Shown here one piece after another: positions 1 through 64,000 of a stretch of 64,000 nucleotides of DNA. Below the pieces are notes generated by a model, which saw nothing but the letters and a program-made list of their open reading frames with translations, searched no databases and had not been told where the DNA came from. This DNA is from a virus. Taxonomy: Duplodnaviria > Caudoviricetes. Every line of letters begins with the position of its first letter. Within the stretch, counting starts at the first letter, position 1. The stretch spans positions 1 through 64,000 of IMG/VR virus record IMGVR_UViG_3300031998_000051; one strand, written 5' to 3'. The translations under genes and the position numbers were made by a program.

Positions 1-102
1 CTCTCGAAAAAACTTTTTTGAGTTCAAAGACCGGATTGACCTATCCTGACTTTTAACCGCCGCCCTGGGCGGCTATCTGGACATGAAAATGAAGGTGAAA
101 TA

Positions 103-672
103 ATGGCTAAAGACGGCACCAATCGCGGCGGCAGACGCCCACGGTCAGGGCCGAATAAAGAATCGCTTGCAGATAAAGCGATGAAGGGACGCGCAGCCAA
201 CGTTATGGAATTTCCGACCGTAGCGCTTGAAGCTGGCGACCTGCCCGAACCGGCAGAGCTTGAAGGCGTGGATATGCCGAAGCCGAGTGATTACCTGTCC
301 GCGATGCAGCGTGACGGCAAACCGCTCGGCGCTGACAAGCTCTATATAGAAACCATGAAATGGCTAAGGGCGAGAGGATGCGACAAGCTGATAAACCATC
401 GGCAAGTGGAGAGCTTCGCTGAGACGTTTGCCAGGTATATCCAATGCTCCAGGATGATCAGCGAGAAGGGCTTCATCGCCAAGCATCCGACCACAGAAGC
501 GCCAATCAAAAGCCCGTTTGTGGAAATGCAGCTCGCATATCAGAAACAGGCGAATGTGATCTGGTATGAAATCTTCCAGGTGGTGAAGGAGAACAGCCTG
601 ACGCCGTATGAGGGCGTCCCGACTGGCGATGGTATGGAGGCGCTGATTATGGGAGGGAAGAAGCCATGGTAG
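103..672 (+). CDS. terS: Terminase small subunit (P27 family)
   Basis: MAKDGTNRGGRRPRSG N-terminus and PAELEGVDMPKPSDYLSAMQR motif typical of Bacillota P27-type TerS; directly upstream of TerL. Confidence 0.85.
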   Translation: MAKDGTNRGGRRPRSGPNKESLADKAMKGRAANVMEFPTVALEAGDLPEPAELEGVDMPKPSDYLSAMQRDGKPLGADKLYIETMKWLRARGCDKLINHRQVESFAETFARYIQCSRMISEKGFIAKHPTTEAPIKSPFVEMQLAYQKQANVIWYEIFQVVKENSLTPYEGVPTGDGMEALIMGGKKPW

Positions 673-2255
673 GCTACAAACCCACCCGATTCATGGCAAA
701 GTCCAGCCGATATAATAAAGCCGCCGCCGATCACGCTGTGAACTTCATCCAGAAGCTGACGCATACCAAAGGCAAATGGGCAAAACAGCCGTTTGAGTTG
801 CTTCCGTGGCAAGAGCGGATCATCCGGGATGTGTTCGGAACCATCAAGAAGAATGGATTCCGGCAGTTCAACACGGCATACATCGAGATTCCAAAGAAGA
901 ACGGAAAATCCGAGTTGGCTGCCGCTGTTGCGCTGTATCTCCTATGTGCTGACTATGAGGATGGCGCAGAGGTTTACGGCTGCGCGGCTGATCGTCAGCA
1001 GGCGTCTATCGTATTCGATGTTGCCGCCGAGATGGTCCGTAATTCCGCAACGCTGTCGAAGTGGCTGAAGGTAAACAAATCTCAAAAGCGCATCATGTTC
1101 CCGGCAAAGAACAGCTATTATCAGGTGTTGTCTGCCGAGGCATTCACCAAGCACGGTTTGAATGTGCATGGTGTTATTTTTGATGAGTTGCATGCCCAGC
1201 CGAATAGAAACCTGTTTGATGTTATGACGAAGGGCTCCGGCGATGCGAGAACGCAGCCGCTGTACTTCCTCATCACTACTGCAGGCACAGACATTTATTC
1301 CGTATGCTATGAACAGCACCAGAAGGCGCTGGACATCATTAACGGAAAGAAGCATGATCCGACTTTCTATCCAGTGGTGTATGGTGCTGCTGATGGTGAC
1401 GATTGGACGGATCCAAAGGTATGGGCAAAAGCCAATCCGTCGCTCGGCTATACCATCGATATTGAGAAGGTAAAAGCAGCCTGCGACAGCGCCCAGGAGA
1501 CACCGACGGAGGAGAACGTCTTTAGGCAGCTTCGCCTTAATCAATGGGTGCATCAGGCTGTCAGATGGATGCAGATGTCAAAATGGGAAGCCTGTGAATT
1601 CGATTTTGATGAAAGCGTCCTTGAAGGCCGTGTCTGCTATGGCGGTCTGGACTTGTCAACCACGACGGATATAACCGCATTTGTGTTGGTATTCCCGCCG
1701 GAGGACGAGGAAGATAAATACTATATCCTTCCATATTTCTGGATCCCGGGAGACAACATTGAGGCAAGGGTCAGGCGTGACAGAGTGCCATATGACATCT
1801 GGGAGAAAAAGGGATACCTCCGCACCACAGAAGGCAATGTACTTGACTACACGTTCATTGAAAACTTCATCATTGATTTGAGCGAACGATTCAATATTCG
1901 TGAAATCGCATATGACCGATGGGGCGCTCCGCAGATGGTTCAAACGCTGGAAGGCGCTGGTCTTACGGTCGTGACATTCGGTCAGGGCTTCAAGAGCATG
2001 AGCCAGCCGTCAAAGGAGCTTGAACGTCTGGTATTGAGCAAAGGCATCGTTCACAACGGCCATCCGGTTCTTTACTGGATGATGGATAACGTGGTGATGG
2101 ATGTGGATGCTCACGGGAACATTGCACCAACAAAAAAGCGCTCGACCGAGAAAATTGACGGTGTTGTCGCCCTGATCATGGCGCTTGCAAGGGCGGTTTT
2201 GAATGGCTACGATGACGGTTCCAGCATCTACGATGACGGGATCATGTTCATCTGA
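666..2255 (+). CDS. terL: Terminase large subunit (Terminase_1, HK97-like)
   Basis: Walker A IPKKNGKS, Walker B VIFDELH, ITTAG motif, nuclease GGLDLS and KIDGVVALIMA. Confidence 0.97.
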   Translation: MVGYKPTRFMAKSSRYNKAAADHAVNFIQKLTHTKGKWAKQPFELLPWQERIIRDVFGTIKKNGFRQFNTAYIEIPKKNGKSELAAAVALYLLCADYEDGAEVYGCAADRQQASIVFDVAAEMVRNSATLSKWLKVNKSQKRIMFPAKNSYYQVLSAEAFTKHGLNVHGVIFDELHAQPNRNLFDVMTKGSGDARTQPLYFLITTAGTDIYSVCYEQHQKALDIINGKKHDPTFYPVVYGAADGDDWTDPKVWAKANPSLGYTIDIEKVKAACDSAQETPTEENVFRQLRLNQWVHQAVRWMQMSKWEACEFDFDESVLEGRVCYGGLDLSTTTDITAFVLVFPPEDEEDKYYILPYFWIPGDNIEARVRRDRVPYDIWEKKGYLRTTEGNVLDYTFIENFIIDLSERFNIREIAYDRWGAPQMVQTLEGAGLTVVTFGQGFKSMSQPSKELERLVLSKGIVHNGHPVLYWMMDNVVMDVDAHGNIAPTKKRSTEKIDGVVALIMALARAVLNGYDDGSSIYDDGIMFI

Positions 2256-2375
2256 AGCGGGAAAAACCAGGCTTATTTTGTGTCGCCGTTTAATATGTTC
2301 TTAACATAATGAAGCATCAGAAAAGGGTCGTTTGTGCCGCCGGATGACGCTGAAAAGAAGCTCAACCGACCAAAA

Positions 2376-2703
2376 TTCACAACCTAATTCACAACCTGTT
2401 CACATGTGAAAACAGGTTGTGAAAAACTTGGTTTTGTTAATGAATCGAAAAGAAACCAGAGGGGCGTGGTTGTGCATATTGTACAAACGGCACGGTGGAC
2501 GCTTTGCGCGTCCTGTCCTAACGACTTAACACGGATTTTTTCACAACCGCTGGTATATATAGGGTTGTGAATGCGAATGCGAATGCGGGCGTTGCGTCCC
2601 ACACATGGGAGGGGCTAAAAAGCCGCCCCTCCATGTGAAGGACACACGCAACTTTTTGAGTTGTGAAAAGCCGGATTCGCAGGTTGTGAAAACAGGTTGT
2701 GAA
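2376..2703. repeat. Non-coding element with iterated TTCACAACC/GGTTGTGAA motifs, a TATATATA-containing palindrome and a hairpin (copy 1)
   Basis: About 8 exact or near copies of the 9-mer in both orientations; 2536-2578 nearly identical to 40922-40962; hairpin 2602-2637. Confidence 0.8.
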
Positions 2704-2759
2704 TGCCAAAATGAAAAGGCATGAAATAACAAACACTTAACAAACAGGAGTGAAAGCAA

Positions 2760-3995
2760 ATGAGTGTGTTCTCCCGGATTTTTAAGGCGCGTGACAAGCC
2801 CTATACCAACGCATTGACTGGTGCAAGGTTTCTGCCCTGGCTCGGACAGACCAATGCAGGCGAAGTGATAACCGAAAGAAATGCTTTGCAGATGACAGCG
2901 GTTTATGCCTGTGTCCGAATCATAGCCGAGGCAATGGCAGGATTGCCGCTTCACGTCTACAAGTACACCGATAACGGGAGCAAGGAAAAAGATTATAAGC
3001 ATCCGCTGTATCACCTGCTCCACAATGAGCCGAATCCCGAAATGACATCGTTCATTTGGCGCGAGACCGCCATGACGCATATGTTGTTGTGGGGCAACTC
3101 ATACAGTCAGATTATTCGGGACAGGGCTGGTCGGGTGATCGGATTATATCCGTTGATGCCTGACCGCATGAAGGTAGACCGTGATGATGACGGCAAATTG
3201 TATTATGAGTACACGATGCGATCTGATGATGGTGCAAAGGGTGAAACCGGCACCATTCGGATGCAGCCGAAAGATGTGCTCCATGTTCCTGCCCTGGGCT
3301 TTGATGGGCTTGTCGGTTATTCGCCTATCGCAATGGCTAAGAACGCTATCGGACTGTCTATGGCCGCTGAAAAATACGGCGCTAAGTTCTTTGCGGAAGG
3401 CGGGACACCGAAGGGCATTCTGACAATGCCGAATCTCGTCAAGAATTACGACAAAATCCGTGAGACGTGGCGAGAGGGTATGTACAACACCCGCGCAGGC
3501 GCTAATGTCGCCATTCTTGAGAAAGGCGCGGAATACAAGCCTGTTTCCATCAACCCATCCGATGCCCAGTTCCTTGAAACCCGGAAATTCCAAATCGATG
3601 AAATAGCGCGAATCTTCCGAATCCCGCCGCATATGATCGGCGACCTGGAGCGTGCGACATTTTCAAATATCGAAAATCAATCTCTCGAGTTTGTGAAATA
3701 CACTATTGACCCGTGGGTGGCTCGTTGGGAGCAGTCAATGTGTCGTGCCCTGTTCAACGAAAAGGAAAAGCAGAGCATGTTCATCAAGTTCAATGTGGAT
3801 GGCCTTCTGCGCGGCGACTATAAAACCCGCATGGAAGGTTATTCTATTGCGCGGCAAAACGGATGGATGTCCATGAATGAAATTCGTGAACTTGAAAATC
3901 TGGATCGTGTTCCGGCTGAACAGGGCGGCGATGCTTATCTGGTCAACGGCAATATGATTCCCGTTACCCGCGCCATGAAAGGTGGTGAAGACTAA
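2760..3995 (+). CDS. Portal protein, HK97 family
   Basis: AVYACVRIIAEAMAGLPL, LLWGNSY, GLVGYSPI, IARIFRIPPHMIG motifs. Confidence 0.97.
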   Translation: MSVFSRIFKARDKPYTNALTGARFLPWLGQTNAGEVITERNALQMTAVYACVRIIAEAMAGLPLHVYKYTDNGSKEKDYKHPLYHLLHNEPNPEMTSFIWRETAMTHMLLWGNSYSQIIRDRAGRVIGLYPLMPDRMKVDRDDDGKLYYEYTMRSDDGAKGETGTIRMQPKDVLHVPALGFDGLVGYSPIAMAKNAIGLSMAAEKYGAKFFAEGGTPKGILTMPNLVKNYDKIRETWREGMYNTRAGANVAILEKGAEYKPVSINPSDAQFLETRKFQIDEIARIFRIPPHMIGDLERATFSNIENQSLEFVKYTIDPWVARWEQSMCRALFNEKEKQSMFIKFNVDGLLRGDYKTRMEGYSIARQNGWMSMNEIRELENLDRVPAEQGGDAYLVNGNMIPVTRAMKGGED

Positions 3996-3997
3996 AT

Positions 3998-4432
3998 GTG
4001 AAAGTGAAGTTGGTTTATGGGTGTCCATGTTCTGGAAAAAGCACCTATGTAGGCGAACACGCGACAGATGCCGATTTGATTTACGACTATGACGCTTTGT
4101 TGTCTGCTATGACCACTCAAAAAGAGCATTTAGCAGCACGGCATAAAGCGCATTTCATTCTGCTTGAATTGCGTAAGTCGCTTGTTGACATCGCCTCTCA
4201 AAAAGATTCCATCGAAACACTCTGGATGCAGTGCTGATGGCCCACAGACACGCTGAAAGAGATTCTTGAAGGGCAGGACGTTGAGGAAGTTTTCATCCAG
4301 GCTACCAAAGACGAATGCTATGAACGGCTCGAAGCCGATGATAGCCGCCCGGATAAGGACGAATGGAAAGCCATTATCGATGCGTGGTTCGAAGAACATG
4401 GCGGATCCGCAGGAAAGGAGGACAAAGGCCAG
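3998..4432 (+). pseudogene. P-loop (AAA_33/kinase-like) protein interrupted by a single in-frame TGA at 4235-4237; frame continues into the protease
   Basis: Walker A YGCPCSGKST; after ...WMQC-TGA the same frame reads WPTDTLKEIL...ECYERLEADDSRPDKDEWKAIIDAWF with no stop up to ATG 4433. Confidence 0.7.
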
Positions 4433-5314
4433 ATGAGTAAATTCTGGAACTTCACGAGTAAAACCGTGACCGATGATGCCGGAAACAGCAAGCAGGTCGG
4501 TGTTTTGCGTATTGATGGTCCCATCGACACTGAAGTGTGGTGGGGCGATGAAGTGACGCCTGATTCTTTCAGAACCGAACTGGAAGCGCATCCCGGCGAC
4601 ATCGAGGTTTATATCAACAGTCCCGGCGGCAATGTTATCGCCGCTTCGCAGATTTACACGATGCTCGTTGAACACAAGGGCAACGTGGTCGTGAAGATCG
4701 AGGGTATCGCCGCGAGCGCCGCAAGCATTATCGCTATGGCCGGAACCACCGTATTGATGGCTCCTGTGGCCTACATGATGATTCATGGCGCGTCTACTAT
4801 CGCACTGGGAAACGAGAAAGACATGAGGCATGAAGCGGATGTTCTTGCCGAGATCGACAAGGGTATCCGAGATGCTTATTGTCTGAAAACCGGTCTGCGT
4901 GAAAGCAAGATCGCCCAGATGATGGAAGACGAGACTTGGATGTCCGCAAAGACCTGTATCAGCCTGGGATTCGCCGATGGATACATCGGCAAAGATAACC
5001 AGGAGCCGGAAACGGATGAAAAGCAGGAGGATGCGGAAAACGCCTCTGCTGCGGAAAAAGCTCCGATGCTTTCGGTGGCATGGAGCGGACGCAAGCAGTT
5101 TGCGGCTTTGCTAAGGGCTGCTGGAATCATCAATCCCGCTGATTTGTTCGAGCAGACAAAGCGGACTGATGCCGTAGATAATACGCCTGAACAGCCCGAA
5201 CAGGAAAAGCCCGAAGATCCCGAAAAGCCCGCGCCGGAATCCGAAAAGGAGCCGGAGAATATCGGCGTAGACGCAAAGCAGTTCTATGACCGACTGAATG
5301 CAATCAAAATCTGA
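4433..5314 (+). CDS. ClpP-like prohead maturation protease
   Basis: INSPGG, GIAASAASII, MMIH, ETWMSAK..LGFAD motifs; strong RBS AGGAAAGGAGG. Confidence 0.93.
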   Translation: MSKFWNFTSKTVTDDAGNSKQVGVLRIDGPIDTEVWWGDEVTPDSFRTELEAHPGDIEVYINSPGGNVIAASQIYTMLVEHKGNVVVKIEGIAASAASIIAMAGTTVLMAPVAYMMIHGASTIALGNEKDMRHEADVLAEIDKGIRDAYCLKTGLRESKIAQMMEDETWMSAKTCISLGFADGYIGKDNQEPETDEKQEDAENASAAEKAPMLSVAWSGRKQFAALLRAAGIINPADLFEQTKRTDAVDNTPEQPEQEKPEDPEKPAPESEKEPENIGVDAKQFYDRLNAIKI

Positions 5315-5330
5315 AAGGAGAACAACAGCA

Positions 5331-6512
5331 ATGAACATCAACGATATCATCAGCAAGCGCGCTTCCCTGTGGGAAGAGACTAAGAATTTCCTTGACAGCC
5401 ACGTCCAGGAGAACGGCACCATGTCCGCCGAAGACGCTCAGACCTATGAGCGGATGGAGGCCGACATCAATAACATGACTGCGCAGATCGAGCGCATGCA
5501 GCGGATCGCCGACATGGAGAATTCCATGAAGCAGCCCACCACTACGCCGATCACCGAGAAGCCCATGAACGGCGTCGATGTGAAGGCTGGCCGGGCGTCC
5601 GATGCCTACAAGAAGAGCTTCAGCTCTTACCTGCGTGGCAACTTCAACAACGACATCTCTCCGCTGATGCAGGAAGGCACCGCTTCTGCGGGTGGCTACC
5701 TGGTTCCTGAGGAGTACGAGCGCCAGATCGTCGAGGACATCGCCGATCAGAATGTGATTCGTGGTATCGCTCATGTGATTCGCACCAACGGTGACCACAA
5801 CATCACCGTTCCGCTGAACCACACCGCCGCGCAGTGGCTGGGCGAGGGGGAATCTTATTCCCTGAGCGCTCCCACCTTCAACCGCATCGTGCTGAAGTCC
5901 AAGAAGCTGGGCATCATCGTTCCGATCACCGAGGAGCTGCTGGCAGATTCCGCTCTGAATGCCGAGAGCTATATCAACGCTGACATCGCCCGCGCCTTCG
6001 CAAAGGCTGAGGAGACCGGCTTCTGCACCGGTGACGGCACCAATGGCCCGACCGGCATCTTCACCGCCGATGGTGGTGCTGTTGGTGTAACCACTTCCGG
6101 CAATGTTCCCACTGCCGATGAGATCATCTCCCTGGTGTATGCCCTGCGCCTGCCCTATCGTCGCAACGCCAAGTTCCTGATGAACGACGGCACCGTGGCG
6201 GCGATCCGCAAGCTGAAGGACGGCAACGGCGTGTACATGTGGCAGCCCGCTCTGGCGGCTGGTCAGCCCGATAAGCTCCTGGGCTATGACCTGATCACCA
6301 CCGCCTACGCGCCCGACATTGAAGCGGGTGCGCGTGTTGCGGCCTTCGGCGATTTCAACTATTTCTGGATCGGTGACCGTGTCGGCCTGTCCATCCAGCG
6401 TCTGAACGAGCGCTATGCTGACCAGGGCGTCATCGCTTTCAAGGCGTTCCAGCGCTCTGACGCGAAGGTCGTCCTGCCGGAAGCCATCCAGGTTCTGAAG
6501 ATGAGGGCTTAA
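5331..6512 (+). CDS. Major capsid protein, HK97 fold
   Basis: Coiled-coil delta domain, GGYLVPEE, GDGTNGPTGI, LLGYDL, FGDFNYFWIGDR; RBS AAGGAG before ATG 5331. Confidence 0.97.
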   Translation: MNINDIISKRASLWEETKNFLDSHVQENGTMSAEDAQTYERMEADINNMTAQIERMQRIADMENSMKQPTTTPITEKPMNGVDVKAGRASDAYKKSFSSYLRGNFNNDISPLMQEGTASAGGYLVPEEYERQIVEDIADQNVIRGIAHVIRTNGDHNITVPLNHTAAQWLGEGESYSLSAPTFNRIVLKSKKLGIIVPITEELLADSALNAESYINADIARAFAKAEETGFCTGDGTNGPTGIFTADGGAVGVTTSGNVPTADEIISLVYALRLPYRRNAKFLMNDGTVAAIRKLKDGNGVYMWQPALAAGQPDKLLGYDLITTAYAPDIEAGARVAAFGDFNYFWIGDRVGLSIQRLNERYADQGVIAFKAFQRSDAKVVLPEAIQVLKMRA

Positions 6513-6550
6513 TAAGCCTTCGTCTTCAGACTTGAAAAGGAGGGTTGAAC

Positions 6551-7189
6551 ATGAGCTATAATGCGAAGAACTATACCGAGCAGGGCGGCGAAGTGACCCA
6601 TATCGGCGGTAAGCTGGTGTTTGACGGCGAGAATGCCGGTGGTCTGATGCCGAATCAGGCAAAGAGCACCGCAACGTCTGTCGCGGACGTCAAGGGCGAC
6701 CTCAATGCGCTTTTGCTCAAGCTGAAGAATGCCGGGCTGATGGCCGGTGATGCATTTTCTCTGACCGTTACAAAGAATGTGACGGACAGCGTGTCCGGCC
6801 ATGCGGACCGTCAGGACAATACCGGCCATATTTCGTCCGTGACTGAGAGCAATGGCGTGATCACCATCACGCTGGACAAGAAGGTCTCCGAGCTGAAGGA
6901 TTTCGATGGCGGCAACGGATGGGGCGTCCATAAGTGGCTGGGCATCGGCGTTTCTGCCGGGATCTCTCCCATCACCGGGCTGAAGTACAACGGCAGTGCG
7001 CTGACCGCCGAGGACGTGTCGGAGGCGACCAGTTGCAGCCTTGGCGCTGGATATTTCGTCCGCTGGGTTGCTGCTGACCTGGTGCTGGCCGGTGACAACA
7101 CTGAGAAGTCCGTGGACAGCTTCACGCTGTGGGCTGACGGCTATGCCGAAACCACCTACAAGCTGAAGATTGTCGAGCCGTCTGCCTGA
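6551..7189 (+). CDS. Head fibre/decoration protein with extra C-terminal domain
   Basis: MSYNAKNYTEQGG..LNALLLKLKNAGLM motif in the slot after the capsid gene. Confidence 0.65.
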   Translation: MSYNAKNYTEQGGEVTHIGGKLVFDGENAGGLMPNQAKSTATSVADVKGDLNALLLKLKNAGLMAGDAFSLTVTKNVTDSVSGHADRQDNTGHISSVTESNGVITITLDKKVSELKDFDGGNGWGVHKWLGIGVSAGISPITGLKYNGSALTAEDVSEATSCSLGAGYFVRWVAADLVLAGDNTEKSVDSFTLWADGYAETTYKLKIVEPSA

Positions 7190-7213
7190 TAAAATTCGAG
7201 AGGAGGCTATAAA

Positions 7214-7537
7214 ATGGCACTTGTCGATCTTGCCGAGGCAAAGGCATATTTGCGCGTAGACACAAGCGATGAGGACACTCTGATTAATAGCCTCCTCGCC
7301 TCTGCCCTGCATATGTGTGCGGATATCGCCCGATTGAGTGATGAGGAATGGGATGCAATCACAGCAGTTCCAACAGACGATGATTCCTTTACGCTGGAAG
7401 GACAACGCGCAACAATGCGCGTTGCCATTCTATTCGCGTTGGGCTATCTTTATGAACATCGCGAAGAAGCGAATCATACTGATCTGGATCTGACGTTGCG
7501 TAGCCTGCTGTTCTCTGTGAGAGAAGGTGCGTGGTAA
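7214..7537 (+). CDS. Head-tail connector (gp6-like)
   Basis: LAEAKAYLRVD..EDTLI..YLYEHRE motif and synteny. Confidence 0.9.
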   Translation: MALVDLAEAKAYLRVDTSDEDTLINSLLASALHMCADIARLSDEEWDAITAVPTDDDSFTLEGQRATMRVAILFALGYLYEHREEANHTDLDLTLRSLLFSVREGAW

Positions 7538-7875
7538 TGAACGTAGCCGCGATGCGTAAGCGCGTTACTATCCAGCAGAACAGCACCACTATTGACAAGT
7601 ACGGCAACCACAAACCCGCTTGGGTTGACCATTTTACTTGTTGGGCTACCATTCAGCGGCAAGGCAGCGCTTCGGATGAAACTCACGATTCGGGATACAC
7701 GCAAGAACATGAGCGCTTAAACATCACTGTTCGATGGTGCAGCGAAACGGCGGTCGTGAACTCTAAAGAGTATCGAATAACGATGGATAATCGGCTCTAT
7801 AATATCGTGGACATCGATGAAATGAATTATAAGCATAACAGCCGTAAATTCATTTGCGTCCTCGAAGAAAGGTGA
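7537..7875 (+). CDS. Head closure/head-tail adaptor
   Basis: RKRVTIQ..W.DHFTCWA..ITVRW..YNIVDIDE motif and synteny. Confidence 0.85.
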   Translation: MNVAAMRKRVTIQQNSTTIDKYGNHKPAWVDHFTCWATIQRQGSASDETHDSGYTQEHERLNITVRWCSETAVVNSKEYRITMDNRLYNIVDIDEMNYKHNSRKFICVLEER

Positions 7876-7880
7876 TTTGC

Positions 7881-8270
7881 ATGAGTAATACGCGCATAAC
7901 CGGCGTTGACGGCCTTGCAGATGCCATCAGGAGCCAGTTGGAGGCATACGGACAGCTTGCAGCAGAAGACGTGAAAAAATGCGTCAAAAGCACAAGCAGT
8001 TATGTCAAAAAAGAGATACAGGCTAATGCGCCTGCTCGCAGTGGAAAGTATAAGAAAAGCTGGGCGGTGAAAAACACCGACGAGAATTCTACTGGCCTCC
8101 AGCAAATCGTTTATTCGCGTAAGCGATACACATTGACACATCTGCTTGAAAACGGGCACGCCCTTCGCAATGGTGGCCGTGTCGCTGCGAAGCCGCACAT
8201 TGTACCAGCAGAAAAGGCTGGCAGAGAAAAATTCGAAAAGGACATCGTAAAGGCTCTTCAAAGTCATTAG
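7881..8270 (+). CDS. HK97 gp10-like neck protein
   Basis: APARSGKYKKSW, LTHLLENGHA, AKPHIVPA. Confidence 0.85.
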   Translation: MSNTRITGVDGLADAIRSQLEAYGQLAAEDVKKCVKSTSSYVKKEIQANAPARSGKYKKSWAVKNTDENSTGLQQIVYSRKRYTLTHLLENGHALRNGGRVAAKPHIVPAEKAGREKFEKDIVKALQSH

Positions 8271-8283
8271 CGAGGTGGCTGCC

Positions 8284-8628
8284 ATGACATACGCCGATAT
8301 CATGGCAATGCTTACCGAAATCGGTCTGCCATTCGCCTATGATCATTATGCGGAAGGGGAAAGCCCTGAACCGCCATTCGTTCTCTTTACTTTTCCGGGC
8401 ACGGATAATTATATGGCTGATGATGTGGTCTATGCCGAAGTGCAAGAGATCAACATTGAGCTTTACACCGATTACAAATCGCCTCCGCATGAAAAAATGG
8501 TGGAAAAGGTTCTTAATGCTCATGAAATCCCATGGGATAAGACGGAGGTTTGGATCGAAGATGAAAAGCTCTATGAAGTACTCTATGGATTTGATGTGCT
8601 TTACGATAGTGAGGAAGACGACGATTAA
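8284..8628 (+). CDS. Tail terminator/completion protein
   Basis: LPFAYDHY.EGESPEPPF..EVWIEDEKLYEVLY and synteny. Confidence 0.8.
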   Translation: MTYADIMAMLTEIGLPFAYDHYAEGESPEPPFVLFTFPGTDNYMADDVVYAEVQEINIELYTDYKSPPHEKMVEKVLNAHEIPWDKTEVWIEDEKLYEVLYGFDVLYDSEEDDD

Positions 8629-8649
8629 CCAGGAATGGAGGTAATAACC

Positions 8650-9531
8650 ATGTCTACCAATCCCACGAATAAGGTGAAGTTCGGTCTGAAGAATGCCCAT
8701 GTTGCAAAGCTGACCGAAACCGACGCTGGCGTATATTCCTTCGGTACGCCTGTCGCATTGCCCGGTTCTGTCAATCTGAGCCTCGAAGCCCAGGGCGATA
8801 CCGAGCCTTTCTATGCCGATGACGGCGTATACTATCGCTCTACCAGCAACAACGGCTATTCCGGCGATCTGGAGCTTGCCGTGGTGCCTGACTGGTTCCG
8901 CGAGACGTACCTGCGCGAGATTCTGGACAGCAATGGCGTCCTGATCGAATCCTCGCACATCACCGACCCGGTCTATTTCGCCCTGATGTTCGAGTTCTCC
9001 GGCGACAAGCACAAGATTCGTCATGTGATGTACAAGTGCTCTGTTTCCCGCCCGAGCGTCGCGTCTCAGACCCGTGAGACTTCCAACACTCCCGTCACCG
9101 AGACGTTGGCGATCACCTGCGATCCGCTGTATGACGGCATGGTTAAGGCAAAGTCCACCGCCGATATCGACAGCACGGTCTATGCTGGCTGGTTCACCAC
9201 TGTATACGTGCCGAGCCTGACCGAGGATCAGCTTAATGGTGACGCTGGAACCGCGCAGCTCTCCGCGCTGACCATCTCTGATGTGACGCTGTCTCCGACC
9301 TTTGCGGCTGGCAAGACTTCGTACACCGGCAGCACCACCGAATCGTCCGGCACCGTGACTGCCACGGCTGGCACGGGCGTTGCGGTGGCGATCACCGTCA
9401 ACGGCAACTCCATCGCCAGCGGCGGTTCTGCGACCTGGGCGACCGGCGAGAACATCGTGAGGGTGACCGCATCCAAGGCCGGTTCCGCTTCGACGACCTA
9501 CACCGTCAAGGTCACCAAGAGCGGAACCTGA
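8650..9531 (+). CDS. Major tail protein (phi13 family) with C-terminal cadherin-like beta-sandwich
   Basis: NKVKFGLKNAH, FYADDGVYY, FALMFEF; C-terminal LSALTIS..LSPTFAAGKTSYT..TYTVKVTK. Confidence 0.93.
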   Translation: MSTNPTNKVKFGLKNAHVAKLTETDAGVYSFGTPVALPGSVNLSLEAQGDTEPFYADDGVYYRSTSNNGYSGDLELAVVPDWFRETYLREILDSNGVLIESSHITDPVYFALMFEFSGDKHKIRHVMYKCSVSRPSVASQTRETSNTPVTETLAITCDPLYDGMVKAKSTADIDSTVYAGWFTTVYVPSLTEDQLNGDAGTAQLSALTISDVTLSPTFAAGKTSYTGSTTESSGTVTATAGTGVAVAITVNGNSIASGGSATWATGENIVRVTASKAGSASTTYTVKVTKSGT

Positions 9532-9542
9532 TAACACGGTTT

Positions 9543-9575
9543 GAGGGCAGGGCTTGTCCCTGCCCTGTTTTTTTC
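9543..9575 (+). terminator. Rho-independent terminator after major tail gene
   Basis: AGGGCAGGG-cttgt-CCCTGCCCT followed by a T tract. Confidence 0.85.
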
Positions 9576-9598
9576 GTATATCAAGGAGGTTGAATACC

Positions 9599-9979
9599 AT
9601 GATGGAAAAAACCGTAATGGTTGGCGACAAAGAGGTCAAGCTCAAATCCACTGCAGCTATTCCTCGAATGTATCGCACGATGTTCGGTAGTGACATTTTT
9701 CTCGACCTTCAAAAACTGCGGCAGTCCTATGCCGAGAACGTTAATCGGCAGGATGCATCCGGCTTGTCTATCGTCGATTTGACGATATTCGAGAATGTGG
9801 CGTACTGCATGGCAAAGCATGCCGATCCTTCTATCCCGTCCACCATCGATCTATGGCTTGAAGGATTCGATATGTTTTCCATCTATGACATTTTTCCCGT
9901 GATTCTTGAGCTGTGGAGCGACAATCTGCAAAGCGACGCAGAGGCTAAAAAAAACAGCCTGCAACAGAGCGAGAAATGA
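9599..9979 (+). CDS. Tail assembly chaperone (gpG-like)
   Basis: Between major tail protein and tape measure; ends at slippery A8C site. Confidence 0.85.
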   Translation: MMEKTVMVGDKEVKLKSTAAIPRMYRTMFGSDIFLDLQKLRQSYAENVNRQDASGLSIVDLTIFENVAYCMAKHADPSIPSTIDLWLEGFDMFSIYDIFPVILELWSDNLQSDAEAKKNSLQQSEK

Positions 9980-10140
9980 CAACGCCGTTATTTCTTCTTA
10001 GGTGCGTTCAGTTGGGAATTTCAATAAGCGACCTGGAATACCTGACGATAGGCTTGGCGCTTGATATGTTCACCGAAAGAGGAAATGACGACCATGAATA
10101 TGCCATTGTTGCAACGCAAGACGACTTCGACAGATTCTGA
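9947..10140 (+). CDS. Tail assembly chaperone frameshift extension (gpT-like), reached by -1 frameshift
   Basis: GCT AAA AAA AAC; -1 frame reads KKQPATEREMTTPLFLLRCVQLGISISDLEYLTIGLALDMFTERGNDDHEYAIVATQDDFDRF*. Confidence 0.8.
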
Positions 10141-10150
10141 GGACACGGAT

Positions 10151-10468
10151 ATGAATGGCAAGATATACTGTGACAAGTGCGGTGCTGACTTTATTCTTTC
10201 GCTTCAAGAACGAAAAGAAGGTGATCTTGATATCACATTCATTCAGTGTCCGCATTGCCATGAGGAATACCTGGTAAGTGTCACGGATAGCGTTCTCCGG
10301 GACGCTATTAAAGAGCATCAAGGCTTAATGGATAAGGTGCGCACCGCTACCGATGCCGAAACGTCTAATCGCCTTATTGAAGCTGCCAGGGAAATGAAAG
10401 AGAACAATCTAAAACGATGCTCTGAATTGATGATAGAGTATCATACAGGTAAGGAGACAGCAAAATGA
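10151..10468 (+). CDS. Hypothetical zinc-ribbon protein
   Basis: CDKC...CPHC followed by helical tail. Confidence 0.6.
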   Translation: MNGKIYCDKCGADFILSLQERKEGDLDITFIQCPHCHEEYLVSVTDSVLRDAIKEHQGLMDKVRTATDAETSNRLIEAAREMKENNLKRCSELMIEYHTGKETAK

Positions 10469-11013
10469 TGAAATTCGCCATTGAAGCTCCATGGTACACG
10501 CACCAGAAGATGGTCAAGGCTCTGTTTGAGCATGATCCCGACATCGTTGTTGGCGACATCTATGAACCTGATACCGATGACGCAGAATATGCTTTTGACA
10601 TCGAAGTTCGCAACCATGAGAAGTTCATCGCGCTGGATCGCGCTATTCAGAAAACTGTGGTATTCGGCAATATCACGCTGACCATCGTCCTGTGCGATGA
10701 GGAGAACAGTTCGGTTCATCCGGGCTATGAGCTTTTCAATACGCTTCTCAAGGACAATCCTATCGCCAAGGATATCAAGGTTGTGCGTGATCAGGCCGAA
10801 GTGGATCATGTTTTCGTCCGCTTTGAGCCGCAGGTCATTCAGTTTTACGATGATGACCTGACTGATTACAACGGCAACTGGAACGGCATTGCCGAAGACA
10901 TCGCCCGCGAGATATTCACCAATGACTGGGATGTGAATTTCTGCACCGCTGACCTTCGAGAAGATGGCAGTGATGATGCCAATATTCGCGTTCCTCTGGG
11001 CGAGTGGCCGTAA
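10465..11013 (+). CDS. Hypothetical acidic protein
   Basis: 182 aa ORF with RBS, coupled to upstream gene. Confidence 0.6.
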   Translation: MMKFAIEAPWYTHQKMVKALFEHDPDIVVGDIYEPDTDDAEYAFDIEVRNHEKFIALDRAIQKTVVFGNITLTIVLCDEENSSVHPGYELFNTLLKDNPIAKDIKVVRDQAEVDHVFVRFEPQVIQFYDDDLTDYNGNWNGIAEDIAREIFTNDWDVNFCTADLREDGSDDANIRVPLGEWP

Positions 11014-11059
11014 TCGGCCATGAAATAAATCCTGCTTCTGCGGGAGGAAGGAGAACACA

Positions 11060-14000
11060 ATGGGCAGTCGGATTCAAGGAATCACCGTAGAAATCAATGG
11101 TTCTACTACAGGTTTGGAGAAATCGCTGGAAAGCGTCAATTCTACCATAAACAATACGCAGAGCCAACTAAAAGATGTGGAGAAGCTCTTGAAGCTCGAC
11201 CCGACAAATGTGGAACTTCTCCGTCAGAAGCAGGATCTTCTTAGCACATCGATTGACGTCACAAAGACCAAGCTGGAAGCGTTGAAAGAGGCCAGTGAAA
11301 AAGCTGTTATCGTTGATAATCATGACGCCTACAAAGAAAAGTATGAACCGATCAAGAAGGCAATCGATGAAACTACAACGAAGCTGAAAGAGCTCGAAAA
11401 GCAGTCTAAGACTGCTGATACGCAGATCAAGGCTGGTATTAAAGCTGAAGAGAAATATAATAAACTTCAGGCACAAATCGCGACTACCGAGCAGAAGCTC
11501 GAAGCATTGAAAGCAAAATCGGAACAGGCTGATCAGCAGCTTGCAGATGGCAAAATCAGTCAGGAAAAGTATGACAAGCTGCAAAGTCAGATTGAGAAAA
11601 CCGAGAATCGTCTTGAAAGTTTGAAGAATCGGTCTGCGGATGCAGAGGCAAAGATGAGTCAGGGCAAAATTGCCCAGGAAAAGTATGATGCTTTGCAGGC
11701 TGAACTTGCCGAAACCACTACCAATCTGGATACGCTGAAAGCCAAAGAAGAGGAAGTTAAGGAAGAATTTGCAAATCAGGTTTCAGTAGAGCAGTATAAT
11801 GCGCTTCAGCGTGAAATCATCGAAACCGAAAATGAACTTGAGAATTTAAGCGAAAGCGCCGAACAGGCTCAGACTGCAATGGTAAATATGGGGCAGGTCG
11901 GCTCCACATTGCAATCCATCGGCGGTACTCTGGAAAGTGTCGGCGCAACGATGGTCGATAAACTCACCAAACCTATCGTTGATTTTGCAAAGAGCTCAAT
12001 TGAGACTACTGCGGAATTTGAAGCGCAGATGTCGAGGGTGCAGGCTATTTCCGGTGCAACTGGAGAAAGTTTTGAACTGTTATCCAGTAAGGCGCAGGAT
12101 ATTGGCGCGAAAACCGAATATACGTCTACTCAAGCAGCTAAAGCCATGGAATACATGGTTATGGCTGGTTGGGATGCAAATGAAGTATTCAAATCTATCG
12201 ATTCTGTAATGAATCTGGCAACGGCATCTGGCGAAGACCTTGCCACGGTATCCGATATTGTGACCGATGCTATGACTGCATTCGGGTGGGAAGCGGATAG
12301 GGCTTCGGATTTTGCCGATCTTCTTGCAGCGGCAAGCTCTAATGCAAACACCAATGTGGCGATGCTGGGTGAAACCTTTAAGATGGTTGCGCCTGTTGTT
12401 TCTGGATTGGGCTATGATGCACAAGACGCCACTGTCGCTATTATGGCAATGGCCGATGCAGGAATAAAAGGCACCTCCGCTGGTTCACAGCTCCGGAATA
12501 TTCTGACCAATCTTTCATCGCCCACAAAAGCATCTAAGGCGGCTATGGAAGAGCTTGGAATCTCTATGGTAGACGCCGAGGGAAATGCGCGGCCTTTGAT
12601 GGATGTACTTGAAGACCTCCGTAGCGGCATGCAAAATCTTGGCAATATGTCCGAAGAGACAGCCATGGAGATTATGAATGCCGCCGAGGATACTTCAAGC
12701 ACTGTACAGAATGCTGTTGAAACGCAATATAATGCGCTTAAGGATGCTTATGATGCTCAATATACTGCTCTTAGCCGTTCTCTGGATAATGAATATAACG
12801 CTCGGAAAGACGCTTATGATAAACAGTATCAGGAGCTTCAAAAGTCGTTAAATAAGCAGGTCGAGGCGCTGAAAAAATCCCTTGATGCTCAATATGACGC
12901 CCAGAAAAAAGCGTTTGATAAAGAGTACGAAGCCAGGAAAAAAGCGCTGGATGCACAGTATAATTCTGTCAAAGAGCAGTTGGACGCGCAGTATAACGCT
13001 GCAAAGAAAGCCTATGATAAGCGATATGATGCGCTGAAGAAGGAACTCGATAAAGAGTACGAAGCGCAGAAAAAGGCATACGACAAGCAGTATGAGGAAT
13101 TGCAGTCGCAGCTTAATGCCGCTTATGACGCCCAGAAAGAAGCATACGACAAGGAATATAACGCGCTGAAAGAATCACTTGACGATAAGTACGATAAGAC
13201 AAAAGATGACCTGGACAAGCTGTATGAAGCTACGAAAACCGCTCAAAGCAAACAGCTTGAATCCTTAAAGGATGCACAGCAAAAGGAAATTGATGCGCTC
13301 CAGGCTGCCTATGACAAGAAGGTCGCCCTTATCGACAAGGAATATACCGAGCGCTTAAAGCTGATTGATGAAAACAAGTACAATCGCATCAAAGCGATTG
13401 AGGATGAGATCAACGCTATCAATCAGCAACAGCAGGAGGAAGATGACGCTCTTGAAAAGCAGGAACAGCAGGAAAAGCTGTCCGAGCTTGCCAAGAAGGT
13501 CAATCAGGCAAAGAGCCAGGACGAACGGGAAGCGGCGCTAAAGGCATACAATGACTATGTTGCGAAGCTTCAGCAACAGGCAAGGAAAAAGGAACGACAA
13601 GCCCAGATTGCTGCTTTGAAGGAGCAGAAAGACCAGGTCAATCAGTATGCCGATGATGCTAAAGATCAACTAAAACAGCAGCGCGATGATGCTGTATCCA
13701 CCGTTACCGAACAGTATAACGATCAGCTTTCCGCGATGAAGGAAGCGCATAAAGAGGAACAGAATGCGCTGACCGAAAAGCAGAAAGAGGAATTGGCGGC
13801 ACTAAAGGCGTCAAACGAGGCTCAACTCAAAGAACTGAAGAAGAATAACGAGCAGACGCTGGCGGCAAAAAAGAAGTATCATGAAACAGAACTTGCGGTG
13901 CTGAAAAAGGCAAACACAGATCAGCTCGCCGCATTGAAGGAACAGCAGAGTAATGCGCTCTCAGAGTTGAAAGAATCGCATTCAGCGCAGCTGGAAGCTC

Positions 14001-16801
14001 AAAAGGAAGCTAATTCACGGACATTGGAGCAGCTCAAAAAATCTAACGAGAAACAGTTGGAATCTTTGAAAGATGCTCATAGCACGGAATTGAAAAACCT
14101 AAAGGATTCCCAGTCCAATCAGCTGAAAGCGATGAAAGATTCGCATACCAATCAGCTTAATGCGGTAAAGGAATCGAACACTGCAAAGCTAAAGGCTCTT
14201 AAGGATTCACAGCAGAAATCCTTGAAGAACCTTAAACAGCACCATCAAGACCGACTGGCAGAAGTCAAGAAACAGAATGAGCGCGAGCTTAAAGAGCAGA
14301 AGGCAAAGCTGAAAGCGCAAGCTGAAGCCGAAGCCGAGGGTATGTCTCTTCCGCAAGCAGCAATTGCGAAAGCTATCGGCGGCAAGCAAGGCATGGCGAG
14401 TGTTTATGCGATTGCTAATACAGATCAAGAGAAATGGGATTCTTACAAGGATTCTGTGAATTCGGCTGGCTTTTCTCTTTTGGATTTTTCCAAGAAAGCT
14501 GAAGAAGCCGGTTATTCCATAGATAGGATGAAACAGAATCTTGAAAAGTATGGAATAACCAGCGATGAATTCGAGACTGCTTTGAAGCGCAGCAATGGCA
14601 ACGCCGAAGATTTCACTAATACACTCCTCGGTTTAGCTGATGAAGGAACGAATCTTGACGATATCATTTCTGACTTGGGCATTCCGATGGATAATCTGCA
14701 AGACATAATGGATAATACCAGCGGCGCAGCCGAAGGTATGAGCGACGTTATGCGCGATAATCTGAACGGTCAGTTGGAAATACTGAAATCGACCATTAAC
14801 GGCATAAAAGAAGACGTCGGTAAAATCCTTATGCCGCTGGTTGAAAAAGTTGTCGCAAAGCTCCAGGCGGTTGCAAATTGGATTCATAATCTGGATGACA
14901 AAACGAAAAACCTTATTGTAACTGGCGCTGGTATTGTCGCAGCCATCGGACCGATTCTTGTGGTGGGCGGGAAGCTCAGTTCAAAGTTTGGAGGACTGCT
15001 GCAAAAAATCAGTGAAGGTAAAGGAATTATCGGCGGGCTGTTCACAAAGATGAAAAGCGGCGAAGGTGTTATTGGGATGCTTGGCGATAAATTCGCGGCG
15101 CTGGGTGCTGGGCCAATCGCGGGAATTGTAGCATCTATCGGTGTTCTGATTGCCGCTTTCGTCAACTTGTGGCAAAACAATGAGGAGTTCCGAGAAAAGA
15201 TAACGGCCATCTGGGAGGGTCTCAAAACAAAGTTTGATGAATTCGGTCAACGAATCCTCGAAGGACTGAATAAAATGGGCTTTGACTTTGAGGACTTCGG
15301 TGAAGTCGTATCTGCGGCAATCGAAGGGTTAAAGACACTATGGAATGGGTTCTGTGAACTGCTTGCGCCAGTCTTTGAAGCTGCATTTGGACTTGTTTCA
15401 AGCGCTCTTGAATTAGCTCTCGATGTACTTGGCGATCTGTTCGAAGCGTTCACATCGCTGTTCTCCGGCGACTGGGAAGGCTTCTGGAATGGTATCGGGC
15501 AAATATTCACGGATTTGTGGGACGCGATTCAGCGAAATTTTCAGATCGTCATTGATGCTATAACCGGTATCATTGACGTGTTCCTTGGCTGGTTCGGGAC
15601 AAGCTGGGAAGAAGTATTCGAGGGTGCAAAAACATTCATAGATGGCGTACTTTCCTCGATTGTGGGTTTCTTTGAGAATGCCATTGGTACAATCAAAAAA
15701 GCCTGGGAAGATGTGACCGGTTTTATTTCCCGGATAGGCGAAGAAGTATCAGAAAAGGCTACCACATTGTGGAATGGCATAAAGACAACCGTAACTGACA
15801 CCGCACAAAAAGCTGTTGAGGGCGTAAAAGACTGGTGGGAAGGTATTCCCGGCTGGTTTGAAGGTAAATGGAATTCCATAAAAGAAAACGAGACGCTCAA
15901 AAAGGTCGGTGGAGCAATAGAAGGATTCTTCAAAGACTCCTATAATGCTATCGCCGGTCCGAAAGGCGTCTGGACGAATGTCAGTGGCTGGTTTGAACAG
16001 CGCTGGAAAGATATAAAGGAAAACCAGACCTTGAAATCCCTCGGCGGTGCCATACAAGGATTCTTCAAAAGCCCATGGGATGCCATCACAGGACCGACAG
16101 GCATCTGGACAAATGTCAATAGCTGGTTTGAGAAGAAGTGGAAAGCTATCGCAGAAAACAAAGAGCTTAAAGGCATTCTCGATGCCGTCACAAAGCCGTT
16201 TAAGAATGCTTATAACTTGATACTTGGTCAGGATGGCATTTTTGCAAAACTGAAGGAAGGCATCGAAAAAGTAATCGGAAAAATCAAAAGCATTTTTGAT
16301 TTCAAATGGAGCTTTCCGAAGCCGAAGATGCCGCACTTCAATGTTTCATGGCACCAGGTAGGCCCGATTTCATTGCCAAGTGTTAGTGTCGAATGGTATA
16401 AGAAAGCTATGGACAACGCCATGCTTCTGACCAATCCGACCATATTCGGCATGATGGGTAATAAGCTGCTTGGAGGTGGCGAAGCAGGGAATGAGGTTGT
16501 CGCCGGTGCTGATAAGCTGATGTCGATGATCCAGTCTGCTGTTGCACAGACGATAGACCGGTCACGGTTTGCCGCCATGACGGTTGGCACCACGAATAGT
16601 TCCATGAACAGCCTTGCCGCAGGATCAGCCGATGATGCGACAGGGCGAACGATCATTGCAATGTTGTCCAGGTATCTGCCCTATCTGCCAGAGGTTGCCA
16701 ACATGAAGATGGTGACTGATACTGGCGTTCTGGTGGGACAACTTTCACCAGGGATCAACAAGCAGCTGGGCGTCATATCACAGCGGCAAAGGAGGCAGTG
16801 A
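11060..16801 (+). CDS. Tape measure protein (TP901-type core) with a long internal coiled-coil insertion
   Basis: 1913 aa; FEAQMSRVQAISGATG, SGEDLATVSDIVTDAMTAF, MLGETFK core; PKMPHF..VEWYKKAM C-terminus. Confidence 0.95.
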   Translation: MGSRIQGITVEINGSTTGLEKSLESVNSTINNTQSQLKDVEKLLKLDPTNVELLRQKQDLLSTSIDVTKTKLEALKEASEKAVIVDNHDAYKEKYEPIKKAIDETTTKLKELEKQSKTADTQIKAGIKAEEKYNKLQAQIATTEQKLEALKAKSEQADQQLADGKISQEKYDKLQSQIEKTENRLESLKNRSADAEAKMSQGKIAQEKYDALQAELAETTTNLDTLKAKEEEVKEEFANQVSVEQYNALQREIIETENELENLSESAEQAQTAMVNMGQVGSTLQSIGGTLESVGATMVDKLTKPIVDFAKSSIETTAEFEAQMSRVQAISGATGESFELLSSKAQDIGAKTEYTSTQAAKAMEYMVMAGWDANEVFKSIDSVMNLATASGEDLATVSDIVTDAMTAFGWEADRASDFADLLAAASSNANTNVAMLGETFKMVAPVVSGLGYDAQDATVAIMAMADAGIKGTSAGSQLRNILTNLSSPTKASKAAMEELGISMVDAEGNARPLMDVLEDLRSGMQNLGNMSEETAMEIMNAAEDTSSTVQNAVETQYNALKDAYDAQYTALSRSLDNEYNARKDAYDKQYQELQKSLNKQVEALKKSLDAQYDAQKKAFDKEYEARKKALDAQYNSVKEQLDAQYNAAKKAYDKRYDALKKELDKEYEAQKKAYDKQYEELQSQLNAAYDAQKEAYDKEYNALKESLDDKYDKTKDDLDKLYEATKTAQSKQLESLKDAQQKEIDALQAAYDKKVALIDKEYTERLKLIDENKYNRIKAIEDEINAINQQQQEEDDALEKQEQQEKLSELAKKVNQAKSQDEREAALKAYNDYVAKLQQQARKKERQAQIAALKEQKDQVNQYADDAKDQLKQQRDDAVSTVTEQYNDQLSAMKEAHKEEQNALTEKQKEELAALKASNEAQLKELKKNNEQTLAAKKKYHETELAVLKKANTDQLAALKEQQSNALSELKESHSAQLEAQKEANSRTLEQLKKSNEKQLESLKDAHSTELKNLKDSQSNQLKAMKDSHTNQLNAVKESNTAKLKALKDSQQKSLKNLKQHHQDRLAEVKKQNERELKEQKAKLKAQAEAEAEGMSLPQAAIAKAIGGKQGMASVYAIANTDQEKWDSYKDSVNSAGFSLLDFSKKAEEAGYSIDRMKQNLEKYGITSDEFETALKRSNGNAEDFTNTLLGLADEGTNLDDIISDLGIPMDNLQDIMDNTSGAAEGMSDVMRDNLNGQLEILKSTINGIKEDVGKILMPLVEKVVAKLQAVANWIHNLDDKTKNLIVTGAGIVAAIGPILVVGGKLSSKFGGLLQKISEGKGIIGGLFTKMKSGEGVIGMLGDKFAALGAGPIAGIVASIGVLIAAFVNLWQNNEEFREKITAIWEGLKTKFDEFGQRILEGLNKMGFDFEDFGEVVSAAIEGLKTLWNGFCELLAPVFEAAFGLVSSALELALDVLGDLFEAFTSLFSGDWEGFWNGIGQIFTDLWDAIQRNFQIVIDAITGIIDVFLGWFGTSWEEVFEGAKTFIDGVLSSIVGFFENAIGTIKKAWEDVTGFISRIGEEVSEKATTLWNGIKTTVTDTAQKAVEGVKDWWEGIPGWFEGKWNSIKENETLKKVGGAIEGFFKDSYNAIAGPKGVWTNVSGWFEQRWKDIKENQTLKSLGGAIQGFFKSPWDAITGPTGIWTNVNSWFEKKWKAIAENKELKGILDAVTKPFKNAYNLILGQDGIFAKLKEGIEKVIGKIKSIFDFKWSFPKPKMPHFNVSWHQVGPISLPSVSVEWYKKAMDNAMLLTNPTIFGMMGNKLLGGGEAGNEVVAGADKLMSMIQSAVAQTIDRSRFAAMTVGTTNSSMNSLAAGSADDATGRTIIAMLSRYLPYLPEVANMKMVTDTGVLVGQLSPGINKQLGVISQRQRRQ

Positions 16802-16802
16802 T

Positions 16803-17498
16803 ATGTACCATTCGATAAAAATATCAGGTAAGAACACGTATGAGGAATGGGGCCTTGTGCCAACCAGCAGGCCGGTTATCAACCCGCCGCAGGTGAAAAG
16901 CACATATCTTGATCTGCCTTCCGTGCATGGCCAGCTCGACTACACCGAGTATCTGCTGCAGGAAGTACCGTATGGACAAAGGGAGGGCTCCTGGGAGTTC
17001 TCCCTGCGTCCACGCAGCAATTGGGCTAATGTGTATAGTTCCATCCTCAATTACCTTCACGGGAAGCGGCACATCGTCATTCTGGAGGATAATCCGCTCT
17101 ATCAGTACGTCGGGCGGCTGTCCGTAAATGAATGGCAGTCCAACCAGAACCGCTCCATTATCGTGATCGATTACAACCTCGACCCATTCAAGTATAGTAC
17201 CGAGGCTTCGGACGATACAGAATGGATGTGGGATGACCTGTTCACGGACTGTATTCGGTATGGAAAGTTCACGGTCAGTGGGCAGAAATACCGCAACTTC
17301 ATCAATGCCGGTCTGAAAGAGGCTATTCCTACAATCACATGCTCGGCAGCGATGACAGTAACATTCAACGAGACGGACTTTTCCCTTGTCAAAGGGAAGA
17401 ACTACAACGCCAACTTCGCATTGCAACCCGGCGATAACGAAATGCTGTTTGTTGGCAATGGTGAAGTGACAATTTCATATCGGGAGGTGTCCTTGTGA
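16803..17498 (+). CDS. Distal tail protein (Dit-like)
   Basis: Follows tape measure; TYEEWGL..PP.VKSTY..LP..HGQLD..YGQREG. Confidence 0.8.
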   Translation: MYHSIKISGKNTYEEWGLVPTSRPVINPPQVKSTYLDLPSVHGQLDYTEYLLQEVPYGQREGSWEFSLRPRSNWANVYSSILNYLHGKRHIVILEDNPLYQYVGRLSVNEWQSNQNRSIIVIDYNLDPFKYSTEASDDTEWMWDDLFTDCIRYGKFTVSGQKYRNFINAGLKEAIPTITCSAAMTVTFNETDFSLVKGKNYNANFALQPGDNEMLFVGNGEVTISYREVSL

Positions 17499-19252
17499 TA
17501 TATCGAGTTTTGATGAATGGACAGGACATCTTCAATCCGCAGGAAAGACAATATGCTTTGATCGAACCACATCTTTCAGTGGAACTGAATACCGCTGGGA
17601 GCTTTGAGTTTACCATGCACCCTTCACATCCGTTCTATGACAGCGTGAATGCATTCACCTCCATGATCGATGTGTTTGAAAGTGAAGTGTTGCTGTGGTT
17701 CGGTCGGCCTATTGAAATCACAACCGATTTCTATAACCAGAAAAAGGTATACTGTGAAGGAGCGTTAGCATTCTTCAATGACAGTATCCAGCGCCCATAC
17801 GAGTATACCAGCATCTCAATTCGCACATTCTTCCAAACTGTGATTGCAAATCACAATGCCCAGGTAGACAGCTATAAACAATTCACGGTTGGGAACATCA
17901 CGATAGAGGATAAGAAAGTTTATCGCAAACTCGACTATGGCAGCACATTTGACTGTTTGAAGAAACAATGTCTGGATGCTGTGGGCGGTTATTTCTTCTT
18001 CCGGCGCGAGAATGGCGTGAACTATATCGACTGGCTGGCCGAGATGCCATACTCGACCAACCAGCCGGTTGAATTCGGTCTGAATATGCTGGATGCTTCT
18101 ACAGAATTCGATATGACGGAATTCTGCACGGTTGTGCTGCCTATTGGCGATGAAGTGGATGGTGCAAGGCTGACGGTGGCAAGCGTGAACGACGGCAGTG
18201 ACATCATAGAAAGCGATGCCGTATCAGAGTATGGCAAGATCGTCAAGTGTGTGGAGTTTTCGGGCGTAACTCATGCCGATACGCTATACGAAGATGGCGT
18301 GGAATATCTTCAAAACAGGCAGTTTGACAACATGACCATCGAATGCACAGCTGCGGAGCTGCATTGGCAAAACGAGAACTATACGCTGTTTCGGCTTGGC
18401 CAGAAGGTTCATGCGCATTCTGTTCCACATATCATCGACAAGAATTTCGATCTAATGAAGCTGGATATTTCACTGGACACGGCAGAAAAGCAGATCACGC
18501 TCGGTACATACCGCAGGCCGACTCTGACGGAGATCACCAATGATGCAGGTTCGACTGCTGATCTTGGCGACATAACAGAACAATTATCTGACATCAGTAG
18601 CATCATAGATGGCATTACAGACGTGCCTACCGTAGATGACATCACGGGAGACATTCGAGACACTCTGGATGATATTGATGATCTGCTTGATGATGAGGGT
18701 TTCCATGACCATATCCAAGACTTATTGGACGATAATGATTTAGATGACTGGCTGATCGACCACGGAGTACCGGAAGATGAATTGGATGATGTCACGCCAG
18801 AAGACGTCATTAATTATATTCAAGAGGATATTGAAGAAATAACCGTTGATCTTGGCGATGCTGAGGACTATGACGACCTTAGTGACATAAACGATGATCT
18901 TGGCGACTATTGGAGCGACAATGAAACTATTTTCAATTATGATACCAGCGGCGGCGGTAGTAGTAGCTACAGCGATATTGGCGGTAAGATATCCGGCACA
19001 AGCAGCACGATCAGTGGTGCCACAGATGACGGATCGCTTGCAGAAGTCAAAGCTCAGCTCACAGAGCTGACCAAGCGTGTTGATAGCTTGCGCGACTACA
19101 ACGAGCTGATGGCTGCTTGGGAGAAAGAAGTTGATAAAAAGCTCGCAGACCTCGAAGAGCTGGTTGATGCCATTGCCAAGGATGCCTGGGTGCATGAGAT
19201 CGACGGCGAGCGCGTTGAAGTTGGCATCGTGAACTTCGTGACCAATGTTTAA
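17495..19252 (+). CDS. Tail-associated (Tal/endopeptidase-tail family) protein with Asp-rich C-terminal region
   Basis: ELNTAGSFEFTMHP, VYCEGALAFFNDS, FRLGQKVH; position after Dit. Confidence 0.8.
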   Translation: MIYRVLMNGQDIFNPQERQYALIEPHLSVELNTAGSFEFTMHPSHPFYDSVNAFTSMIDVFESEVLLWFGRPIEITTDFYNQKKVYCEGALAFFNDSIQRPYEYTSISIRTFFQTVIANHNAQVDSYKQFTVGNITIEDKKVYRKLDYGSTFDCLKKQCLDAVGGYFFFRRENGVNYIDWLAEMPYSTNQPVEFGLNMLDASTEFDMTEFCTVVLPIGDEVDGARLTVASVNDGSDIIESDAVSEYGKIVKCVEFSGVTHADTLYEDGVEYLQNRQFDNMTIECTAAELHWQNENYTLFRLGQKVHAHSVPHIIDKNFDLMKLDISLDTAEKQITLGTYRRPTLTEITNDAGSTADLGDITEQLSDISSIIDGITDVPTVDDITGDIRDTLDDIDDLLDDEGFHDHIQDLLDDNDLDDWLIDHGVPEDELDDVTPEDVINYIQEDIEEITVDLGDAEDYDDLSDINDDLGDYWSDNETIFNYDTSGGGSSSYSDIGGKISGTSSTISGATDDGSLAEVKAQLTELTKRVDSLRDYNELMAAWEKEVDKKLADLEELVDAIAKDAWVHEIDGERVEVGIVNFVTNV

Positions 19253-19264
19253 GGTGGTGGCGAC

Positions 19265-20185
19265 ATGATCAACATCAATGGCCACAGGTTTATGACGCTG
19301 ATCGACCCGATATACATCAACGGACGGCGCGTAAACAAAGTATTTGCGAACGGGAAACAGGTATATCCATGCCTGCCAGATGGAATAAAAGTTGTCACTT
19401 TGCCGACTAAAACCGAGTATGAAGCAGGGGAGACAATTGACTATACAGGAATAGTCGTTACAGCAATTAATGCAGATGGTTCATTGTGGAAGTCTATCGA
19501 CTATCCTGATGGCATCATTCCATTTGATGAGTTGATTTTCCCAACGAAATACACTGGCGGTGAAGAAACGGTATATTATACCGACTATTCTGGCTTTAAT
19601 TGTGTGATAATTCAAGCAAGGAAATATACAGAATACCGATATGATAGAAGTTCCTATTGGCAAAAGGATTGGCAGACATTTTATAGATCTTCACAACCGA
19701 TCGGTCTGAATTACAGCTGGGAACATCCAGAAGTATTCTTTGGTATGGGACAAGTGTCCGGAGAAAACGATGTTGCAATGACGCAGTATAAAGGGAACCT
19801 ATTTGCATATTTAATAAGCGGAAATAATGGTCACGATATATGCTATATGTCAACAGCGTCATACGGCAATCCATATTATTGGAGCTTTCCTTATGGTACT
19901 ACTCACCGCCTTACGTTGAATAGGTTTGTACGCTTGTTTACTCTGAAGGGACAACGCGCTCCAATAAACTATGGTGATGAGTGCTATGATCCATACGGCT
20001 TTAATTTTGATTTGTACTATTTTGATAAATTTCTTGTCCCTGAATCATCAGTCAACCCTCTCGGACGCAATCTTGATAGTTTGTCTCGCGTCCAACTTCC
20101 GTTTCAAATTCAATGGGAAAGATACAATGACAAGAAAGTCCTTGAAACATCTGTTGAACTACACGTCCATTATAGTGATGGATGA
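19265..20185 (+). CDS. Tail-region protein with bacterial Ig-like domain
   Basis: IKVVTLPTKTEYEAGETIDYTGIVVTA is a bacterial Ig-like (group 3) signature. Confidence 0.6.
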   Translation: MININGHRFMTLIDPIYINGRRVNKVFANGKQVYPCLPDGIKVVTLPTKTEYEAGETIDYTGIVVTAINADGSLWKSIDYPDGIIPFDELIFPTKYTGGEETVYYTDYSGFNCVIIQARKYTEYRYDRSSYWQKDWQTFYRSSQPIGLNYSWEHPEVFFGMGQVSGENDVAMTQYKGNLFAYLISGNNGHDICYMSTASYGNPYYWSFPYGTTHRLTLNRFVRLFTLKGQRAPINYGDECYDPYGFNFDLYYFDKFLVPESSVNPLGRNLDSLSRVQLPFQIQWERYNDKKVLETSVELHVHYSDG

Positions 20186-22062
20186 GAACTGCTATACAAA
20201 GAGGTGACGGACTTATGATTGCGGGCAACCCGCTCATTATTGGCGCACAACACCATGAATACTACAGCGGCAGCTATAGAGTAGACCCGAAAACATACTC
20301 GCAGACATTGTCTGTGTCTGGCATGGCAATGTCCAGCGATATTGTTGTCAATGCCTATCAGGAAGGCAGTGAAACGGCACACATCATAGGACGCACCATT
20401 GAAAACTTCACTGATGCGTTGGAGAACGTGACCGCCATCGGTGCATATGCTTTCTGCAACTGTATCTTCCTCAATGCTGCCAGTTTTCCTGCTGCGACCT
20501 TCATCGGAACCTATGCGTTTTCGAGCTGCACCCTGCTGCGCCGCATCTCTGCGCCGCTTGTATCGCAGATAGCAAGCAGCGCCTTTTTGAACTGCGCATA
20601 TCTTGGCTCTGCTATATTTCCGTCTGCAAAGACCATCGGCGCAAATGCCTTCCAGGGCTGTTCAACAATATCAAGTGTCAGTTTTCCGCTGGCCAGCACA
20701 ATCGGGTCTTATGCGTTTGCGGGATGCAGCTCACTGCCGTCCGCAAGTTTCCCGGCGTGCGAAAGCATATTCGCCTGGGCTTTCCAAAGTTGCACGTCCC
20801 TGGAGACGATCAACTTCCAGATACTGTCTCAAACTGTGCCTTCGCTCTTTATGAGCCTGACAAGTTTGAAGTCAGCTTTCCTGCCCAGCGTGAAGTCTAT
20901 CTGGAATGACTGCTTCCGCTACTGCTCCAGCCTCGTGACTGTAAGTGCGCCGGAGACCATCTACATCGGCGCATATGCGTTCAACGGTTGTGAGAGGCTC
21001 CCTTCTGTATCATTCCCGAACGTCACGACGGTAGGCAACTATGCGTTTGCCAGCTGCTTCTCTCTGTCTCATGCCTACATTCCTCGAATTCCGTATGTTG
21101 CCAGCAGCATGTTCCAGAATTGCAGCGCATTGCAGGCAGTTTCTTTTCCGAGCGCATCTATCGTCTATGTGGATGCCTTTGGTCGGTGCTATAGCCTGTC
21201 GAGCGTGTATATGCCGTCTGCCAGCACCATTCAAAACTGGGCATTCCAGTATTGCAGCAGTTTGAACACGGTGGACTTTCCGATCTGCTCTATCGTCGGC
21301 TCGAATGCGTTTCTGTACGCCGGGCTTGCGTCGTCGGTTTCTTTCCCGTCGTTGCAGCAGATCCACATTTCAGCCTTCAGGTACAGCAACCTCAAGGATG
21401 CTTTTTTCCCGGCCTGCACAGTTTTGTCACAGGAAGGATTCGGATGGTGTTCTCAACTGAGCAGGGCGTCATTTCCTGTTCTGACCAACATCCAGCCCAT
21501 TGCCTTCTATATGTGCTCCAGCCTGCTAACTGTTTCCTTCCCGGAATGCACCGTCATAGGCGGCAACGGGACATATGGAGCATTTGAGAGCTGTGCCATG
21601 TCGAGCATTTACTTTCCGAAGTGCACAAGCATTGGGGAACGCGCCTTCCATTCCTGCGCGTCACTTGCAACTGTATCCTTCCCGAAGTGCACATGGATGG
21701 GGCGATATGCCTTTATGAATGACTCCGTTCTAAATTCGGCGTTTTTTCCGATGCTGTCATTCGTGCCGAGCCAGGCATTCCAGAACTGTTACTCGTTGTC
21801 CACGGCATCATTCCCGACGGCATCGTATATATCGGCAAGCGCATTCTTGAGCTGCTACTCGCTGCGCAGCCTATACCTGCTATCCACGGCAATGGTGGCA
21901 CTGCAAAACTCAAACGCATTTCATTCTACACCGTTCAGTCTTTCCAGTTATCTCGGTGCGTTTGGTTCTATCTTTGTGCCGGAGAGTCTCGTGGCAACAT
22001 ATAAGGCAAACGGAACATGGAGCTGGTATTCTGACAGAATCACATCATACGTGGAGGGATGA
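20182..22062 (+). CDS. BspA-like leucine-rich repeat (LRR_5) protein
   Basis: More than 20 tandem ~22-23 aa repeats of the form IG..AF..C.SL..VSFP. Confidence 0.9.
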   Translation: MRTAIQRGDGLMIAGNPLIIGAQHHEYYSGSYRVDPKTYSQTLSVSGMAMSSDIVVNAYQEGSETAHIIGRTIENFTDALENVTAIGAYAFCNCIFLNAASFPAATFIGTYAFSSCTLLRRISAPLVSQIASSAFLNCAYLGSAIFPSAKTIGANAFQGCSTISSVSFPLASTIGSYAFAGCSSLPSASFPACESIFAWAFQSCTSLETINFQILSQTVPSLFMSLTSLKSAFLPSVKSIWNDCFRYCSSLVTVSAPETIYIGAYAFNGCERLPSVSFPNVTTVGNYAFASCFSLSHAYIPRIPYVASSMFQNCSALQAVSFPSASIVYVDAFGRCYSLSSVYMPSASTIQNWAFQYCSSLNTVDFPICSIVGSNAFLYAGLASSVSFPSLQQIHISAFRYSNLKDAFFPACTVLSQEGFGWCSQLSRASFPVLTNIQPIAFYMCSSLLTVSFPECTVIGGNGTYGAFESCAMSSIYFPKCTSIGERAFHSCASLATVSFPKCTWMGRYAFMNDSVLNSAFFPMLSFVPSQAFQNCYSLSTASFPTASYISASAFLSCYSLRSLYLLSTAMVALQNSNAFHSTPFSLSSYLGAFGSIFVPESLVATYKANGTWSWYSDRITSYVEG

Positions 22063-22067
22063 GAAAA

Positions 22068-23050
22068 TGAGAAAACTGGATATTCTGGTGCCCGTGTACA
22101 ACGAGGATGAACAGACCGTCAAGCCATTGTTTGACAGCATTGCCATCCAGCAGAACGTCAACCTGAGAGAGGACGTTGGCGTGATCGTCTGCTGCGACGG
22201 CGGATCATGCACCCTGACCGATGCTTTCCGGAACAACTATCCGTTTACCATTGAATACATCTGCAGCGAGCATAAAGGCGTTTCGGCTGCCCGGAACGCC
22301 TGTCTTGATATGTCCGAAGCAGAGTATGTGATGTTCTGCGATGCCGACGATATGTTCTTCAATGCCTGCGCTTTCTGGATGCTATTCCAGGAGATGAAGG
22401 CTGGCTTCGACAGTCTCACGTCGGTATTCGTCGAGGAGACGCGGGTGGACGGTGCAATCACCTATATCAATCGGCAGATGGACAGCACCTTTGTACATGG
22501 CAAGGTCCACCGGCGGCAATATCTGGTAAGCAGGGGCATCCGCTGGAACGAGAACCTGACCATCCACGAGGACAGCTATTTCAACATTCTGGCGCAGAAT
22601 CTTTCCGACCAGGTGAAATACTGCCCCACACCGTTTTATCTCTGGAAGTGGCGCGATGACAGTGTGTGCCGGCACGATCCCAAGTATATCCTGCGGACAT
22701 ATCGGAACATGCTGGACAGCAACGACGCCCTGGTGGATGAGTTCATCCGCAGGGTAATGCCCGACAAGGCGACCTTCTACACAGCCTTCATGATCTTCGA
22801 CGCCTACTATACCATGAACAAGCCGGAGTGGATCAACCAGGAGAACATCGAATACCGCGACAGCACAGAGTGGAGATTCGCCGAATACTTCAAAAAGCAT
22901 AAGGACCTCTGGGACGCCCTGCCCGCGCCGGAGAAGATGCAGATGTCCAACGGCGTGCGGACCCGAAGCGTCAACGAGGGCATGTTGATGGAGGCGGTGA
23001 CCATTGACCAGTGGCTGAGGCACATCATGGAGGTGGGTATGAGTGGCTGA
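22068..23050 (+). CDS. Glycosyltransferase family 2
   Basis: LDILVPVYNE, GVSAARNACL, YVMFCDADD (DxD), TIHEDSYF. Confidence 0.9.
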
Positions 23051-23939
23051 TATTTCGAGCTATATTGTCGATATAGAGCTGGCGGCCCGCGGCGAAGAAG
23101 TCAGGGACGCTATTATTGGCGCACTGAACGCCATCAACGAATCCGCGCTTGGCGTGTTCGATGACACGCCCACGGAGGGCAGTTCCAACGCAGTGACATC
23201 GGATGGCATCTATGACGCCCTGGTGCAGAAGCAGGACAAATTGACCTTCGATGATGAGCCTACCGAGGACAGCGACAATCCCGTCAAGTCCGGCGGGCTT
23301 TACGATGCTTTGCAGAACATCCAGCAGGCACTGACCTTCGACGATGTTCCCACGGAAGGATCCGACAATCCGGTGAAGTCCGGCGGCATCTATGATGCTT
23401 TGCAGAACATCGACTTCCAGATCGATGAGGAACCGACAGAAGGCAGTACTCATGCGGTATCATCTGGCAGCGTATATGATGGGCTGGCTGCGAAACAGGA
23501 CACTTTGACTTTCGATGATGTCCCGGTGATGGACTCGGAGAACCCGGTCAAATCCGGCGGTATATACACATCACTGCGCGGCTTGCATAGAACCGTCATG
23601 GCATCTGAGGTTACGCTGGGAACGACCTGGACCGGAAATGGACCCTATACCCAAACAGTCATAATCCCGTATGCCACAAGCCATTCCCTTGTCAACCTAC
23701 AGCCGACAGACGAAGCATTGGCACAGCTTATCAGTGATGGCGTCCGGGCGATGTGGATCGAAAACAACAATGGCACGCTGACGGCTCATGCTATTGGAGG
23801 TGTCAATTCTGTAGAGCTGACCATGCAATGTACGGTTGAGGATACAACTGAAACATTGGAGGTCGGCGTTATCGATGACATTCTTGTATTCCCTGGTTCG
23901 GACTATCCTTCAGTTGTTGATGACATTCTCTTATTCTGA
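23043..23939 (+). CDS. Tail fibre/baseplate-type protein with five ~30-aa repeats
   Basis: Repeats of LTFDDVPTEGSDNPVKSGGIYDALQ. Confidence 0.65.
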   Translation: MADISSYIVDIELAARGEEVRDAIIGALNAINESALGVFDDTPTEGSSNAVTSDGIYDALVQKQDKLTFDDEPTEDSDNPVKSGGLYDALQNIQQALTFDDVPTEGSDNPVKSGGIYDALQNIDFQIDEEPTEGSTHAVSSGSVYDGLAAKQDTLTFDDVPVMDSENPVKSGGIYTSLRGLHRTVMASEVTLGTTWTGNGPYTQTVIIPYATSHSLVNLQPTDEALAQLISDGVRAMWIENNNGTLTAHAIGGVNSVELTMQCTVEDTTETLEVGVIDDILVFPGSDYPSVVDDILLF

Positions 23940-23957
23940 TGCGGAGGTAATAATGTT

Positions 23958-26012
23958 ATGGCTTTGCATGGTATCAGAGTGGGCGGGACAGTCCACCAAT
24001 ACGACTACAACTATCTCGCCAATAAACCTTCTATCGATGAAGGTCCAACCGAAGGCAGCACCAACCTGGTCGCCAGCGGCGGTGTGAAGGCTGCCCTGGA
24101 CGCGAAACAGGGTACGCTGACCTTCGACAATACGCCCACGGCGAACAGCAACAACCCGGTCAAGTCTGGCGGCATCAAAACCGCCCTGGACGCGAAACAA
24201 AATAACCTGGTATTCGACACTACGCCCACATCCGGCAGCACCAACCCGGTCACGTCAGACGGTATCAAATCGGCGCTGGATGGTTTGTCCGGCGATGATG
24301 AATTCTCCGACAGCAGCACGCACCCGGTACAGAACAAGGTCATCAAGGCAGCGCTTGACGGCATCGATGACGCCATCGACGATATCAACGAAGAGCTTGA
24401 TGATATTGATGGAGAGTTTGACAAGGTCGTTCATGTGGACAGCGCGTCACAGGGTTTCACCGATCAGGAGAAGTACAACGCCCGTTTCGCCATTGGCGCA
24501 GTCGGTATCAACGACATCGGTGCACAGCGCTTCGGCGTTTCCGGTGTTGGAGGAAGCTCCCGGACGCTGACGAGACTGTATGACGCCGTGGGCATGACGG
24601 CTACGCCCAGCACCGATCTGGTGGCCGGTTCCTCTGACTTCGACAACTATGCGCCATTCAACCGCAAAAAGTGCGTTGGCACATGGACAGTTCCATCCGG
24701 CAGCAGTAAGGCATGGTTCACCGTTAATGCCTATTATGGCGATGCGGACTATGCTGAGGATGGTACCATGGGCGACTATGTGGCCGTCGAAGTTGACCCG
24801 TTCTATTATTATGATAAGGACGGGATCCTCGCGGTGTCCACATATCCCATGCCCGGGTATAAAATACACCCGGTCTGCCTGGACTACGACGGGAACATCA
24901 GAGCGCATTCATACATTCCGTGCTACGCGCTGGCGCAGGATGCAAACGGCAAGGCTGTATCACTCCCTGGCTACCAGAACCAGCGCGGCGGATACAAGGA
25001 TCTGCGCGACTACGCCAAGACCTACGCTGATGCGGACGCCAAAGCATACGCCATGATCGAGCCGTCGGCGGTATGGCATTACGAGTGGATGCTGCAGACC
25101 ATTGAGTTTGCAACGCAGGATATGCAGACCGTGATGTATGGCGCGGCCAGTATGAGATACTCTGATGATAAAATTGTTGCTGTCCCTGGTGCAAATAAAA
25201 TTGTAGTTGGGAGTGCCGGTAGCAATTTTGTTGTTGGCCAGACGATTTATATCGGTTCAAGCTACAGTTCTTCTGTCGATGTAAGGACAAGCTATAATTG
25301 CATTACGGCAATAGAAAAATGTACTTCGGATGGTACGCCGAGCAGTTCCGGTACATACTATCTTTTGACTTATGATGGAACAGATAGGTCGTCCAGTATT
25401 GTTGTGAATACGTGGGCAGTAGCATCTCGCCCATGGATCACAGGTGCAACGGCAGGCTATGCTCCCGGCGTTAATGCAATCCTCGGACATACCGGCTGTC
25501 CGGTCCATCTGACCAACGGCAAATATCCGATGCGGTACCGCTGGCGCGAGAATGTCTACGGCAATCAGAATATGACCGCGCTCGATCTGGCGGATGTGCG
25601 CGTTTCCGAGGGCAATGACGTGTACCATCTTGAGTGGTACTTTCTTGCTGACCCACGCAAGTATATGTCGTATGGCAACTACGACAAGACCGTCCTCACC
25701 GATACGTCGAAGGGCTGGGTCAAGTTGGGTGCTACCACTCCTGCGGCCAGCTACGTCAATGGATACATCAAGGAACTTGGTGCGGATCCAGACTATCCCT
25801 TTGTCAAAGTTCCCGTCCTCACTACTGACGGCAGTGCGTCCACTTACTACTGCGACTATGCGTACCTCGTGTACTCCAACGAGGTTCGTGCGGTGCGTCG
25901 AGGCGGTTACGTGAACAATGGTGCGTACGCCGGTCCGTGCTTCTTCAGCGCCAACGACAACGTCTCGTCCGCGGTCTGGTACTACGGCGCGGCCCTTTAT
26001 TTTCTCCAGTAG
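23958..26012 (+). CDS. Tail fibre/receptor-binding protein; DGR target with C-terminal CLec-type variable region
   Basis: Ends in VRAVRRGGYVNNGAYAGPCFFSANDNVSSAVWYYGAAL; contains VR. Confidence 0.88.
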   Translation: MALHGIRVGGTVHQYDYNYLANKPSIDEGPTEGSTNLVASGGVKAALDAKQGTLTFDNTPTANSNNPVKSGGIKTALDAKQNNLVFDTTPTSGSTNPVTSDGIKSALDGLSGDDEFSDSSTHPVQNKVIKAALDGIDDAIDDINEELDDIDGEFDKVVHVDSASQGFTDQEKYNARFAIGAVGINDIGAQRFGVSGVGGSSRTLTRLYDAVGMTATPSTDLVAGSSDFDNYAPFNRKKCVGTWTVPSGSSKAWFTVNAYYGDADYAEDGTMGDYVAVEVDPFYYYDKDGILAVSTYPMPGYKIHPVCLDYDGNIRAHSYIPCYALAQDANGKAVSLPGYQNQRGGYKDLRDYAKTYADADAKAYAMIEPSAVWHYEWMLQTIEFATQDMQTVMYGAASMRYSDDKIVAVPGANKIVVGSAGSNFVVGQTIYIGSSYSSSVDVRTSYNCITAIEKCTSDGTPSSSGTYYLLTYDGTDRSSSIVVNTWAVASRPWITGATAGYAPGVNAILGHTGCPVHLTNGKYPMRYRWRENVYGNQNMTALDLADVRVSEGNDVYHLEWYFLADPRKYMSYGNYDKTVLTDTSKGWVKLGATTPAASYVNGYIKELGADPDYPFVKVPVLTTDGSASTYYCDYAYLVYSNEVRAVRRGGYVNNGAYAGPCFFSANDNVSSAVWYYGAALYFLQ
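25859..25998 (+). repeat. DGR variable repeat (VR)
   Basis: 140 bp match to 26219-26358; 3 mismatches (25863, 25872, 25908), all A in TR and T in VR. Confidence 0.93.
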
Positions 26013-26020
26013 GGGGTGAA

Positions 26021-26089
26021 TCGGCGAAGCCGAGAGGGGGCCGCAGCCCCCTCGTAACCCCTAAAACCTAATCGCCGCGTAAGCGGCGA
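26021..26089 (+). other. Hairpin cluster downstream of VR/IMH (DGR target-recognition structure and/or terminator)
   Basis: TCGGC-gaa-GCCGA, GAGGGGGC-cgca-GCCCCCTC, TCGCCGC-gtaa-GCGGCGA. Confidence 0.75.
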
Positions 26090-26144
26090 AATTTTTTCCA
26101 AAAAATGGAGGTTCTCTCGAATTTTGTTATAGCCTGACAAACAC

Positions 26145-26173
26145 CTGACAAAACATGGAGAACCTGCTATAAT
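26145..26173 (+). promoter_or_regulatory. Sigma-A-type promoter for the TR-RT transcript
   Basis: CTGACA-17 bp-TATAAT with extended TG. Confidence 0.7.
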
Positions 26174-26218
26174 GCTTCAAGCGGGATTGGATGTGATTCT
26201 TCTGGCCGTTTGGCATCC

Positions 26219-26358
26219 TGCGAACCTCGTGAACTCCAACGAGGTTCGTGCGGTGCGTCGAGGCGGTAACGTGAACAATGGTGCGTACGCCGGTCCGTGC
26301 TTCTTCAGCGCCAACGACAACGTCTCGTCCGCGGTCTGGTACTACGGCGCGGCCCTTT
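26219..26358 (+). ncRNA. DGR template repeat (TR)
   Basis: Near-identical to VR with A at the mismatches; followed by hairpin CCCGGCATGG/CCATGCCGGG (26372-26407) and RT. Confidence 0.9.
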
Positions 26359-26529
26359 CTCTTACCCAGCACCCGGCATGGCCGCTGATGCGACATCCCA
26401 TGCCGGGACGGTGACCCGATACGAAGACGAGGTATTTGTGCACATCCTTTTCCGTAGTTGGTAACAACTAAAATGCTCCCTGCTGGAGCGGCTTAGTAAA
26501 CCATTGAAAGGCCGTAAGGGGAAAAAGGC

Positions 26530-27891
26530 ATGAAACGAGTTGGCAATTTGTGGGACAGCTTCATTTCGCTGAAAAATGCGGAGCTGGCTGTATACGACGG
26601 TACGCAGAATAAGCGCACCGATTTTGTGGTGTATCGAAAGCTCGGATACCACGATAATATCCCGGAGCATATGGGCAAGCTGGATCCGAAGAAGGTGCGG
26701 CGTTATGCCCAGCACCGTATCGATGATCTGAATAACGGCTGGACTGCCTCTGAAATGCGGCATTTGGTCGTGAAGCCCACCTATGGTAAAAAGCGGAATA
26801 TCGACTGCCCATGCCTTGCCGACCATATCATACATTGGATGCTCATACAGACCATTCATGATCCTATCATGCGTGGAATGTATGAGCATTCCTATGGTTC
26901 GATTCCTGGTCGCGGTATTGACGCTGCCCGGAAGACTGTAGAGAAGTGGGTGCGCCTGGATACAAAGGCAAAGTACTTCGTCAAGCTGGACATCCGCAAA
27001 TTCTATGAACATATCGATCACGACCTGTTGAAGACAGCTTTTCGTCGCGTCATCAAGGACACCAGAGTTCTGGATGTTATAGACAATGTCATTGACTGCG
27101 TTCCTTCCGGCGTTCCCATCGGAACCTATACATCTCAATGGTTTGCAAACTTCTTCCTGCAACCTCTTGACCACCACATCAAGCAGGATATGTGCAAACT
27201 GCGGCGGGGCAAGCGCACCAATTGGGCGGCGCATTATCTTCGCTACATGGATGACATGCTATTGCTCGGCACAAGCAAACGCGACCTTGAGAAAGCCATT
27301 AAGGAAATCATCAGGTTTTGCAGAGATGAATTGCATTTGGAAATAAAGCCCGCCTGGGAAATTCGCCGTATTGCCGTGGACTCCAATGACGTCGGCTCCG
27401 GCATCGCGCCTATTGATATTGTCGGATACCGTTTCTTCCGTGATCATACCGAAGTCAGGGGCGGCATTTTTCTTCATACATCCCGTCTTGCGACGAAGAT
27501 AGAAAAGCGCCTGCGTGAAAGAGGGGAGGTGCTGTTGCGCGATGCGGAAGGAATTGTAAGCCTGTGCGGTTGGTTCAGCCACGCAGACAGTCAGCACTTC
27601 ATCAACGAATACATCAAGCCCAAGGTCAATTTGAAACTGATGAAAGAGGTGATATCGTATGCGAGTAAGCACGGAATTGTCGGAGAGGCCGCCCGTTTAT
27701 TCTGTCACAAACGAGAACGGGACGGCTTATATCAGATTCTATACGGACGTTCAGGAGGAGCAGCGCGACGACGGTTTTGTTTTCAAGGCAATTATGTGGG
27801 AGATGTCCTGCCCCTGGGCTCCGAACTTGGAGCGGAGGATCCACGACAACACGGCGAAGTGGCTGGCGAAGATCAAGGCCGTCACCCGTGA
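26530..27891 (+). CDS. DGR reverse transcriptase
   Basis: KKRNI, DHIIHW, YFVKLDIRKFYEHIDH, GVPIGTYTSQWFANFFL, YLRYMDD, DIVGYRF. Confidence 0.96.
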   Translation: MKRVGNLWDSFISLKNAELAVYDGTQNKRTDFVVYRKLGYHDNIPEHMGKLDPKKVRRYAQHRIDDLNNGWTASEMRHLVVKPTYGKKRNIDCPCLADHIIHWMLIQTIHDPIMRGMYEHSYGSIPGRGIDAARKTVEKWVRLDTKAKYFVKLDIRKFYEHIDHDLLKTAFRRVIKDTRVLDVIDNVIDCVPSGVPIGTYTSQWFANFFLQPLDHHIKQDMCKLRRGKRTNWAAHYLRYMDDMLLLGTSKRDLEKAIKEIIRFCRDELHLEIKPAWEIRRIAVDSNDVGSGIAPIDIVGYRFFRDHTEVRGGIFLHTSRLATKIEKRLRERGEVLLRDAEGIVSLCGWFSHADSQHFINEYIKPKVNLKLMKEVISYASKHGIVGEAARLFCHKRERDGLYQILYGRSGGAARRRFCFQGNYVGDVLPLGSELGAEDPRQHGEVAGEDQGRHP

Positions 27892-28018
27892 AGAAGAAGC
27901 TCGCGCAGAGCTTGAACGACTGAAGGAAACCGCGACTGACAACGCCATCTGTGAGCTGGCGGACATCGTGGCAGAAATGATGGAAGCCATTTCAGAATTG
28001 GCTGAACTGATCGCATAA
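27659..28018 (+). CDS. Hypothetical XkdW-like protein overlapping the RT 3' end
   Basis: Coiled C-terminus TDNAICELADIVAEM; sits before XkdX-like gene as in many tail modules. Confidence 0.6.
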   Translation: MRVSTELSERPPVYSVTNENGTAYIRFYTDVQEEQRDDGFVFKAIMWEMSCPWAPNLERRIHDNTAKWLAKIKAVTREEEARAELERLKETATDNAICELADIVAEMMEAISELAELIA

Positions 28019-28035
28019 AGAAGGAGGGAAGTATC

Positions 28036-28224
28036 ATGGTTGACCTGTATGTGAGGATGGTTCTGGCTGGCCAGAAATCCATTGACGATATCAAGTCTCT
28101 TTGGCGTGATGCCGTCCGAATCAAGGTCTACGCCAAGCGGATCGAGCTTGGCGAGATCACCATTGAAGATGTGCCAGAAGAGTGGCGCGATGCCGTCCAG
28201 GCAGAACTGGATAAGGCCGCATAA
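28036..28224 (+). CDS. CD1375/XkdX-like small protein with internally duplicated motif
   Basis: IDDIKSLWRDAV and IEDVPEEWRDAV; RBS AGGAGGG. Confidence 0.65.
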   Translation: MVDLYVRMVLAGQKSIDDIKSLWRDAVRIKVYAKRIELGEITIEDVPEEWRDAVQAELDKAA

Positions 28225-28238
28225 AAGGAGAATATCCT

Positions 28239-28406
28239 ATGAGCTATTTGCGTGTGATCGAGCGCCTCGAAAATATGCTGCATATGGCATTAGAGATCAT
28301 CGACGAACAGTCAAAGCTCCTCGCCCAGCACGGAATTGAAACGGAAAGCGGAAAACTTGAAGCTGAAGAACAACGGTTCCGTGAGGACATGGAGCAATGG
28401 TGCTAA
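28239..28406 (+). CDS. Hypothetical 55-aa protein (not in ORF track)
   Basis: RBS AAGGAG; MSYLRVIERLENMLHMALEIIDEQSKLLAQHG... Confidence 0.65.
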   Translation: MSYLRVIERLENMLHMALEIIDEQSKLLAQHGIETESGKLEAEEQRFREDMEQWC

Positions 28407-28481
28407 ACAGAATAAACGACGGATAAAGCGTCAGCTGTAACAGGCTGGCGCTTTTCTTATGCAGAAAAGGAGGTATTGACT

Positions 28482-28643
28482 ATGCGCATGGATCCTTTTG
28501 ATATGCCGGACGATGAGCTGGAAACCGAAGGCACGGGCGCGGAAGGCGAAATCGTGTATGTCCTCAACAATGGCACGGCAGAAGCGTTGAAGGTGCCGGA
28601 CGATGTAGGAGAGGAGGATCACGACAATGTTGACTACGATTAA
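28482..28643 (+). CDS. Small acidic protein (53 aa)
   Basis: RBS AAGGAGG; MRMDPFDMPDDELETEG...; overlaps endolysin start. Confidence 0.55.
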   Translation: MRMDPFDMPDDELETEGTGAEGEIVYVLNNGTAEALKVPDDVGEEDHDNVDYD

Positions 28644-29604
28644 GCACGGCGACAGCGGCAGCCTTGTCAAGGCCGCACAGCTTCTTACTGGTTACGCTGA
28701 TCGGAACAATGCCAGCGGCCAGTTTGACGCGGGCTTCGTGGCGCATATCGTCGCATGGCAAGGCAATCACAAGATCACTGCCGACGGCGAGATCGGCCCA
28801 GCGACATGGACGGCTATTGCCTCTAATGCGCCGACCTGCTCCACATCAAAGAACAAGACCAGCGCCGCGACGCAGGCACTCCAGCTTCTTCTCGACGGTG
28901 CTTCACTCACCGCTGACGGCATTTTCGGCAGCCGTACAAAGTCGGCGGTCGCAGCCTATCAGGCGGCATCCGGCCTTGATGCGGATGGCATATGCGGCAA
29001 AAAGACTTGGTCGGCGCTGATCGTCGGCAAGGAGAATGCCACCACGGACAGCCCAGTCGATACTTCCACTATCACGACCCATACGCCCGGCACATTCAAG
29101 CAGCCGGTCGATTACAAACAGGCCGACAGCAGATGGGGCAAGAAAAACTATACCTCATGCGGCAAGGCAAGCCAGACAATGGCGAACAGCGGCTGCGGAC
29201 CCACGGCCATGGCCGATGTCCTCGCCACCTGGTTCGGCACGAGCATTACGCCCTGGACGCTGGCACAGCTCGCCATGAAGTGGGGAGACCGCACGGCCAG
29301 CAGCGGCACGGCGTGGAGTTTCTTCGGTCACATCCAGAGCCACTTCAAGATCAAGAAAATGATCAGCACCACGTCCCTCGCCACGCTGAAAGCCTGCCTC
29401 GACGCCGGAGGCTATGTGGTATGCAGCATGGGACCCGGCTACTGGACCAAGGGCGGACATTACATCTGCTGCTGGAAGTATGATGGAACCTATGTCTACT
29501 GTAACGATCCCGCCAGCTCAAAGCGCACCAGGCAAAAGAGCAGCGAGTTTATGAATGAGCGCAAACACTTCTGGTGCTTCTATCCCGAAGTGGAGGCGGC
29601 GTAA
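28627..29604 (+). CDS. Endolysin: two peptidoglycan-binding domains plus C39-like peptidase
   Basis: ADGEIGPATW, DGIFGSRTK..V..YQ, DGICGKKTW; SGCGPTAMA catalytic Cys, GGHYI His, NDP Asp. Confidence 0.9.
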   Translation: MLTTIKHGDSGSLVKAAQLLTGYADRNNASGQFDAGFVAHIVAWQGNHKITADGEIGPATWTAIASNAPTCSTSKNKTSAATQALQLLLDGASLTADGIFGSRTKSAVAAYQAASGLDADGICGKKTWSALIVGKENATTDSPVDTSTITTHTPGTFKQPVDYKQADSRWGKKNYTSCGKASQTMANSGCGPTAMADVLATWFGTSITPWTLAQLAMKWGDRTASSGTAWSFFGHIQSHFKIKKMISTTSLATLKACLDAGGYVVCSMGPGYWTKGGHYICCWKYDGTYVYCNDPASSKRTRQKSSEFMNERKHFWCFYPEVEAA

Positions 29605-29744
29605 TGGCATCGACGATTCAGATCGCGGTGGCACGTGCCGACCTCATTCTGTGTACAATCGCGCACATCATTCCCCGGCTCCTGTTGGCATTCGTTGTGG
29701 GAATTGTCGCAGGAAAGGCGGTGCTGAAATGCCGTGGCCGATAA
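29604..29744 (+). CDS. Small hydrophobic peptide (46 aa)
   Basis: RBS GGAGG; TAATG overlap with endolysin stop; IIPRLLLAFVVGIVAG transmembrane stretch. Confidence 0.5.
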   Translation: MASTIQIAVARADLILCTIAHIIPRLLLAFVVGIVAGKAVLKCRGR

Positions 29745-29798
29745 TTCTGACCGTCGTTGTTGTCATCTGGATAATGGCGACGATGTGAGGTGGTAACG

Positions 29799-30134
29799 AT
29801 GCAGCTGAAAGACCTTACCTTTGGCACGTTTTTAGGCGCGGTTGTCGTGCTGCTGCTTCTGGTCGATATTTACATCAAGGTCATGACCGCGATTAAGACG
29901 GCCAGAGAAGAAAAACGACGGCGCGATTCGCCCGTCACGACGCTGGAGGATACTGTGAAGGACCATACCGCAAAGCTGAAAAACGATCACGGAAGACTGA
30001 ACGAGCTGGAGGATAGCAACCGGGTAATCATGCGGGCGCTGATGGCGCTGCTCTCGCATGAGATCAGCGGGAACAGCGATGAGAAGCTGATAGCGTCCTT
30101 GGACGAGATTCAGAAGTTCCTGATCGAAAAATGA
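29799..30134 (+). CDS. Holin-like/hemolysin XhlA-like membrane protein
   Basis: N-terminal TM helix then coiled coil; in the lysis cassette. Confidence 0.6.
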   Translation: MQLKDLTFGTFLGAVVVLLLLVDIYIKVMTAIKTAREEKRRRDSPVTTLEDTVKDHTAKLKNDHGRLNELEDSNRVIMRALMALLSHEISGNSDEKLIASLDEIQKFLIEK

Positions 30135-30216
30135 CGAAATACTTGGATTTCGTATAAGTACACCTATACGTTTTCACATGAAAAATGCAGATTCAATGGA
30201 CGATGAAAGGGGTATC

Positions 30217-30705
30217 ATCATGAAGAAGATTCTCACTGTCCTGCTGGCCGCGATTCTGATGGCTGTTTTTTGCCTTTCCTGCATGGCCGAGACTGCCGCC
30301 GAGCCTCCTGCTGTCATGTTCACCGTGAACATCACACAGCTGCTCATCTCCATCATCGGCGTAATATTCAGTGCGCTGTTGGCCTGGATCATCAAGGCAA
30401 TCATCCCTCCCGTAAAAACGTGGCTGGATGAACATACTACCAATGAACAACAGACCCGCGCTTGGACGATGATAAAATGGCTGGTCGAAGCTGCCGAGCA
30501 GACAATTACAGGATACGCCAAAGGCTCGAAGCGTCTCGACTGGGTCATATCAGAATTGAAGAAACGCGGAATAGAAGCTGACCGCGCCATGATCGAAGCC
30601 GCTGTGAAGGAAATGAAAGATAAGGCCAGGGCGGACATCGCCAAGGCAATCACGACGGATGATGACTGCGAAGAATGCAGGATCAGCTTTGATGACGGGA
30701 AGTAA
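30217..30705 (+). CDS. Holin (LL-H-like)
   Basis: Two hydrophobic segments; WLVEAAEQ..G..KRLDWV..IEAAVKEM. Confidence 0.75.
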   Translation: MMKKILTVLLAAILMAVFCLSCMAETAAEPPAVMFTVNITQLLISIIGVIFSALLAWIIKAIIPPVKTWLDEHTTNEQQTRAWTMIKWLVEAAEQTITGYAKGSKRLDWVISELKKRGIEADRAMIEAAVKEMKDKARADIAKAITTDDDCEECRISFDDGK

Positions 30706-30714
30706 ATAAGGTTA

Positions 30715-30749
30715 GGCCCTGCCGATGGTGGCAGGGCCTGTTTTTTTGT
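30715..30749. terminator. Terminator at the end of the late operon (probably bidirectional)
   Basis: AGGCCCTGCC-gatggt-GGCAGGGCCT then GTTTTTTT. Confidence 0.85.
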
Positions 30750-30754
30750 TTTGG

Positions 30755-31021
30755 CTATTCGTTGAGCAATTCAAGCAACAACATCTTCTGGTTGAATCCA
30801 ATGCGGTAGCTCATCCACAGATAGTCAACAACGTGCTCATACATCGCGCCGTCATCGTTGCCGTTCTTGCGGTAAACCAAAAGCCTGCTAAGGACATTTA
30901 TGTCCCTGTCAGTCAGATAGTGCTTTTCGCTGGCATATTTGACGGTGTCTCTGATCATTGTCACCGTGATGTTCAGCAGCTTCTCATCCATATCGTCATA
31001 GTATTTATCGGTGATGCTCAT
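30755..31021 (-). CDS. Hypothetical protein
   Basis: 88 aa ORF with RBS AAAGGAG. Confidence 0.6.
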   Translation of the reverse strand: MSITDKYYDDMDEKLLNITVTMIRDTVKYASEKHYLTDRDINVLSRLLVYRKNGNDDGAMYEHVVDYLWMSYRIGFNQKMLLLELLNE

Positions 31022-31066
31022 CGGTGGCTCCTTTCTGCCGTCGTAACCTTCGTGGAGGGTGCCTTG

Positions 31067-31207
31067 TTAATCCAGCGAATCAAAGTAGTCGGCTTCTGCT
31101 CTCGCGTTCTGGATGTAGTGGTAAGCGTCCCAGTCATCCTCGGTCCAGCTATCGCGTCCGATGCTGTTCAGGCGCTCCATCTCTTCATCTGCCCATGTTC
31201 TCGCCAT
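31067..31207 (-). CDS. Hypothetical 46-aa acidic protein (not in ORF track)
   Basis: MARTWADEEMERLNSIGRDSWTEDDWDAYHYIQNARAEADYFDSLD; RBS AGGAAGG. Confidence 0.55.
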   Translation of the reverse strand: MARTWADEEMERLNSIGRDSWTEDDWDAYHYIQNARAEADYFDSLD

Positions 31208-31257
31208 TGTAATTTCCTTCCTGGGGCGGTTTCGCCGCCGCCCCTCGGCCTTTCGTG

Positions 31258-31707
31258 CTATCCAGCGATCTTGCCCTTGAACATCAGGTCGAACAGCATC
31301 GCCTTGAGCCTCATGATCTCATGCTCGCTCTCTGCGGCTTTCTTTTCCCACTTCGCGCACTCGCCATCCAGGCGGCAAACTTCCATGTCCAGGTAATGAA
31401 CCTGTTCCCGCAGACCTTCATTGACGCGCACCGTCTCGGCCTGACGGCCTTTGGCAAGGTTGGCTTCGGTCATCGCGGTCTTAACCTTCTCCATAGCCTC
31501 CTGCGCTTCTGCCTTGGCCTTGGCTTCGCCCCTGTTGGCGCATTCGATGCTGTTGGTCACGCTATAGGCGGCATCCCATTCAATGTTCTGGTCGGCCAGC
31601 TCCCAGGCTCCCTCAAACGCCGTTCCAATGTAGCTCTGCGGCCCAAGCTCCGCGACGATCTTCTTCATCTTCTCAAGCGCCCGGCGTTCTTGCTCTTTGG
31701 TGGTCAT
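31258..31707 (-). CDS. Hypothetical coiled-coil protein
   Basis: MTTKEQERRALEKMKKIVAELG; RBS AAGGAGG. Confidence 0.7.
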   Translation of the reverse strand: MTTKEQERRALEKMKKIVAELGPQSYIGTAFEGAWELADQNIEWDAAYSVTNSIECANRGEAKAKAEAQEAMEKVKTAMTEANLAKGRQAETVRVNEGLREQVHYLDMEVCRLDGECAKWEKKAAESEHEIMRLKAMLFDLMFKGKIAG

Positions 31708-31720
31708 TTCGTAAACCTCC

Positions 31721-31795
31721 TTAAGCCTTGAAAATAGCACGCGCAATTCCGCGCAAAACCATGTAGATAACTGCGAATGCGATAATGAATTTCAT
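31721..31795 (-). CDS. 24-aa hydrophobic peptide
   Basis: MKFIIAFAVIYMVLRGIARAIFKA with RBS GGAGG. Confidence 0.5.
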   Translation of the reverse strand: MKFIIAFAVIYMVLRGIARAIFKA

Positions 31796-31857
31796 CTTGA
31801 CGTTCCTCCGTTTTTATGATATATTTTTGGTGTGGGGCGGTTGCCCGCCCCAGTCGG

Positions 31858-31986
31858 TCAGTTAAGTCCCAAGAGCTTAATGATGATCGCTGTGATCAGG
31901 CCGACCATCAGGTCGATTAAAGCGGGTGCCAGCCACTTTTCGACCCACGCCGGAAGTTTGTGTTTCCGGCGTTTTCTTTTGCTCAT
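31858..31986 (-). CDS. 42-aa basic/transmembrane peptide
   Basis: MSKRKRRKHKLPAWVEKWLAPALIDLMVGLITAIIIKLLGLN; RBS AAAGGGGG; consensus promoter upstream. Confidence 0.65.
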   Translation of the reverse strand: MSKRKRRKHKLPAWVEKWLAPALIDLMVGLITAIIIKLLGLN

Positions 31987-32040
31987 TTTAACCACCCCCT
32001 TTAGTTTATTGTCATTCGGTATTCCCTCCTGACATTTTCA

Positions 32041-32112
32041 ATTATATCATAGTTGCCCATAATTGTCAATAGTTGCCCATAAGTTTGATTGTTAAATATT
32101 AGTTGCCCATAA
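32041..32112. promoter_or_regulatory. Leftward sigma-A promoter overlapped by three TAGTTGCCCATAA direct repeats
   Basis: Minus-strand TTGACA (32064-69), 17 bp, TATAAT (32041-46); repeats at 32050, 32070, 32100. Confidence 0.85.
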
Positions 32113-32137
32113 GTATTATATTGAAATATGTGCTCCT

Positions 32138-32416
32138 ATGCGTTATAATACCAATATGAGGAGCGTGATCGAAATGGGAAAACAAAACATTCAGGCCATC
32201 AACAAATGGCAAACGGAGAACACAGAGCTTATCCGCATTAGGCCCAGGAAAGACGAGTATCTGATCGAACGCATTCAGATGGCGGTAGACGCTGGCAAGA
32301 CCAAGAGCAGACAAGGGTTTATCATAGAAGCCATAAAAGAAAAATTGGAGCGGGATGGGATCCCGATCATCGATCCATTCATCGAATGCACCGACAATGA
32401 AGCTCCGGGCGAATAA
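32138..32416 (+). CDS. Ribbon-helix-helix/Arc-like regulator (antitoxin-like)
   Basis: AINKWQTENTELIRIR..IQMAVDAG..SRQGFIIEAIKEKL; actual start may be 32173. Confidence 0.65.
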   Translation: MRYNTNMRSVIEMGKQNIQAINKWQTENTELIRIRPRKDEYLIERIQMAVDAGKTKSRQGFIIEAIKEKLERDGIPIIDPFIECTDNEAPGE

Positions 32417-32429
32417 CCCGGAGCCTTTT

Positions 32430-33182
32430 TCATTCTGCGCTTGCCCGCGCTTTTCTGGCTTTTGCGTATCCGGCGTACCGTGCATTCAATGCGGCCTTTT
32501 CCTCTGGTGTCATGGCCGCTCGTTTTGCCCTGCGCCGCTCATTGTCCCTGTCGTACTGGGCGCGTTTCTGTTCCGGCGTAAGAGCGGCGAATCGCTCTGC
32601 GGCCTTTTTCCTTGCCTTTTCGCGGCGTTCCTCATCGCTCATGGGCGGCTTCTTCTCTTGGCGCGTCTTGCCCTGTTCGGCCAGCTTGCGGTCGTATCTG
32701 GCCTTTGCCCATGCAGTTTTCTTTTCGCGGTACTCTTTCGCTTTTTCATGGAAGGCATAGCCGCAAACAAGTATCGGTTTGTCCTTCCGGGTTCCAATGC
32801 GGCAGTTCCCAACGCAAATGGGCGTTTTCACCACCAAATTTGCGAACATGGTATTCAGCCGGTTGCGCCATGCGCTGATGAAGAAGCAATGAAACTTTTT
32901 CCCGATGTCTTTAAAAGTCTTTTTCACCACAAGCTCCCAGAGCAGAATCAGCGCTTCGCCCATGGCATCATCAAACGTCCAGGAGAAGGCATTCAGAAAG
33001 CCCTTGCTTGCATTCAAGATGATGGGCTTCATGCGGTAGTGAAGCTCCTTCAAACCGGCATCCAGTGGCGTCGTGGCGGCGCACAGTGCGGCGTATAGGG
33101 CTTCATTGGAAACGCCTTCATAGGCTGGGTCGAAGGTGTAGCAAGGCCGATCTGCGGCCTTCTTGTCGATTGCCTGCATCAT
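32430..33182 (-). CDS. Protein with sigma-70 region 2-like N-terminal domain and basic coiled-coil tail
   Basis: YRMKPII..DDAMGEALILLWELV..FHCFFISAWRNRLNTMF; MSDEERR/LTPEQKR/MTPEEKA repeats. Confidence 0.55.
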   Translation of the reverse strand: MMQAIDKKAADRPCYTFDPAYEGVSNEALYAALCAATTPLDAGLKELHYRMKPIILNASKGFLNAFSWTFDDAMGEALILLWELVVKKTFKDIGKKFHCFFISAWRNRLNTMFANLVVKTPICVGNCRIGTRKDKPILVCGYAFHEKAKEYREKKTAWAKARYDRKLAEQGKTRQEKKPPMSDEERREKARKKAAERFAALTPEQKRAQYDRDNERRRAKRAAMTPEEKAALNARYAGYAKARKARASAE

Positions 33183-33342
33183 GGTGGTGACCTCCTTGTG
33201 TGTTTCTCTTTGGTAGTGTGTACATTACCATAGGTGCGCCAGTATTGGAATACCAGACGTACACAAGAATCACAGCCATGAATTGTTGGTATCGATCTAT
33301 GAGAATAGCGGCTCTTTATCAGAGCCGCCTTGTTCTTATTGG

Positions 33343-33759
33343 TTATTCATCGGTATCAGATTCGGCAATGAGGCCGCACTCAACCAAGTACTTCTGTATG
33401 GCTTCGCGCATCCGCTTGTCCTCTTCGGCGCGTCTGTTTTCTTCATCGCGCTTCTTTTTCTCCGCTGCCTTGACGGCGCGTTCCGACCGGGCATGCGCCA
33501 CCTGTTCACGAATGGCGCGATCTCGCTCCTCACCTTCCAAGATCTCTGAATCCTTCACTAAAACCAACACCTCATCAATGTTTTTCTGGAGGGCATAGCA
33601 GAGCCTGCCGAGGTCATCAAGCGTAATGCTGTTGTTCATTCCGCTGATGATTTCGCCGATGGTTGTAGGTCGAATACCAGTGATGTCTGCCAAATCCACG
33701 CGCCGGAAATCGAACTCGCCAATCCAGATCTCCTTCACGTTCCACTTTACTCGCCACAT
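33343..33759 (-). CDS. XRE-family HTH regulator with coiled-coil tail
   Basis: DLADITGIRPTTIGEI..ITLDDLGRLCYALQKNIDEVL. Confidence 0.85.
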   Translation of the reverse strand: MWRVKWNVKEIWIGEFDFRRVDLADITGIRPTTIGEIISGMNNSITLDDLGRLCYALQKNIDEVLVLVKDSEILEGEERDRAIREQVAHARSERAVKAAEKKKRDEENRRAEEDKRMREAIQKYLVECGLIAESDTDE

Positions 33760-33919
33760 GTCAAAAGCCTCCTTGCGTTATATTTTACCAGACCATGGCG
33801 TTTTAGTCTGGCTTTTGTTAGCTTATGGCGAAATTCGGCAGACAACAAGGATTCTGTGATTTACGGATGATGCTTGTTAGTAAATCACGGATTCCGTTAG
33901 AAAATAGGTGATTGCAAGC

Positions 33920-33966
33920 AAAAAAACCAGACGATATGCGTCATAAAAGACGCTGTTCGTCTGGTT
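33920..33966 (-). terminator. Terminator after the integrase
   Basis: AACCAGACGA/TCGTCTGGTT with inner GCGTC/GACGC; T tract on the minus strand. Confidence 0.7.
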
Positions 33967-33975
33967 CACAAAAGT

Positions 33976-35616
33976 TTAACAACCTACCGCCTCGGGAAAA
34001 TACCAGGTAATCACAAATCCAGAGGATGTAAGCGCTATTTTGTTATTGAGATTGCAGGTTAGCGCAAGGTCGGTGATGGTGTACCATCTTCGACTTACGC
34101 TAACCCTATCACCGTTAGCGGATTGCCCGGAATCTTCGGATTCCGGGTTTTCATTTTCCATGAGCCGAATTTCGAACATCTTCTTTTCTCCCGTGAAGTC
34201 CACGGACATAACGAAATGATCCTTGTACAGATAAACAGCCCGCACAAAGTCGCGGATTATCATCCGTTGAAAATCCGGATCCTTATAGTCACCTTTGCGG
34301 ATGGATTCCAGATAATCCACCACCAAATCCCTGTCGATGTCCAGGGTGTTGTATTTCTCTATGGCGATCAGCCCTTCGAGCTTCTTCTTATCGGCCTGCA
34401 GCACTTCCATGCGCTCTTTGACCTCATCCGACATTATGCCCATTTCAATGGCGCGGATGATGTTGTCGATCTGTTTCTTGGTGGCGGTGAGCCGCTTTTC
34501 ATATGTGGCCATTTTCGACTTCGCATTGTACTTTTTGACGAAAACGACCATGTTGTCAGCGATCCAGTTCACCGTGGAATCATCCAGCACGCATTCAAGA
34601 ACAGCCTTGGTAATCTCGGCTTCGATGTATTCCTTTGAAATGTTCGACTTTTCGCAGGCGTTCTGCGTCCGGCGCGTCTGGCAGGCATAGTAAAAATACT
34701 TGGTGCCAAGGTGTCCGGTCCCAGAGTAGCCCACCATTGCACCGCAGCAATAGCCACAGAACAGCTTCCCAGTCACAAGATAATCGTTATTCTCATGCCG
34801 CCTTGCACGAATAATCTTATATTCGCCCAGCTTCTTTTTCGCCATTTCAAAATCACTCCGTTCTATGATCTGCGGCATACCGCCCTCGATGCGGATGTCA
34901 TCATAAATATATGTCCCGGTATAGCGTTCGTTTTCAAGGATATTGTGAAACGAGTTTTTCTTCCATGGCTTTTTCTGCTTTGTCAGGACGCCACGGCTGT
35001 TCAACTCCCTGGCGATGTCGATGTACGTTTCATCATTGATAAACCGCCGGAAGATTTCAGCGACGATCTTTGCGGCTTCCTCATCCAGCGCATATCGCCC
35101 ATCATCGCCCTTCTTATAGCCATACGGGATGGTGGAGACAACCTTGCACTTCTGGGCGCTGTCCCGGAGTCCGCGCCGGATGTCCTCGGCCATGTTCTCG
35201 GAATAGAACTGGTTCATGTTCATCATGGTGCGGAGCATGAACCGACCTGTGGCATTATCCTCGAATGCCTCTTTGCAATACACGACACGGACGCCAGCAC
35301 GCGAAAGACGCTCCTCATAGCGGAGAGCGTTGGTCATGTTGCGGCTGATGCGGTTGGACTTGTAAGCCAGGAGCACCTGGAACTCATGCCGATCAGCAGC
35401 GCGGAGCATCCGTTGAAGCCCTGGGCGGTTGTCCCTTTTGCCGGAGATTGCGCGATCTTCAAAGGTGGCGACTATTATCAATCCATGTTGTTTTGCGTAA
35501 TCCTGGCACTCCGCGACCTGCTGCTCGATGCTGGCATCGTTCTGGACGGATGAAGAATACCGGGCATAGATTGCCGTGTTGAGTTGATCGAGTGCCTGTG
35601 TTTTCGTTTTTTTCAT
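33976..35616 (-). CDS. Large serine recombinase (integrase)
   Basis: AIYARYSS catalytic Ser, DRAISGKRDNRPGLQRML, DNATGRFM..QFYSEN, zinc ribbon CGYC...C. Confidence 0.95.
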   Translation of the reverse strand: MKKTKTQALDQLNTAIYARYSSSVQNDASIEQQVAECQDYAKQHGLIIVATFEDRAISGKRDNRPGLQRMLRAADRHEFQVLLAYKSNRISRNMTNALRYEERLSRAGVRVVYCKEAFEDNATGRFMLRTMMNMNQFYSENMAEDIRRGLRDSAQKCKVVSTIPYGYKKGDDGRYALDEEAAKIVAEIFRRFINDETYIDIARELNSRGVLTKQKKPWKKNSFHNILENERYTGTYIYDDIRIEGGMPQIIERSDFEMAKKKLGEYKIIRARRHENNDYLVTGKLFCGYCCGAMVGYSGTGHLGTKYFYYACQTRRTQNACEKSNISKEYIEAEITKAVLECVLDDSTVNWIADNMVVFVKKYNAKSKMATYEKRLTATKKQIDNIIRAIEMGIMSDEVKERMEVLQADKKKLEGLIAIEKYNTLDIDRDLVVDYLESIRKGDYKDPDFQRMIIRDFVRAVYLYKDHFVMSVDFTGEKKMFEIRLMENENPESEDSGQSANGDRVSVSRRWYTITDLALTCNLNNKIALTSSGFVITWYFPEAVGC

Positions 35617-35733
35617 AGACATCTTGCCTTTCGGTTTAATGTCTGCTATAATGAAATAGCAGACGATGAACTTGCCTTGTGAATCGGACTGTATAGCCTG
35701 CACCTGTGTGGCCGCACGGATGCGGGCGCTTTT

Positions 35734-36258
35734 TTATTTGAAATTGAGCGTTACGGGCGGCACGTCGTAGGAATTATAATCCGCATCATCGCAGTAGAAG
35801 GAAAGCTCAACCGTCTCCACTTCTTCAATGGTGCTGATGTTCGCATCGGTCAGTAGCAATTTGAAATGCTCTTTTGCCTTATGTCCAGCTTCAATCTCGA
35901 TGTAGCCGACATGCTCCACCTGCCAGCCATTGATTGAAGACGTATTGACATAAATCTCGAAATTCTTATCCGAATTGTTCTCAACTACAAAATCAATTTG
36001 CAGCGCGTCATTCTCATCCACGTAATCGTCAAGGCTATAAGATTGAACCGTTGCTTTGACGCCTTCCACATCAAACAGCACGGCTCCATCAATGCCGGAG
36101 GCGGATCCGCCGCGCTTTGCAAGCTCGGCCTGGGCATTGGCGATCTCGGCTTGAATTGTCGCGTCATCCATTGATGCCCAATCAATCTCGGCAGCGAATG
36201 CAGAACAGCCAACCAGCGTTAGGACAAGCACCAGCAACGTACACTTGAACATCTTCAT
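35734..36258 (-). CDS. Exported acidic protein (signal peptide, beta-sandwich)
   Basis: MKMFKCTLLVLVLTLVGCSAFA signal; VENNSDKNFEIYVNTSSINGWQV. Confidence 0.65.
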   Translation of the reverse strand: MKMFKCTLLVLVLTLVGCSAFAAEIDWASMDDATIQAEIANAQAELAKRGGSASGIDGAVLFDVEGVKATVQSYSLDDYVDENDALQIDFVVENNSDKNFEIYVNTSSINGWQVEHVGYIEIEAGHKAKEHFKLLLTDANISTIEEVETVELSFYCDDADYNSYDVPPVTLNFK

Positions 36259-36328
36259 AACGACATCTCCTTTCATCTGTTACTCAAGAAAGCATTCAAG
36301 GAAATACTCTATATGCGTTTATCCCTCC

Positions 36329-37135
36329 TTATTCTTCTATGTAGTCGTAAAGCGTAATAGTGACCTTTGCGTAGTAGCCGATGGAATCGCGCTGGATGTC
36401 GCCATCCTCATCGAGCATCTTGCTTTTGCCTCCCTTGATTTCTATATCGACATCCAGAATATCATCATTTTCTATCAGTTTTCTGACGTGGCTCACGCTG
36501 CCGCTTTTGATATAACCGATATGCACATTATTCGCCATTACCTTAATGGCATAATTGCCGGTTTCGGCATTGTGTTCTTCTGGTACCAATTCAGCAGAAA
36601 CTGAATCAAATTCATATTGGTAAACCCTTTCCCACGGTGAAAAGTTTTCTTTGAATTCTGATTTTGACAAATCATAATCATAATTATAGAGCCCAATGGA
36701 TTGAATTTCACTTTGCCTAAATGAAACGCCAGCAACTTTATGATTCTCCGTTTTGTGCAGTCTTTTTGCGGGTGTCATTACTGCTGGTGCTGGCGTTGTT
36801 GTTGGCTTCGGTGTTGTCATTTTTACACTGAATGTATATGATGGTGTCGGCGCAGGCGGCTCCGTGGGAACTGTTGTAGGTGTCTGCGGCGTGGAAGGTG
36901 TGAATGGTTCCATCTTGGGCTTTGGCTTCAGCTTTCTGGCAATGGTGCCACACAAACGCTTGATCGAGGTAATGAAAATCACCATCATGCCAAGCGCTCC
37001 AATCCCGGTTCCAGGATTGGAGTCTGGCGCAGAATTCTTGCTGATCATGTTCATGGCCATGCCAACGCACATAATCAGCAATCCGATTATGAATCCGCTC
37101 TTATACCATGGGCGTTTGATTTTCACATAGATCAT
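36329..37135 (-). CDS. Membrane protein with Pro/Thr linker and C-terminal HIRAN-like domain
   Basis: Two TM helices; HKVAGVSFRQ, LVPEEHN..YAIKVMANNVHIGYI. Confidence 0.7.
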   Translation of the reverse strand: MIYVKIKRPWYKSGFIIGLLIMCVGMAMNMISKNSAPDSNPGTGIGALGMMVIFITSIKRLCGTIARKLKPKPKMEPFTPSTPQTPTTVPTEPPAPTPSYTFSVKMTTPKPTTTPAPAVMTPAKRLHKTENHKVAGVSFRQSEIQSIGLYNYDYDLSKSEFKENFSPWERVYQYEFDSVSAELVPEEHNAETGNYAIKVMANNVHIGYIKSGSVSHVRKLIENDDILDVDIEIKGGKSKMLDEDGDIQRDSIGYYAKVTITLYDYIEE

Positions 37136-37247
37136 CCTTTCTAACAAAATCCGTTAGACGCTTCCAAAGTCATATTCTGGTAGAATTTTTATGCTATAAT
37201 CCTTCCAGCCACCGGTGAGCAAGATTATTCTATGGAGGTTGTTGCTT

Positions 37248-37382
37248 ATGGTTACTGACGCTGAATTGAATCTGGCGCTGTCTATTTTCCGGGCTCTGTC
37301 GCAGGAGAATCAGAAGATTTTGCTTGATCTCTCAAGAGAGCTGCGGAAATTACAAGAAGAATATGCCGATTCTGATCGTTGA
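37248..37382 (+). CDS. 44-aa antisense ORF resembling the CI C-terminal helix (candidate antirepressor)
   Basis: RBS GGAGG 37234-38, extended -10 TGCTATAAT 37192-37200; FRALSQENQKILLDLSREL versus CI FSALNDQNRHILLVISAAL. Confidence 0.6.
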   Translation: MVTDAELNLALSIFRALSQENQKILLDLSRELRKLQEEYADSDR

Positions 37383-37674
37383 GTGCAGAGAAGTTATCTA
37401 AAAACTCCTGTTCAAAGATCGTAAGCCCGCCCGATACGGTGGGCTTTTCTTCGTTCTGGTCAAGCAGTTCATCGGGATCTGCTTTTAAGAAATAGTCAAG
37501 CTCCATACCCAAAGCATCAGCAAACTGCTGGATCATCTGCAAATTCACCTTTTCATTATCTCTCTTGATAATAGAATAGATGGTGTTTTTGCTTATTCCA
37601 GTCATTGTTGCCAGTGTTCCAGGCTTTATTCCCTTCATCTTCAAAGCCTCTTCTAACTTTTTTCCGAGTGCCAT
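37282..37674 (-). CDS. CI-like repressor (XRE HTH, no peptidase domain)
   Basis: LATMTGISKNTIYSIIKRD..IQQFADALGM; divergent from cro. Confidence 0.9.
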   Translation of the reverse strand: MALGKKLEEALKMKGIKPGTLATMTGISKNTIYSIIKRDNEKVNLQMIQQFADALGMELDYFLKADPDELLDQNEEKPTVSGGLTIFEQEFLDNFSALNDQNRHILLVISAALLRDQAKSSDSPATEPGK

Positions 37675-37710
37675 TTGATTTCACCTCCATACGAAATTTC
37701 TGTTACCTTT

Positions 37711-37828
37711 ATTATATATGTCTTAACAAAAAATGTCAATGAAAAAATTTTGCATTTGCACAGATTTTCTATTGACAAGCACGCAAATTCGTGCTATTAT
37801 TAGGTCACAAAGCACGCAAATGCGGGCT
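37711..37828. promoter_or_regulatory. Lysis/lysogeny switch: back-to-back promoters and operators
   Basis: Minus: TTGACA 37734-39, 17 bp, TATAAT 37711-16. Plus: TTGACA 37772-77, 17 bp, TATTAT 37795-800. Palindrome AGCACGCAAATTCGTGCT in the spacer; second site AGCACGCAAATGCGGGCT at 37811. Confidence 0.9.
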
Positions 37829-37854
37829 TTTGAACCGGTAAAGGAGGTGAAACA

Positions 37855-38067
37855 ATGTATCCGAATTTGGAAAGCGTCATGACGCTTAAGGGCATTACCT
37901 TAGAGAATTTTGCTGCCGCGCTTCACATTCACCGCAACACTGCAGCAAATAAGCTCAAGGGTGAGAGTGATTTCACTTACCCGGAAGCGATGATCATCTC
38001 GGAAGTTCTTTTTCCCGAGTATAAGGCGTCGTACCTGTTCAAACGGAAAGTCGAAGATGTAGGATAG
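37855..38067 (+). CDS. Cro-like XRE regulator
   Basis: MYPNLES.M..KGIT.ENFAAALHIHRNTAANKLKGESDFT; RBS AAAGGAGGTGA. Confidence 0.9.
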   Translation: MYPNLESVMTLKGITLENFAAALHIHRNTAANKLKGESDFTYPEAMIISEVLFPEYKASYLFKRKVEDVG

Positions 38068-38081
38068 GGAGATGAGTAGCA

Positions 38082-38267
38082 TTGGAATCAACGGCCACCA
38101 GCGGCGTGATCCGGCACGAGCTGATCCCGGAGCATACGCGCACGGACATCATGGAGGTAGTGTTCAAGGGCGTCACAGCCTACCAGCGTTACCTTCAAGA
38201 AAGCCCGGAGCGTATGCGGCAGTATCTGGAGCGAAAAGCCGAGCGGCAGAACGCTCAGCGCAAATGA
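38082..38267 (+). CDS. Hypothetical protein
   Basis: TTG start after GGAG; 61 aa. Confidence 0.5.
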   Translation: MESTATSGVIRHELIPEHTRTDIMEVVFKGVTAYQRYLQESPERMRQYLERKAERQNAQRK

Positions 38268-38400
38268 AAGCGGCCCGCTGCTGGACATCAGCGAACCGCT
38301 CAGGTTAGAGAGATGAGCGTTAGGATTATCGGGCGATAACCTGTTGAAATGGCTCACCATTATTCTATATGATTTGCGGACTTTTGTCAAGGAGCGATTT

Positions 38401-38637
38401 ATGGCAAAGACCTATGACGCCGTCGAAGCGGCGAAGGCGCAGGAGCATCACTGCAATGAGCGCAAGGTTCCGTTCTTTGCGCCGCGCAACGGCTGGTGCT
38501 GCTACTGCGGCAGGAACATCTTCGAGCCGTATACCTACCGCCGGGAACCAATCCTGACCACAGGCATCAGCGTAGAAGAAGCCGGATCCCGCATCATTAC
38601 CAGTTGCCCGCACTGCAACCATACCTTCACAGATTGA
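38401..38637 (+). CDS. Small zinc-binding protein
   Basis: CCYCGRN...CPHC; RBS AAGGAG. Confidence 0.65.
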   Translation: MAKTYDAVEAAKAQEHHCNERKVPFFAPRNGWCCYCGRNIFEPYTYRREPILTTGISVEEAGSRIITSCPHCNHTFTD

Positions 38638-38647
38638 GGATATCACA

Positions 38648-39253
38648 ATGATCTGGAACGAAGCGCCACAGGTGGGCTTCAATGAGAAGCGCCACCAGTA
38701 CACCAAAGATGGATTGATTCTTCCGAGCGTGACGCAGATCATGAAGCCGCTGACGCTTTCCGTTTACGATGGAACGCCCAGGCAGGCCATGAGCGATGCG
38801 GCAGACCGAGGAACGAAAGTCCATGCGGCAATCAGCGACCATGTGCTCTACGACATTCTGAAATATGATGATGAGATGGAGCTTTACGTTCGCGCATTCC
38901 TGGACTTCGAGAATCATTTCAAGCCCACATGGTTGGCGAGCGAGTGCAGGATACACCACAAGAATCTGGACTATGCCGGAACGATTGACCTGATCGGCTA
39001 TGTAGAGCCGGATAACGGCAACGGCGTTGATGTGGTGGATCTGAAATGTACCGCACAAAACCACAAGATTCTGTTAGACACCCAGTTGGGAGCCTATGCG
39101 GAGGCCCTGAAAAGCCATGATGTGAAGATTCGGAATTGCTATGGTCTACAGCTTTTGAAAACCGGCAAATATCGCTTCACCAAACAGGATCCAGTAAACG
39201 GCTTTATGCTGTTTCTGCATTGCAGAGGACTTTACAACGCACTAAGGAGGTAG
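38648..39253 (+). CDS. PD-(D/E)XK nuclease-like protein
   Basis: PSVTQI, RGTKVH, YAGTIDLI, VVDLKCT, QLGAY. Confidence 0.8.
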   Translation: MIWNEAPQVGFNEKRHQYTKDGLILPSVTQIMKPLTLSVYDGTPRQAMSDAADRGTKVHAAISDHVLYDILKYDDEMELYVRAFLDFENHFKPTWLASECRIHHKNLDYAGTIDLIGYVEPDNGNGVDVVDLKCTAQNHKILLDTQLGAYAEALKSHDVKIRNCYGLQLLKTGKYRFTKQDPVNGFMLFLHCRGLYNALRR

Positions 39254-39258
39254 AGAAA

Positions 39259-39948
39259 ATGAGCGAATTGGCTGTAGTCAGCACGGACGCCAGCATCGAA
39301 GAGAAGTTGGAACAGTCCGGCGCGATGGCCATCAAGACCGCGAACGCCCTGGTCATTGACAACCAGGAATCTTATGAGGAAGGTGCCAAGTATCTGCGCG
39401 TGATCAAGGAACGCATCAAGCAGATCGGTGAATACTGGGCGGAGCCCAAGAAAGCCGCGCATCAGGCGCACCAGAACATCGTAGCCAAGGAAAAGGCCAT
39501 GCTGGAACCCATGCAGAAGTCCGACAAGATCATCAACGAGAAGATGCGGGCTTATATGCGGGAACAGGAAGAGAAGCGCCGCAAGGCCGAAGCGGAAGCC
39601 AGGCGCAAGGCCGAGGAAGAAGCCAGACGCCTGCTGGATGAAGCCATCAAGGCCGAGGAGAATGGCGACGCACAGACAGCTGCCACCAATATGGCAATGG
39701 CAACGATGATCTCCGAGACGCCCATTGCGCCGGTTGTGGAAACGCCGAAGGCGCAGGGCATCAACACTCGCAAGGTCTGGAAAGCCGAGGTCATGGATCC
39801 GGCAATCGTTCCGGCCTATTACAACGGGATGGAGATCCGCGAAATCAATCAGTCGCAGCTGAACAAGATCGCCAGCTTGACGAAGGGCAGCGCGAGCATT
39901 CCTGGAGTGCGCTTCTTCGAGGATACCATTCTCGCAGTCAGGAGATGA
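39259..39948 (+). CDS. Coiled-coil protein of the recombination module
   Basis: RBS AAGGAGG; helical core; C-terminal IPGVRFF. Confidence 0.65.
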   Translation: MSELAVVSTDASIEEKLEQSGAMAIKTANALVIDNQESYEEGAKYLRVIKERIKQIGEYWAEPKKAAHQAHQNIVAKEKAMLEPMQKSDKIINEKMRAYMREQEEKRRKAEAEARRKAEEEARRLLDEAIKAEENGDAQTAATNMAMATMISETPIAPVVETPKAQGINTRKVWKAEVMDPAIVPAYYNGMEIREINQSQLNKIASLTKGSASIPGVRFFEDTILAVRR

Positions 39949-40322
39949 GCGCCATGGTAAATGTGATCTGCGATTACTGCGGCAAGCCTGCCGAGCTGGT
40001 AGACAGCATCATGGTTTACCAGCACGACCACGGCAAGATCTGGTACTGCAAAGAGTGCCATGCGTGGGTAGGCGTTCACAGAGGCACGGAAAAGCCGTTC
40101 GGACGGCTTGCCAATGCTGAGCTTCGGCAGTGGAAGCGCAAGGCGCACCGCGCATTTGATCCCATCTGGCGCAACAAGGAAAGCACTACCCGCCGCGCCG
40201 CTTATGAGTGGCTGGCCGAGGAGATGGGATTGCCTGTCGAACAGGCCCACATCGGCATGATGGACATCGACCAGTGCAAAGAGGTCATCAGGATCTGCAA
40301 GGAGGCAATGAATAGGAAATGA
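39945..40322 (+). CDS. DUF3268-like zinc-finger protein
   Basis: CDYCG, CKECHAWVGVH.GT..PFGRLANAELRQWKRKAHRAFD. Confidence 0.8.
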   Translation: MSAMVNVICDYCGKPAELVDSIMVYQHDHGKIWYCKECHAWVGVHRGTEKPFGRLANAELRQWKRKAHRAFDPIWRNKESTTRRAAYEWLAEEMGLPVEQAHIGMMDIDQCKEVIRICKEAMNRK

Positions 40323-40573
40323 ACAAGGATTCGTACAAGACCAAGAATTCGTATAAGCCCAAGCCCAAGCGCGACAAGCACAAGGATGATCTGAAGGCCG
40401 CAATGCTGGTCAAGATGTCCGTGGAGCAGACCATCAGCGTGCCCATCGACGTTTACGACGGCCTAATCGCCAACACCGCACGACTGAACGTCCTGCGGAA
40501 GGTTCTGGAACGCGCCGATGAATCCTACCAGACCAAGGCCATCATGAAGGCCATCCTGTTGCCGGAAGACTGA
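40319..40573 (+). CDS. Hypothetical protein
   Basis: 84 aa coupled ORF. Confidence 0.55.
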   Translation: MNKDSYKTKNSYKPKPKRDKHKDDLKAAMLVKMSVEQTISVPIDVYDGLIANTARLNVLRKVLERADESYQTKAIMKAILLPED

Positions 40574-40582
40574 CGCTTCCAA

Positions 40583-40819
40583 AGTTGGCATGACCGTGGA
40601 CGGGTGCCAGCTCACTACCAACCGCATGACTGTGATCAGATGCAGGTTGTCGACTTGATCGGTATGACCGTGGACGGGTACCGATTGCCAGGTAAACAGC
40701 ATGGCCGTGGACGGGTGCTGCTGGCGCGTTTCAACCGCTGTTCACAAATGGCTGCTGACCGTGGACGGAGTAGTCGTGAACCGCAAATCCATCGCCGTTG
40801 ACTGTGATCAGAACGGCGA
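40583..40819 (+). ncRNA. Array of six hairpins with variable stems and conserved 14-nt apical motifs
   Basis: TGACCGTGGACGGG-type at 40591, 40665, 40702, 40756 and TGACTGTGATCAGA at 40627, 40799, each closed by complementary flanks. Confidence 0.65.
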
Positions 40820-40921
40820 GAAACCGACCGGGAATCATTAAGGCAAGCATCGACCGACGGAGCCGCAAAAGCTCAAATTTGCAAGTTTCAAATCCAAAAC
40901 TTGCAAAAATCGGCCACAAAA

Positions 40922-41111
40922 TTTTTCACAACCGCTGGTATATATAGGTTGTGAATGCGAATTGAAGAATGAAGGATTTTTGCAACTGCAATTCACAAGT
41001 GATGGTTACCACCACACAGGGTAAGGGCTTAAATGCCCGCCCTTACCTGTGAAGTGGAAACCAGTAACCCGCGACGCCTGAGAATGGCGGTCATGAGCAG
41101 GTTGTGAATGG
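40922..41111. repeat. Second copy of the TCACAACC/TATATATA/hairpin element (ori-like)
   Basis: 40922-40962 versus 2536-2578; hairpin 41015-41051; paired GGTTGTGAA at 41100-41119. Confidence 0.8.
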
Positions 41112-41147
41112 GTTGTGAAAAACAGAACGAGAAAAGGAGGTACCCGA

Positions 41148-42164
41148 ATGGGATTGAAGATCAGTTCCGGCAAAATCCCACGCGCTCAAAAGGTTGTGCT
41201 GTACGGCGTTGAAGGCATCGGCAAAACAACTCTTGCGGCAAAGATGCCGGATCCGCTGTTTATCGACACCGAGGGCGGCACCGCCCACATGGATGTCAAG
41301 CGCATCGACGGAATCGGCTCATGGGAGCAGCTGATCGCAACAGTGGAGGAAGTCGCCGAAACACCCGGCGTTTGCAAAACGCTGGTGATTGACACCGCCG
41401 ACTGGGCCGAGAAGGTTTGCATCGAATACCTTTTCGAAAAGAACAGCTGGACGAGCATTGAAACGCCCGGTTATGGCAAAGGCTACGTTGCGATTCGGGA
41501 GGAATTCATAAGGCTCCTGGACGCCTGTGACAAAGTCATCGCCGCAGGAATCAACGTGGTGATTACCGCCCATGCGAAGGTGAACAAAGTCGAACTTCCG
41601 GATGAGATGACGGCATATGACCGCTGGGAACTCAAACTCACCAAGCAGACTGCGCCGCTATTGAAAGAATGGCCGGATGCGCTGCTGTTCGCCAACTACA
41701 AAACGCTGGTTGTGACTACTGGCGACGGTCCGAACAAGACAGGCAAGGGCACCGGCGGCAAGCGCGTCATCTATACGACACACAAACCCGCATACGACGC
41801 CAAGAACCGTCACGGCCTGCCGGATGAAGTGGAGATGCGGTATTCCAATATCAAATCCATCTTCAACGATAATCCCGTGGTGATGGAATTACCGAAGAAG
41901 GAACCCAGCACACCTGCGCAGACCGTGGAGCCGCCCGCCGAGCCTATCAAGGAAGAAACGCTCGAAACCATCAACCAGATGATGAACGATGCTGGCGTCA
42001 GCGCCGAGGAAGTCCAGAGCGTAGTGGCAAAGAAGAGCGGCAAATTTGCTGCCGAGACGCCCATCTCTGAGTATTCCGAGAAGTTCGCCCAGAACTGGCT
42101 GATCAAGAACTGGCAGCGCGTGGTGAATACCATCGAGAACGACCCGAACCATGTACCTATCTGA
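41148..42164 (+). CDS. AAA_24 / Sak4-like single-strand annealing ATPase
   Basis: YGVEGIGKTT, FIDTEGG, LVIDTAD, YGKGY, AYDAKNR. Confidence 0.9.
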   Translation: MGLKISSGKIPRAQKVVLYGVEGIGKTTLAAKMPDPLFIDTEGGTAHMDVKRIDGIGSWEQLIATVEEVAETPGVCKTLVIDTADWAEKVCIEYLFEKNSWTSIETPGYGKGYVAIREEFIRLLDACDKVIAAGINVVITAHAKVNKVELPDEMTAYDRWELKLTKQTAPLLKEWPDALLFANYKTLVVTTGDGPNKTGKGTGGKRVIYTTHKPAYDAKNRHGLPDEVEMRYSNIKSIFNDNPVVMELPKKEPSTPAQTVEPPAEPIKEETLETINQMMNDAGVSAEEVQSVVAKKSGKFAAETPISEYSEKFAQNWLIKNWQRVVNTIENDPNHVPI

Positions 42165-42180
42165 AAGGAGTTGAAATTCA

Positions 42181-42651
42181 ATGGCGAACAATGAAGCTTT
42201 GCTCGACTGGGATGACGTCTTGACGGAAGACGGTCAAGAATTTAACAGCTTGCCGGAAGGCGATTATACCTTCACGGTGACCAATTTCGAGCGCTCCTGG
42301 TATAAAGGCTCTGACAAGCTGCCGCCCTGCAATCAGGCCGAGATCACCGTGGAGATCGACAACAATATCGGCTACGCCATCAGCAAATTCAAGCTGCATA
42401 TGGTGAAGCGCCTGGAATGGAAACTGTCGGCTTTCTTCCGCTGCATCGGCCAGAAGAAGCACGGCGAACAGCTGAAACCCGACTGGAGCACCGTGGTAGG
42501 TTCTCGCGGCAAGGCGCACTTCAAGCCGAGGAAAGGCACGAACACCGACAGCGACCGCACCTTCAACGAACTCGACAAGTTCTATGACTGGGATGAATCG
42601 GTCGGCATGAAGCCCGTCGGCGACGATGAGGATATGCCGTGGAATGACTGA
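42181..42651 (+). CDS. DUF669-type single-stranded DNA-binding protein
   Basis: LPEGDYTFTV, EWKLSAFFRCIG, acidic tail DDEDMPW. Confidence 0.8.
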   Translation: MANNEALLDWDDVLTEDGQEFNSLPEGDYTFTVTNFERSWYKGSDKLPPCNQAEITVEIDNNIGYAISKFKLHMVKRLEWKLSAFFRCIGQKKHGEQLKPDWSTVVGSRGKAHFKPRKGTNTDSDRTFNELDKFYDWDESVGMKPVGDDEDMPWND

Positions 42652-44044
42652 TATGCAGGTGGTTATTGACAGCGCCATCCGCGTCACGGATCCAACCGTT
42701 GAGCTTCAAGAGTGGTGCAGGGCAGAGCTCGTCCAGATCAATCCTGATTTCATCAAAAAGGAAAAAATGGGTTTCTGGACGGGCAAAACGCCCGAGAAAA
42801 TCCGCTTCTACGAAGTGCGCGGGAATACCTGGATTCTTCCATTCGGACTGATGAAGCGCCTGCGCGGATTGATTGATTTCAGGACCGTGCAAAGTGGATT
42901 CCAGCCCATTCAGTATGTGGATTACGGCGAGCCGTTGCCGCTTTACGATTACCAGCAGAAAGCAATGGATGAAACCGTCGCCGCTGGTTACGGAATCCTT
43001 CAAGCTCCTGCCGGAAGCGGAAAGACCGAAATCGGTGTTGCTATGATCAAGAAGTTCAGACGGACGGCGTTATGGCTGGCAACGACCCACGATCTGCTGA
43101 AACAGGCAAAGGAACGCGCTGAGCGGTACATGGACAAGAGCCTGATAGGGACCATCACGGGCGGCAAGGTGGACATCGGCAAGGGCGTAACCTTTGCGAC
43201 GATCCAGACCATGAGCAAGCTCAATCTGGAAGACTACAAGCATCAATGGGATTGCATAATTGTCGATGAGTGCCATCATGTGGCTGCCAGTGCGAACAGC
43301 GCCACAATGTTCTACAAAGTGCTGATGAACCTGTCAGCTCGCCACAAGTACGGATTATCGGCAACTGTGCATCGCGCTGACGGCCTGATAAAATCCACAT
43401 TCTCATTGCTTGGCAATGTGGTTTGCACCGTACCGAAGTCGGCAGTAGCCAACAAGATCATGCCGGTGGGCATCATCCAGGTGGAGACCAATGCGGAGAT
43501 GCCGGAAGACTGCATGAGGGATGACCGGGTGGATTATACCAAGCTCATCAATGCGCTATGCGAGGACGAAGAACGCAATTGCACCATCATCGATCATCTG
43601 ATCAATAACGGAGCATATTCGTGCCTGATACTTTCCGACCGTCTCACCCATCTCGAAACGCTGATGGCAGAATTGCCGGAAGATATGCGGGATAAAGCGG
43701 TGATGATCTCCGGCAAGATGGTCAGCAAGAAAGCCAAAGCAGAGCGCGACAATGCCATCGAGCAAATGCGAACCGGCGAGAAGCGTTACCTATTCGCAAG
43801 CTACAACCTGGCTAAGGAAGGTCTCGATATCCCAAGGCTTGAGCGCTTGTTTCTGACAACGCCGCAGAAGGATTTTGCGGTAGTGGTGCAGAGCGTCGGG
43901 CGTATCGCAAGAATCTTTGACGGCAAGGCCGATCCGATTGCCTATGATTTTGTAGACAACAATATCGGGATGATGATCGGAATGGCCAGGAAGCGGGCGC
44001 GAATCTACACCGAGAACAATTGCTATTTTATCGAGAAAGGATAA
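42626..44044 (+). CDS. Superfamily 2 (DEAD/ResIII-like) helicase
   Basis: LYDYQ, APAGSGKT, IVDECHH, GLSAT, EGLDIP, QSVGRIAR. Confidence 0.93.
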   Translation: MRICRGMTDMQVVIDSAIRVTDPTVELQEWCRAELVQINPDFIKKEKMGFWTGKTPEKIRFYEVRGNTWILPFGLMKRLRGLIDFRTVQSGFQPIQYVDYGEPLPLYDYQQKAMDETVAAGYGILQAPAGSGKTEIGVAMIKKFRRTALWLATTHDLLKQAKERAERYMDKSLIGTITGGKVDIGKGVTFATIQTMSKLNLEDYKHQWDCIIVDECHHVAASANSATMFYKVLMNLSARHKYGLSATVHRADGLIKSTFSLLGNVVCTVPKSAVANKIMPVGIIQVETNAEMPEDCMRDDRVDYTKLINALCEDEERNCTIIDHLINNGAYSCLILSDRLTHLETLMAELPEDMRDKAVMISGKMVSKKAKAERDNAIEQMRTGEKRYLFASYNLAKEGLDIPRLERLFLTTPQKDFAVVVQSVGRIARIFDGKADPIAYDFVDNNIGMMIGMARKRARIYTENNCYFIEKG

Positions 44045-44053
44045 ACAAATGGC

Positions 44054-46096
44054 ATGGATAGCGTCACAGAGAGAAGGGTCTTAGCAGCGCTTGAAGCCAT
44101 CCCTGTTGCGGATCTTACGCGGGATGATTGGATCGCTGTTGGTATGGCTTTGAAGGATGAGGGATTCTCTGTTGGCGTCTGGGATGATTGGAGCCGGAAT
44201 GACCGCCGATATCACCAGGGCGAATGCCAGAAAAAATGGGATGGCTTCAAGGGCAGCTCAAAGCCCAAGACAATAGCGACTGTTTTCCAGATGGCGAAGG
44301 AACGCGGCTGGACAGAATTCGACGGCAATGCAGCGATTGGATGGGATGATGCCATTGAATACGATGGTGATGAATCGGGATTACCGAGTACAGCACCAAA
44401 GAAAAACTGGGATCCCGTTCAAGACCTGATTACTTACCTGGAAACGCTTTTCAAGCCGGATGAGAAGGTCGCTTACATCACGAATGAAGTCTGGAAGAAC
44501 GATGATGGCAAATGGGTACCGAGCGGAAAGGGCGTTTATAATCGGACAGTCGGAGAGCTGATCCAATCGCTTAGAAAGCATCCTGATGACATCGGCGCGA
44601 CAGTTGGCGATTATAAGCCGGAAGCCGGAGCATGGATTCGCGTCAATCCCGTAGACGGTAACGGCGTCAAGAACGACAACGTCACCAGCTTCCGATATAC
44701 GCTGGTTGAATCCGATATCTTGCCGATTGCGGAACAGAATGCACTTTTCCGCAAGATGGAATTACCAATAGCGGCGATGGTTCACAGCGGTGGGAAATCG
44801 CTTCATGCGATTGTTCATATCGACGCTGGCAGCTATGAAGAATACCAGAAGCGCGTGGAATACCTCTACAGCTTCATGGAAAAGAACGGAATAGCGATTG
44901 ACAAACAGAATCGCAACCCATCACGACTGAGCCGAATGCCCGGTATCATGCGAGGTGGGAATCGGCAATACCTGGTAGCAACCAATATCGGGCGCAAGAG
45001 CTGGAACGACTGGATGGAATTCGCGGAAGGCTCATCTGATGAACTGCCTGGCATTGTTGAATTGTCCGACTTGCTTGCGGATCCGCCGCCGTTGGCACCG
45101 ACATTGATTGATGGAGTCCTCCGGCGCGGACATAAGATGCTGATCTCCGGCAGCAGTAAAGCCGGTAAATCGTTTCTGCTGATGCAATTAGCTGTAGCGA
45201 TTGCGGAAGGTCAACAATGGCTCGGCTTCCAGTGTTCGCAAGGGCGCGTGCTTTACGTCAATCTGGAAATCGATAAGGCATCATGCGCTAACCGATTCGC
45301 CGTAATCCGCAAAGAACTCAAGACCCGCAATGTCTATGAATGCAGTCACGAGAACAATCTTCTGATCTGGAATCTTCGCGGATACGCTGTGCCATTAGAT
45401 TTATTGGTGCCAAAGCTGATCCACAGAACACGGGACTTGAATCTGGACGCCATCATCATTGACCCAATCTACAAGGTCATTACGGGCGATGAGAATAACG
45501 CCAGCGATATGGGCGCGTTCTGCAACCAGTTCGACAAGATCGCCACGGAGCTGGGCGCGGCGGTGATCTACTGCCACCACCACAGCAAAGGCGCACAAGG
45601 AGCCAAACGGGCGATGGACAGGGCGTCAGGCTCCGGCGTGTTCGCCAGGGACCCGGATGCGCAGTTGGACTTGCTGGAGGTCGAATTAAGCGATGCACAG
45701 TTATTCTCCTTCGGAGGCAACAACGTCACGGCTTTTCGATTGGAAAGCTCACTACGTGAATTTCCGAACTTCAAACCAATCAACATCTGGTTTGAGTATC
45801 CGCTTCACAGAGTGGATAAAGATGGCGTTTTAAGGGACGCACCCGCACAGGGAACGCCAGCGGCAGGACGCACAAAGAACAAGCACAGCCAGACCGCAAC
45901 GGATGCACGATTGGCCTTTGACAACGCTTACGATGTTCTGAACATGGACGGCGACAGCGTTTCAGCGGACGAGATGGCGAGTTACCTTGAGCAGGATGTC
46001 AAAACGATCTACCGCAAAGCAAGAGATTACGACGGATACGTACTGGACAAAAAGCGGGTTTACCGCATAGGTGGTGAAACGAATGACGGAGATTGA
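44054..46096 (+). CDS. Primase-helicase: PriCT_2 + primase-like + AAA_25 (RecA-type) helicase
   Basis: WIAVGMALK..WDDWS; VHSGGKSLHA; SGSSKAGKS, IIIDP, HHHSKG. Confidence 0.9.
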   Translation: MDSVTERRVLAALEAIPVADLTRDDWIAVGMALKDEGFSVGVWDDWSRNDRRYHQGECQKKWDGFKGSSKPKTIATVFQMAKERGWTEFDGNAAIGWDDAIEYDGDESGLPSTAPKKNWDPVQDLITYLETLFKPDEKVAYITNEVWKNDDGKWVPSGKGVYNRTVGELIQSLRKHPDDIGATVGDYKPEAGAWIRVNPVDGNGVKNDNVTSFRYTLVESDILPIAEQNALFRKMELPIAAMVHSGGKSLHAIVHIDAGSYEEYQKRVEYLYSFMEKNGIAIDKQNRNPSRLSRMPGIMRGGNRQYLVATNIGRKSWNDWMEFAEGSSDELPGIVELSDLLADPPPLAPTLIDGVLRRGHKMLISGSSKAGKSFLLMQLAVAIAEGQQWLGFQCSQGRVLYVNLEIDKASCANRFAVIRKELKTRNVYECSHENNLLIWNLRGYAVPLDLLVPKLIHRTRDLNLDAIIIDPIYKVITGDENNASDMGAFCNQFDKIATELGAAVIYCHHHSKGAQGAKRAMDRASGSGVFARDPDAQLDLLEVELSDAQLFSFGGNNVTAFRLESSLREFPNFKPINIWFEYPLHRVDKDGVLRDAPAQGTPAAGRTKNKHSQTATDARLAFDNAYDVLNMDGDSVSADEMASYLEQDVKTIYRKARDYDGYVLDKKRVYRIGGETNDGD

Positions 46097-46325
46097 GAAG
46101 AAGATTTTCGGCGATATGTACCGATTCGCCGAATCCCACGGAATACCACCGCCGAAGAACACCAAAGCCTGTGACGCTTACTGGAAAAAGATGCACGATG
46201 ACGCCATCGAGCTGATCGGCGCGAAGTACAGCAACTATCCATTGGCGGTGCAGATGATGGTGGCGATTATCGAATACCGGGAAGAACAGCAGCATGCTGT
46301 GAACAGAAAGAGAGGTTTGGAGTAA
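46083..46325 (+). CDS. Hypothetical protein
   Basis: MTEIEKKIFGDMYRF; coupled to the primase gene. Confidence 0.55.
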   Translation: MTEIEKKIFGDMYRFAESHGIPPPKNTKACDAYWKKMHDDAIELIGAKYSNYPLAVQMMVAIIEYREEQQHAVNRKRGLE

Positions 46326-46580
46326 TGGATAAGACCATGATTGCGTGGAAGAAGCACCTGAGCCGTCAGAGCGCAAAGCGCAAGGCCGCGAACAAGGCGG
46401 CGAAGATGTCCCGCAAAGCACAGCGCAAGTGAGGTGACGGGCGATGTTGAAATGGGTAGAGCCATTCATGTGGGCTTACATCAGGGTGATTGCATTCTGG
46501 CTTCAGCTGGTGGGCTGCATTGGATTGATTGGATTTATGGTTGTCGGATTAGACAACGCAATGAATAAGCTGGTGGAGGA

Positions 46581-47015
46581 ATGATAATGGAACAAGGAAT
46601 CATCATTCAGTTTCGTGACAGCGACAAGGTGAGTATCTACAATCCCTGCTTCGATGTGACGCGCAACGAACTGGACATTGCGCTGAAGTCGGCGGTATCG
46701 GAGATGATCGACAAGGATCTTACCAATTCCTCGGTGACGCTCAAACTGGACATTTGCGCCACTACCGAGGCGGTCGCTGATCGAAACGCACAGTCGGGAT
46801 GCCGCGAGGCAAAGAACATCGAGATCGGCGCGAAGGTCGGCTATACGCTTCAGTTCAAGAGCGAAGCCAAGTTCGACGTTGTCAGCGCGAAGCATGGCAA
46901 AGAACTGGTGATGGACAGCCAGGGCGAGTATTCCATGGTTTCGCACGAAGAAGCATCCGGGCAGCTTTCTATGTTCAATTCGTGGAACGAGTACAAGGCT
47001 GCCATGGAGCAGTAG
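46581..47015 (+). CDS. Hypothetical protein
   Basis: 144 aa with RBS GGAGG; C-terminal QLSMF. Confidence 0.65.
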   Translation: MIMEQGIIIQFRDSDKVSIYNPCFDVTRNELDIALKSAVSEMIDKDLTNSSVTLKLDICATTEAVADRNAQSGCREAKNIEIGAKVGYTLQFKSEAKFDVVSAKHGKELVMDSQGEYSMVSHEEASGQLSMFNSWNEYKAAMEQ

Positions 47016-47071
47016 AGACACTCAAACAGCCAACAGGCTGACGGGATAGAGAGATTAAGGAGGATTTTGAA

Positions 47072-47806
47072 ATGGCTACCACCGCAAAGAAGAACACGGA
47101 TTCTCAGGAAATCATCATCAAGCCGGTTAAGATTCAGAAGGCCGACATCACCATCGTCGGCGACACGCCGCTGATCGTTCATGCCTGGTCGGAAAAGGCC
47201 AAGCGCGAGATGCTGGAAGCACAGCAGAAGTTGAAGAAAGACAAGAAGGCAAAGGAGATCAGGCTCCCGGCAAATGAGTTTGTGAGCGCGGCCTACTGGT
47301 TGACGCCTATGCCGGAGCTTGGAACCGATCCCAGCGGCAAGGACACGCTTGCCAACTTTGAAAAGGCCATCGCAGCGGGCGCGAAGTTCGGCTTTCCGAT
47401 CACGGCCATCAAGCAGGCGGCATTGGCGGCTTGCTACCGCGCAGGCATCATTCCCAACCAGATGGGCATGAAATGCAGCTTCTACCTCAACAGCAAGGAC
47501 GGTGTCAACCTCGGCACCGGTTCCGAGCTGGCGGTGATCCAGTCCGACAATCCGCCGGTGATGCGTGAGGATATGGTCAAAATCGGCGGCGTGTCCAAGA
47601 CGGCTGATTTGCGTTACCGCCCTATGTTCACCGATTGGAAAATCGATTTGACGGTCAGCCTGATTGATGTCGGCGTGTTCACGATGGAGTCGATCATCAA
47701 TGCGATCAACCTTTCGGGTTACATGGGCGGCATCGGCGAATGGCGCATGGAGCGCGATGGTGACTTCGGCCACTACCATGTGGAGATTGATGGAGAGAGG
47801 GTGTAA
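47072..47806 (+). CDS. Stand-alone Cas7/RAMP-like RNA-binding protein (candidate effector of the adjacent array)
   Basis: RAMP-like motifs in order: beta1 ITIVGDTPLIVH, FPITAIKQAAL (P..S.KG..R equivalent), C-terminal glycine loop GGIGEWRMERDGDFGHY; RBS AAGGAGG. Confidence 0.7.
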   Translation: MATTAKKNTDSQEIIIKPVKIQKADITIVGDTPLIVHAWSEKAKREMLEAQQKLKKDKKAKEIRLPANEFVSAAYWLTPMPELGTDPSGKDTLANFEKAIAAGAKFGFPITAIKQAALAACYRAGIIPNQMGMKCSFYLNSKDGVNLGTGSELAVIQSDNPPVMREDMVKIGGVSKTADLRYRPMFTDWKIDLTVSLIDVGVFTMESIINAINLSGYMGGIGEWRMERDGDFGHYHVEIDGERV

Positions 47807-47808
47807 TC

Positions 47809-48291
47809 TTGGCAGCGTTTGAATGCAAGTATTCGTACCGTGTGCCTGGGCTTCAAAAGGCTCCGGCAGAGGTTGCGGGCAAAGTGTTCGAGGAGCTGGC
47901 GAACAGTGAAAAAGGCTTATCGCCAAAGACGCTGGTAGATGCCAGCCGGGACGAGAATGCGCCGCTCCACGGAGAATTCGAATGGCGCGACGATGTGGCA
48001 GCAGAGAAATACCGCCTGTCTCAAGCGCAGGGCATTATCCAGAATCTGCGCATCGTGACAGTGCAGGCCGATGGTAGCGAGGCAATGGATCGTGCGTTTG
48101 TGGTTAAGCCTGGCGGCGAGAGCAATTATGTGGCGTTGCAAAGCGCATTGAGCCGTGAAGACTGGAAAGACCATCTGCTCGAAGAAGCCAGACGCGACGT
48201 CAAATGCTTCTTAGGCAAGTATCGCCGTTTGCGTGCTTTGTCTGGGATAACAAGTGCGATGGAGCAGTTTCTCCATAATGATGTCGGTTGA
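47809..48291 (+). CDS. Partner protein of the RAMP-like gene
   Basis: TTG start 2 nt after RAMP stop; LSPKTLVDASRDENAPLHGEFEWRDDVAAEKYR. Confidence 0.7.
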   Translation: MAAFECKYSYRVPGLQKAPAEVAGKVFEELANSEKGLSPKTLVDASRDENAPLHGEFEWRDDVAAEKYRLSQAQGIIQNLRIVTVQADGSEAMDRAFVVKPGGESNYVALQSALSREDWKDHLLEEARRDVKCFLGKYRRLRALSGITSAMEQFLHNDVG

Positions 48292-48298
48292 CGGTTGC

Positions 48299-49360
48299 GT
48301 AGGGCTCCGTTATAAAAAAGCCTGAGACATGGTAAGGATTGGCGGGTTGGAGTTAGGTATGGCGGCGAGGGTTATGGCAGTCGAGGATAGGCGCGGAAAG
48401 TTGCGGTTGCGCGGAGTATGGCAAGGCACGGTATGGCAGTCTCGGAGGGGCACGTTAGTGCGCGGAGGGGCTTGCTCCGGATGCGAGGGGCTTGTCAAGG
48501 CAGTCTTGGAACGTTTCGGTTCGGTGCGTACAGGTGTTGCACGGTAAGGCTGGGCAGTCTTGGTTCGGTTAGGCATGGAGCTGTTAGTTCCGGCTTGATG
48601 AGGCAGTCGAGGATGGGTCAGGCGCGTAAACGGTGCGGCATGGTGCGGTCCGGCGCGGCAGTCGTGGACAGGAATGCAATGTCAATGTGAGTATAGGCAT
48701 GATGCGGATCTGAACGGTGTGGCAGTAATGGATCGGTCAGTCGCGTAAAGGCGCGGCGGCGCACGGTTAGGCAGTCTCGGATGGGCAGTGCGATGTTACG
48801 GATGGTTCCGGCAATGTTCGGCTGGGCGCTGCAAGGCTTGGCAGTCTCGGATTGTTTCGGCGATGCTCGTTGAGGCAAAGCTGGGTATGGCAGTCTTGGA
48901 ATGTCAGCGCGTGTTGACGATTGCACCGGCGCGGCAGGAATGCCACGGGTTATGTAGGGCTCCCGGTCAACAAAAGCCCGAGACATGGAGAGTAGAGGCT
49001 GGTCTGTGTTTGGTATGGTTTGAAGAGGTATGGCAGTCGTGGACAGGAACGGATCGGTCAGTCCCGTATCGTTAAAGCAAGTAGGGTATCGGTTCGGTTT
49101 GGCAGTTAAGGACAGGACAGGCTTGGAAGGTATGGTGGGTTTTGCATTGTATCGGATAGTTTTGTCATGGCAGTCAAGGCGAGGCGCGGAAGTGAGTGGC
49201 TTGTCGCGGATTCGCACGGAGTGTATCTGTGTGGCAGTTCTGGAAGCGATGGGTTAGGCTCGTACAGGCAAGGTAACGCGGGTTGTGGCAGCCGAGGATA
49301 GTTGCGGACGCGCCTGTCAAGTTGGTGCCTGGTGAGCCGTGTTGGGACAAGGCAGTCACG
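48299..49360 (+). ncRNA. Array of GGCAG-delimited units built from phased GG(Y/A)NN pentamers, with two leaders
   Basis: 17 GGCAG delimiters; 12 of 15 spacings equal 5n+4; leader GTAGGGCTCC...AGCC(T/C)GAGACATGG at 48299 and 48954. Confidence 0.85.
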
Positions 49361-49389
49361 GAAATTCTGTAAGATTGGAGGTAACAACA

Positions 49390-49842
49390 ACGGATATAAG
49401 AAGCGTGAGCTTCACTGTTCCGGGTGAGCCTGTCGGTAAGGCTCGCCCGAAAACAGTGAACATAAAGAACAGGGCTACAACGGTAACGTTCACGCCGGAG
49501 AAAACGGTGATATATGAAAACCTTGTGAAGGTCGAGTATCAACAACAATGCCATAACTTCTACTTCGGTGAGAAGCAACCATTGATAATGGAGATCATCT
49601 GTTATTACGGAATGCCGAAGTCTGACAGCAAGAAAAAACGGGCCGCGAAGCTGGCTGGAGAGATCAGGCCAACGAAGAAGCCGGACATCGACAACTGCAT
49701 CAAAGCCATTGCAGATTCTTTGAACACTATCGCATACAAGGATGATACGCAAATCGTAAAGGTGGTTGCGGAAAAACGATATTCGGAGAAGCCCAGAGTG
49801 GAGATTACGATTTCGGACATAAATGAGGAGGACGGCAGATGA
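49390..49842 (+). CDS. rusA: RusA-family Holliday junction resolvase
   Basis: VPGEPVGKARP, PTKKPDIDNCIKAIADSLN..YKDDTQIV; ACG at the expected start position. Confidence 0.9.
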   Translation, partial: TDIRSVSFTVPGEPVGKARPKTVNIKNRATTVTFTPEKTVIYENLVKVEYQQQCHNFYFGEKQPLIMEIICYYGMPKSDSKKKRAAKLAGEIRPTKKPDIDNCIKAIADSLNTIAYKDDTQIVKVVAEKRYSEKPRVEITISDINEEDGR

Positions 49843-50087
49843 AACCCTACCCTATCACGTCTCCCGATCATTTGCGTGACCTCACGAAAATGGTCAAGTG
49901 GGACAAGGACAAGAAGGCCATATGGGATTTCGCCGATGACTGGTTTCGGAAAGGCGATCAGCGCCAGGTTACGCTTGAAGTCGGCAGTAGCGCCCAGGTG
50001 GTCTACACCACCGACAAGAAGCGGATCGTGCTGGCGACGCTGTATCAGCGGGCGGCAAAGGACTATGTGAACGGAGTGAGGGTATGA
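49839..50087 (+). CDS. Hypothetical protein
   Basis: RBS GGAGG; coupled ORF. Confidence 0.55.
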   Translation: MKPYPITSPDHLRDLTKMVKWDKDKKAIWDFADDWFRKGDQRQVTLEVGSSAQVVYTTDKKRIVLATLYQRAAKDYVNGVRV

Positions 50088-50380
50088 GCCATCTTCGCAT
50101 ACCGCAGCTCAAGGAGCGCTGGCACAATATTCCGCGCAATGAGGAAGTTGTCATCGCGCTTTGTCAGACACCGCACATTCAGCTTCATAATGGCAGGGCA
50201 TACGACACCAAGGATGCGGATCCTGCGATGCTGGATTACTATCATCGGATGGAGCAGAGCGCATTGATGAAGCATGATAATCGAAAAGTTATCAACTCCA
50301 CACACTTTCTGGAACTTGCAGAGAAGTACAGGCAGAGACGGGAGAGCATGGAAGCGATTTTGAAGGAGCTGGATGAATGA
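50084..50380 (+). CDS. Hypothetical protein
   Basis: ATGA overlap. Confidence 0.55.
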   Translation: MSHLRIPQLKERWHNIPRNEEVVIALCQTPHIQLHNGRAYDTKDADPAMLDYYHRMEQSALMKHDNRKVINSTHFLELAEKYRQRRESMEAILKELDE

Positions 50381-50715
50381 TTTACATGACACAGATTCAG
50401 CTGAAAACCGCGCTGGATGATATTCCGACAAGTGAAAACATCAATATTGCCCTGTGCAGTGTTCCGGCATATCAGGTAAACGGTATTGATACATATGAGC
50501 GCAGGCGGGCAGCGGAAGCAATCGCGTTATTCTATCGCCGGAGGGCAAGCGAGAACTGGGAAAAGGATCGCCGCAGCTATTCGAAAAAGAAGAAAACACG
50601 GCACTATGCCGACATGGCCAGAAACTGGCTCAAAAAGGCGCAGGCCATTGAGAGAATCATTCTGAAGTGGGACATGGAGGAGAAGCCGGATGAACATTAT
50701 CAAGCCGTCATTTGA
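50377..50715 (+). CDS. Hypothetical protein
   Basis: ATGA overlap. Confidence 0.55.
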   Translation: MIYMTQIQLKTALDDIPTSENINIALCSVPAYQVNGIDTYERRRAAEAIALFYRRRASENWEKDRRSYSKKKKTRHYADMARNWLKKAQAIERIILKWDMEEKPDEHYQAVI

Positions 50716-51637
50716 GATTCTGGAACGCGACGAGAAGCGCGGCGGACTGGCCATTATCGAACTGGCCGGACGCACCTGCTACAAGAGCGATCCGGGCAAG
50801 ACGCCGGAGAGCGCCGAGAAGTTTGCCCGCGGGCTTATCAAGCGCCATCACAATTCCGTGCTGGAGCACGGCGATATGATTTTCGAAGTCAATGACAACA
50901 TCTATGAAACGCTGCGCTCCATGCTCATTAACATTGATGACGCCGGTGAACCGGTGCCTATGCTGAACATGACGCGGATCGGCGGCAGGTGCATCGTCTC
51001 CGGCAACATTCGTGCATGGCGGGAACTGTTCGCCATCGGCGAACCGATCAGCATCGCATTCATCGGACACTTTGAACCGGTTTTCGTGAAGGGCTATGGA
51101 TTCAGATTTGAGGAGTATGTCGGAGAACCGCATATGTATGTCCGGCAGATCTTCTATAGCTCCCTTCATGAGTGCAATGAAAAGCTGGTGCATATCCGGC
51201 AGTCGGTTCGGTTTATCTGTGACCGCGCTATTCAGAATGAATTTGTGCGGCATCGCACGGCGAGCTTCAGCGTTGAGAGCAGCCGATACTGCAACTACTC
51301 GCAGGATCGTTTCAATAACGAGATCACGGTCATTGAGCCGTCATTCCTGATTCCGGGAACCAAGGCATACAGGCTTTGGGAATCGTCCTGTGAGACCAAT
51401 GAAGATGCGTATTTCATGCAGCTCAACGAAGGCTTGATGGCGCAGGAAGCCCGAAATGTTCTCCCGTTGTCGCTGAAAACCGAAATGGTTATGACCGGCA
51501 ACCTTCGCGCCTGGAATCATTTCTTCGATATGCGAGCGCGGCAGACTACCGGGCAAGCCCATCCGCAGGCGGTGGAGCTGGCGGCTCCATTGATGGGCGA
51601 AATGACTATGCGTTTCCCGGATGTCTTTGGCGAGTAG
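50690..51637 (+). CDS. thyX: Flavin-dependent thymidylate synthase
   Basis: AGRTCYKS, HNSVLEH, RHRTASFSVESSRY, ARNVLP..KTE..TGNLRAWNHFF..R. Confidence 0.95.
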   Translation: MNIIKPSFEILERDEKRGGLAIIELAGRTCYKSDPGKTPESAEKFARGLIKRHHNSVLEHGDMIFEVNDNIYETLRSMLINIDDAGEPVPMLNMTRIGGRCIVSGNIRAWRELFAIGEPISIAFIGHFEPVFVKGYGFRFEEYVGEPHMYVRQIFYSSLHECNEKLVHIRQSVRFICDRAIQNEFVRHRTASFSVESSRYCNYSQDRFNNEITVIEPSFLIPGTKAYRLWESSCETNEDAYFMQLNEGLMAQEARNVLPLSLKTEMVMTGNLRAWNHFFDMRARQTTGQAHPQAVELAAPLMGEMTMRFPDVFGE

Positions 51638-51639
51638 CC

Positions 51640-51834
51640 ATGTACAAGATATTCATTGTCGAGAATGGCGAGAGGTATTACCTGCGCGACTGGTTCGTCT
51701 ATGAAGACAATGATTGCCTGGTATTTACTGCCAATGGTAAGTACGCGATGCGATTCAAGAGCCTAACATTGATGAACGATTACATTTATCAGTTGAAGGC
51801 GAACGGCTACAGTCCGAGAACGGAATACTTTTGA
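51640..51834 (+). CDS. Hypothetical protein
   Basis: 64 aa in operon. Confidence 0.5.
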   Translation: MYKIFIVENGERYYLRDWFVYEDNDCLVFTANGKYAMRFKSLTLMNDYIYQLKANGYSPRTEYF

Positions 51835-51849
51835 AAGGAGCGAAAAACC

Positions 51850-52131
51850 GTGAAGCAGACCACCATACAGATTAGCATTTTCGAGACCGGCGATCTGGTT
51901 GAGATTGACTTCGATGGGATTCGATTGGCGAATAAGCGTCGCAGTCTTGCGAACGTATCCAAGGGGCTGATCCTCTCGACGAAGGAAAAGATGGATGGAT
52001 CCTTCTCCTACAAGGTGCTGGGCGACAACGGCGTGGTGATAACGCTGCAGCAGAACGAGCTCAAGAACAATGTGTGTCTTGGTCATATTGACCTGACCAT
52101 GTTGCTCGGTAAGGATGAAAACAATGGCTGA
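51850..52131 (+). CDS. Hypothetical protein
   Basis: RBS AAAGGAG, GTG start. Confidence 0.55.
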   Translation: MKQTTIQISIFETGDLVEIDFDGIRLANKRRSLANVSKGLILSTKEKMDGSFSYKVLGDNGVVITLQQNELKNNVCLGHIDLTMLLGKDENNG

Positions 52132-52465
52132 CAGAGCATTGGTGATTAAGACCTACGGCAACCCGGAGATCGCCGGAGCGATTGTGGACGGATTGTCCAG
52201 GCAGATGATCCCGCTGAACTGTGCGGAACTTGACGCGGTGAAAGCCGAATTGAAACGCCTCCAGGCGCGTGAAGGTACGCGGCAGTATCGGCAACGCAAG
52301 GACTGGGATGCTACAAGCGCTGAGCTTCGGCGCAAGTATGGTGTAAAGCCTCATGGGGCGGCTTATGACTACTTCGTGATTGCGTGGGCGCTGACATCCC
52401 TGACAGTAGCCGAATGCTGTCGGCGTTTGTCGGTTCGGATAAGGGAGGGCAAGCATCGATGTTAG
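52115..52465 (+). CDS. Hypothetical protein
   Basis: Coupled ORF. Confidence 0.5.
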   Translation: MKTMADRALVIKTYGNPEIAGAIVDGLSRQMIPLNCAELDAVKAELKRLQAREGTRQYRQRKDWDATSAELRRKYGVKPHGAAYDYFVIAWALTSLTVAECCRRLSVRIREGKHRC

Positions 52466-52699
52466 TGGTGCTGTTCATTCTGGGCGCGATCTTCGGCGGA
52501 TGTGCGGTAATCATCAACCAGCGTATGGTGGAATTGCAGACGGAGTGTTTTCGCAAGAAGATAGACCGTTTGCAGGACAAGCTCCACAACGACAGAGTTG
52601 AGTTTGAAAGCAGGAACGCTTATCGGGCAGGATATCGGGATGGTTATAGAGCCAATACGGCTATCAAAGGACGAATGTCCGATAAAGGAGTGAGACACG

Positions 52700-53404
52700 A
52701 TGGACAAACGGCAGAAGGAGATAACGCTGCGGGAAATCATAACGGAAGCCGCAGACCAAAGCGCAAAGAAGGTGCTGAAGCTTCAGCAAAACAAGCCTCC
52801 GCGCAAAGAGATTAAAAACAGCTACTATCAGGCTATGGAATCCCTGCTTCGAGCCTATCCAATTCGTGTGCGCATGATGGAGCATCCCGAGGAATTTGAA
52901 TTCTACAAGCCTGATCACTCAAAAGATATCAGCATTGCGCCGCCTCCCGGAACCGGCGTTGTTGACAAGATCGAATCTGCCGAGATGTATATCGAGGGTC
53001 GGAAACGCGCCTATGAACATGAAGTATTCCGGCGGCTTGAAGTAGAATACGCTATGGCTCCATTCAAACATCGGCAGGAGTTCCACGTTATCCGATTGTT
53101 CTACTTTAATGAGGACGCGCATGGGAATTTTCGTGGATTGGATGCTAAGCATCTGACATGGGAAGAAATCGCCGCAGAGATGGAAAGTATCGGAATCCAA
53201 CGCTCCATTACGGTGCTTCGTCGGTGGCGCTCATCTCTTGTGCGTGAGATGACCATTATGATGTTCGGTGCGGACGGCGCATTGGATATAGAATCAAATC
53301 GCAAGGAGGATAAGCATGGCACACAAGACAATGGACATGAAGGGTCGGTTCTTCCTGTACAACAGGAAGAATCGGATGTACCTGCACAGGAAGGGAACGC
53401 TTGA
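52700..53404 (+). CDS. Putative phage transcriptional regulator (C-terminal HTH-like)
   Basis: VIRLFYF..TWEEIAAEM..SITVLRRWRSSLV. Confidence 0.55.
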   Translation: MDKRQKEITLREIITEAADQSAKKVLKLQQNKPPRKEIKNSYYQAMESLLRAYPIRVRMMEHPEEFEFYKPDHSKDISIAPPPGTGVVDKIESAEMYIEGRKRAYEHEVFRRLEVEYAMAPFKHRQEFHVIRLFYFNEDAHGNFRGLDAKHLTWEEIAAEMESIGIQRSITVLRRWRSSLVREMTIMMFGADGALDIESNRKEDKHGTQDNGHEGSVLPVQQEESDVPAQEGNA

Positions 53405-53562
53405 TGACGGTTACGGGCCACAGGCATACATTTACTGGTCGCCGTATTTCGTAAGTGCACAAGGATTTGACAGCCGCAAGGCCGCAGAATCGATGCGCAG
53501 GAATCTGAAAGCGGAAGGCCACATCGTGGAGATCGTGACTGAAGCGCAGAAGAGGTATCCTG

Positions 53563-53853
53563 ATGCGAAAAAGAAAACCGGTCGTTAATTACCGCATCTA
53601 TCCGTATCCAATTTATTCTTGCCCGGTTTGCGATTGCAATCTCGCGTTCAGCGGATACTGGCGTGCGAAGTTTTGCCCGGAATGCGGATTAGGAATTGAC
53701 TGGACTGGTTTTTCGCCGGAGCGCGATCCAGTTGAAGAAGCAAAGCCCTGGAGGGCTGGCTGGTGGGATTGGCGCACGGAAGATAAGAATCGACATGAAC
53801 GGGAGGAGGACGCAAAGAAATGTCAAGGCTCGAAGACGTCGTTAAGGCGCTGA
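53563..53853 (+). CDS. Zinc-ribbon protein
   Basis: YSCPVCD..FCPECGLGIDW. Confidence 0.6.
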   Translation: MRKRKPVVNYRIYPYPIYSCPVCDCNLAFSGYWRAKFCPECGLGIDWTGFSPERDPVEEAKPWRAGWWDWRTEDKNRHEREEDAKKCQGSKTSLRR

Positions 53854-54287
53854 AATGTTGCCCGAATGGGTTTTGCATTCCGCATTGTCCTTATTCTGGT
53901 ATCGGCGCAAAGGATGACACGGACACCTGCAAAAGGCAACTGTTCGATGATGCTGCCGATCTGCTGGCAACGCAGGAAAAGCAGATTGAGCTTCAGTACA
54001 CCACCATCGAGAAGCTGGCGTTATACATCAAATGCAATGCGCCAAGGCTCATGACGCTGGAAGAAGTCAATGCGATGGGCTGGGATTGCTGCTATCTCGA
54101 AGAAGAGATGATGAACGATGTGGCGCTTCACCAGATATTCGGCAAGCATCACGTTCGTTGCATCACATGGCCTATGATCACATCCTGCAAGCTGATGTAT
54201 GGCGAGGACTCATACAATAAGCGTTGGCGGTGCTGGGACAAGAAGCCTTCCGATTCTGACAGAGAGGCGGCAAAGTGGGATGTCTAA
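53820..54287 (+). CDS. Member of the PR.MTL.E...WRCW..P paralog family
   Basis: APRLMTLEEV...RWRCWDKKPSDSDREAAKWD. Confidence 0.65.
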   Translation: MSRLEDVVKALKCCPNGFCIPHCPYSGIGAKDDTDTCKRQLFDDAADLLATQEKQIELQYTTIEKLALYIKCNAPRLMTLEEVNAMGWDCCYLEEEMMNDVALHQIFGKHHVRCITWPMITSCKLMYGEDSYNKRWRCWDKKPSDSDREAAKWDV

Positions 54288-54558
54288 GCGCAGGCAGAAT
54301 CAGAATGTGCAGTGGTATTACATCAGCCGCAATACGAATCAGGATTTGCTTCAAGGAATCAGTGTTCTTGACAACAGGCACAATATGCCGATTGTCATTT
54401 GGACGCCGCACAATACATTCTCACTTGCCCGGCGCTTTTCGACGGTCGACAATGCCATACGCTACATCGAAACAATGCACCTTTCCAATGTCTCAGTAGT
54501 CGATAAAGACTGCAATGTTTTCTGGGAGAACGAGGAGGAAGCCCATGACCGATTATAA
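54280..54558 (+). CDS. Hypothetical protein
   Basis: Coupled ORF. Confidence 0.5.
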   Translation: MSKRRQNQNVQWYYISRNTNQDLLQGISVLDNRHNMPIVIWTPHNTFSLARRFSTVDNAIRYIETMHLSNVSVVDKDCNVFWENEEEAHDRL

Positions 54559-54964
54559 GAAGGTGCTTTCCGGCGTGAACCGGTGCATTGCAAGAGAAGC
54601 GCCGTTGTGTCCCTACTATCCGTGCGCACGGGATGGCGCTGTGGAGTGCGGATTGCTGGCCGACGTCCAGAAGGTTCTGAAGTTCAAAGAGCCTCGCGTG
54701 ATGACCTTTGATGAGGTTCAGAGCTTGACGGATGAAATCTGTCAGTGGATGTGGATCGAAGAGCGCCAGCACGTGACATGGAATCTTCACCATATGCGGA
54801 CATTCGTCTATTCGTATCATCCTGATAACGGTAGCTTTTACATCATGGCGAACTGCCATCACGACATCGTGAAGCTGGAGGGCGATGAATACAACAAATC
54901 ATGGCGGGCATGGACGGTAGAGCCGACACACTATCAGCAGGAGGCAGTACCGTGGAAGGATTGA
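54545..54964 (+). CDS. Paralog family member
   Basis: KEPRVMTFDEV...YNKSWRAWTVEPT..QEAVPWK. Confidence 0.65.
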   Translation: MTDYKKVLSGVNRCIAREAPLCPYYPCARDGAVECGLLADVQKVLKFKEPRVMTFDEVQSLTDEICQWMWIEERQHVTWNLHHMRTFVYSYHPDNGSFYIMANCHHDIVKLEGDEYNKSWRAWTVEPTHYQQEAVPWKD

Positions 54965-55126
54965 ATGTTGTGTATACCAGCAATCGCATTGATGTGGTGC
55001 GGTGTCGTGACTGCAAGTATTCCCATATGACCGTTCATGACAGTTGCAAATTCTGCGACTTCTGGCAGGATGAAATCTATGTTGACGGCAGTTTCTATTG
55101 TGCCGCCGGAGAGAGAAGGGATGAAG

Positions 55127-55327
55127 ATGGCCTGTAATGATTATTGCGAAATCGACAAGCCGGAGCCGGGACCGTGCCCGAAATGTGGCGGCACACCGCT
55201 TATGAAGGTGAACACTCTGACGGCGTGGATCCGCTGCACGAAATGCGGATACTGCGTTGCAGCGGATGACGTAAAGAATGCCATCAAGGCATGGGAAGGA
55301 ACAGAAGACAATGGCAAAGCTGATTGA
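55127..55327 (+). CDS. Lar-like zinc-finger protein
   Basis: PCPKCGG..IRCTKCG..AIKAW. Confidence 0.6.
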   Translation: MACNDYCEIDKPEPGPCPKCGGTPLMKVNTLTAWIRCTKCGYCVAADDVKNAIKAWEGTEDNGKAD

Positions 55328-55568
55328 TCCCATTAAACTGATAGAGCATCCGAAGAATACGCCGATGTTTGTCGAGTGTCGCGGCCAGAAGGAATTTCGA
55401 TTCAAGGTTGCCTGGAAATACAACGAGGAGCTGCATTGCGTTCTTCCAATCGGCGGAAAAATTCGATACGACATTGACAAGTATAACATCGGGTGGCGAG
55501 CTTGGGACGAATTGCCAACAGAGCAGGATCTGGATACCACGCCCTGGATACGGGAGGATACGCAATGA
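55311..55568 (+). CDS. Paralog family member (short)
   Basis: YNIGWRAWDELPTEQDLDTTPW. Confidence 0.6.
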   Translation: MAKLIDPIKLIEHPKNTPMFVECRGQKEFRFKVAWKYNEELHCVLPIGGKIRYDIDKYNIGWRAWDELPTEQDLDTTPWIREDTQ

Positions 55569-55752
55569 AGATCATTGACGGTCACGCCATGATAAAGCGC
55601 GTGGAGGAGCTATACCGCAAGGGAGGTGTTGATCTGTCGTATTTCAATATTGTTCGTGAAGCTGTCCAGATGGAACCCGCATTACATCTGGATGAGATGA
55701 CAAAAGAAACGCCAGAGAATGAAAAGTAGTACATGAATCTGGAGGCATAAAA

Positions 55753-56028
55753 ATGGCAAAACTTCTTGACTACTGGGATGCGGCAAACTGCCGTGATCTC
55801 ATCTATTTGGAAGTATTCTCGGCGGTAAAAGGAACCACAGTTGTCATTCCGGCAAAGCTGCATCGGATTGAATCAGGAATGCTGATTTACACCGATGATA
55901 CCCAATTTGGACATGGTTGTATGCAAAAGGATTACAACGTCTGGGATATATTCGGATGGCGTCCGTGGAATTCAGAACCGACTGACGAAGAAAGGATTCA
56001 TGAAACATGGGCAGCGTATCGAAGATAG
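55753..56028 (+). CDS. Paralog family member (short)
   Basis: YNVWDIFGWRPWNSEPTDEERIHETW. Confidence 0.6.
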   Translation: MAKLLDYWDAANCRDLIYLEVFSAVKGTTVVIPAKLHRIESGMLIYTDDTQFGHGCMQKDYNVWDIFGWRPWNSEPTDEERIHETWAAYRR

Positions 56029-56798
56029 ATTGGTGCGATTCTTCATGGTCGCCTGTCACCGGATGCCTGCATGGGTGTGAATACTGTTATGCGCGGAGAA
56101 TCGCGGAGCGGTTCGGTTCACATCAGATGCCGATATTTGTAGATTATCCTATTCTGTGTGAGCCTGTACGCTGTACAGACACATACGAGTATATGCGCAT
56201 GGCAGGGATAAGCGCCGGGAGGATTCAGCCCTATCCATTTGACTTCACGCCGACATTTCATCGGTATCGCTTGGATATTCCGAAGAAGTGGACGAAGCCG
56301 CGCACAATATTCGTCTGCTCTATGGCTGATCTATTCGGCGAATGGGTGCCGGATGAGTGGATCAAGGCCGTATTTGATGCCTGCGAACAAGCACCACAGC
56401 ATCGATACCTGTTTCTTACCAAGAATCCATCCAGGTATACACAGCTTATGGAAAAGGGCATTGTTCTTCCGAATTACATCAAATGGTGGTACGGATATAC
56501 CATTGACGGCTTGAAGTCTGTTCCACGCGACGCACCAATCAATAAAGGCGTGTTTTGCAGCGTTGAGCCGATTCAGCGCAAGCCGGATTTGCGGATGCTT
56601 GATGAAATCGCCATGACATCCTGGGCGATTATCGGCGCGGAGACAGGCAATCGCAAAGGGAAGATTATCCCGGAGCGGAGTTGGATTGAATCCATCATTA
56701 ATCGGTGCAGGGATGAAATGATCCCGGTTTTCATGAAGGAAAGCCTGCGCGACTTGATGGACAGCGATTTCAAACAGGAATATCCGTGGGAGGTTTAA
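56007..56798 (+). CDS. DUF5131 / phage Gp37-Gp68 family protein (radical-SAM-like Cys motif)
   Basis: KIDWCDSSWSPVTGCLHGCEYCYA, FVCSMADLF, FLTKNP, SVEP, IGAETG. Confidence 0.9.
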   Translation: MGSVSKIDWCDSSWSPVTGCLHGCEYCYARRIAERFGSHQMPIFVDYPILCEPVRCTDTYEYMRMAGISAGRIQPYPFDFTPTFHRYRLDIPKKWTKPRTIFVCSMADLFGEWVPDEWIKAVFDACEQAPQHRYLFLTKNPSRYTQLMEKGIVLPNYIKWWYGYTIDGLKSVPRDAPINKGVFCSVEPIQRKPDLRMLDEIAMTSWAIIGAETGNRKGKIIPERSWIESIINRCRDEMIPVFMKESLRDLMDSDFKQEYPWEV

Positions 56799-56801
56799 GG
56801 T

Positions 56802-58133
56802 TTGAGAGAGATTGTCGTTGATAACTTCGCCGGAGGCGGCGGCGCATCAACCGGTATTGAGATTGCTATCGGGCGCAGTGTGGACATCGCCATCAATCAT
56901 GATCCGGCAGCCATCGCAATGCATCGGGCGAATCATCCGACCACAACGCACTATACGGAGGATGTGTGGAAGGTGGATCCCGTGGAAGCTTGCGCAGGAC
57001 ATCCCGTGGCGCTGGCATGGTTCTCTCCTGACTGCAAGCACCATTCCAAAGCTAAGGGCGGCAAGCCGGTAGACAAGCATATTCGCGGCCTTGCATGGGT
57101 GGCAGTCAGATGGGCAAAAGCGGTGCATCCCAGGGTGATCATGCTGGAGAACGTCGAGGAATTCATGGACTGGGGCAGGCTGGACGCAAACAGCCGCCCT
57201 GATCCACGGTACAAGGGCGAAACATTCAGACGCTTCATCCACCAACTGGAGAGGCAGGGCTACCATGTGGAATACAAGCTGCTCCGCGCTTGTGACTATG
57301 GGGCTCCCACCATCCGGAAGCGATTCTTCCTGATCGCCAGGTGCGACGGTCAGCCCATCCGCTGGCCAGAGCCGACACACGGCGATCCTGACGGTCTGGA
57401 AGTCTTGGCGGGATTGAAAAAGCCATGGGTGCCGGTGGCCGATGTGCTGGACTTCTCGTTACCATGTCCTTCCATCTTCGCCACATCTGAGGAGATCATG
57501 GAACAGTACGGCATCCGGGCAGTAAGGCCACTATCAGAAAAGACATTGCAGCGGATAGCGCGAGGCATTGAGAAGTTCGTGCTTGAAAACCCGAAGCCGT
57601 TTCTGATTCAGTATCACGACAGTGCGGAGTTTCGAGGGCAGGGCGTAGACAAGCCGCTTCAAACCGTGGACGCATCGAACCGCTATGGCCTGGTATCGGC
57701 CTTTATCAGTCAGTTCAACAACAACAGCGTCGGGCAGGAACTGACAATGCCGCTCAACACCATGACTGCGAGAAGCAATCACTTTGCGGAGGTCTGTGCT
57801 TTCTTGGTGAAATACTACGGGAACGGAGAGAATGCTGTATCGTGCGCGTCACCTGCGCCAACCATCACGGCAAAGGACCGGCTCGGATTGGTGACGGTCA
57901 AAGGGCAGGATTACCGGATCGTGGACATTGGTTTGCGAATGCTGACGCCGAGGGAACTCTTCGATGCCCAGGGTTTTCCGCCTGACTACATCATCGACGT
58001 GGACGCCGACGGAAAGACCTATCCGAAAAGTGAACAGGTGGCGCGGTGTGGAAACGCCGTATGCCCACCGATACCGACAGCACTTGTGAGGGCAAATCTG
58101 CCGGAGCTGTGCAAGTTTGAATCCAGTGCGTAA
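56802..58133 (+). CDS. DNA cytosine-5 methyltransferase
   Basis: DNFAGGGGAS, SPDC catalytic Cys, ENV, RKRFF, CGNAVCP. Confidence 0.93.
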   Translation: MREIVVDNFAGGGGASTGIEIAIGRSVDIAINHDPAAIAMHRANHPTTTHYTEDVWKVDPVEACAGHPVALAWFSPDCKHHSKAKGGKPVDKHIRGLAWVAVRWAKAVHPRVIMLENVEEFMDWGRLDANSRPDPRYKGETFRRFIHQLERQGYHVEYKLLRACDYGAPTIRKRFFLIARCDGQPIRWPEPTHGDPDGLEVLAGLKKPWVPVADVLDFSLPCPSIFATSEEIMEQYGIRAVRPLSEKTLQRIARGIEKFVLENPKPFLIQYHDSAEFRGQGVDKPLQTVDASNRYGLVSAFISQFNNNSVGQELTMPLNTMTARSNHFAEVCAFLVKYYGNGENAVSCASPAPTITAKDRLGLVTVKGQDYRIVDIGLRMLTPRELFDAQGFPPDYIIDVDADGKTYPKSEQVARCGNAVCPPIPTALVRANLPELCKFESSA

Positions 58134-58150
58134 ATTCATAGGAGCAGAAT

Positions 58151-58975
58151 ATGAAGTGTGAATTGTATCATGATTCCTTCCAGAATTGGAAGCGGTGGCC
58201 GATCCAGAAAGCCCAGCTGATTATCGCCGACATTCCGTATAACCTGGGCGATGCCGCATACGGCTCGAATCCCATGTGGTACATTGGAGGCGACAATAAG
58301 AACGGAGAAAGTGATAAAGCCAAGAGCAGCTTTTTTCACAGTGACGGCTATTTTCGGATCTCCGAATACTTCATGTTCTGCTCCCGATTGATGAAGCCTG
58401 AACCGAAACAAGGCAAGGGCGGCGCTCCGTGTATGATCGTATTCTGTGCCTTCCAACAGCAGGCTGATGTCATTCATTGGGCGGCTGATGCCGGATTCGG
58501 AAAGTATATCCCGTTGGTTTTTATCAAGAACTACAGTCCGCAGGTGCTCAAGGCCAACATGAAGATCGTCGGCGCAACAGAACACGCTCTGGTGCTGTAC
58601 CGGGATCGGCTTCCGAAGTTCAATAATCATGGCAAGATGATCTTCAACTGGATGCCCTATGAAAGAGACGGACCGTCTGTTCCGAAAATCCATCCGACGC
58701 AGAAGCCTGTAAAACTGCTGAAACGGCTAATTGACATTTTTACGGATGTCGGAGATGTGGTGATTGACCCTTGCGCGGGAAGCGGATCCACGTTGCGGGC
58801 GGCAGCGGAAATGCGGCGCAATGCCTATGGATTCGAGATTGATAAGGGCTTCTATCAAAAAGCACAGTCGGAAATGTTGAAGTCGATTACACTGGATCAG
58901 GTCAGTATCCTGGATTTGGAAGCGGATGACAGAATCCGTCAACGGCAATCACAGATGAAAATCGAGGTGGAATGA
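58151..58975 (+). CDS. DNA N6-adenine/N4-cytosine methyltransferase (beta class)
   Basis: DIPY motif IV, HPTQKP, DPCAGSGST. Confidence 0.92.
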   Translation: MKCELYHDSFQNWKRWPIQKAQLIIADIPYNLGDAAYGSNPMWYIGGDNKNGESDKAKSSFFHSDGYFRISEYFMFCSRLMKPEPKQGKGGAPCMIVFCAFQQQADVIHWAADAGFGKYIPLVFIKNYSPQVLKANMKIVGATEHALVLYRDRLPKFNNHGKMIFNWMPYERDGPSVPKIHPTQKPVKLLKRLIDIFTDVGDVVIDPCAGSGSTLRAAAEMRRNAYGFEIDKGFYQKAQSEMLKSITLDQVSILDLEADDRIRQRQSQMKIEVE

Positions 58976-58976
58976 G

Positions 58977-59225
58977 ATGGGTTATACCGATGAACCGCGC
59001 CAGTGCATTGTGGAGGACGCGCAGGCGCTTTTCCACGGATGGGCTGATGTGGAAAAGCCGAACATTGAGGACGGCAAGCAGGTCGGCAGATGGAAGCAGG
59101 TGGTGGCAATCATTGAGTTTCGCAATGGTCATGTCAAAGCGGTGAATCCGACCGCCGTGCGGTTTCTGGACGGCGCGGAGATGTTTTCCAGGTACAGATG
59201 GGATATGAAGGAGAATGGTGAATAA
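58977..59225 (+). CDS. Hypothetical protein
   Basis: AIIEFRNGHVKAVNPTAVRFLD. Confidence 0.55.
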   Translation: MGYTDEPRQCIVEDAQALFHGWADVEKPNIEDGKQVGRWKQVVAIIEFRNGHVKAVNPTAVRFLDGAEMFSRYRWDMKENGE

Positions 59226-59533
59226 TGTCATCAAACAGCAAAGGCATAGATTGGCGTGCCGATTTGAAAAGCACAATGTGGGATATGTTCTGGGTAAAGC
59301 AGAACGCATCACCCGCCGATACAGAAGCCGACAAAGAAGCGCTGAAGAATAACGTGGCGAGGCTGATCCGCATGGCAACACAAAAAATCGGGTATGACGG
59401 CACCAAGCGCACCAGCAAAAGCCCTTGACTGGAACAGCCTGGATACCACACTGATGATGATCGCTTGCGCGGCGACATCCCTCTGCTTGAATGGAGAATT
59501 TGGCGATATGCCAGAAACGATTGAAGGTGATAT

Positions 59534-59761
59534 TTGATGGTGCTTTACATTTGCGACTGCAAGAAACCTTGTGCGGCTGGTATCGGATGCCATCGCAGCG
59601 GTTCGGATGTCGGGTTATGCAGCTACACAACGGACCCGGAACACGCGCTGTATGGGCCGTGCGCAGATCCGCAAAACCACCCGGAGCGTTTCGGTCGTGT
59701 TTTCAGTGATGAGACTGATGCATGGAATGGTGACTATTACGAGAAGGAAGTGCAAAAGTGA
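59534..59761 (+). CDS. Small Cys-rich protein
   Basis: YICDCKKPC..C..C.YTTDPEHA. Confidence 0.55.
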   Translation: MMVLYICDCKKPCAAGIGCHRSGSDVGLCSYTTDPEHALYGPCADPQNHPERFGRVFSDETDAWNGDYYEKEVQK

Positions 59762-59952
59762 AGATCATCAAAGAGGGCGATATTCGGCGACTGAACACGA
59801 CCAGAAGATTTGAATGTCCTGCCTGTGGCTGCATCTGGTTAGCCAACGCATCGGAATACCGTAGAGAATGGGATCTTAATGACGCGCATATCGTTTGCAA
59901 TTGTCCGACCTGCCACAAATATGTATACAGAGAGATAAACCAGGACGATTGA
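59758..59952 (+). CDS. Small zinc-ribbon protein
   Basis: CPACGC...CPTC. Confidence 0.6.
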   Translation: MKIIKEGDIRRLNTTRRFECPACGCIWLANASEYRREWDLNDAHIVCNCPTCHKYVYREINQDD

Positions 59953-60509
59953 AGGACGTGATTGCTTTGGGTGGCAGATTATGGAAAGAGGATGAGATTC
60001 GGTTTCTGAAAAGAAATTCAAGCAGGGAGCTGTCATTTGTAGCAAGCTATTTGAATCGGACTGAAAATGCTGTCTATCAGAAAGCGATAAGTCTTGGATT
60101 GGATGTTCATCGCAGTCAAATATCCTCAAAAACATATAAGAAAGACCTTGAGCGGTTTAGTAGGTCCGGGCGCAAACGATACGATGAACGTAAAGAAGAA
60201 GGGCTTTGTACACGGTGTGGTAAGAGATGGGCCGAAGCAGGACGAAGGAAGTGCCGACCATGCCGGGAGCGCGACCAAAAGCATTACAGGAAAAACAACA
60301 CCCGCGAATACCTGTATAACTACAAGAAGCGTCAAAAAGCCGAACGCAAAGAGAATAACCTTTGCGTGAATTGTGGACAACCACTTGATTCGAGCGAGAT
60401 CGGCATCAATACATTCTGCGCCAGATGTCGAGAGCAGAGAAGAGAGGCGCAGAATGTAAGACGGCTCCGAATGCGGATTCACGGCATCAAGCGCACAGAT
60501 CGAAAGTGA
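59949..60509 (+). CDS. Myb/HTH-like N-terminus plus two CxxC..CxxC basic zinc fingers
   Basis: WKEDEIRFLK..LNRTENAVYQKA; CTRCG..CRPC; CVNCG..CARC. Confidence 0.65.
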   Translation: MKDVIALGGRLWKEDEIRFLKRNSSRELSFVASYLNRTENAVYQKAISLGLDVHRSQISSKTYKKDLERFSRSGRKRYDERKEEGLCTRCGKRWAEAGRRKCRPCRERDQKHYRKNNTREYLYNYKKRQKAERKENNLCVNCGQPLDSSEIGINTFCARCREQRREAQNVRRLRMRIHGIKRTDRK

Positions 60510-60656
60510 GGTGATTGGGTTTGGAAACAACACAGATTCAGATTGCGGTAGCAAGAGCAGACATCATACTTTCCTACGCCGGATTCATTCTGAAATACTT
60601 CATTCTGCCAGCTATAATCGGCGGCGCGGTGGGCTGGCTGATCGGGTGGTGCAGGC

Positions 60657-61073
60657 GTGGGAAGTAGGCTGAGTAAGGCCGAGCGCGTTCGGAAATTCGG
60701 TGAGGTATTTACGCCCGATTGGATGGTATCAAGAATGTGCGATTTGCTGGAAGAAGAATCTCCGGGAGCGTTTGCGCCAGACAAGACATTCCTTGAACCG
60801 ACCTGCGGCGACGGTGCGTTCGTGGTGGAAATCCTCCGTAGGAAGTTTGAACGGTGCAGCTGCCGGGAGGATTTTACCACCGCGATCAGCAGCGTGTATG
60901 GGCTTGAGATACAGGCCGATAATGTCGCTGAATGTATCCGGCGCGTGACAGCGCTTTGCGTACAGTATTTTAAGCCGACCAAGGAAGAATTGCAGATCAT
61001 CAACGACCATTACATCATGTGCGACAGTCTGAAGGTTATGAGGATGATGAGCGATGAGCGGTTACAATCCTGA
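60657..61073 (+). CDS. Truncated N6-adenine methyltransferase (SAM-binding half only)
   Basis: FGEVFTP, LEPTCGDGAF, VYGLEI; stops before an NPPY motif. Confidence 0.7.
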   Translation: MGSRLSKAERVRKFGEVFTPDWMVSRMCDLLEEESPGAFAPDKTFLEPTCGDGAFVVEILRRKFERCSCREDFTTAISSVYGLEIQADNVAECIRRVTALCVQYFKPTKEELQIINDHYIMCDSLKVMRMMSDERLQS

Positions 61074-61569
61074 AAGAGCGAAAGCGCGACGAGATGCGCG
61101 AAGAGAGCAAGGTATCTGTACGACGTGCGGAAAACGACCGGCATTCGGACATTTCGTTCAATGTCCATATTGCATAGAGAAAGGCGCATTGTATAACGCC
61201 AGATCTCATATCAAAAATCGTGAAAAGATAAATGAACGACAGCGTGAGAATCGGCGTAAAGTTATTGATGCTGGTATTTGTCCATGTTGCCGCAAACCAA
61301 ATCCTGATACTTCCAGAGTTTGGTGCCCTAAGTGCCGAGCAAAAGCTCATGCACAATTTATACGCAATTATGTTCACAAGGTCAGGCCAGACGGCATTTG
61401 CTTACGATGTAACAGACCAACTGAACCAGGACGTAAACTGTGTGAAGTGCATCGGATGATGGCAGCAGAAGCCGGACAAAAAGGCAGGGATGCGCAGAAC
61501 AGAAGCAAACACCCTTGGAGACTGGATGAGGATATCAGACGAACTATAATAAGGGAGCGTGGTAACTGA
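61054..61569 (+). CDS. Triple zinc-finger basic protein
   Basis: CTTCG..CPYC; CPCC..CPKC; CLRC..CEVH. Confidence 0.7.
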   Translation: MSGYNPERAKARRDARREQGICTTCGKRPAFGHFVQCPYCIEKGALYNARSHIKNREKINERQRENRRKVIDAGICPCCRKPNPDTSRVWCPKCRAKAHAQFIRNYVHKVRPDGICLRCNRPTEPGRKLCEVHRMMAAEAGQKGRDAQNRSKHPWRLDEDIRRTIIRERGN

Positions 61570-62096
61570 TGATCTGGGGCAATGAACGACTTAAAGACCT
61601 ACTGAAGCACGGAATGATAATGGGTGGCGATGAGGCGCTTGTGAATCCGGCATCCATCAATCTGCGACTTGGCGACAGCTTCATCAAGCCGATTCCCGGC
61701 AACACTGTGGAGCTGGGCGGTGAGATGAAATATATGCCGGTGATGAAACAATCGGACGGCACCACAATTATCATGCCGGGTGAATTCATGCTTGCCACCA
61801 CGATGGAACATGTATCCGTGCCGGTGAACTGCGCGGCATTCGTCCAGGGTCGGTCATCCATTGGACGCATCGGATTGATGGTGCAGAATGCGGGATTCGT
61901 GGATCCCGGATTTACTGGACATATTACTTTGGAGCTGAAGAATGACAGCCCCTGCGCCATCGTGCTGAAACCGGGTTATCCAGTAGCACAGCTGATTTTC
62001 ATGGACGCCGTGGATGTTTCCGAAGGATATAAGGGCAAGTATCAGAATCAGGTCGAAGCGACCGGGAGCAGGATGTACCTTGACAATATAGCATAA
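61569..62096 (+). CDS. dcd: dCTP deaminase
   Basis: NPASINLRLG, GRSSIGRIGL, AGFVDPGFTGHITLE, QLIF, GYKGKYQNQ. Confidence 0.93.
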   Translation: MIWGNERLKDLLKHGMIMGGDEALVNPASINLRLGDSFIKPIPGNTVELGGEMKYMPVMKQSDGTTIIMPGEFMLATTMEHVSVPVNCAAFVQGRSSIGRIGLMVQNAGFVDPGFTGHITLELKNDSPCAIVLKPGYPVAQLIFMDAVDVSEGYKGKYQNQVEATGSRMYLDNIA

Positions 62097-62109
62097 GAAG
62101 GGTGAGAGA

Positions 62110-62541
62110 ATGATCGGTTCGCTTGTTGAAATGGCAAACATGAAACCCGAAGTTACTGACTTTACCATCGACGGTCATTGTTCACAGTGCGGTGCTTGCT
62201 GTTCCGATTATCTCCCGATATCTCATGAGGAATTGGATCGGATCCGCGCTTATGTCAGGAAGCATAACCTTCATGAGCATAAATCAGTGATGATGACTGG
62301 CAACTACCTGGACGCGACCTGTCCGTTTCGGGACAACGTAAGGAAGTGTTGTGACATCTACGAGGTAAGGCCGGAAATCTGCCGTTGTTTTCAGTGCAAT
62401 CAGGGCATAGACGTTATCAAGGCAAACAAGGCGCTTATGCACCAGAAGAACAAGCCTATATCTCTGCGCGGCGAGATTTTCGGCAATCAGGCCGCAAAGA
62501 CCTATGGTATGTTCCTCGGCGCTGTCCTTGGATTATGCTGA
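62110..62541 (+). CDS. YkgJ-family CxxCxxCC cysteine-cluster protein
   Basis: CSQCGACC, CPF, CDIYEVRPEICRCF. Confidence 0.85.
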   Translation: MIGSLVEMANMKPEVTDFTIDGHCSQCGACCSDYLPISHEELDRIRAYVRKHNLHEHKSVMMTGNYLDATCPFRDNVRKCCDIYEVRPEICRCFQCNQGIDVIKANKALMHQKNKPISLRGEIFGNQAAKTYGMFLGAVLGLC

Positions 62542-62557
62542 TGGAGGTGTTGATACC

Positions 62558-63049
62558 TTGAAAGATCCTCGTGAAGTAATACTTGATTTCATCGCCCGCT
62601 TTAAGGGCAGCGAAGAAGTGTTTTTACATGGCTGCTGTTACTGGTTTGCCAGGATTCTCGAAGAGCGTTTCTATTCGCATCCAGGCGCTGAAATCAAGTA
62701 TGAGCCGGTTGAAGGGCATTTCATCACAAAGATCGATTATAGGTATTACGATGTTCGCGGCGATGTGACGGAATGCTATCGCGGAAAGCCAATGTATGAC
62801 CTGTATGAGCTTCACAGAGATCACTGCAAGTATTATGATCACCTGATGCGCGATTGCAGAGATTTTGCGGAGGATGAAGATGAGAAGAATACTGATGTTT
62901 TCGCACTGTTGAAAGCGCAGGATCCAATAAATCCTGAGCGCAGTGGTAAGGGAACGTATTGGTATTACTGCTGTGGTAACTGTGGACAGCCTCTTGATCC
63001 GGGTGATCCGTTTTGTCGGAAGTGCGGAAGGGCGGTGAAATGGGAATGA
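62558..63049 (+). CDS. Hypothetical protein with C-terminal zinc ribbon
   Basis: FLHGCCYWFARIL; CGNCG..FCRKCG; TTG start after GGAGG. Confidence 0.6.
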   Translation: MKDPREVILDFIARFKGSEEVFLHGCCYWFARILEERFYSHPGAEIKYEPVEGHFITKIDYRYYDVRGDVTECYRGKPMYDLYELHRDHCKYYDHLMRDCRDFAEDEDEKNTDVFALLKAQDPINPERSGKGTYWYYCCGNCGQPLDPGDPFCRKCGRAVKWE

Positions 63050-63417
63050 CTGAACAGCAATTACGAGCGCGAGTAATCGCAGGGCTTGAATGGATGGCTG
63101 AATCGCACATAGGGGTAGAAAAAAGGATAGCGGATGAAGCTCTTGCCTTACTGAAAGCACAGGAACCGAGGTTGATTACCTACGACGAACTAAAAGCCAT
63201 CGATAGAACTGACAACACCGTCTATGTCGAGCGCCGGACAAAAACCTTTTATAATGAGGTGGCATTTGTCGCCATCGAAAAGGTTTACGGCGATACTATC
63301 ACATTCAACGGCCAGAAAAGCATATTTGGACACAGCAAGAAGGATTACGGCAAGACCTGGCGCTGCTGGACATCCCGCCCATCGAAGGAAGAAATGGAGG
63401 CGACACCGTGGAACTGA
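63046..63417 (+). CDS. Paralog family member
   Basis: LLKAQEPRLIT...YGKTWRCWTSRPSKEEMEATPW. Confidence 0.7.
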   Translation: MTEQQLRARVIAGLEWMAESHIGVEKRIADEALALLKAQEPRLITYDELKAIDRTDNTVYVERRTKTFYNEVAFVAIEKVYGDTITFNGQKSIFGHSKKDYGKTWRCWTSRPSKEEMEATPWN

Positions 63418-63833
63418 GCATTATTTCGGAAAAATTGGAAGATATTCGGAATTACTTAGACGTTGAGCTTCATCCAGTTGTTTCGCCTGACAGATGGGAT
63501 GTCTATTCTGAATTGCGTGATATGGTGGATGACATTATCGCCCTGCTGAAAGCGCAGGAGCCGCGAGTGATGACGCTGGAAGAAATAGACAACAGGCTTG
63601 CCGAATCCAGCGAAGAGTATAATAAGATTTTTTGGGCCGAGGTAAAGAGCCGGACAAGATACTCTTTTGGAGTTTTTCAACTGAGCATATTAGACGATGA
63701 TGATTACGAAGCGCTTTTGCTTGGGTGTTCATGGTCTGCATTGTACAGGAGATCATCCTATGGTATTAGGTGGCGCTGCTGGACATCCCGCCCGACCGAC
63801 GAGCAGCGAAAGGAGGCGAGGTGGGATGAATAA
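63408..63833 (+). CDS. Paralog family member
   Basis: LLKAQEPRVMTLEE...YGIRWRCWTSRPTDEQRKEARW. Confidence 0.7.
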   Translation: MELSIISEKLEDIRNYLDVELHPVVSPDRWDVYSELRDMVDDIIALLKAQEPRVMTLEEIDNRLAESSEEYNKIFWAEVKSRTRYSFGVFQLSILDDDDYEALLLGCSWSALYRRSSYGIRWRCWTSRPTDEQRKEARWDE

Positions 63834-64000
63834 CCATCGCTATCCGAAGGAAAAGTATGACAATCTGAATATGCCGAACGGTGATATGAGCGATGTGTCA
63901 TACTCGGCAGTTAGTAGCCATCTTGTGAAAACGATAAAGGACACGAAGTGTGTTTACTGTTTTGCGCCGATTCCGAAAGGCGATTTTGCCCTATCCGAAA
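63826..64000 (+). CDS. Hypothetical protein, truncated by the window edge
   Basis: RBS AAGGAGG; MNNHRYPKEKY...CVYCFAPIPKG. Confidence 0.5.
   Translation, partial: MNNHRYPKEKYDNLNMPNGDMSDVSYSAVSSHLVKTIKDTKCVYCFAPIPKGDFALSE

Follow-up and report, generated by a model that had tools for sequence, protein, structure and literature searches.

A mini-gene that runs antisense across the end of a repressor gene and switches the repressor off has so far been shown only in the Bacillus 'arbitrium' phages, in which AimX provides the experimental precedent for such a design. AimX consists of 29–80 residues, and its gene converges on aimC, which encodes a short XRE repressor, and sometimes overlaps the aimC 3′ end (Kabel et al., bioRxiv 10.1101/2025.11.23.689978). 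AimX binds the C-terminal domain of AimC and replaces the second subunit, thereby blocking oligomerization and DNA binding, and co-varies with AimC (bioRxiv 10.1101/2025.11.23.689978). A start-to-stop mutant of AimX is inactive, recoding of the overlap is harmless and the RNA effect in trans is inconsequential (bioRxiv 10.1101/2025.11.23.689978). The authors of that study note the likeness to SinI–SinR and report very few aimC homologues outside arbitrium loci (bioRxiv 10.1101/2025.11.23.689978). SinI and SinR pair through conserved helices, and the resulting heterodimer abolishes DNA binding (PMC3163267). In Vibrio phages, the TF-smORF modules and Qtip each employ a small domainless protein that inactivates its cognate cI specifically and without proteolysis (Silpe et al., Nature 2023, PMC10432266). 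The CI protein of the lactococcal phage TP901-1 combines an N-terminal HTH with a helical dimerization domain and is antagonized by the small protein MOR, not by RecA cleavage (PMC11149083, PMC4941734).

The locus described here lies in a viral DNA stretch of 64,000 nucleotides, the whole of which is hereafter called the window. The record around the window is a 77.8-kb IMG/VR virus that is called complete by CheckV. A classical lysis–lysogeny switch occupies ~37.2–38.1 kb of the window. Its CI-like repressor is a protein of 130 residues encoded on the − strand (37282–37674), as delineated by the ORF list, Pfam and AlphaFold2. The repressor consists of an XRE helix-turn-helix (residues 1–66, 37477–37674), a disordered linker (residues 68–81, 37432–37473; AlphaFold2 pLDDT <50), a C-terminal helical hairpin (residues 86–120, 37315–37419; AlphaFold2 helices 86–96 and 100–120) and a tail (residues 121–130), all on the − strand. 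The repressor gene is served by a perfect consensus promoter (TTGACA, 17 nt, TATAAT; 37711–37739, − strand). The + strand carries the early lytic promoter (37772–37800), two operators of the sequence AGCACG-N6-CGTGCT (37778–37795 and 37811–37828) and, divergent from the repressor gene, a Cro-like small helix-turn-helix gene (70 aa, 37855–38067). The operators are palindromic and are therefore dimer sites. The Pfam search of the repressor returned only HTH-type families (HTH_26/HTH_3 at residues 4–67) and no S24 peptidase domain; the protein is thus not a CI of the lambda type, and the sequence-only reading, a first inspection of this DNA without database searches, was correct in describing the repressor as devoid of an autocleavage domain.

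Relatives of the repressor are few. They form 16 clusters, of which the sole named one is a distant 'Ruminococcus sp.' protein, and the C-terminal motif is kept across the family. GenBank phages gave no match to the region, the repressor or the small protein described below, either by DNA similarity or by tblastn of both proteins, and a scan of genome contigs with the repressor alignment yielded no confirmed relative. The sample names of related contigs refer to rumen and gut metagenomes, which suggests that these elements are uncultured rumen or gut phages. Beyond the 3′ end of the repressor gene, the same strand encodes a membrane protein, a lipoprotein-like protein (36329–37147 and 35734–36276) and a serine recombinase (33976–35703). 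The product of 36329–37147 contains 272 residues with a membrane segment at the N-terminus and has no Pfam match below E=0.01; its counterpart gene in locus L005 (3555–4265) has a HIRAN match on record.

The sequence-only reading had drawn attention to a 44-codon + strand ORF across the repressor 3′ end. This ORF is present (37248–37382, ATG start), overlaps the repressor ORF by 101 nt and, as a conserved ORF, represents the candidate antirepressor gene. The closest known arrangement is that of AimX–AimC, which it resembles in several respects. In both systems, the repressor is a small XRE protein that has no cleavage domain and is built as HTH, linker and helical C-terminus; here, the 44-aa ORF converges on the 130-aa HTH-only repressor, with the divergent cro-like gene beyond. 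Unlike in the AimX–AimC system, where the aimR receptor gene and the aimP peptide gene directly precede the antirepressor gene in the same orientation, neither aimR nor aimP is found here, and the + strand upstream of 37248 holds no credible gene, the genes of that region being on the − strand (ORF list). The present phages also differ in origin, being from uncultured rumen or gut sources according to sample names and not from Bacillus, and the two systems are compared here by description.

The small gene is furnished with its own expression signals. The ribosome-binding site and the extended −10 reported by the sequence-only reading are both in place. The Shine–Dalgarno sequence GGAGG (37234–37238, + strand) precedes the ATG by 9 nt, and the extended −10 TGCTATAAT (37192–37200, + strand) ends a promoter region (37166–37200, + strand) that begins with a block at 37166–37186. 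The consensus promoter scan overlooked TGCTATAAT because it has no −35. A second −10-like element, TGGTAGAAT (37178–37186, + strand), is located inside the block, 14 nt upstream of TGCTATAAT, and a tandem pair of such elements occurs in the window and in L162. The ~20-nt block 5′ of the −10 contains ATTCT-GGT-AGAAT and is near-identical in the window, L001 and L162, though their repressors are only ~60% identical.

Downstream of the −10, at a distance of 8 nt, a conserved element, CCACCGGTGAG (37209–37219, + strand), covers approximately +1 to +10 of the antisense transcript and includes the perfect palindrome CACCGGTG (37210–37217, + strand). The CCACCGGTGAG element recurs at the equivalent place in L009, L011/L012, L015, L163 and L166, and other perfect 8-nt palindromes take the CACCGGTG position in L162, L014 and L010. 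Overall, a perfect 8-nt palindrome centred 27–36 nt 5′ of the small-gene start, just past the −10, is seen in nine of 12 loci, as CACCGGTG in six and as CTCCGGAG, TGCCGGCA or ATGCGCAT in a single locus apiece. Between the variants, bases change in symmetric pairs that preserve the dyad, and the palindromes are dissimilar to the repressor operator. This palindrome may be the operator of another regulator or a methylation-sensitive site. No LexA box was found upstream of the small gene in the nine loci examined, which we count as a difference from AimX–AimC, and no repressor operator is located near the small-gene promoter. When viral contigs were scanned for CCACCGGTGAG plus GGAG, the hits were mostly chance matches in unrelated high-GC contigs; among 80 examined, only the L015 contig was real.

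An intrinsic terminator of the small-gene transcript, absent from the sequence-only reading, consists of a 9-bp stem, a 6-nt loop and a T-rich tail (37423–37446 plus a T-run to 37456, + strand). It sits in repressor codons 77–84, within the linker. Because the repressor model is disordered there, the linker is free to carry a terminator. The terminator stems contain G–T pairs and, between the window and L001, a compensatory change from C–G to T–A; such pairs and changes work on one strand only, which favours a + strand terminator. The small-gene unit is thus a complete cassette of promoter, Shine–Dalgarno sequence, ORF and terminator with a predicted transcript of ~245 nt. This predicted stop in the repressor linker distinguishes the unit from aimX, whose transcripts span the full aimC ORF in some phages. 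The lambda OOP RNA is a non-coding cis-antisense RNA directed against the 3′ end of cII. Like OOP, the unit described here is a short promoter-to-terminator element antisense to the 3′ end of a lysogeny regulator gene; unlike OOP, its transcript is filled by a conserved and apparently selected ORF.

Is the small ORF a gene? The sequence-only reading had made its proposal depend on whether related CI genes keep the antisense frame, and they clearly do: frame, start, Shine–Dalgarno sequence, promoter and terminator recur across 14 divergent metagenomic loci, in each of which a small gene (34–60 aa) extends across the repressor 3′ end. The repressors of these loci are only ~40–60% identical to that of the window or have an altogether different N-domain. 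The frame relation is identical in all 14 loci, with first codon positions opposite each other. A Shine–Dalgarno sequence at the right spacing is found in 13 of the 14, L013 being without a clear one, and a −10 element 32–47 nt 5′ of the start is found in 12, including ten of the extended TGnTAnnAT type and the plain TATAAT of L011 and L163. All 13 loci whose sequence reaches this far into the repressor gene have a linker terminator (9/9 in the first set plus L162, L163, L179 and L180); L166, whose sequence stops short of it, was left out of this count. Every locus with a repressor C-terminal motif of the same type has an antisense ORF of 44–57 aa over the repressor 3′ end. The small gene is absent from distant XRE relatives with other C-termini (L016–L040, L168–L176). 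Several control XRE loci also have an open antisense frame of 39–78 aa in the same frame and spanning the stop; the frame alone therefore means little, and conservation decides.

The conservation of the small gene is not a by-product of repressor conservation, given that the small-protein motif is largely outside the repressor ORF in several loci. The overlap of the two ORFs varies between 41 and 122 nt, and in L013 and L015 nearly the entire motif lies past the repressor stop codon. In one clade, dN/dS is 0.10–0.64 over 18 codons outside the overlap. Between clades, synonymous sites are saturated and the motif persists; pairwise dN/dS is uninformative there because of this saturation. A profile of nine small proteins searched against 1.84 billion proteins retrieved 35 cluster representatives, nearly all of 34–90 aa; L179 and L180, two new members from this list, likewise extend, in the same frame, over the 3′ end of an HTH gene that converges on them. 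The protein collection at 90% identity contains only nine small-protein members, all unnamed, and the small protein belongs to no Pfam or PHROG family. Taken together, the 44-aa ORF is almost certainly a real gene.

The gene could nonetheless act through its RNA, in that the ~245-nt antisense transcript or convergent transcription would be the functional product, like lambda OOP RNA on cII, and the peptide would be dispensable. Such a role accords with a complete promoter-to-terminator unit located wholly within the repressor 3′ region and the spacer and with the terminator as the best conserved feature (13/13 loci). We consider it decidedly unlikely, given that the conservation acts at the protein level, as judged from the motif kept despite saturated synonymous sites and from dN/dS below 1 outside the overlap. 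Furthermore, start codons and Shine–Dalgarno sequences are retained, and several loci place only 41–50 nt of the small ORF over the repressor ORF. The precedent of the AimX phages, in which the start-to-stop mutant is inactive and overlap recoding has no effect, also speaks against it (bioRxiv 10.1101/2025.11.23.689978).

The small protein resembles the C-terminal hairpin of its repressor. The sequence-only reading had counted a match at nine of 19 positions, which is accurate; over a 27-residue motif, the identity is 11/27 with a BLOSUM62 score of 39, which none of 20,000 residue shuffles reached. By hhalign, residues 3–44 of the small protein align with repressor residues 84–128 (probability 92%, E 6.7e-7). 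AlphaFold2 predicts the small protein to be a two-helix hairpin with helices at residues 4–16 and 19–43 (mean pLDDT 91.8), and the repressor C-terminus is likewise confidently predicted as a helix-turn-helix hairpin. In contrast to AimX–AimC, a sequence homology of the small protein to the C-terminal domain of its own target is detectable here. The hairpin of the repressor is presumably a dimerization or oligomerization module, by analogy with related repressors.

The analogy to SinI–SinR drawn by the sequence-only reading fits these data. Among solved structures, SinR gives the repressor family its best sequence match (E 1.4e-6), and the repressor model aligns with SinR of the SinR–SinI complex over 95 columns (TM 0.52). 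As in SinI–SinR, the repressor is an XRE protein whose C-terminal part is a helical hairpin, and the small protein is homologous to that hairpin. The two systems differ in that the present locus is a phage switch and SinI–SinR is chromosomal. In addition, sinI is not known to be antisense to sinR. The SinI Pfam family was matched by neither the small-protein family nor the repressor (hmmscan, E≤1), and the small protein gave only weak matches at chance level. The hairpin fold itself is generic. A Foldseek search with the 44-aa model gave no significant match, and VIA-align returned generic helical-hairpin matches with Z up to 5.4. The small-protein model is weakly like the TP901-1 CI dimerization domain (Z 4.3, 35/35 residues); this match and that to the CapH C-terminal domain (Z 4.1–4.3) are tied with hundreds of others, and the similarity to the C-terminus of a C. 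difficile XRE protein (Z within 4.1–4.8) is not above background. MOR, the TP901-1 antagonist, is the product of the divergent gene at the cro position and binds the N-terminal domain; it is not known to be a C-terminal copy or antisense.

The small proteins of the Vibrio phages offer a looser parallel, in which a small phage protein without known domains faces its cognate repressor; inactivation in the present case is a reading by analogy. The TF-smORFs also differ in that a divergent transcription factor encoded next to them drives their expression and that they lie clear of cI (PMC10432266). They are not presented as domain copies of their repressor, and the words 'antisense' and 'overlap' do not occur in that text (PMC10432266).

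The two homologous motifs share part of their coding DNA. The motif-coding stretches extend over 37275–37355 (+ strand) for the small protein and 37324–37404 (− strand) for the repressor, and in each protein the C-terminal half of helix 2 is read from the same 32 nt (37324–37355), on opposite strands. This 32-nt sharing was found in seven of nine loci measured and is 23 nt in the other two. Such sharing of 23–32 nt in the nine measured loci, together with the frame relation fixed in 14/14, sets the present family apart from AimX–AimC. The reciprocal layout proposed by the sequence-only reading is thus real; the view that each motif is encoded opposite a purely unstructured tail does not hold, as the parts opposite each motif comprise the last part of helix 2 as well as the tail in the AlphaFold2 models.

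A 21-nt imperfect inverted repeat (37306–26 / 37353–73, 76%) underlies the core of the match. The motif-coding stretches have a DNA identity of only 49% in the window and 28–54% across loci, and third codon positions are no more alike between the arms than first or second positions. The arm-to-arm folding z is −0.15 in the window and −0.9, −0.3 and +0.6 in other loci; L005, which folds as a long hairpin (z −4.6), is the sole such locus. The low DNA identity and the unconserved pairing of the arms indicate that the likeness is kept at the protein level. An inverted-duplication origin, as put forward by the sequence-only reading, is weak given the arm identity and the lack of enrichment at third codon positions, which likewise leaves a recent gene conversion or clean inverted duplication unsupported. 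A conserved RNA hairpin between the motif-coding arms was ruled out, because pairing and z-scores are not conserved and arm identity is low. An invertible cassette that swaps repressor C-termini was also ruled out, because each small gene has its own promoter, Shine–Dalgarno sequence and terminator; it is further opposed by repeats that are not conserved in DNA.

These data bear on the most sceptical view of the small ORF, namely, that it is a by-product of a chance frame held open through repressor codon usage, of a conserved RNA or DNA hairpin or of an invertible segment. The open antisense frames over the stop in several control XRE loci, the 21-nt inverted repeat of the window and the L005 hairpin would be in keeping with this view. 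It is extremely improbable, however, in light of the unconserved arm pairing and low arm identity, the retention of motif, Shine–Dalgarno sequence, promoter and terminator even where the motif is outside the repressor ORF, and the possession by every small gene of expression signals that an invertible cassette would not need.

The repressor and the small protein appear to be partners. Across 12 loci, cognate motif pairs are more alike than non-cognate pairs (sum 405 versus a permuted mean of 243, sd 38), a comparison in which part of the motif similarity falls in DNA common to both frames. The cognate excess holds both for the first 16 residues, whose coding DNA is separate, and for the last 11, whose coding DNA is shared. 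In a clade-level test with four clades, the cognate pairing ranks second of 24 permutations. At the sequence level, the co-variation of repressor and small protein is suggestive rather than decisive once relatedness is counted. Furthermore, the hairpin, the small gene and the terminator are found together behind three unrelated N-terminal DNA-binding domains, i.e., the window type, L163 (789–1142, − strand) and L179/L180 (1274–1645 and 1091–1450, − strand). This domain shuffling indicates that the C-terminal hairpin and its antisense partner travel as one cassette.

The occurrence of one hairpin type with different DNA-binding domains makes cross-reaction between phages plausible, and the small protein might aim at another target, either the same-hairpin repressors of competing or co-resident phages or a host protein. 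Trans-acting antirepressor crosstalk is described for the Gifsy prophages (PMC3121763). Nevertheless, tight linkage to and co-variation with the cognate repressor favour the cis partner as the primary target, and we assign a very low probability to a target elsewhere.

What, then, does the small protein do to its repressor? We propose that it is probably a dominant-negative antirepressor of the SinI and AimX type, as judged from sequence, structural models and analogy. The repressor is inferred to dimerize via its hairpin, given that the operators are palindromic and that SinR, AimC and TP901-1 CI act in this manner. As a free-standing copy of the two-helix hairpin, the small protein would pair with the hairpin of a repressor monomer and replace the second repressor. 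The resulting heterodimers, with a single DNA-binding domain, would fail to hold the palindromic operators and would free the early lytic promoter. The small gene would be driven by its own extended −10 in the spacer 3′ of the repressor gene and transcribed toward the repressor, and the antisense transcript would end after ~245 nt at the terminator in the disordered-linker codons. Convergent transcription from the consensus repressor promoter probably holds the small gene low in a stable lysogen, and the 8-nt palindrome at the transcript start would be the best candidate control site. A contribution of the antisense RNA is structurally possible, and RNA pairing would add a minor effect at most. 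The probable antirepressor role is favoured by the reality of the gene, the mimicry, the partnership, the need for a release mechanism in a system with dimer operators and no cleavage domain, and the precedent; counting against it are the generic nature of the hairpin fold, the second rank of the cognate pairing at clade level, the share of the similarity that falls in DNA common to both frames and the finding of neither a LexA box nor another recognizable inducing input.

Homology, co-variation and modular linkage show a partnership, not its sign. The small protein could bind the repressor hairpin without inactivating it and instead set the oligomeric state, stabilize the repressor, shield it from proteolysis or act in the establishment of lysogeny. 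A promoter that looks constitutive, with an extended −10 and no recognizable inducible operator, would suit such a role. However, a hairpin without a DNA-binding domain that occupies the dimerization surface should reduce operator affinity, and both characterized parallels of the small protein, SinI and AimX, are antagonists; we therefore regard a non-inactivating role as unlikely and retain the antirepressor as the probable one.

In its fuller form, which we put forward tentatively as one possible picture, the antirepressor model describes a self-contained repressor/antirepressor pair encoded on both strands of the same DNA and operating without arbitrium or SOS. A co-evolving copy of the hairpin, a terminator in linker codons and a mobile cassette would be its elements, and convergent transcription and titration would constitute a commitment step gated by a factor at the palindrome.

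To our knowledge, the induction of short repressors without a cleavage domain, which are common in temperate phages of Gram-positive bacteria, is mostly unexplained. The present locus suggests that the answer can hide opposite the repressor gene itself, in antisense ORFs that are usually passed over by gene callers. The antirepressor model, which is entirely computational, would carry the principle of AimX–AimC past the arbitrium phages of Bacillus and into uncultured phages of the gut and rumen, and the hairpin motif, the fixed frame and the linker terminator provide a sequence signature for further cases. The locus is also a clear natural example of two homologous protein segments, putatively interacting by analogy, that are encoded on opposite strands of overlapping DNA.

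Two further observations concern the wider family. P0049, whose source is high in GC, is a longer protein (154 residues) that lacks Pfam domains and ends in the small-protein motif (residues 122–153, the extreme C-terminus); it may be repressor-like and share the hairpin. In one clade (~L011:1860–1900, ~L014:1857–1897), a hairpin followed by a T-rich run is located on the repressor strand just past the repressor stop, where it falls within the N-terminal codons of the small gene. In this clade, each gene may carry the other's terminator.

What the first reader, a model, noticed from the sequence alone, without database searches (positions are those of the whole stretch)
47072..49360. Candidate phage RNA-guided system: lone Cas7/RAMP-like gene, partner gene and a pentamer-coded guide array
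Seen: ORF 47072 has the RAMP motif order (ITIVGDTPLIVH; FPITAIKQ; terminal glycine loop GGIGEWR..DGDFG). It is followed by a coupled 160-aa gene and about 1.06 kb of non-coding, strand-biased repeats, with no cas1/2/3/5/6 and no CRISPR array. Established: Cas7 filaments bind RNA with a fixed per-subunit periodicity. Inference: each 44-70 nt unit is coated by RAMP subunits, one per pentamer, with conserved GG(Y/A) as handle and variable NN read out as a non-contiguous guide. From memory, this matches recently reported 'VIPR' phage systems (GGY/NN RNAs); that match is unverified. Likely role: targeting competing phages or mobile elements, or transcriptional silencing.
Basis: partly seen in the sequence, partly recalled or inferred. 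Interest (0 to 1): 0.95.

Follow-up and report, generated by a model that had tools for sequence, protein, structure and literature searches.

The report
Rumen phage VIPR RNA-guided silencing locus
This bovine-gut phage carries a VIPR system, a kind first described in 2026 preprints: a Cas7-like protein, a partner gene and about 16 pentamer-coded guide RNAs, one of which matches a gene in related rival phages.

Summary

- **Protein.** ORF 47072-47806 is a homologue of the solved SUSP1 Vipr protein (family profile against PDB 36pp, E 1.2e-13). Its confident model has a Cas7/Csm3 fold (Z 11.5).
- **Partner gene.** ORF 47809-48291 follows it closely. Relatives lie next to vipr in 39 of 46 related loci. 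Its fold is not recognised.
- **Array.** The non-coding tract 48292-49338 has a strong 5-nt GG period (180 against 80 +/- 8 in shuffles). It splits into about 16 units of 49-70 nt built of GG-H-NN pentamers. Units are joined by an invariant GGCAG|TC in which neighbours share one G. There are no 3' tails or ribozymes, which fits the "staggered array" legend of the VIPR preprint.
- **Context.** No Cas1, Cas2 or CRISPR array was found in this complete 77.8-kb phage.
- **New here.** Under the published 1-nt-skip rule, guide 49173-49237 matches 13 IMG/VR phage contigs exactly at all 24 NN bases. The site is a DUF7307 gene, with skipped bases on codon wobble positions. Those phages share terminase and portal genes with this phage but lack VIPR, and this phage lacks DUF7307.

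Expression was not testable. This is a new member of a known kind.

The parts
47072..47806 (+). vipr: a 244-aa RAMP/Cas7-like Vipr protein. The glycine loop GGIGEWR lies at residues 216-225.
   Evidence: phmmer against PDB hits 36pp_D 'SUSP1 Vipr protein' at E 4.4e-5. A 78-sequence profile hits it at E 1.2e-13. AF2 model pLDDT 94.3. Foldseek top hits are type VII Cas7, Csm3 and Cas7-11. VIA Z 11.5, 157 residues aligned, 3.7 A to Csm3. G216, G220, R225 and G233 are invariant.
47809..48291 (+). Candidate vap (Vipr-accessory protein), 160 aa, start TTG two bases after the vipr stop. Fold and function are unknown.
   Evidence: No Pfam hit; phrog_15946 at 2e-17. A homologue lies next to vipr in 39 of 46 related loci. 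AF2 pLDDT 90.8, but no significant PDB fold match. BFVD gives only uncharacterised phage proteins. No similarity to the gene downstream of vipr (vap1 position) in Shigella phage Z31.
48288..48333 (+). Leader 1. It holds a sigma-70-like TTGACG (48288-48293), a 17-nt spacer and TATAAA (48311-48316), then GCCTGAGACAT up to the first pentamer.
   Evidence: Read directly. The leader block GGTTGYGTAGGGCTCC..ATAAAAA..GCCYGAGAC recurs at 48948 and twice in L003. The promoter role is inferred. The consensus scanner did not call it.
48334..48947 (+). Sub-array 1, about 10-11 candidate vrRNA units of GG-H-NN pentamers. Unit starts: 48334, 48380, 48439, 48503, 48557, 48606, 48661, 48725, 48774, 48844, 48893. 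The last unit is degenerate.
   Evidence: Most window units are 5k-1 nt from one GGCAG to the next, as expected if neighbouring units share one G.
48948..48988 (+). Leader 2, a 71%-identical copy of leader 1 that heads the second sub-array.
   Evidence: the repeat finder family D5; motif search.
48989..49360 (+). Sub-array 2, about 6 candidate vrRNA units. Unit starts: 48989, 49036, 49105, 49173, 49237, 49291. A final GGCAGTC lies at 49351.
49173..49237 (+). The guide with an identified natural target. Its 12 NN dinucleotides give AAnGAnGCnAGnGTnTTnGCnTTnACnGTnTCnGT.
   Evidence: 13 exact matches in IMG/VR viral contigs. All lie antisense in a DUF7307 gene, on the peptide TETVNANTLASF, with skipped bases at wobble positions. 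The best match in the phage's own genome is 16 of 24, which is shuffle level.

Best explanation
The stretch 47072-49360 is a VIPR (Viral Interference Programmable Repeat) system carried by a complete 77.8-kb tailed phage from bovine gut.

- **Vipr** (47072-47806) is a minimal Cas7-like RAMP protein. By analogy with the solved SUSP1 system, its copies polymerise along each guide RNA, one per pentamer. Each copy holds the conserved GG-H bases and presents the two variable bases (NN).
- **The array** (48334-49360) encodes about 16 guide RNAs of 10-14 pentamers in two leader-headed sub-arrays. The guides abut directly. Each starts GTCNN and ends GGCAG, and neighbours share one G. There is no 3' tail or ribozyme.
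- **The code.** The NN pairs read double-stranded DNA with one target base skipped after every two.
- **A target.** At least one guide (49173-49237) is aimed at the conserved TETVNANTLASF codons of a DUF7307 gene. That gene sits in the replication module of related temperate phages that share this phage's terminase and portal genes but lack VIPR.
- **Likely role.** Silencing of co-infecting or resident rival phages.
- **The 160-aa partner gene** (47809-48291) is a co-inherited accessory protein of unknown activity.

Shown here: homology, fold, array grammar, co-occurrence with related proteins, target matches. Inferred from the papers: filament assembly, DNA binding, silencing. Unknown: how the tail-less units are cut apart.
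For: - **Homology.** The single sequence hits PDB 36pp 'SUSP1 Vipr protein' at E 4.4e-5, aligned over the glycine loop. The family profile hits it at E 1.2e-13 over 137 positions.
- **Fold.** pLDDT 94.3. All top Foldseek and VIA matches are Cas7-family RAMPs, best Z 11.5.
- **Array.** Lag-5k GG pairs 180 against 80.4 +/- 7.8. The logo of 57 units from 6 loci shows GG-H-NN with variable NN, and 46 of 57 unit lengths equal 4 mod 5.
- **Co-occurrence.** All 5 close viral relatives carry GGCAGT-anchored arrays. 38 of 45 loci carry a same-strand period-5 GG tract beside vipr, nearly always just downstream, and none carries one on the opposite strand. The vap homologue is adjacent in 39 of 46 loci.
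- **Context.** An IMG/VR virus record, CheckV 100%, with TerS, TerL and portal genes. No Cas1, Cas2 or CRISPR array.
- **Target.** 13 exact hits on 24 specified bases, in frame with the skip at the wobble position, in PF23984 DUF7307. The gene lies next to an SNF2 helicase and a serine integrase.
- **Sister phage.** Two guides of sister phage L002 hit the same phage set at 22/24 and 20/22. Both are above their shuffles and both are wobble-aligned.
- **Self versus target.** No above-chance self-match. DUF7307 is absent from this phage. The target phages lack vipr and vap but share TerL (about 70% aa) and portal (about 62% aa).
- **Published mechanism.**
Against: - There are no expression data. 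No RNA run holds this stretch, so transcription, processing and RNA binding are untested.
- Only 1 of 8 window guides tested has an exact database match. The 13 hits are homologous genes, so they count as one independent event. My rough chance estimate is about 3e-3 after multiple testing and assumes a collection of about 5e10 bases.
- Many pentamers are degenerate (G-T, G-C or a non-G first base), and several units are out of register (48606, 48788, 49105).
- The partner protein shows no similarity to the gene downstream of vipr (vap1 position) in Shigella phage Z31, and it has no recognised DNA-binding fold.
- The VIPR type (I-VII) could not be assigned, because the paper's tree and figures are not available here.
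Confidence: 0.88

Rival explanations
1. The same parts act on RNA rather than DNA. The Vipr-vrRNA filament would bind or cleave rival-phage mRNA, as Csm3 and Cas7-11 relatives do.
For: The closest solved folds outside VIPR are RNA-targeting Csm3, type VII Cas7 and Cas7-11. All three target matches found have the guide complementary to the coding (mRNA-sense) strand.
Against: Three of three has a chance of 1 in 8. The characterised VIPR systems bind dsDNA and target both strands. The position after beta-1 (D31) is not conserved in the family consensus, so there is no sign of a conserved catalytic Asp there.
Confidence: 0.07
2. The G-rich periodic tract is not a guide array. It would be a DNA-level element, such as an origin or iteron region, a protein-binding array or a G-quadruplex-prone spacer, that merely lies next to a RAMP-like gene.
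For: It lies inside the replication and recombination module, between helicase/primase and RusA. Expression has not been shown.
Against: The strict strand bias and the linkage to vipr hold across phyla and genomic contexts. NN positions are variable between conserved GG positions. One unit matches a foreign gene exactly under the published code, bounded exactly by its 12 variable pentamers. Arrays differ almost completely between phages whose Vipr proteins are 91-92% identical.
Confidence: 0.03
3. It is a decayed or inactive VIPR remnant. The protein is intact, but most of the array is degenerate and non-functional.
For: Several units have broken register or many non-GG pentamers. 7 of 8 guides tested have no exact match.
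Against: Both genes are intact and well conserved. The matching guide itself contains five degenerate pentamers, yet all 12 of its NN pairs match. The VIPR paper reports frequent internal degeneracy in working vrRNAs. Exact-match-only searching is a very strict filter.
Confidence: 0.05

Closest known systems
VIPR type II (Escherichia phage SUSP1, P. fulva prophage): bioRxiv 10.64898/2026.04.26.720920 and 10.64898/2026.04.26.720927; PDB 36pp
   Same: A homologous Vipr protein with the same G-loop. The gene order vipr, then a small accessory gene, then a downstream same-strand array matches the Felixounavirus Shigella phage Z31, whose vipr-like gene I read as SUSP1-type. Guides are built of GG-x-NN pentamers. 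The 1-nt-skip rule finds wobble-aligned targets in competing phage elements.
   Different: Only about 30% identity, and only over the C-terminal third by single-sequence search. The protein is 244 aa, against 195 aa for the Z31 gene (202 in the PDB chain). About 16 abutting units replace 4 spaced vrRNAs, each with a roughly 40-nt tail. The third base is H, not Y. The accessory protein shows no similarity to the Z31 gene in the vap1 position. The host is probably a rumen clostridial bacterium, not an enterobacterium.
VIPR 'staggered vrRNA arrays' (fig. S18 legend of 10.64898/2026.04.26.720920)
   Same: The legend says vrRNAs derive from positions that overlap by 1 nt, with the end of one marking the start of the next. 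Here units are 5k-1 nt apart, which fits a shared G in GGCA[G]TC.
   Different: The figure and its example loci cannot be seen here. Whether that class has the GGCAGTC junction, this vap, or this Vipr clade is unknown.
Cas7/Csm3 backbone subunits of type III and type VII CRISPR-Cas
   Same: The same RRM-based RAMP fold with a C-terminal glycine loop (Z 11.5). By analogy, one subunit is bound per fixed number of guide nucleotides.
   Different: There are no CRISPR repeats, Cas1, Cas2 or other cas genes. The period is 5 nt, not 6. The guide is gapped, not contiguous. No Cas Pfam or PADLOC model recognises the sequence.

Membership tests
VIPR system | The Vipr protein is homologous to characterised Vipr proteins | tested here: met
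   PDB 36pp_D 'SUSP1 Vipr protein': E 4.4e-5 with the single sequence and E 1.2e-13 with the family profile.
VIPR system | A single-RRM RAMP fold with a glycine-rich loop and a thumb | tested here: met
   Model pLDDT 94.3. Csm3 and Cas7 matches at Z 9.3-11.5 cover residues 17-244. G216, G220, R225 and G233 are invariant. The thumb hairpin was not examined separately.
VIPR system | A minimal locus of vipr plus one accessory gene, with no CRISPR array or cas operon | tested here: met
   Cas3, Cas5 and Cas6 were not searched one by one.
VIPR system | An adjacent non-coding array of at least 4 YNNGG-type pentamer repeats on the gene strand | tested here: met
   The consensus here is GG-H-NN. The paper allows related consensus forms.
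VIPR system | vrRNAs are expressed and co-purify with Vipr | not testable with these tools
   No RNA run is listed for this stretch.
VIPR system | Guides find natural targets under the 1-nt-skip rule, with no self-targets | tested here: met
   Guide 49173 has 13 exact, wobble-aligned hits. Self matches are at shuffle level. 7 other guides had no exact hit.
VIPR system | A viral or proviral genomic context | tested here: met
   IMG/VR virus record, CheckV 100%. TerS, TerL and portal genes.
VIPR type II (SUSP1-like) | Each vrRNA carries a conserved structured 3' tail of about 40 nt; the accessory gene is vap1 | tested here: not met
   Units abut with only the 7-nt GGCAGTC between them. The Shigella phage Z31 array has tails. 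The partner shows no similarity to the Z31 gene in the vap1 position.
VIPR ribozyme-interspersed arrays | Hammerhead ribozymes between vrRNAs | tested here: not met
   There is no room between abutting units. The Rfam scan of 46500-50000 at E<=1 gave no match.
VIPR staggered arrays | Neighbouring vrRNAs overlap by 1 nt | tested here: inconclusive
   The unit phase (length 4 mod 5 in 46 of 57 units) fits. Real RNA ends are unknown, and the reference figure cannot be seen.
CRISPR-Cas (class 1) | A CRISPR repeat-spacer array plus cas genes beyond Cas7 | tested here: not met

The most novel reading that the evidence does not exclude
This very large Vipr clade has 2373 clusters at 50% identity, and its own conserved partner gene goes with it in at least 39 of the 46 loci examined. 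It might use a tail-less, self-measuring way of cutting guides at the GGCA|G junction. It might also act, wholly or partly, on the mRNA-sense strand, since 3 of 3 targets are antisense. Either would be a mechanistic variant not covered by the SUSP1 work.
Probability: 0.15. Interest if true: 0.6.

Novelty: new member of a known kind. Interest (0 to 1): 0.4.

Why it matters
VIPR was described only in 2026 preprints, and the experiments were done mainly on an E. coli phage system. This locus shows the same logic in an uncultured rumen phage with a much larger array of about 16 guides. It also gives a concrete natural example of self versus non-self choice. The guide targets the best-conserved codons of a gene found only in sister phages that share this phage's packaging genes. 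That offers a ready-made target-guide pair for testing a tail-less array type. It does not open a new category.

Tried and rejected
- **Databases.** Pfam gave nothing for either protein and PADLOC gave nothing. Rfam at E<=1 gave nothing over 46500-50000, so no hammerhead or known RNA family was found. TRF found no tandem repeat in the array, because the units are too divergent.
- **Partner protein.** Foldseek against PDB: best E 0.1, with GNAT-like noise. VIA wide: best Z 5.4, covering only the C-terminal helical hairpin. BFVD: only uncharacterised phage proteins. ESM Atlas: unnamed viral clusters. PDB profile search: nothing.
- **Target searches with no hit.**
  - Guide 49036: viral contigs, metagenome contigs, 5 MAGs, and 401 genomes of the order of G001 at <=3 mismatches.
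  - Guides 48439, 48661, 49291, 48380 and 48503: exact search in viral contigs.
  - Guide 48661: metagenome contigs.
  - No other window guide hits the five full target-phage genomes at <=3 mismatches.
- **Sequencing runs.** No RNA holder is listed, only bovine and goat gut DNA runs. Read laying was not used, because DNA contigs cannot show RNA ends.
- **Related-locus searches.** The first genome-contig scan with the single protein found nothing. The 78-sequence alignment was too diverse for the search for related loci.
- **Promoter scan.** The scanner did not call the TTGACG-17-TATAAA site.
- **Not attempted.** Complex prediction was not run, because I make no binding claim for Vipr and the partner protein.
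Full report
**Observation.** The window is positions 1-64000 of a 77,818-nt IMG/VR virus record rated 100% complete by CheckV. The finding sits in a replication and recombination module:

- a helicase at 42626-44044
- a PriCT-2/AAA_25 primase-helicase at 44054-46096
- two unannotated ORFs at 47072-47806 (244 aa) and 47809-48291 (160 aa)
- a 1047-nt gene-free tract
- RusA

The tract is 39% G. Its GG autocorrelation peaks at lags 5, 10, 15 and so on, with a secondary series at 9, 14, 19. Summed lag-5k GG pairs are 180, against 80.4 +/- 7.8 (maximum 108) in 500 dinucleotide-preserving shuffles. GGCAGT occurs 15 times, against about 1 expected.

**The protein.** Pfam and PADLOC do not recognise ORF 47072, and PHROGs gives only an unnamed family. 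phmmer against PDB sequences hits one relevant entry, 36pp 'SUSP1 Vipr protein', at E 4.4e-5. The alignment covers the C-terminal strand and the glycine loop, with GGIGEWR aligned to CGVGDWR.

The family is large: 2373 clusters at 50% identity with E<=1e-3, and 4225 clusters at 90% identity. A profile of 78 diverse members hits 36pp at E 1.2e-13 over 137 positions.

The AlphaFold2 model is confident (pLDDT 94.3, pTM 0.87). All top structural matches are Cas7-family RAMPs: type VII Cas7, Csm3, Cmr and Cas7-11. Foldseek E-values start at 1.5e-5. VIA gives Z 11.5 with 157 residues aligned at 3.7 A. G216, G220, R225 and G233 are invariant in the family.

**The partner gene.** ORF 47809 starts two bases after the vipr stop. 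tblastn finds a homologue beside vipr in 39 of 46 related loci, spanning Clostridia, Selenomonadales, Alphaproteobacteria and others. The order varies. It is vipr-vap-array here and in the alphaproteobacterial loci, but vipr-array-vap in several clostridial MAG prophages.

Its model is confident (pLDDT 90.8), but no known fold was recognised. It shows no similarity to the gene downstream of vipr (the vap1 position) in the Felixounavirus Shigella phage Z31. I call it a vap candidate of unknown activity.

**The array.** Sixteen GGCAG[T/C] anchors divide the tract into units of 49-70 nt. I pooled 57 units from this window and five related viral loci. The logo reads GGCAG-T-C-NN-GG-A-NN-G(G/T)-H-NN and so on. 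G is at 0.6-0.9 at the two conserved positions. The third position is almost never G. The two NN positions use all four bases.

Unit length is 4 mod 5 in 46 of 57 units. The simplest reading is a run of pentamers in which each unit starts GTCNN and ends GGCAG, and neighbours share one G. That matches the wording of the VIPR paper's 'staggered array' legend, which describes positions overlapping by 1 nt, with the end of one vrRNA being the start of the next. I could not see that figure.

There is no 3' tail of the kind seen in the Z31 array. Rfam finds no ribozyme.

A 41-nt leader holds TTGACG, a 17-nt spacer and TATAAA at 48288-48316. It recurs at 48948 and splits the array into two sub-arrays. 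The same leader appears twice in L003. Its role as a promoter is inferred only.

Some units are irregular (48606, 48788, 49105), and many pentamers are degenerate.

**Co-occurrence.** All five viral relatives (65-92% identical Vipr) have GGCAGT-anchored arrays downstream. Forty more loci from genome assemblies (28-53% identity) were retrieved. Across the 45 related loci, 38 have a same-strand period-5 GG tract beside vipr, nearly always just downstream, and none has one on the opposite strand.

Arrays of phages whose Vipr is 91-92% identical share essentially no units with this one. Best unit identity is 0.44-0.75, close to the within-array range of 0.45-0.58. Guides therefore turn over much faster than the protein.

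**What is known.** VIPR systems are described in three 2026 preprints. They comprise a phage-borne ancestral RAMP (Vipr), an accessory gene (vap) and vrRNAs of 9-16 GGY/NN pentamers. Vipr polymerises on the RNA and holds each GGY. The NN pairs read dsDNA with one base skipped per two read. Binding silences transcription, and natural targets are satellites and competing prophages. Seven types are defined, with array styles that include staggered and ribozyme-interspersed forms.

**Target test.** I converted clean window guides to NNx patterns, as in the paper's methods.

- *Own genome.* Best matches equal shuffled-guide levels.
- *Exact scans of IMG/VR.* Six guides gave nothing.
- *Guide 49173-49237.* It has 12 NN, so 24 specified bases, and it gave 13 exact matches.

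The matched sequences differ from one another mainly at the skipped bases. All lie antisense in an open frame of 138-201 aa, on the peptide TETVNANTLASF, so every skipped base is a codon wobble position. The match stops exactly at the 12 variable pentamers. The terminal GGCAG is not read.

The gene is PF23984 DUF7307 (Pam3 gp33-like; phrog_2378). It lies next to an SNF2 helicase and near a large serine recombinase.

The 13 hits are homologous, so they count as one event. With roughly 5e10 bases in the collection (an assumed size) and 24 fixed bases, I estimate about 3-5e-4 chance matches per guide, or about 3e-3 for all patterns tried.

Independent support comes from sister phage L002 (91% Vipr identity). 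Two of its guides match the same target loci at 22/24, inside the SNF2 helicase gene, and at 20/22. Both exceed their shuffles and both are wobble-aligned.

**Who is targeted.** Five target records were fetched whole. They are 44-69 kb, CheckV 88-100% complete, and one is a provirus. They lack vipr and vap, but they share TerS, TerL (about 70% aa) and portal (about 62% aa) with this phage. This phage has no DUF7307 gene. The guide therefore aims at a gene present only in related rivals, which fits the published inter-phage competition role.

**Limits.**
- No RNA data exist for this stretch. Expression, processing and binding are inferred.
- All three targets are antisense to mRNA, which is too few to argue for RNA targeting.
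- The VIPR type could not be assigned.

**Verdict.** This is a real and well-supported feature. It is a new member of a kind already described, in a tail-less abutting array form, with one concrete natural target.

Noticed in passing
window 40587-40719: Three or more copies of a 22-nt palindromic hairpin, GGCATGACCGTGGACGGGTGCC, spaced 37-74 nt apart (repeat finder family D2). An earlier first-reader note describes six tandem hairpins here.
   Followed up: no
window 48661-49068: Unit 49036 starts with 14 nt identical to the start of unit 48661. It then carries 13 nt identical to an in-register block of unit 48725. This suggests that units are reshuffled by recombination between pentamer blocks.
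   Followed up: partly
window 48288-48333 and 48948-48988; L003 about 5189 and 5833: A conserved leader, GGTTGYGTAGGGCTCC..ATAAAAA..GCCYGAGAC, heads each sub-array in two phages. Only the first window copy has a good -35/-10 pair.
   Followed up: partly
L007, L009, L013, L033 compared with window: In several clostridial MAG prophages the pentamer tract lies between vipr and the vap homologue. In the window clade and the alphaproteobacterial loci it lies after vap.
   Followed up: partly
phage records H1-H30: 25 Mycobacterium phage records (for example Quico, Florinda, BobaPhett) and 5 Gordonia phage records encode full-length homologues of this Vipr (28-31% identity). All are annotated as hypothetical. 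Their flanks were not checked for arrays.
   Followed up: no
window 49339-49842: The RusA ORF as listed starts at GTG 49339, inside the last array unit. The Pfam match begins at residue 28, and an in-frame GTG at 49405 is the more likely start, so the array and RusA probably do not overlap.
   Followed up: partly
L048-L060; G406-G410: All three guide-target matches, one from the window and two from L002, have the guide complementary to the coding strand of the target gene.
   Followed up: partly

What the first reader, a model, noticed from the sequence alone, without database searches (positions are those of the whole stretch)
48333..49360. Unit grammar of the array: GGCAG + 4 nt + n x (GG(Y/A)-NN)
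Seen: delimiters at 48376, 48435, 48499, 48553, 48602, 48657, 48721, 48770, 48840, 48889, 48933, 49032, 49101, 49169, 49233, 49287, 49351. Spacings are 59, 64, 54, 49, 55, 64, 49, 70, 49, 44 and 69, 68, 64, 54, 64, so 12 of 15 equal 5n+4. Example from 48376: GGCAG TCGA GGATA GGCGC GGAAA GTTGC GGTTG CGCGG AGTAT GGCAA GGCAC GGTAT. Extracted NN strings: TA-GC-AA-GC-TG-GG-AT-AA-AC-AT (48376), AC-TC-TC-GC-CA-GT-AC-AA-TG (48499), CA-AC-TC-CA-CC-TC-AA-AA-GG-TC-TC-TT (49032). Every unit is different, like spacers, giving 7-12 dinucleotides per guide.
Basis: seen in the sequence. Interest (0 to 1): 0.85.

Follow-up and report, generated by a model that had tools for sequence, protein, structure and literature searches.

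The report
Phage VIPR guide-RNA array (staggered type)
The 1-kb run of five-base GG-beads is the guide-RNA array of a phage VIPR system, a CRISPR-related RNA-guided DNA-silencing system first described in 2026 preprints, and three of its guides spell genes of rival phages; it is a real, clearly readable new example of a known kind.

Summary
All 17 listed GGCAG delimiters are present, 12 of 15 unit lengths equal 5n+4, and GG recurs every 5 nt.

The grammar is better written as a 4-nt step CAGT followed by k x (H-N-N-G-G), with k = 8-13 here. About 20 other IMG/VR phage contigs carry the same array (185 of 209 units are 5n+4). In 19 of the 21 contigs (window included) one or both of two genes lie beside it:
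- a 244-aa protein (47072-47806) whose predicted fold matches CRISPR Cas7/Csm3 RAMPs (Z 10.4);
- a 160-aa partner (47809-48291).

This is the published VIPR system: a Vipr protein, a vap gene and vrRNAs of GGY/NN repeats (bioRxiv 10.64898/2026.04.26.720920). Its tail-less architecture probably corresponds to the paper's "staggered" arrays.

I tested the published 1-nt-skip rule (target NNxNNx...):
- Guide 49169 matches 24/24 in 13 viral contigs; an 11-dinucleotide version hits 39 genome contigs, mostly gut/rumen Clostridia. The target is a DUF7307 gene. A reversed control gave 0 hits.
- Guide 48721 matches an SF2 helicase gene.
- The first guide matches rival phages' vipr genes 19/20, and its own vipr 17/20.
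- Skip bases fall on codon position 3.
- Guides of other VIPR phages match this phage's Sak4-like and primase-helicase genes.

The scan has reported VIPR loci many times, including this array type.

The parts
47072..47806 (+). vipr gene (244 aa), a Cas7-like RAMP protein
   Evidence: AlphaFold model has pLDDT 80.6. Foldseek top hits are all Cas7/Csm3. VIA-align gives Csm3 9g9a_D Z 10.4, and the top 37 rows are all CRISPR RAMPs. hhalign to the Vipr-like protein of Shigella phage Z31 gives prob 97.8%, E 1.2e-12. It matches phrog_4652. Homologs lie beside the arrays in 17 contigs, window included.
47809..48291 (+). vap-type accessory gene (160 aa)
   Evidence: It starts 2 nt after vipr. Homologs accompany the arrays in 17 other contigs; the window's own copy joins them only in alignment A2, at 17-86% identity. 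It matches phrog_15946. The model has pLDDT 88. Only weak fold matches were found, nearly all to winged-helix domains, Z 5.5 or below. It is not similar to the second gene of the Z31 locus.
48288..48316 (+). Candidate sigma-70-type promoter: TTGACG, 17 nt, TATAAA, overlapping the vap stop codon
   Evidence: Read from the sequence. The consensus scan missed it because the last base of the -10 hexamer is A. A similar arrangement is present in relative G001. This is inference only.
48302..48327 (+). Leader box 1: GGGCT, an A-rich loop, AGCCT, then GAGA
   Evidence: The box is repeated at 48957-48983 and occurs twice in relative G001, with a G-C to G-U change in the stem. Its role is unknown.
48328..48377 (+). 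First guide of sub-array 1 (10 pentamers), aimed at vipr genes
   Evidence: Under the 1-nt skip rule it matches 19/20 in the vipr genes of relatives G001 and G002, and 17/20 in its own vipr at 47705-47733. The match is in frame.
48376..48938 (+). Sub-array 1: heads GGCAGT at 48376, 48435, 48499, 48553, 48602, 48657, 48721, 48770, 48840 and 48889, closing with GGCAGG at 48933
   Evidence: Units are 59, 64, 54, 49, 55, 64, 49, 70, 49 and 44 nt long.
48727..48771 (+). Guide 48721 (9 pentamers), aimed at an SF2 (ResIII/DEAD) helicase gene of other phages
   Evidence: With the 6th dinucleotide written G[AC], the pattern hits 9 IMG/VR contigs. All encode YVP[AS]FAWEM in a helicase of 526-618 aa (about 526 in most); the five loci checked are in frame. 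Three contigs match the window's own version 18/18.
48957..48983 (+). Leader box 2
48984..49033 (+). First guide of sub-array 2 (10 pentamers)
   Evidence: No significant target was found.
49032..49356 (+). Sub-array 2: heads at 49032, 49101, 49169, 49233, 49287 and 49351
   Evidence: Units are 69, 68, 64, 54 and 64 nt long.
49175..49234 (+). Guide 49169 (12 pentamers), aimed at a DUF7307 (Pam3 gp33-like) gene in the replication module of other phages
   Evidence: The first 9 NN hit 33 IMG/VR contigs; 13 of these match 24/24 and 18 match 22/24 over the full guide. Skip bases vary between targets. The gene is PF23984, E 1e-36. An 11-NN pattern hits 39 genome contigs, mostly gut/rumen Clostridia. 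The reversed control gave 0 hits.
47705..47733 (+). Site in the phage's own vipr (codons I212-G220) resembling the first guide's target, with 3 mismatches
   Evidence: The window encodes INLSGYMGG where relatives have INLGG(Y/F)MGG. S215 is unique to the window in alignment A1.
41193..41485 (.). Three sites in this phage's Sak4-like AAA_24 gene matched by guides of other VIPR phages (G015 twice, G001 once)
   Evidence: Matches are 19/22, 19/22 and 18/20 under the 1-nt skip rule, all with the skip base on codon position 3. Pfam AAA_24, E 1.6e-58.
45503..45534 (-). Site in this phage's primase-helicase gene matched 20/22 by a guide of phage G003
   Evidence: the skip base is on codon position 3. 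The gene carries PriCT_2 and AAA_25 domains.

Best explanation
The tract is the vrRNA array of a phage VIPR system (Viral Interference Programmable Repeat).

Shown here:
- A Cas7-like RAMP gene (vipr) and an accessory gene (vap) lie directly upstream on the same strand.
- The array consists of guides built from 8-13 pentamers H-N-N-G-G, separated only by a 4-nt step CAGT.
- Related phages share the GG-H scaffold but not the NN content.
- NN strings of three guides match genes of other phages when every third target base is skipped, with the skipped base on the codon wobble position.

Taken from the VIPR papers, not tested here: one Vipr protomer binds each pentamer and sequesters GGY. The NN bases pair with double-stranded DNA in a gapped R-loop/triplex, and binding represses transcription of the target.

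Inferred:
- The array is transcribed from a promoter at the end of vap, or read through from vipr-vap.
- The 4-nt step breaks the 5-nt register, so a filament cannot run on into the next guide; it also marks where guides are cut apart.
- The phage uses the guides to silence replication-module genes (DUF7307, SF2 helicase) of competing phages or prophages of gut/rumen Clostridia, and the vipr genes of close relatives.
- Its own vipr escapes through three mismatches.
For: Array grammar and family:
- Grammar and periodicity are shown.
- The same array occurs in about 20 IMG/VR contigs, with 185 of 209 units at 5n+4.
- Homologs of the two genes lie beside the array: gene A in 17 contigs (window included), gene B in 17.

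Protein evidence:
- Vipr has a RAMP fold: Foldseek top hits are Cas7/Csm3 at E 3e-5, and VIA-align gives Z 10.4 to Csm3 with 37 RAMP rows on top.
- tblastn finds homologs in Gordonia and Mycobacterium phages and in Felixounavirus Z31. The Ecliptus and Z31 loci inspected carry YNNGG arrays.
- hhalign to the Z31 protein gives 97.8% and covers YRP..W and G-x-G-(D/E)-W-R. These correspond to the thumb Arg and the G-loop D177/W178/R179 that contact GG in the published structure.

Published description.

Targets:
- Guide 49169: 33 viral contigs match the first 9 NN; 13 match 24/24 over the full guide, with variable skip bases. Other skip lengths reach at most 18/24. The reversed control gave 0 hits. 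An 11-NN pattern gave 39 genome contigs against about 0.07 expected by chance.
- Guide 48721: 9 contigs, all at the same helicase motif.
- First guide: 19/20 in rivals' vipr, 17/20 in its own.
- Family-wide: 7 guides reach E < 0.01 at skip 1, against 2, 2 and 4 at skips 0, 2 and 3, 0/0/0 in shuffles and 1 reversed.
- All four hits inside this phage have the skip base on codon position 3.
- Near-identical phages share no identical guide.
Against: - No expression or processing data exist, so vrRNA ends are unknown.
- No sigma-70 terminator was found. Only one hand-read promoter was found, and the second leader has no convincing promoter.
- Eleven of 14 cleanly parsed guides have no identified target. 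Two full-length patterns and one 9-NN pattern gave 0 hits.
- The first guide matches its own vipr at 85%, above the 80% threshold at which the paper reports no self-hits.
- There is no structured 3' tail like that of the characterised type II systems.
- Many pentamers here are degenerate: 4-8 of 9-13 per guide have a full GG.
- The vap fold assignment is weak, Z 5.5 or below.
Confidence: 0.93

Rival explanations
1. The tract is a periodic protein-binding scaffold with no guide function. Examples would be a G-rich RNA sponge for a host RNA-binding protein of the CsrA or TRAP type, or an R-loop-forming replication origin placed after the replication genes.
For: The tract has strong G skew and is C-poor. 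It lies next to helicase and primase-helicase genes. The heads contain GGA motifs.
Against: The NN positions carry information. There are perfect 24/24 and 18/18 gapped matches to genes of other phages, while the reversed control found none. The array travels with the RAMP gene rather than with replication genes, and sometimes sits between vipr and vap. NN content turns over completely between near-identical phages.
Confidence: 0.03
2. The tract is a degenerate CRISPR array, or a type III toxin-antitoxin RNA repeat array.
For: It is a tandem array of units with a constant part and a variable part, next to a Cas7-like protein.
Against: The constant part is only about 7-12 nt and there is no palindromic repeat of 23-50 nt. 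The variable parts have a 5-nt internal scaffold. Neither of the two locus proteins matches any PADLOC defence-protein model, and Pfam on the flanking genes found no cas or toxin domains. ToxI-type repeats are near-identical 34-36-nt units next to an endoribonuclease toxin, according to abstracts seen and my own knowledge. Rfam gave no hit.
Confidence: 0.01
3. The tract is protein-coding repeat DNA, since GGCAGTCNNGGA can read as collagen-like Gly-Ser-X-Gly.
For: The same 12-mer pattern occurs in many viral contigs as coding repeats whose unit lengths are multiples of 9.
Against: Here unit lengths are 5n+4 and the internal period is 5, which cannot keep a reading frame. The only ORFs across the tract are short, overlapping ones in several frames.
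Confidence: 0.005

Closest known systems
VIPR systems (Vipr + vap + vrRNA): bioRxiv 10.64898/2026.04.26.720920 (PMC13142463); structures in 10.64898/2026.04.26.720927; phage-satellite competition in 10.64898/2026.10.15.759431
   Same: It is phage-encoded. It has a lone RAMP protein plus one accessory gene. Guides consist of 8-16 pentamers with a conserved GG and a hypervariable NN. Targets obey the 1-nt skip rule with the skip base on the wobble position. Targets are genes of competing mobile elements, including rival vipr genes. Self-match is lower than non-self match.
   Different: It has no structured 3' tail or pseudoknot as in the characterised type II systems (SUSP1, P. fulva). Guides abut with only a 4-nt CAGT step, which probably corresponds to the paper's 'staggered arrays' (fig. 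S18, which the paper does not list among the experimentally confirmed architectures). Position 3 accepts A (23%) as well as C/T, whereas the SUSP1 pocket is described as excluding purines. The vap gene is unrelated in sequence to the second gene of the Felixounavirus Z31 locus. The type (I-VII) could not be assigned because the paper's classification data are not held.
Class 1 CRISPR-Cas backbone (Cas7/Csm3/Cmr4 filaments on crRNA)
   Same: It shares the RAMP fold with a glycine-rich loop. One protomer binds each short RNA segment, and bases are periodically excluded from pairing.
   Different: The period is 5 nt with 2 pairing bases, rather than 6 nt with 5 pairing bases. No CRISPR repeats, cas1/cas2, Cas5/Cas6/large subunit or nuclease were seen near the array. 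Sequence specificity for the scaffold (GGH) lies inside the guide.
Vipr-like loci in Gordonia phage Ecliptus (OP820472) and Mycobacterium phages such as Quico and Donkeykong, currently annotated as hypothetical proteins
   Same: They are the best sequence relatives among isolated phages (E 3e-19 and about 1e-9). Ecliptus has a GGCAGG-stepped YNNGG array directly after the gene, with the same lag-4+5k stagger.
   Different: They are actinobacteriophages, the array is much shorter, and the gene context differs (Ecliptus: between tail genes).

Membership tests
VIPR system | Vipr protein with a RAMP fold (RRM core, G-loop, thumb) | tested here: met
   The model has pLDDT 80.6. Foldseek top hits are all Cas7/Csm3/Cas7-11/Csf2. 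VIA-align gives Z 10.4, rmsd 4.2, 154 aligned residues to Csm3 9g9a_D, and ranks 1-37 are all CRISPR RAMPs.
VIPR system | Sequence homology to a Vipr of a characterised clade, and conservation of the GG-binding residues (G-loop D-W-R, thumb Arg) | tested here: met
   hhalign of A1 against the Z31 protein gives prob 97.8%, E 1.2e-12. W224 and R225 are nearly invariant, R181 and R183 are invariant, and D/E precedes W. That the Z31 protein is a SUSP1-type Vipr is inferred from its locus: one array upstream, three downstream, each with a tail.
VIPR system | vrRNAs of about 9-16 YNNGG repeats with conserved GGY and hypervariable NN | tested here: met
   k = 8-13 in the window (8-16 by unit length in the family). 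The pentamer logo is G .87, G/T .75/.18, H (G .01), N, N. Phages whose Vipr is 90-92% identical share no guide.
VIPR system | Minimal locus of vipr plus one vap gene, with no CRISPR array or cas operon, mostly in viruses | tested here: met
   Two genes are conserved beside the array across the family. The record is an IMG/VR virus of 77.8 kb. Flanking genes are helicase, primase-helicase and RusA. Vipr and vap themselves have no PADLOC hit.
VIPR system | Targets follow the 1-nt skip rule (NNxNNx), with the skip base on the codon wobble position | tested here: met
   Guide 49169 matches 24/24 in 13 viral contigs, and other skip lengths reach at most 18/24. The reversed control gave 0 hits. Guide 48721 and the first guide also have in-frame targets. 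Eleven other guides have no target found.
VIPR system | No self-targeting at 80% NN match or above | tested here: inconclusive
   Of the 14 guides, 12 score below 80% on their own genome. Guide 48889 reaches 13/16 = 81%, which is chance level (E 0.59). The first guide reaches 17/20 = 85% in its own vipr, against 95% in relatives. This is either escape by mismatch or autoregulation.
VIPR system | vrRNAs are expressed, processed and bound by Vipr; the complex represses target DNA | not testable with these tools
   This needs RNA-seq, pull-down and reporter assays.
Type II VIPR (SUSP1 / P. fulva) | Each vrRNA ends in an invariable structured 3' tail (pseudoknot), with vap1 as partner | tested here: not met
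   Only CAGT separates guides. The Z31 locus shows tails of about 45 nt for comparison. vap is not similar to the Z31 second gene.
CRISPR-Cas | Direct repeats of about 23-50 nt separating contiguous spacers; cas1/cas2 or an effector operon | tested here: not met
   The constant part is 7-12 nt and the variable part is scaffolded at 5 nt. Tandem Repeats Finder finds no repeat. No cas domains were found in neighbouring genes; the two locus proteins have no PADLOC hit.

The most novel reading that the evidence does not exclude
The tail-less, CAGT-stepped array would be a mechanistically distinct VIPR variant. Guide boundaries would be set by a one-base break in the 5-nt register rather than by a structured tail. 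The Vipr pocket for position 3 would exclude only G. The promoter-proximal guide would be an anti-VIPR weapon whose own gene carries an escape codon (S215), or an autoregulator. On this reading the phage sits in a reciprocal targeting network among phages of gut/rumen Clostridia, aimed at each other's replication genes.
Probability: 0.4. Interest if true: 0.45.

Novelty: new member of a known kind. Interest (0 to 1): 0.3.

Why it matters
The locus independently reproduces the published VIPR code on an uncultivated phage that was not in the papers' NCBI-based set. Targets obey the 1-nt skip rule with wobble-position tolerance.

It documents the tail-less, stepped array architecture in about 20 phage contigs with simple rules: CAGT + k pentamers, with A allowed at position 3.

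It also gives concrete predicted conflicts. This phage targets DUF7307 and SF2-helicase genes of other phages or prophages (DUF7307 mostly in Clostridia genomes) and the vipr genes of its relatives. It is itself matched by guides of three other VIPR phages. These predictions are directly testable, but they do not change the known picture.

Tried and rejected
Searches that found nothing relevant:
- Rfam found nothing relevant.
- Tandem Repeats Finder found nothing in the array.
- blastn of the array against isolated phages gave no match.
- Pfam, NCBIfam and PADLOC gave nothing for the two genes.
- Foldseek gave no match for vap.
- The search for related loci failed or found nothing for the A1 alignment, for Vipr in genome contigs and for the Sak4-like protein in viral contigs.

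Ideas considered before the literature hit, and dropped:
- TRAP-like or CsrA sponge RNA, Chi-site cluster, primase sites, centromere or iteron array, R-loop origin, G-quadruplex array.
- They were dropped once the RAMP fold and the gapped targets were found.

False positives of the DNA pattern:
- Collagen-like coding repeats in other contigs share GGCAGTCNNGGA but have units that are multiples of 9.

Target searches with no significant result:
- Exact full-length 1-nt-skip patterns of guides 48376 and 48499, and the first 9 NN of guide 49032, gave 0 hits in IMG/VR.
- The first small local search (2.3 Mb) showed no overall enrichment over shuffles.
- The other window guides have no significant hit in the 311 kb of target loci.

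Other checks:
- The constant AG of the step is not part of the pairing: the target bases after the last NN are not conserved.
- The VIPR type (I-VII) could not be assigned; the paper's tables are not held as text.

Full report
**1. The observation**

The tract 48328-49356 lies between a 160-aa ORF (47809-48291) and a RusA gene, in a complete 77.8-kb IMG/VR virus record.

Twelve of 15 equal 5n+4, with a binomial probability of about 1e-6.

GGCAGT occurs 16 times on the + strand of this 1 kb. The whole window has 56 on both strands, where shuffles give 27. GG-GG autocorrelation peaks at lags 5, 10, 15 and 20 (49, 45, 42, 43, against 3-13 at lags 2-4 and 6-8). It shows a second series at lags 9, 14, 19 and so on, which reflects the one-base phase slip per unit. 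GC skew is +0.32 to +0.41. Rfam, Tandem Repeats Finder and blastn against isolated phages gave nothing.

**2. A family, and a better grammar**

A gapped pattern made of two heads found more than 119 viral contigs. These fall into two classes:
- Collagen-like coding repeats, with units that are multiples of 9. These are unrelated.
- About 20 contigs with units of 39, 44, 49, ... 84 nt.

Pooled over the second class, 185 of 209 units are 4 mod 5. The pentamer logo is G .87, G/T .75/.18, H (G only .01), N, N.

The simplest parse is CAGT + k x (H-N-N-G-G), with k = 8-16 in the family and 8-13 here. Two further guides, not preceded by CAGT, follow two copies of a leader box, at 48328-48377 and 48984-49033.

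**3. Context**

In 19 of the 21 contigs (window included), homologs of one or both of two genes lie beside the array on the same strand; sometimes the array sits between them:
- Gene A is window 47072-47806 (244 aa, phrog_4652); homologs in 17 contigs, window included.
- Gene B is window 47809-48291 (160 aa, phrog_15946); clustered homologs in 17 other contigs, which the window's own copy joins in alignment A2.

Pfam, NCBIfam and PADLOC are silent on both.

Gene A:
- The AlphaFold model (pLDDT 80.6) matches only CRISPR RAMP backbone proteins. Foldseek finds type VII Cas7, Csm3, Cas7-11 and type IV Csf2 at E 3e-5. VIA-align finds Csm3 at Z 10.4, and 37 RAMP chains fill the top of the list.
- Its invariant or nearly invariant residues include R181, R183 (D-L-R-Y-R-P) and G-x-G-(D/E)-W224-R225.

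Gene B:
- The model is confident (pLDDT 88), but it has only weak matches. Nearly all are winged-helix domains at Z 5.5 or below, followed by a helical hairpin.

**4. What is known**

A literature search found the VIPR papers. They describe:
- Vipr, a RAMP protein proposed to predate CRISPR.
- vrRNAs made of 9-16 YNNGG repeats.
- One Vipr protomer per repeat, sequestering GGY through a beta-sheet His, a thumb Arg and a G-loop D-W-R.
- NN bases pairing with double-stranded DNA while every third target base is skipped, with skip bases falling on wobble positions.
- Targets that are competing phages, satellites and rival VIPR systems.
- Seven types, with array architectures that include "staggered arrays" offset by 1 nt.

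Sequence links from gene A to that family:
- tblastn finds homologs in Gordonia and Mycobacterium phages and in Felixounavirus Z31.
- The Z31 locus has one YNNGG array upstream and three downstream, each with a tail of about 45 nt. This matches the description of SUSP1.
- hhalign of the A1 profile to the Z31 protein gives 97.8% (E 1.2e-12) across YRP..W and GxG(D/E)WR.
- Gordonia phage Ecliptus has a GGCAGG-stepped array like ours.

**5. Testing the code**

(a) Family guides against family contigs. I ran 169 unique family guides against 655 kb of the 21 VIPR-bearing contigs, with arrays masked. The number of guides with a per-guide E below 0.01 was:

| Query set | Guides with E < 0.01 |
|---|---|
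| Skip 1 | 7 |
| Skip 0 | 2 |
| Skip 2 | 2 |
| Skip 3 | 4 (some are unmasked array copies) |
| Three shuffles, skip 1 | 0, 0, 0 |
| Reversed guides, skip 1 | 1 |

Four of the top five skip-1 hits land in this phage:
- Three converge on the Sak4-like AAA_24 gene, at 41193-41224, 41379-41410 and 41457-41485.
- One is in the primase-helicase gene, at 45503-45534.
- All four have the skip base on codon position 3.

(b) The window's own guides against IMG/VR.
- Guide 49169: the first 9 NN hit 33 contigs. Over all 12 NN, 13 match 24/24 and 18 match 22/24, while the skipped bases vary from contig to contig.
- Its target is a DUF7307 (Pam3 gp33-like) gene. In the one locus whose neighbours I scanned (L165) it lies between an SNF2 helicase and a DNA polymerase A.
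- In the same loci the other skip lengths reach at most 18/24.
- The reversed pattern gave 0 hits.
- The 11-NN pattern (22 fixed bases) found 39 genome contigs, where about 0.07 is expected by chance (my arithmetic). Nearly all are gut or rumen Clostridia, including Oribacterium, Faecalispora, Ruminococcus, Lachnospiraceae and Oscillospiraceae.
- With the Firmicutes affinities of the Sak4-like protein, this points to a Clostridia host. That is an inference.
- Guide 48721 has a one-dinucleotide variant in relative G002. It hits 9 contigs, all at the motif YVP[AS]FAWEM of an SF2 helicase of 526-618 aa (about 526 in most); the five loci checked are in frame.

(c) The promoter-proximal guide (48328-48377).
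- It matches the G-loop-coding part of vipr 19/20 in relatives G001 and G002.
- It matches its own vipr only 17/20 (47705-47733), where the window alone has Ser215 instead of Gly.
- This mirrors the published finding of vipr-targeting vrRNAs with lower self-match than non-self match.
- At 85%, autoregulation cannot be excluded.

(d) Negative results. Three other exact patterns gave no hit, and 11 of 14 guides remain without a target.

**6. Mechanism**

Shown here: the locus anatomy, the scaffold-versus-variable pattern, the RAMP fold and the gapped in-frame targets.

Adopted from the papers: filament assembly, triplex R-loop formation and transcriptional repression.

Inferred:
- Transcription starts from TTGACG-17-TATAAA at 48288-48316. 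The scan missed this, and relative G001 has a similar arrangement.
- The 4-nt step both breaks the filament register and marks the cut sites.

The constant AG of the step is not mirrored in targets. The leader box (GGGCT, A-rich loop, AGCC(C/T), GAGA) is conserved in four copies with a compensatory G-U change. Its role is unexplained.

**7. Verdict**

This is a genuine VIPR locus of the tail-less, stepped ("staggered") architecture. It is a new member of a known kind.

The scan has already reported VIPR loci in more than 100 genomes, including one stepped array of this type.

What this report adds:
- The explicit grammar of the array.
- The tolerance of A at pentamer position 3.
- Concrete targets for three guides.
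- Evidence that this phage is itself matched by guides of other VIPR phages.

Noticed in passing
window 41193-41485 and 45503-45534: Guides from three other VIPR-bearing phage contigs (G015, G001, G003) match this phage's Sak4-like ATPase gene and primase-helicase gene at 18/20 to 20/22 under the 1-nt skip rule, always with the skip base on codon position 3. This suggests reciprocal targeting among these phages.
   Followed up: partly
window 47705-47733: The first guide's best match in its own genome is inside its own vipr gene (17/20). The mismatches create Ser215 where all relatives have Gly. This is either an escape substitution or partial autoregulation.
   Followed up: partly
window 48302-48327 and 48957-48983: A duplicated leader box (GGGCT, 10-12-nt A-rich loop, AGCC(C/T), GAGA) precedes each sub-array and occurs twice in relative G001. 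The stem keeps pairing through a C-to-T (G-U) change. The first copy overlaps a near-consensus promoter; the second does not.
   Followed up: partly
window 40574-41114: A non-coding gap of about 540 bp lies upstream of the Sak4-like gene. Another first-stage note describes six tandem hairpins here (40583-40819). I did not examine it.
   Followed up: no
L129 3613-3874 (Gordonia phage Ecliptus OP820472) and Mycobacterium phages such as Quico and Donkeykong: These isolated actinophages carry Vipr homologs annotated as hypothetical proteins. Ecliptus has a GGCAGG-stepped YNNGG array directly downstream of the gene.
   Followed up: partly
L033, L049, L024, L075 and other loci: Many viral contigs contain GGCAGTCNNGGA as part of collagen-like (Gly-X-Y) coding repeats, with unit lengths of 63 or 72 nt or other multiples of 9. 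These are a source of false positives for DNA-pattern searches for this array type.
   Followed up: partly
L204-L242 (genome contigs): The DUF7307 target site of guide 49169 is conserved at all 22 fixed bases in 39 genome contigs, mostly gut and rumen Clostridia such as Oribacterium, Faecalispora, Ruminococcus and Lachnospiraceae. A few bins are labelled Alistipes, Prevotella, Moraxellaceae or Verrucomicrobiota; these may be mis-binned phage contigs.
   Followed up: no
window 48435-48498 versus G001 (L038 11786): Half-units are shared between otherwise different guides of related phages: the same last five pentamers follow different first halves. This suggests recombination within guides.
   Followed up: partly
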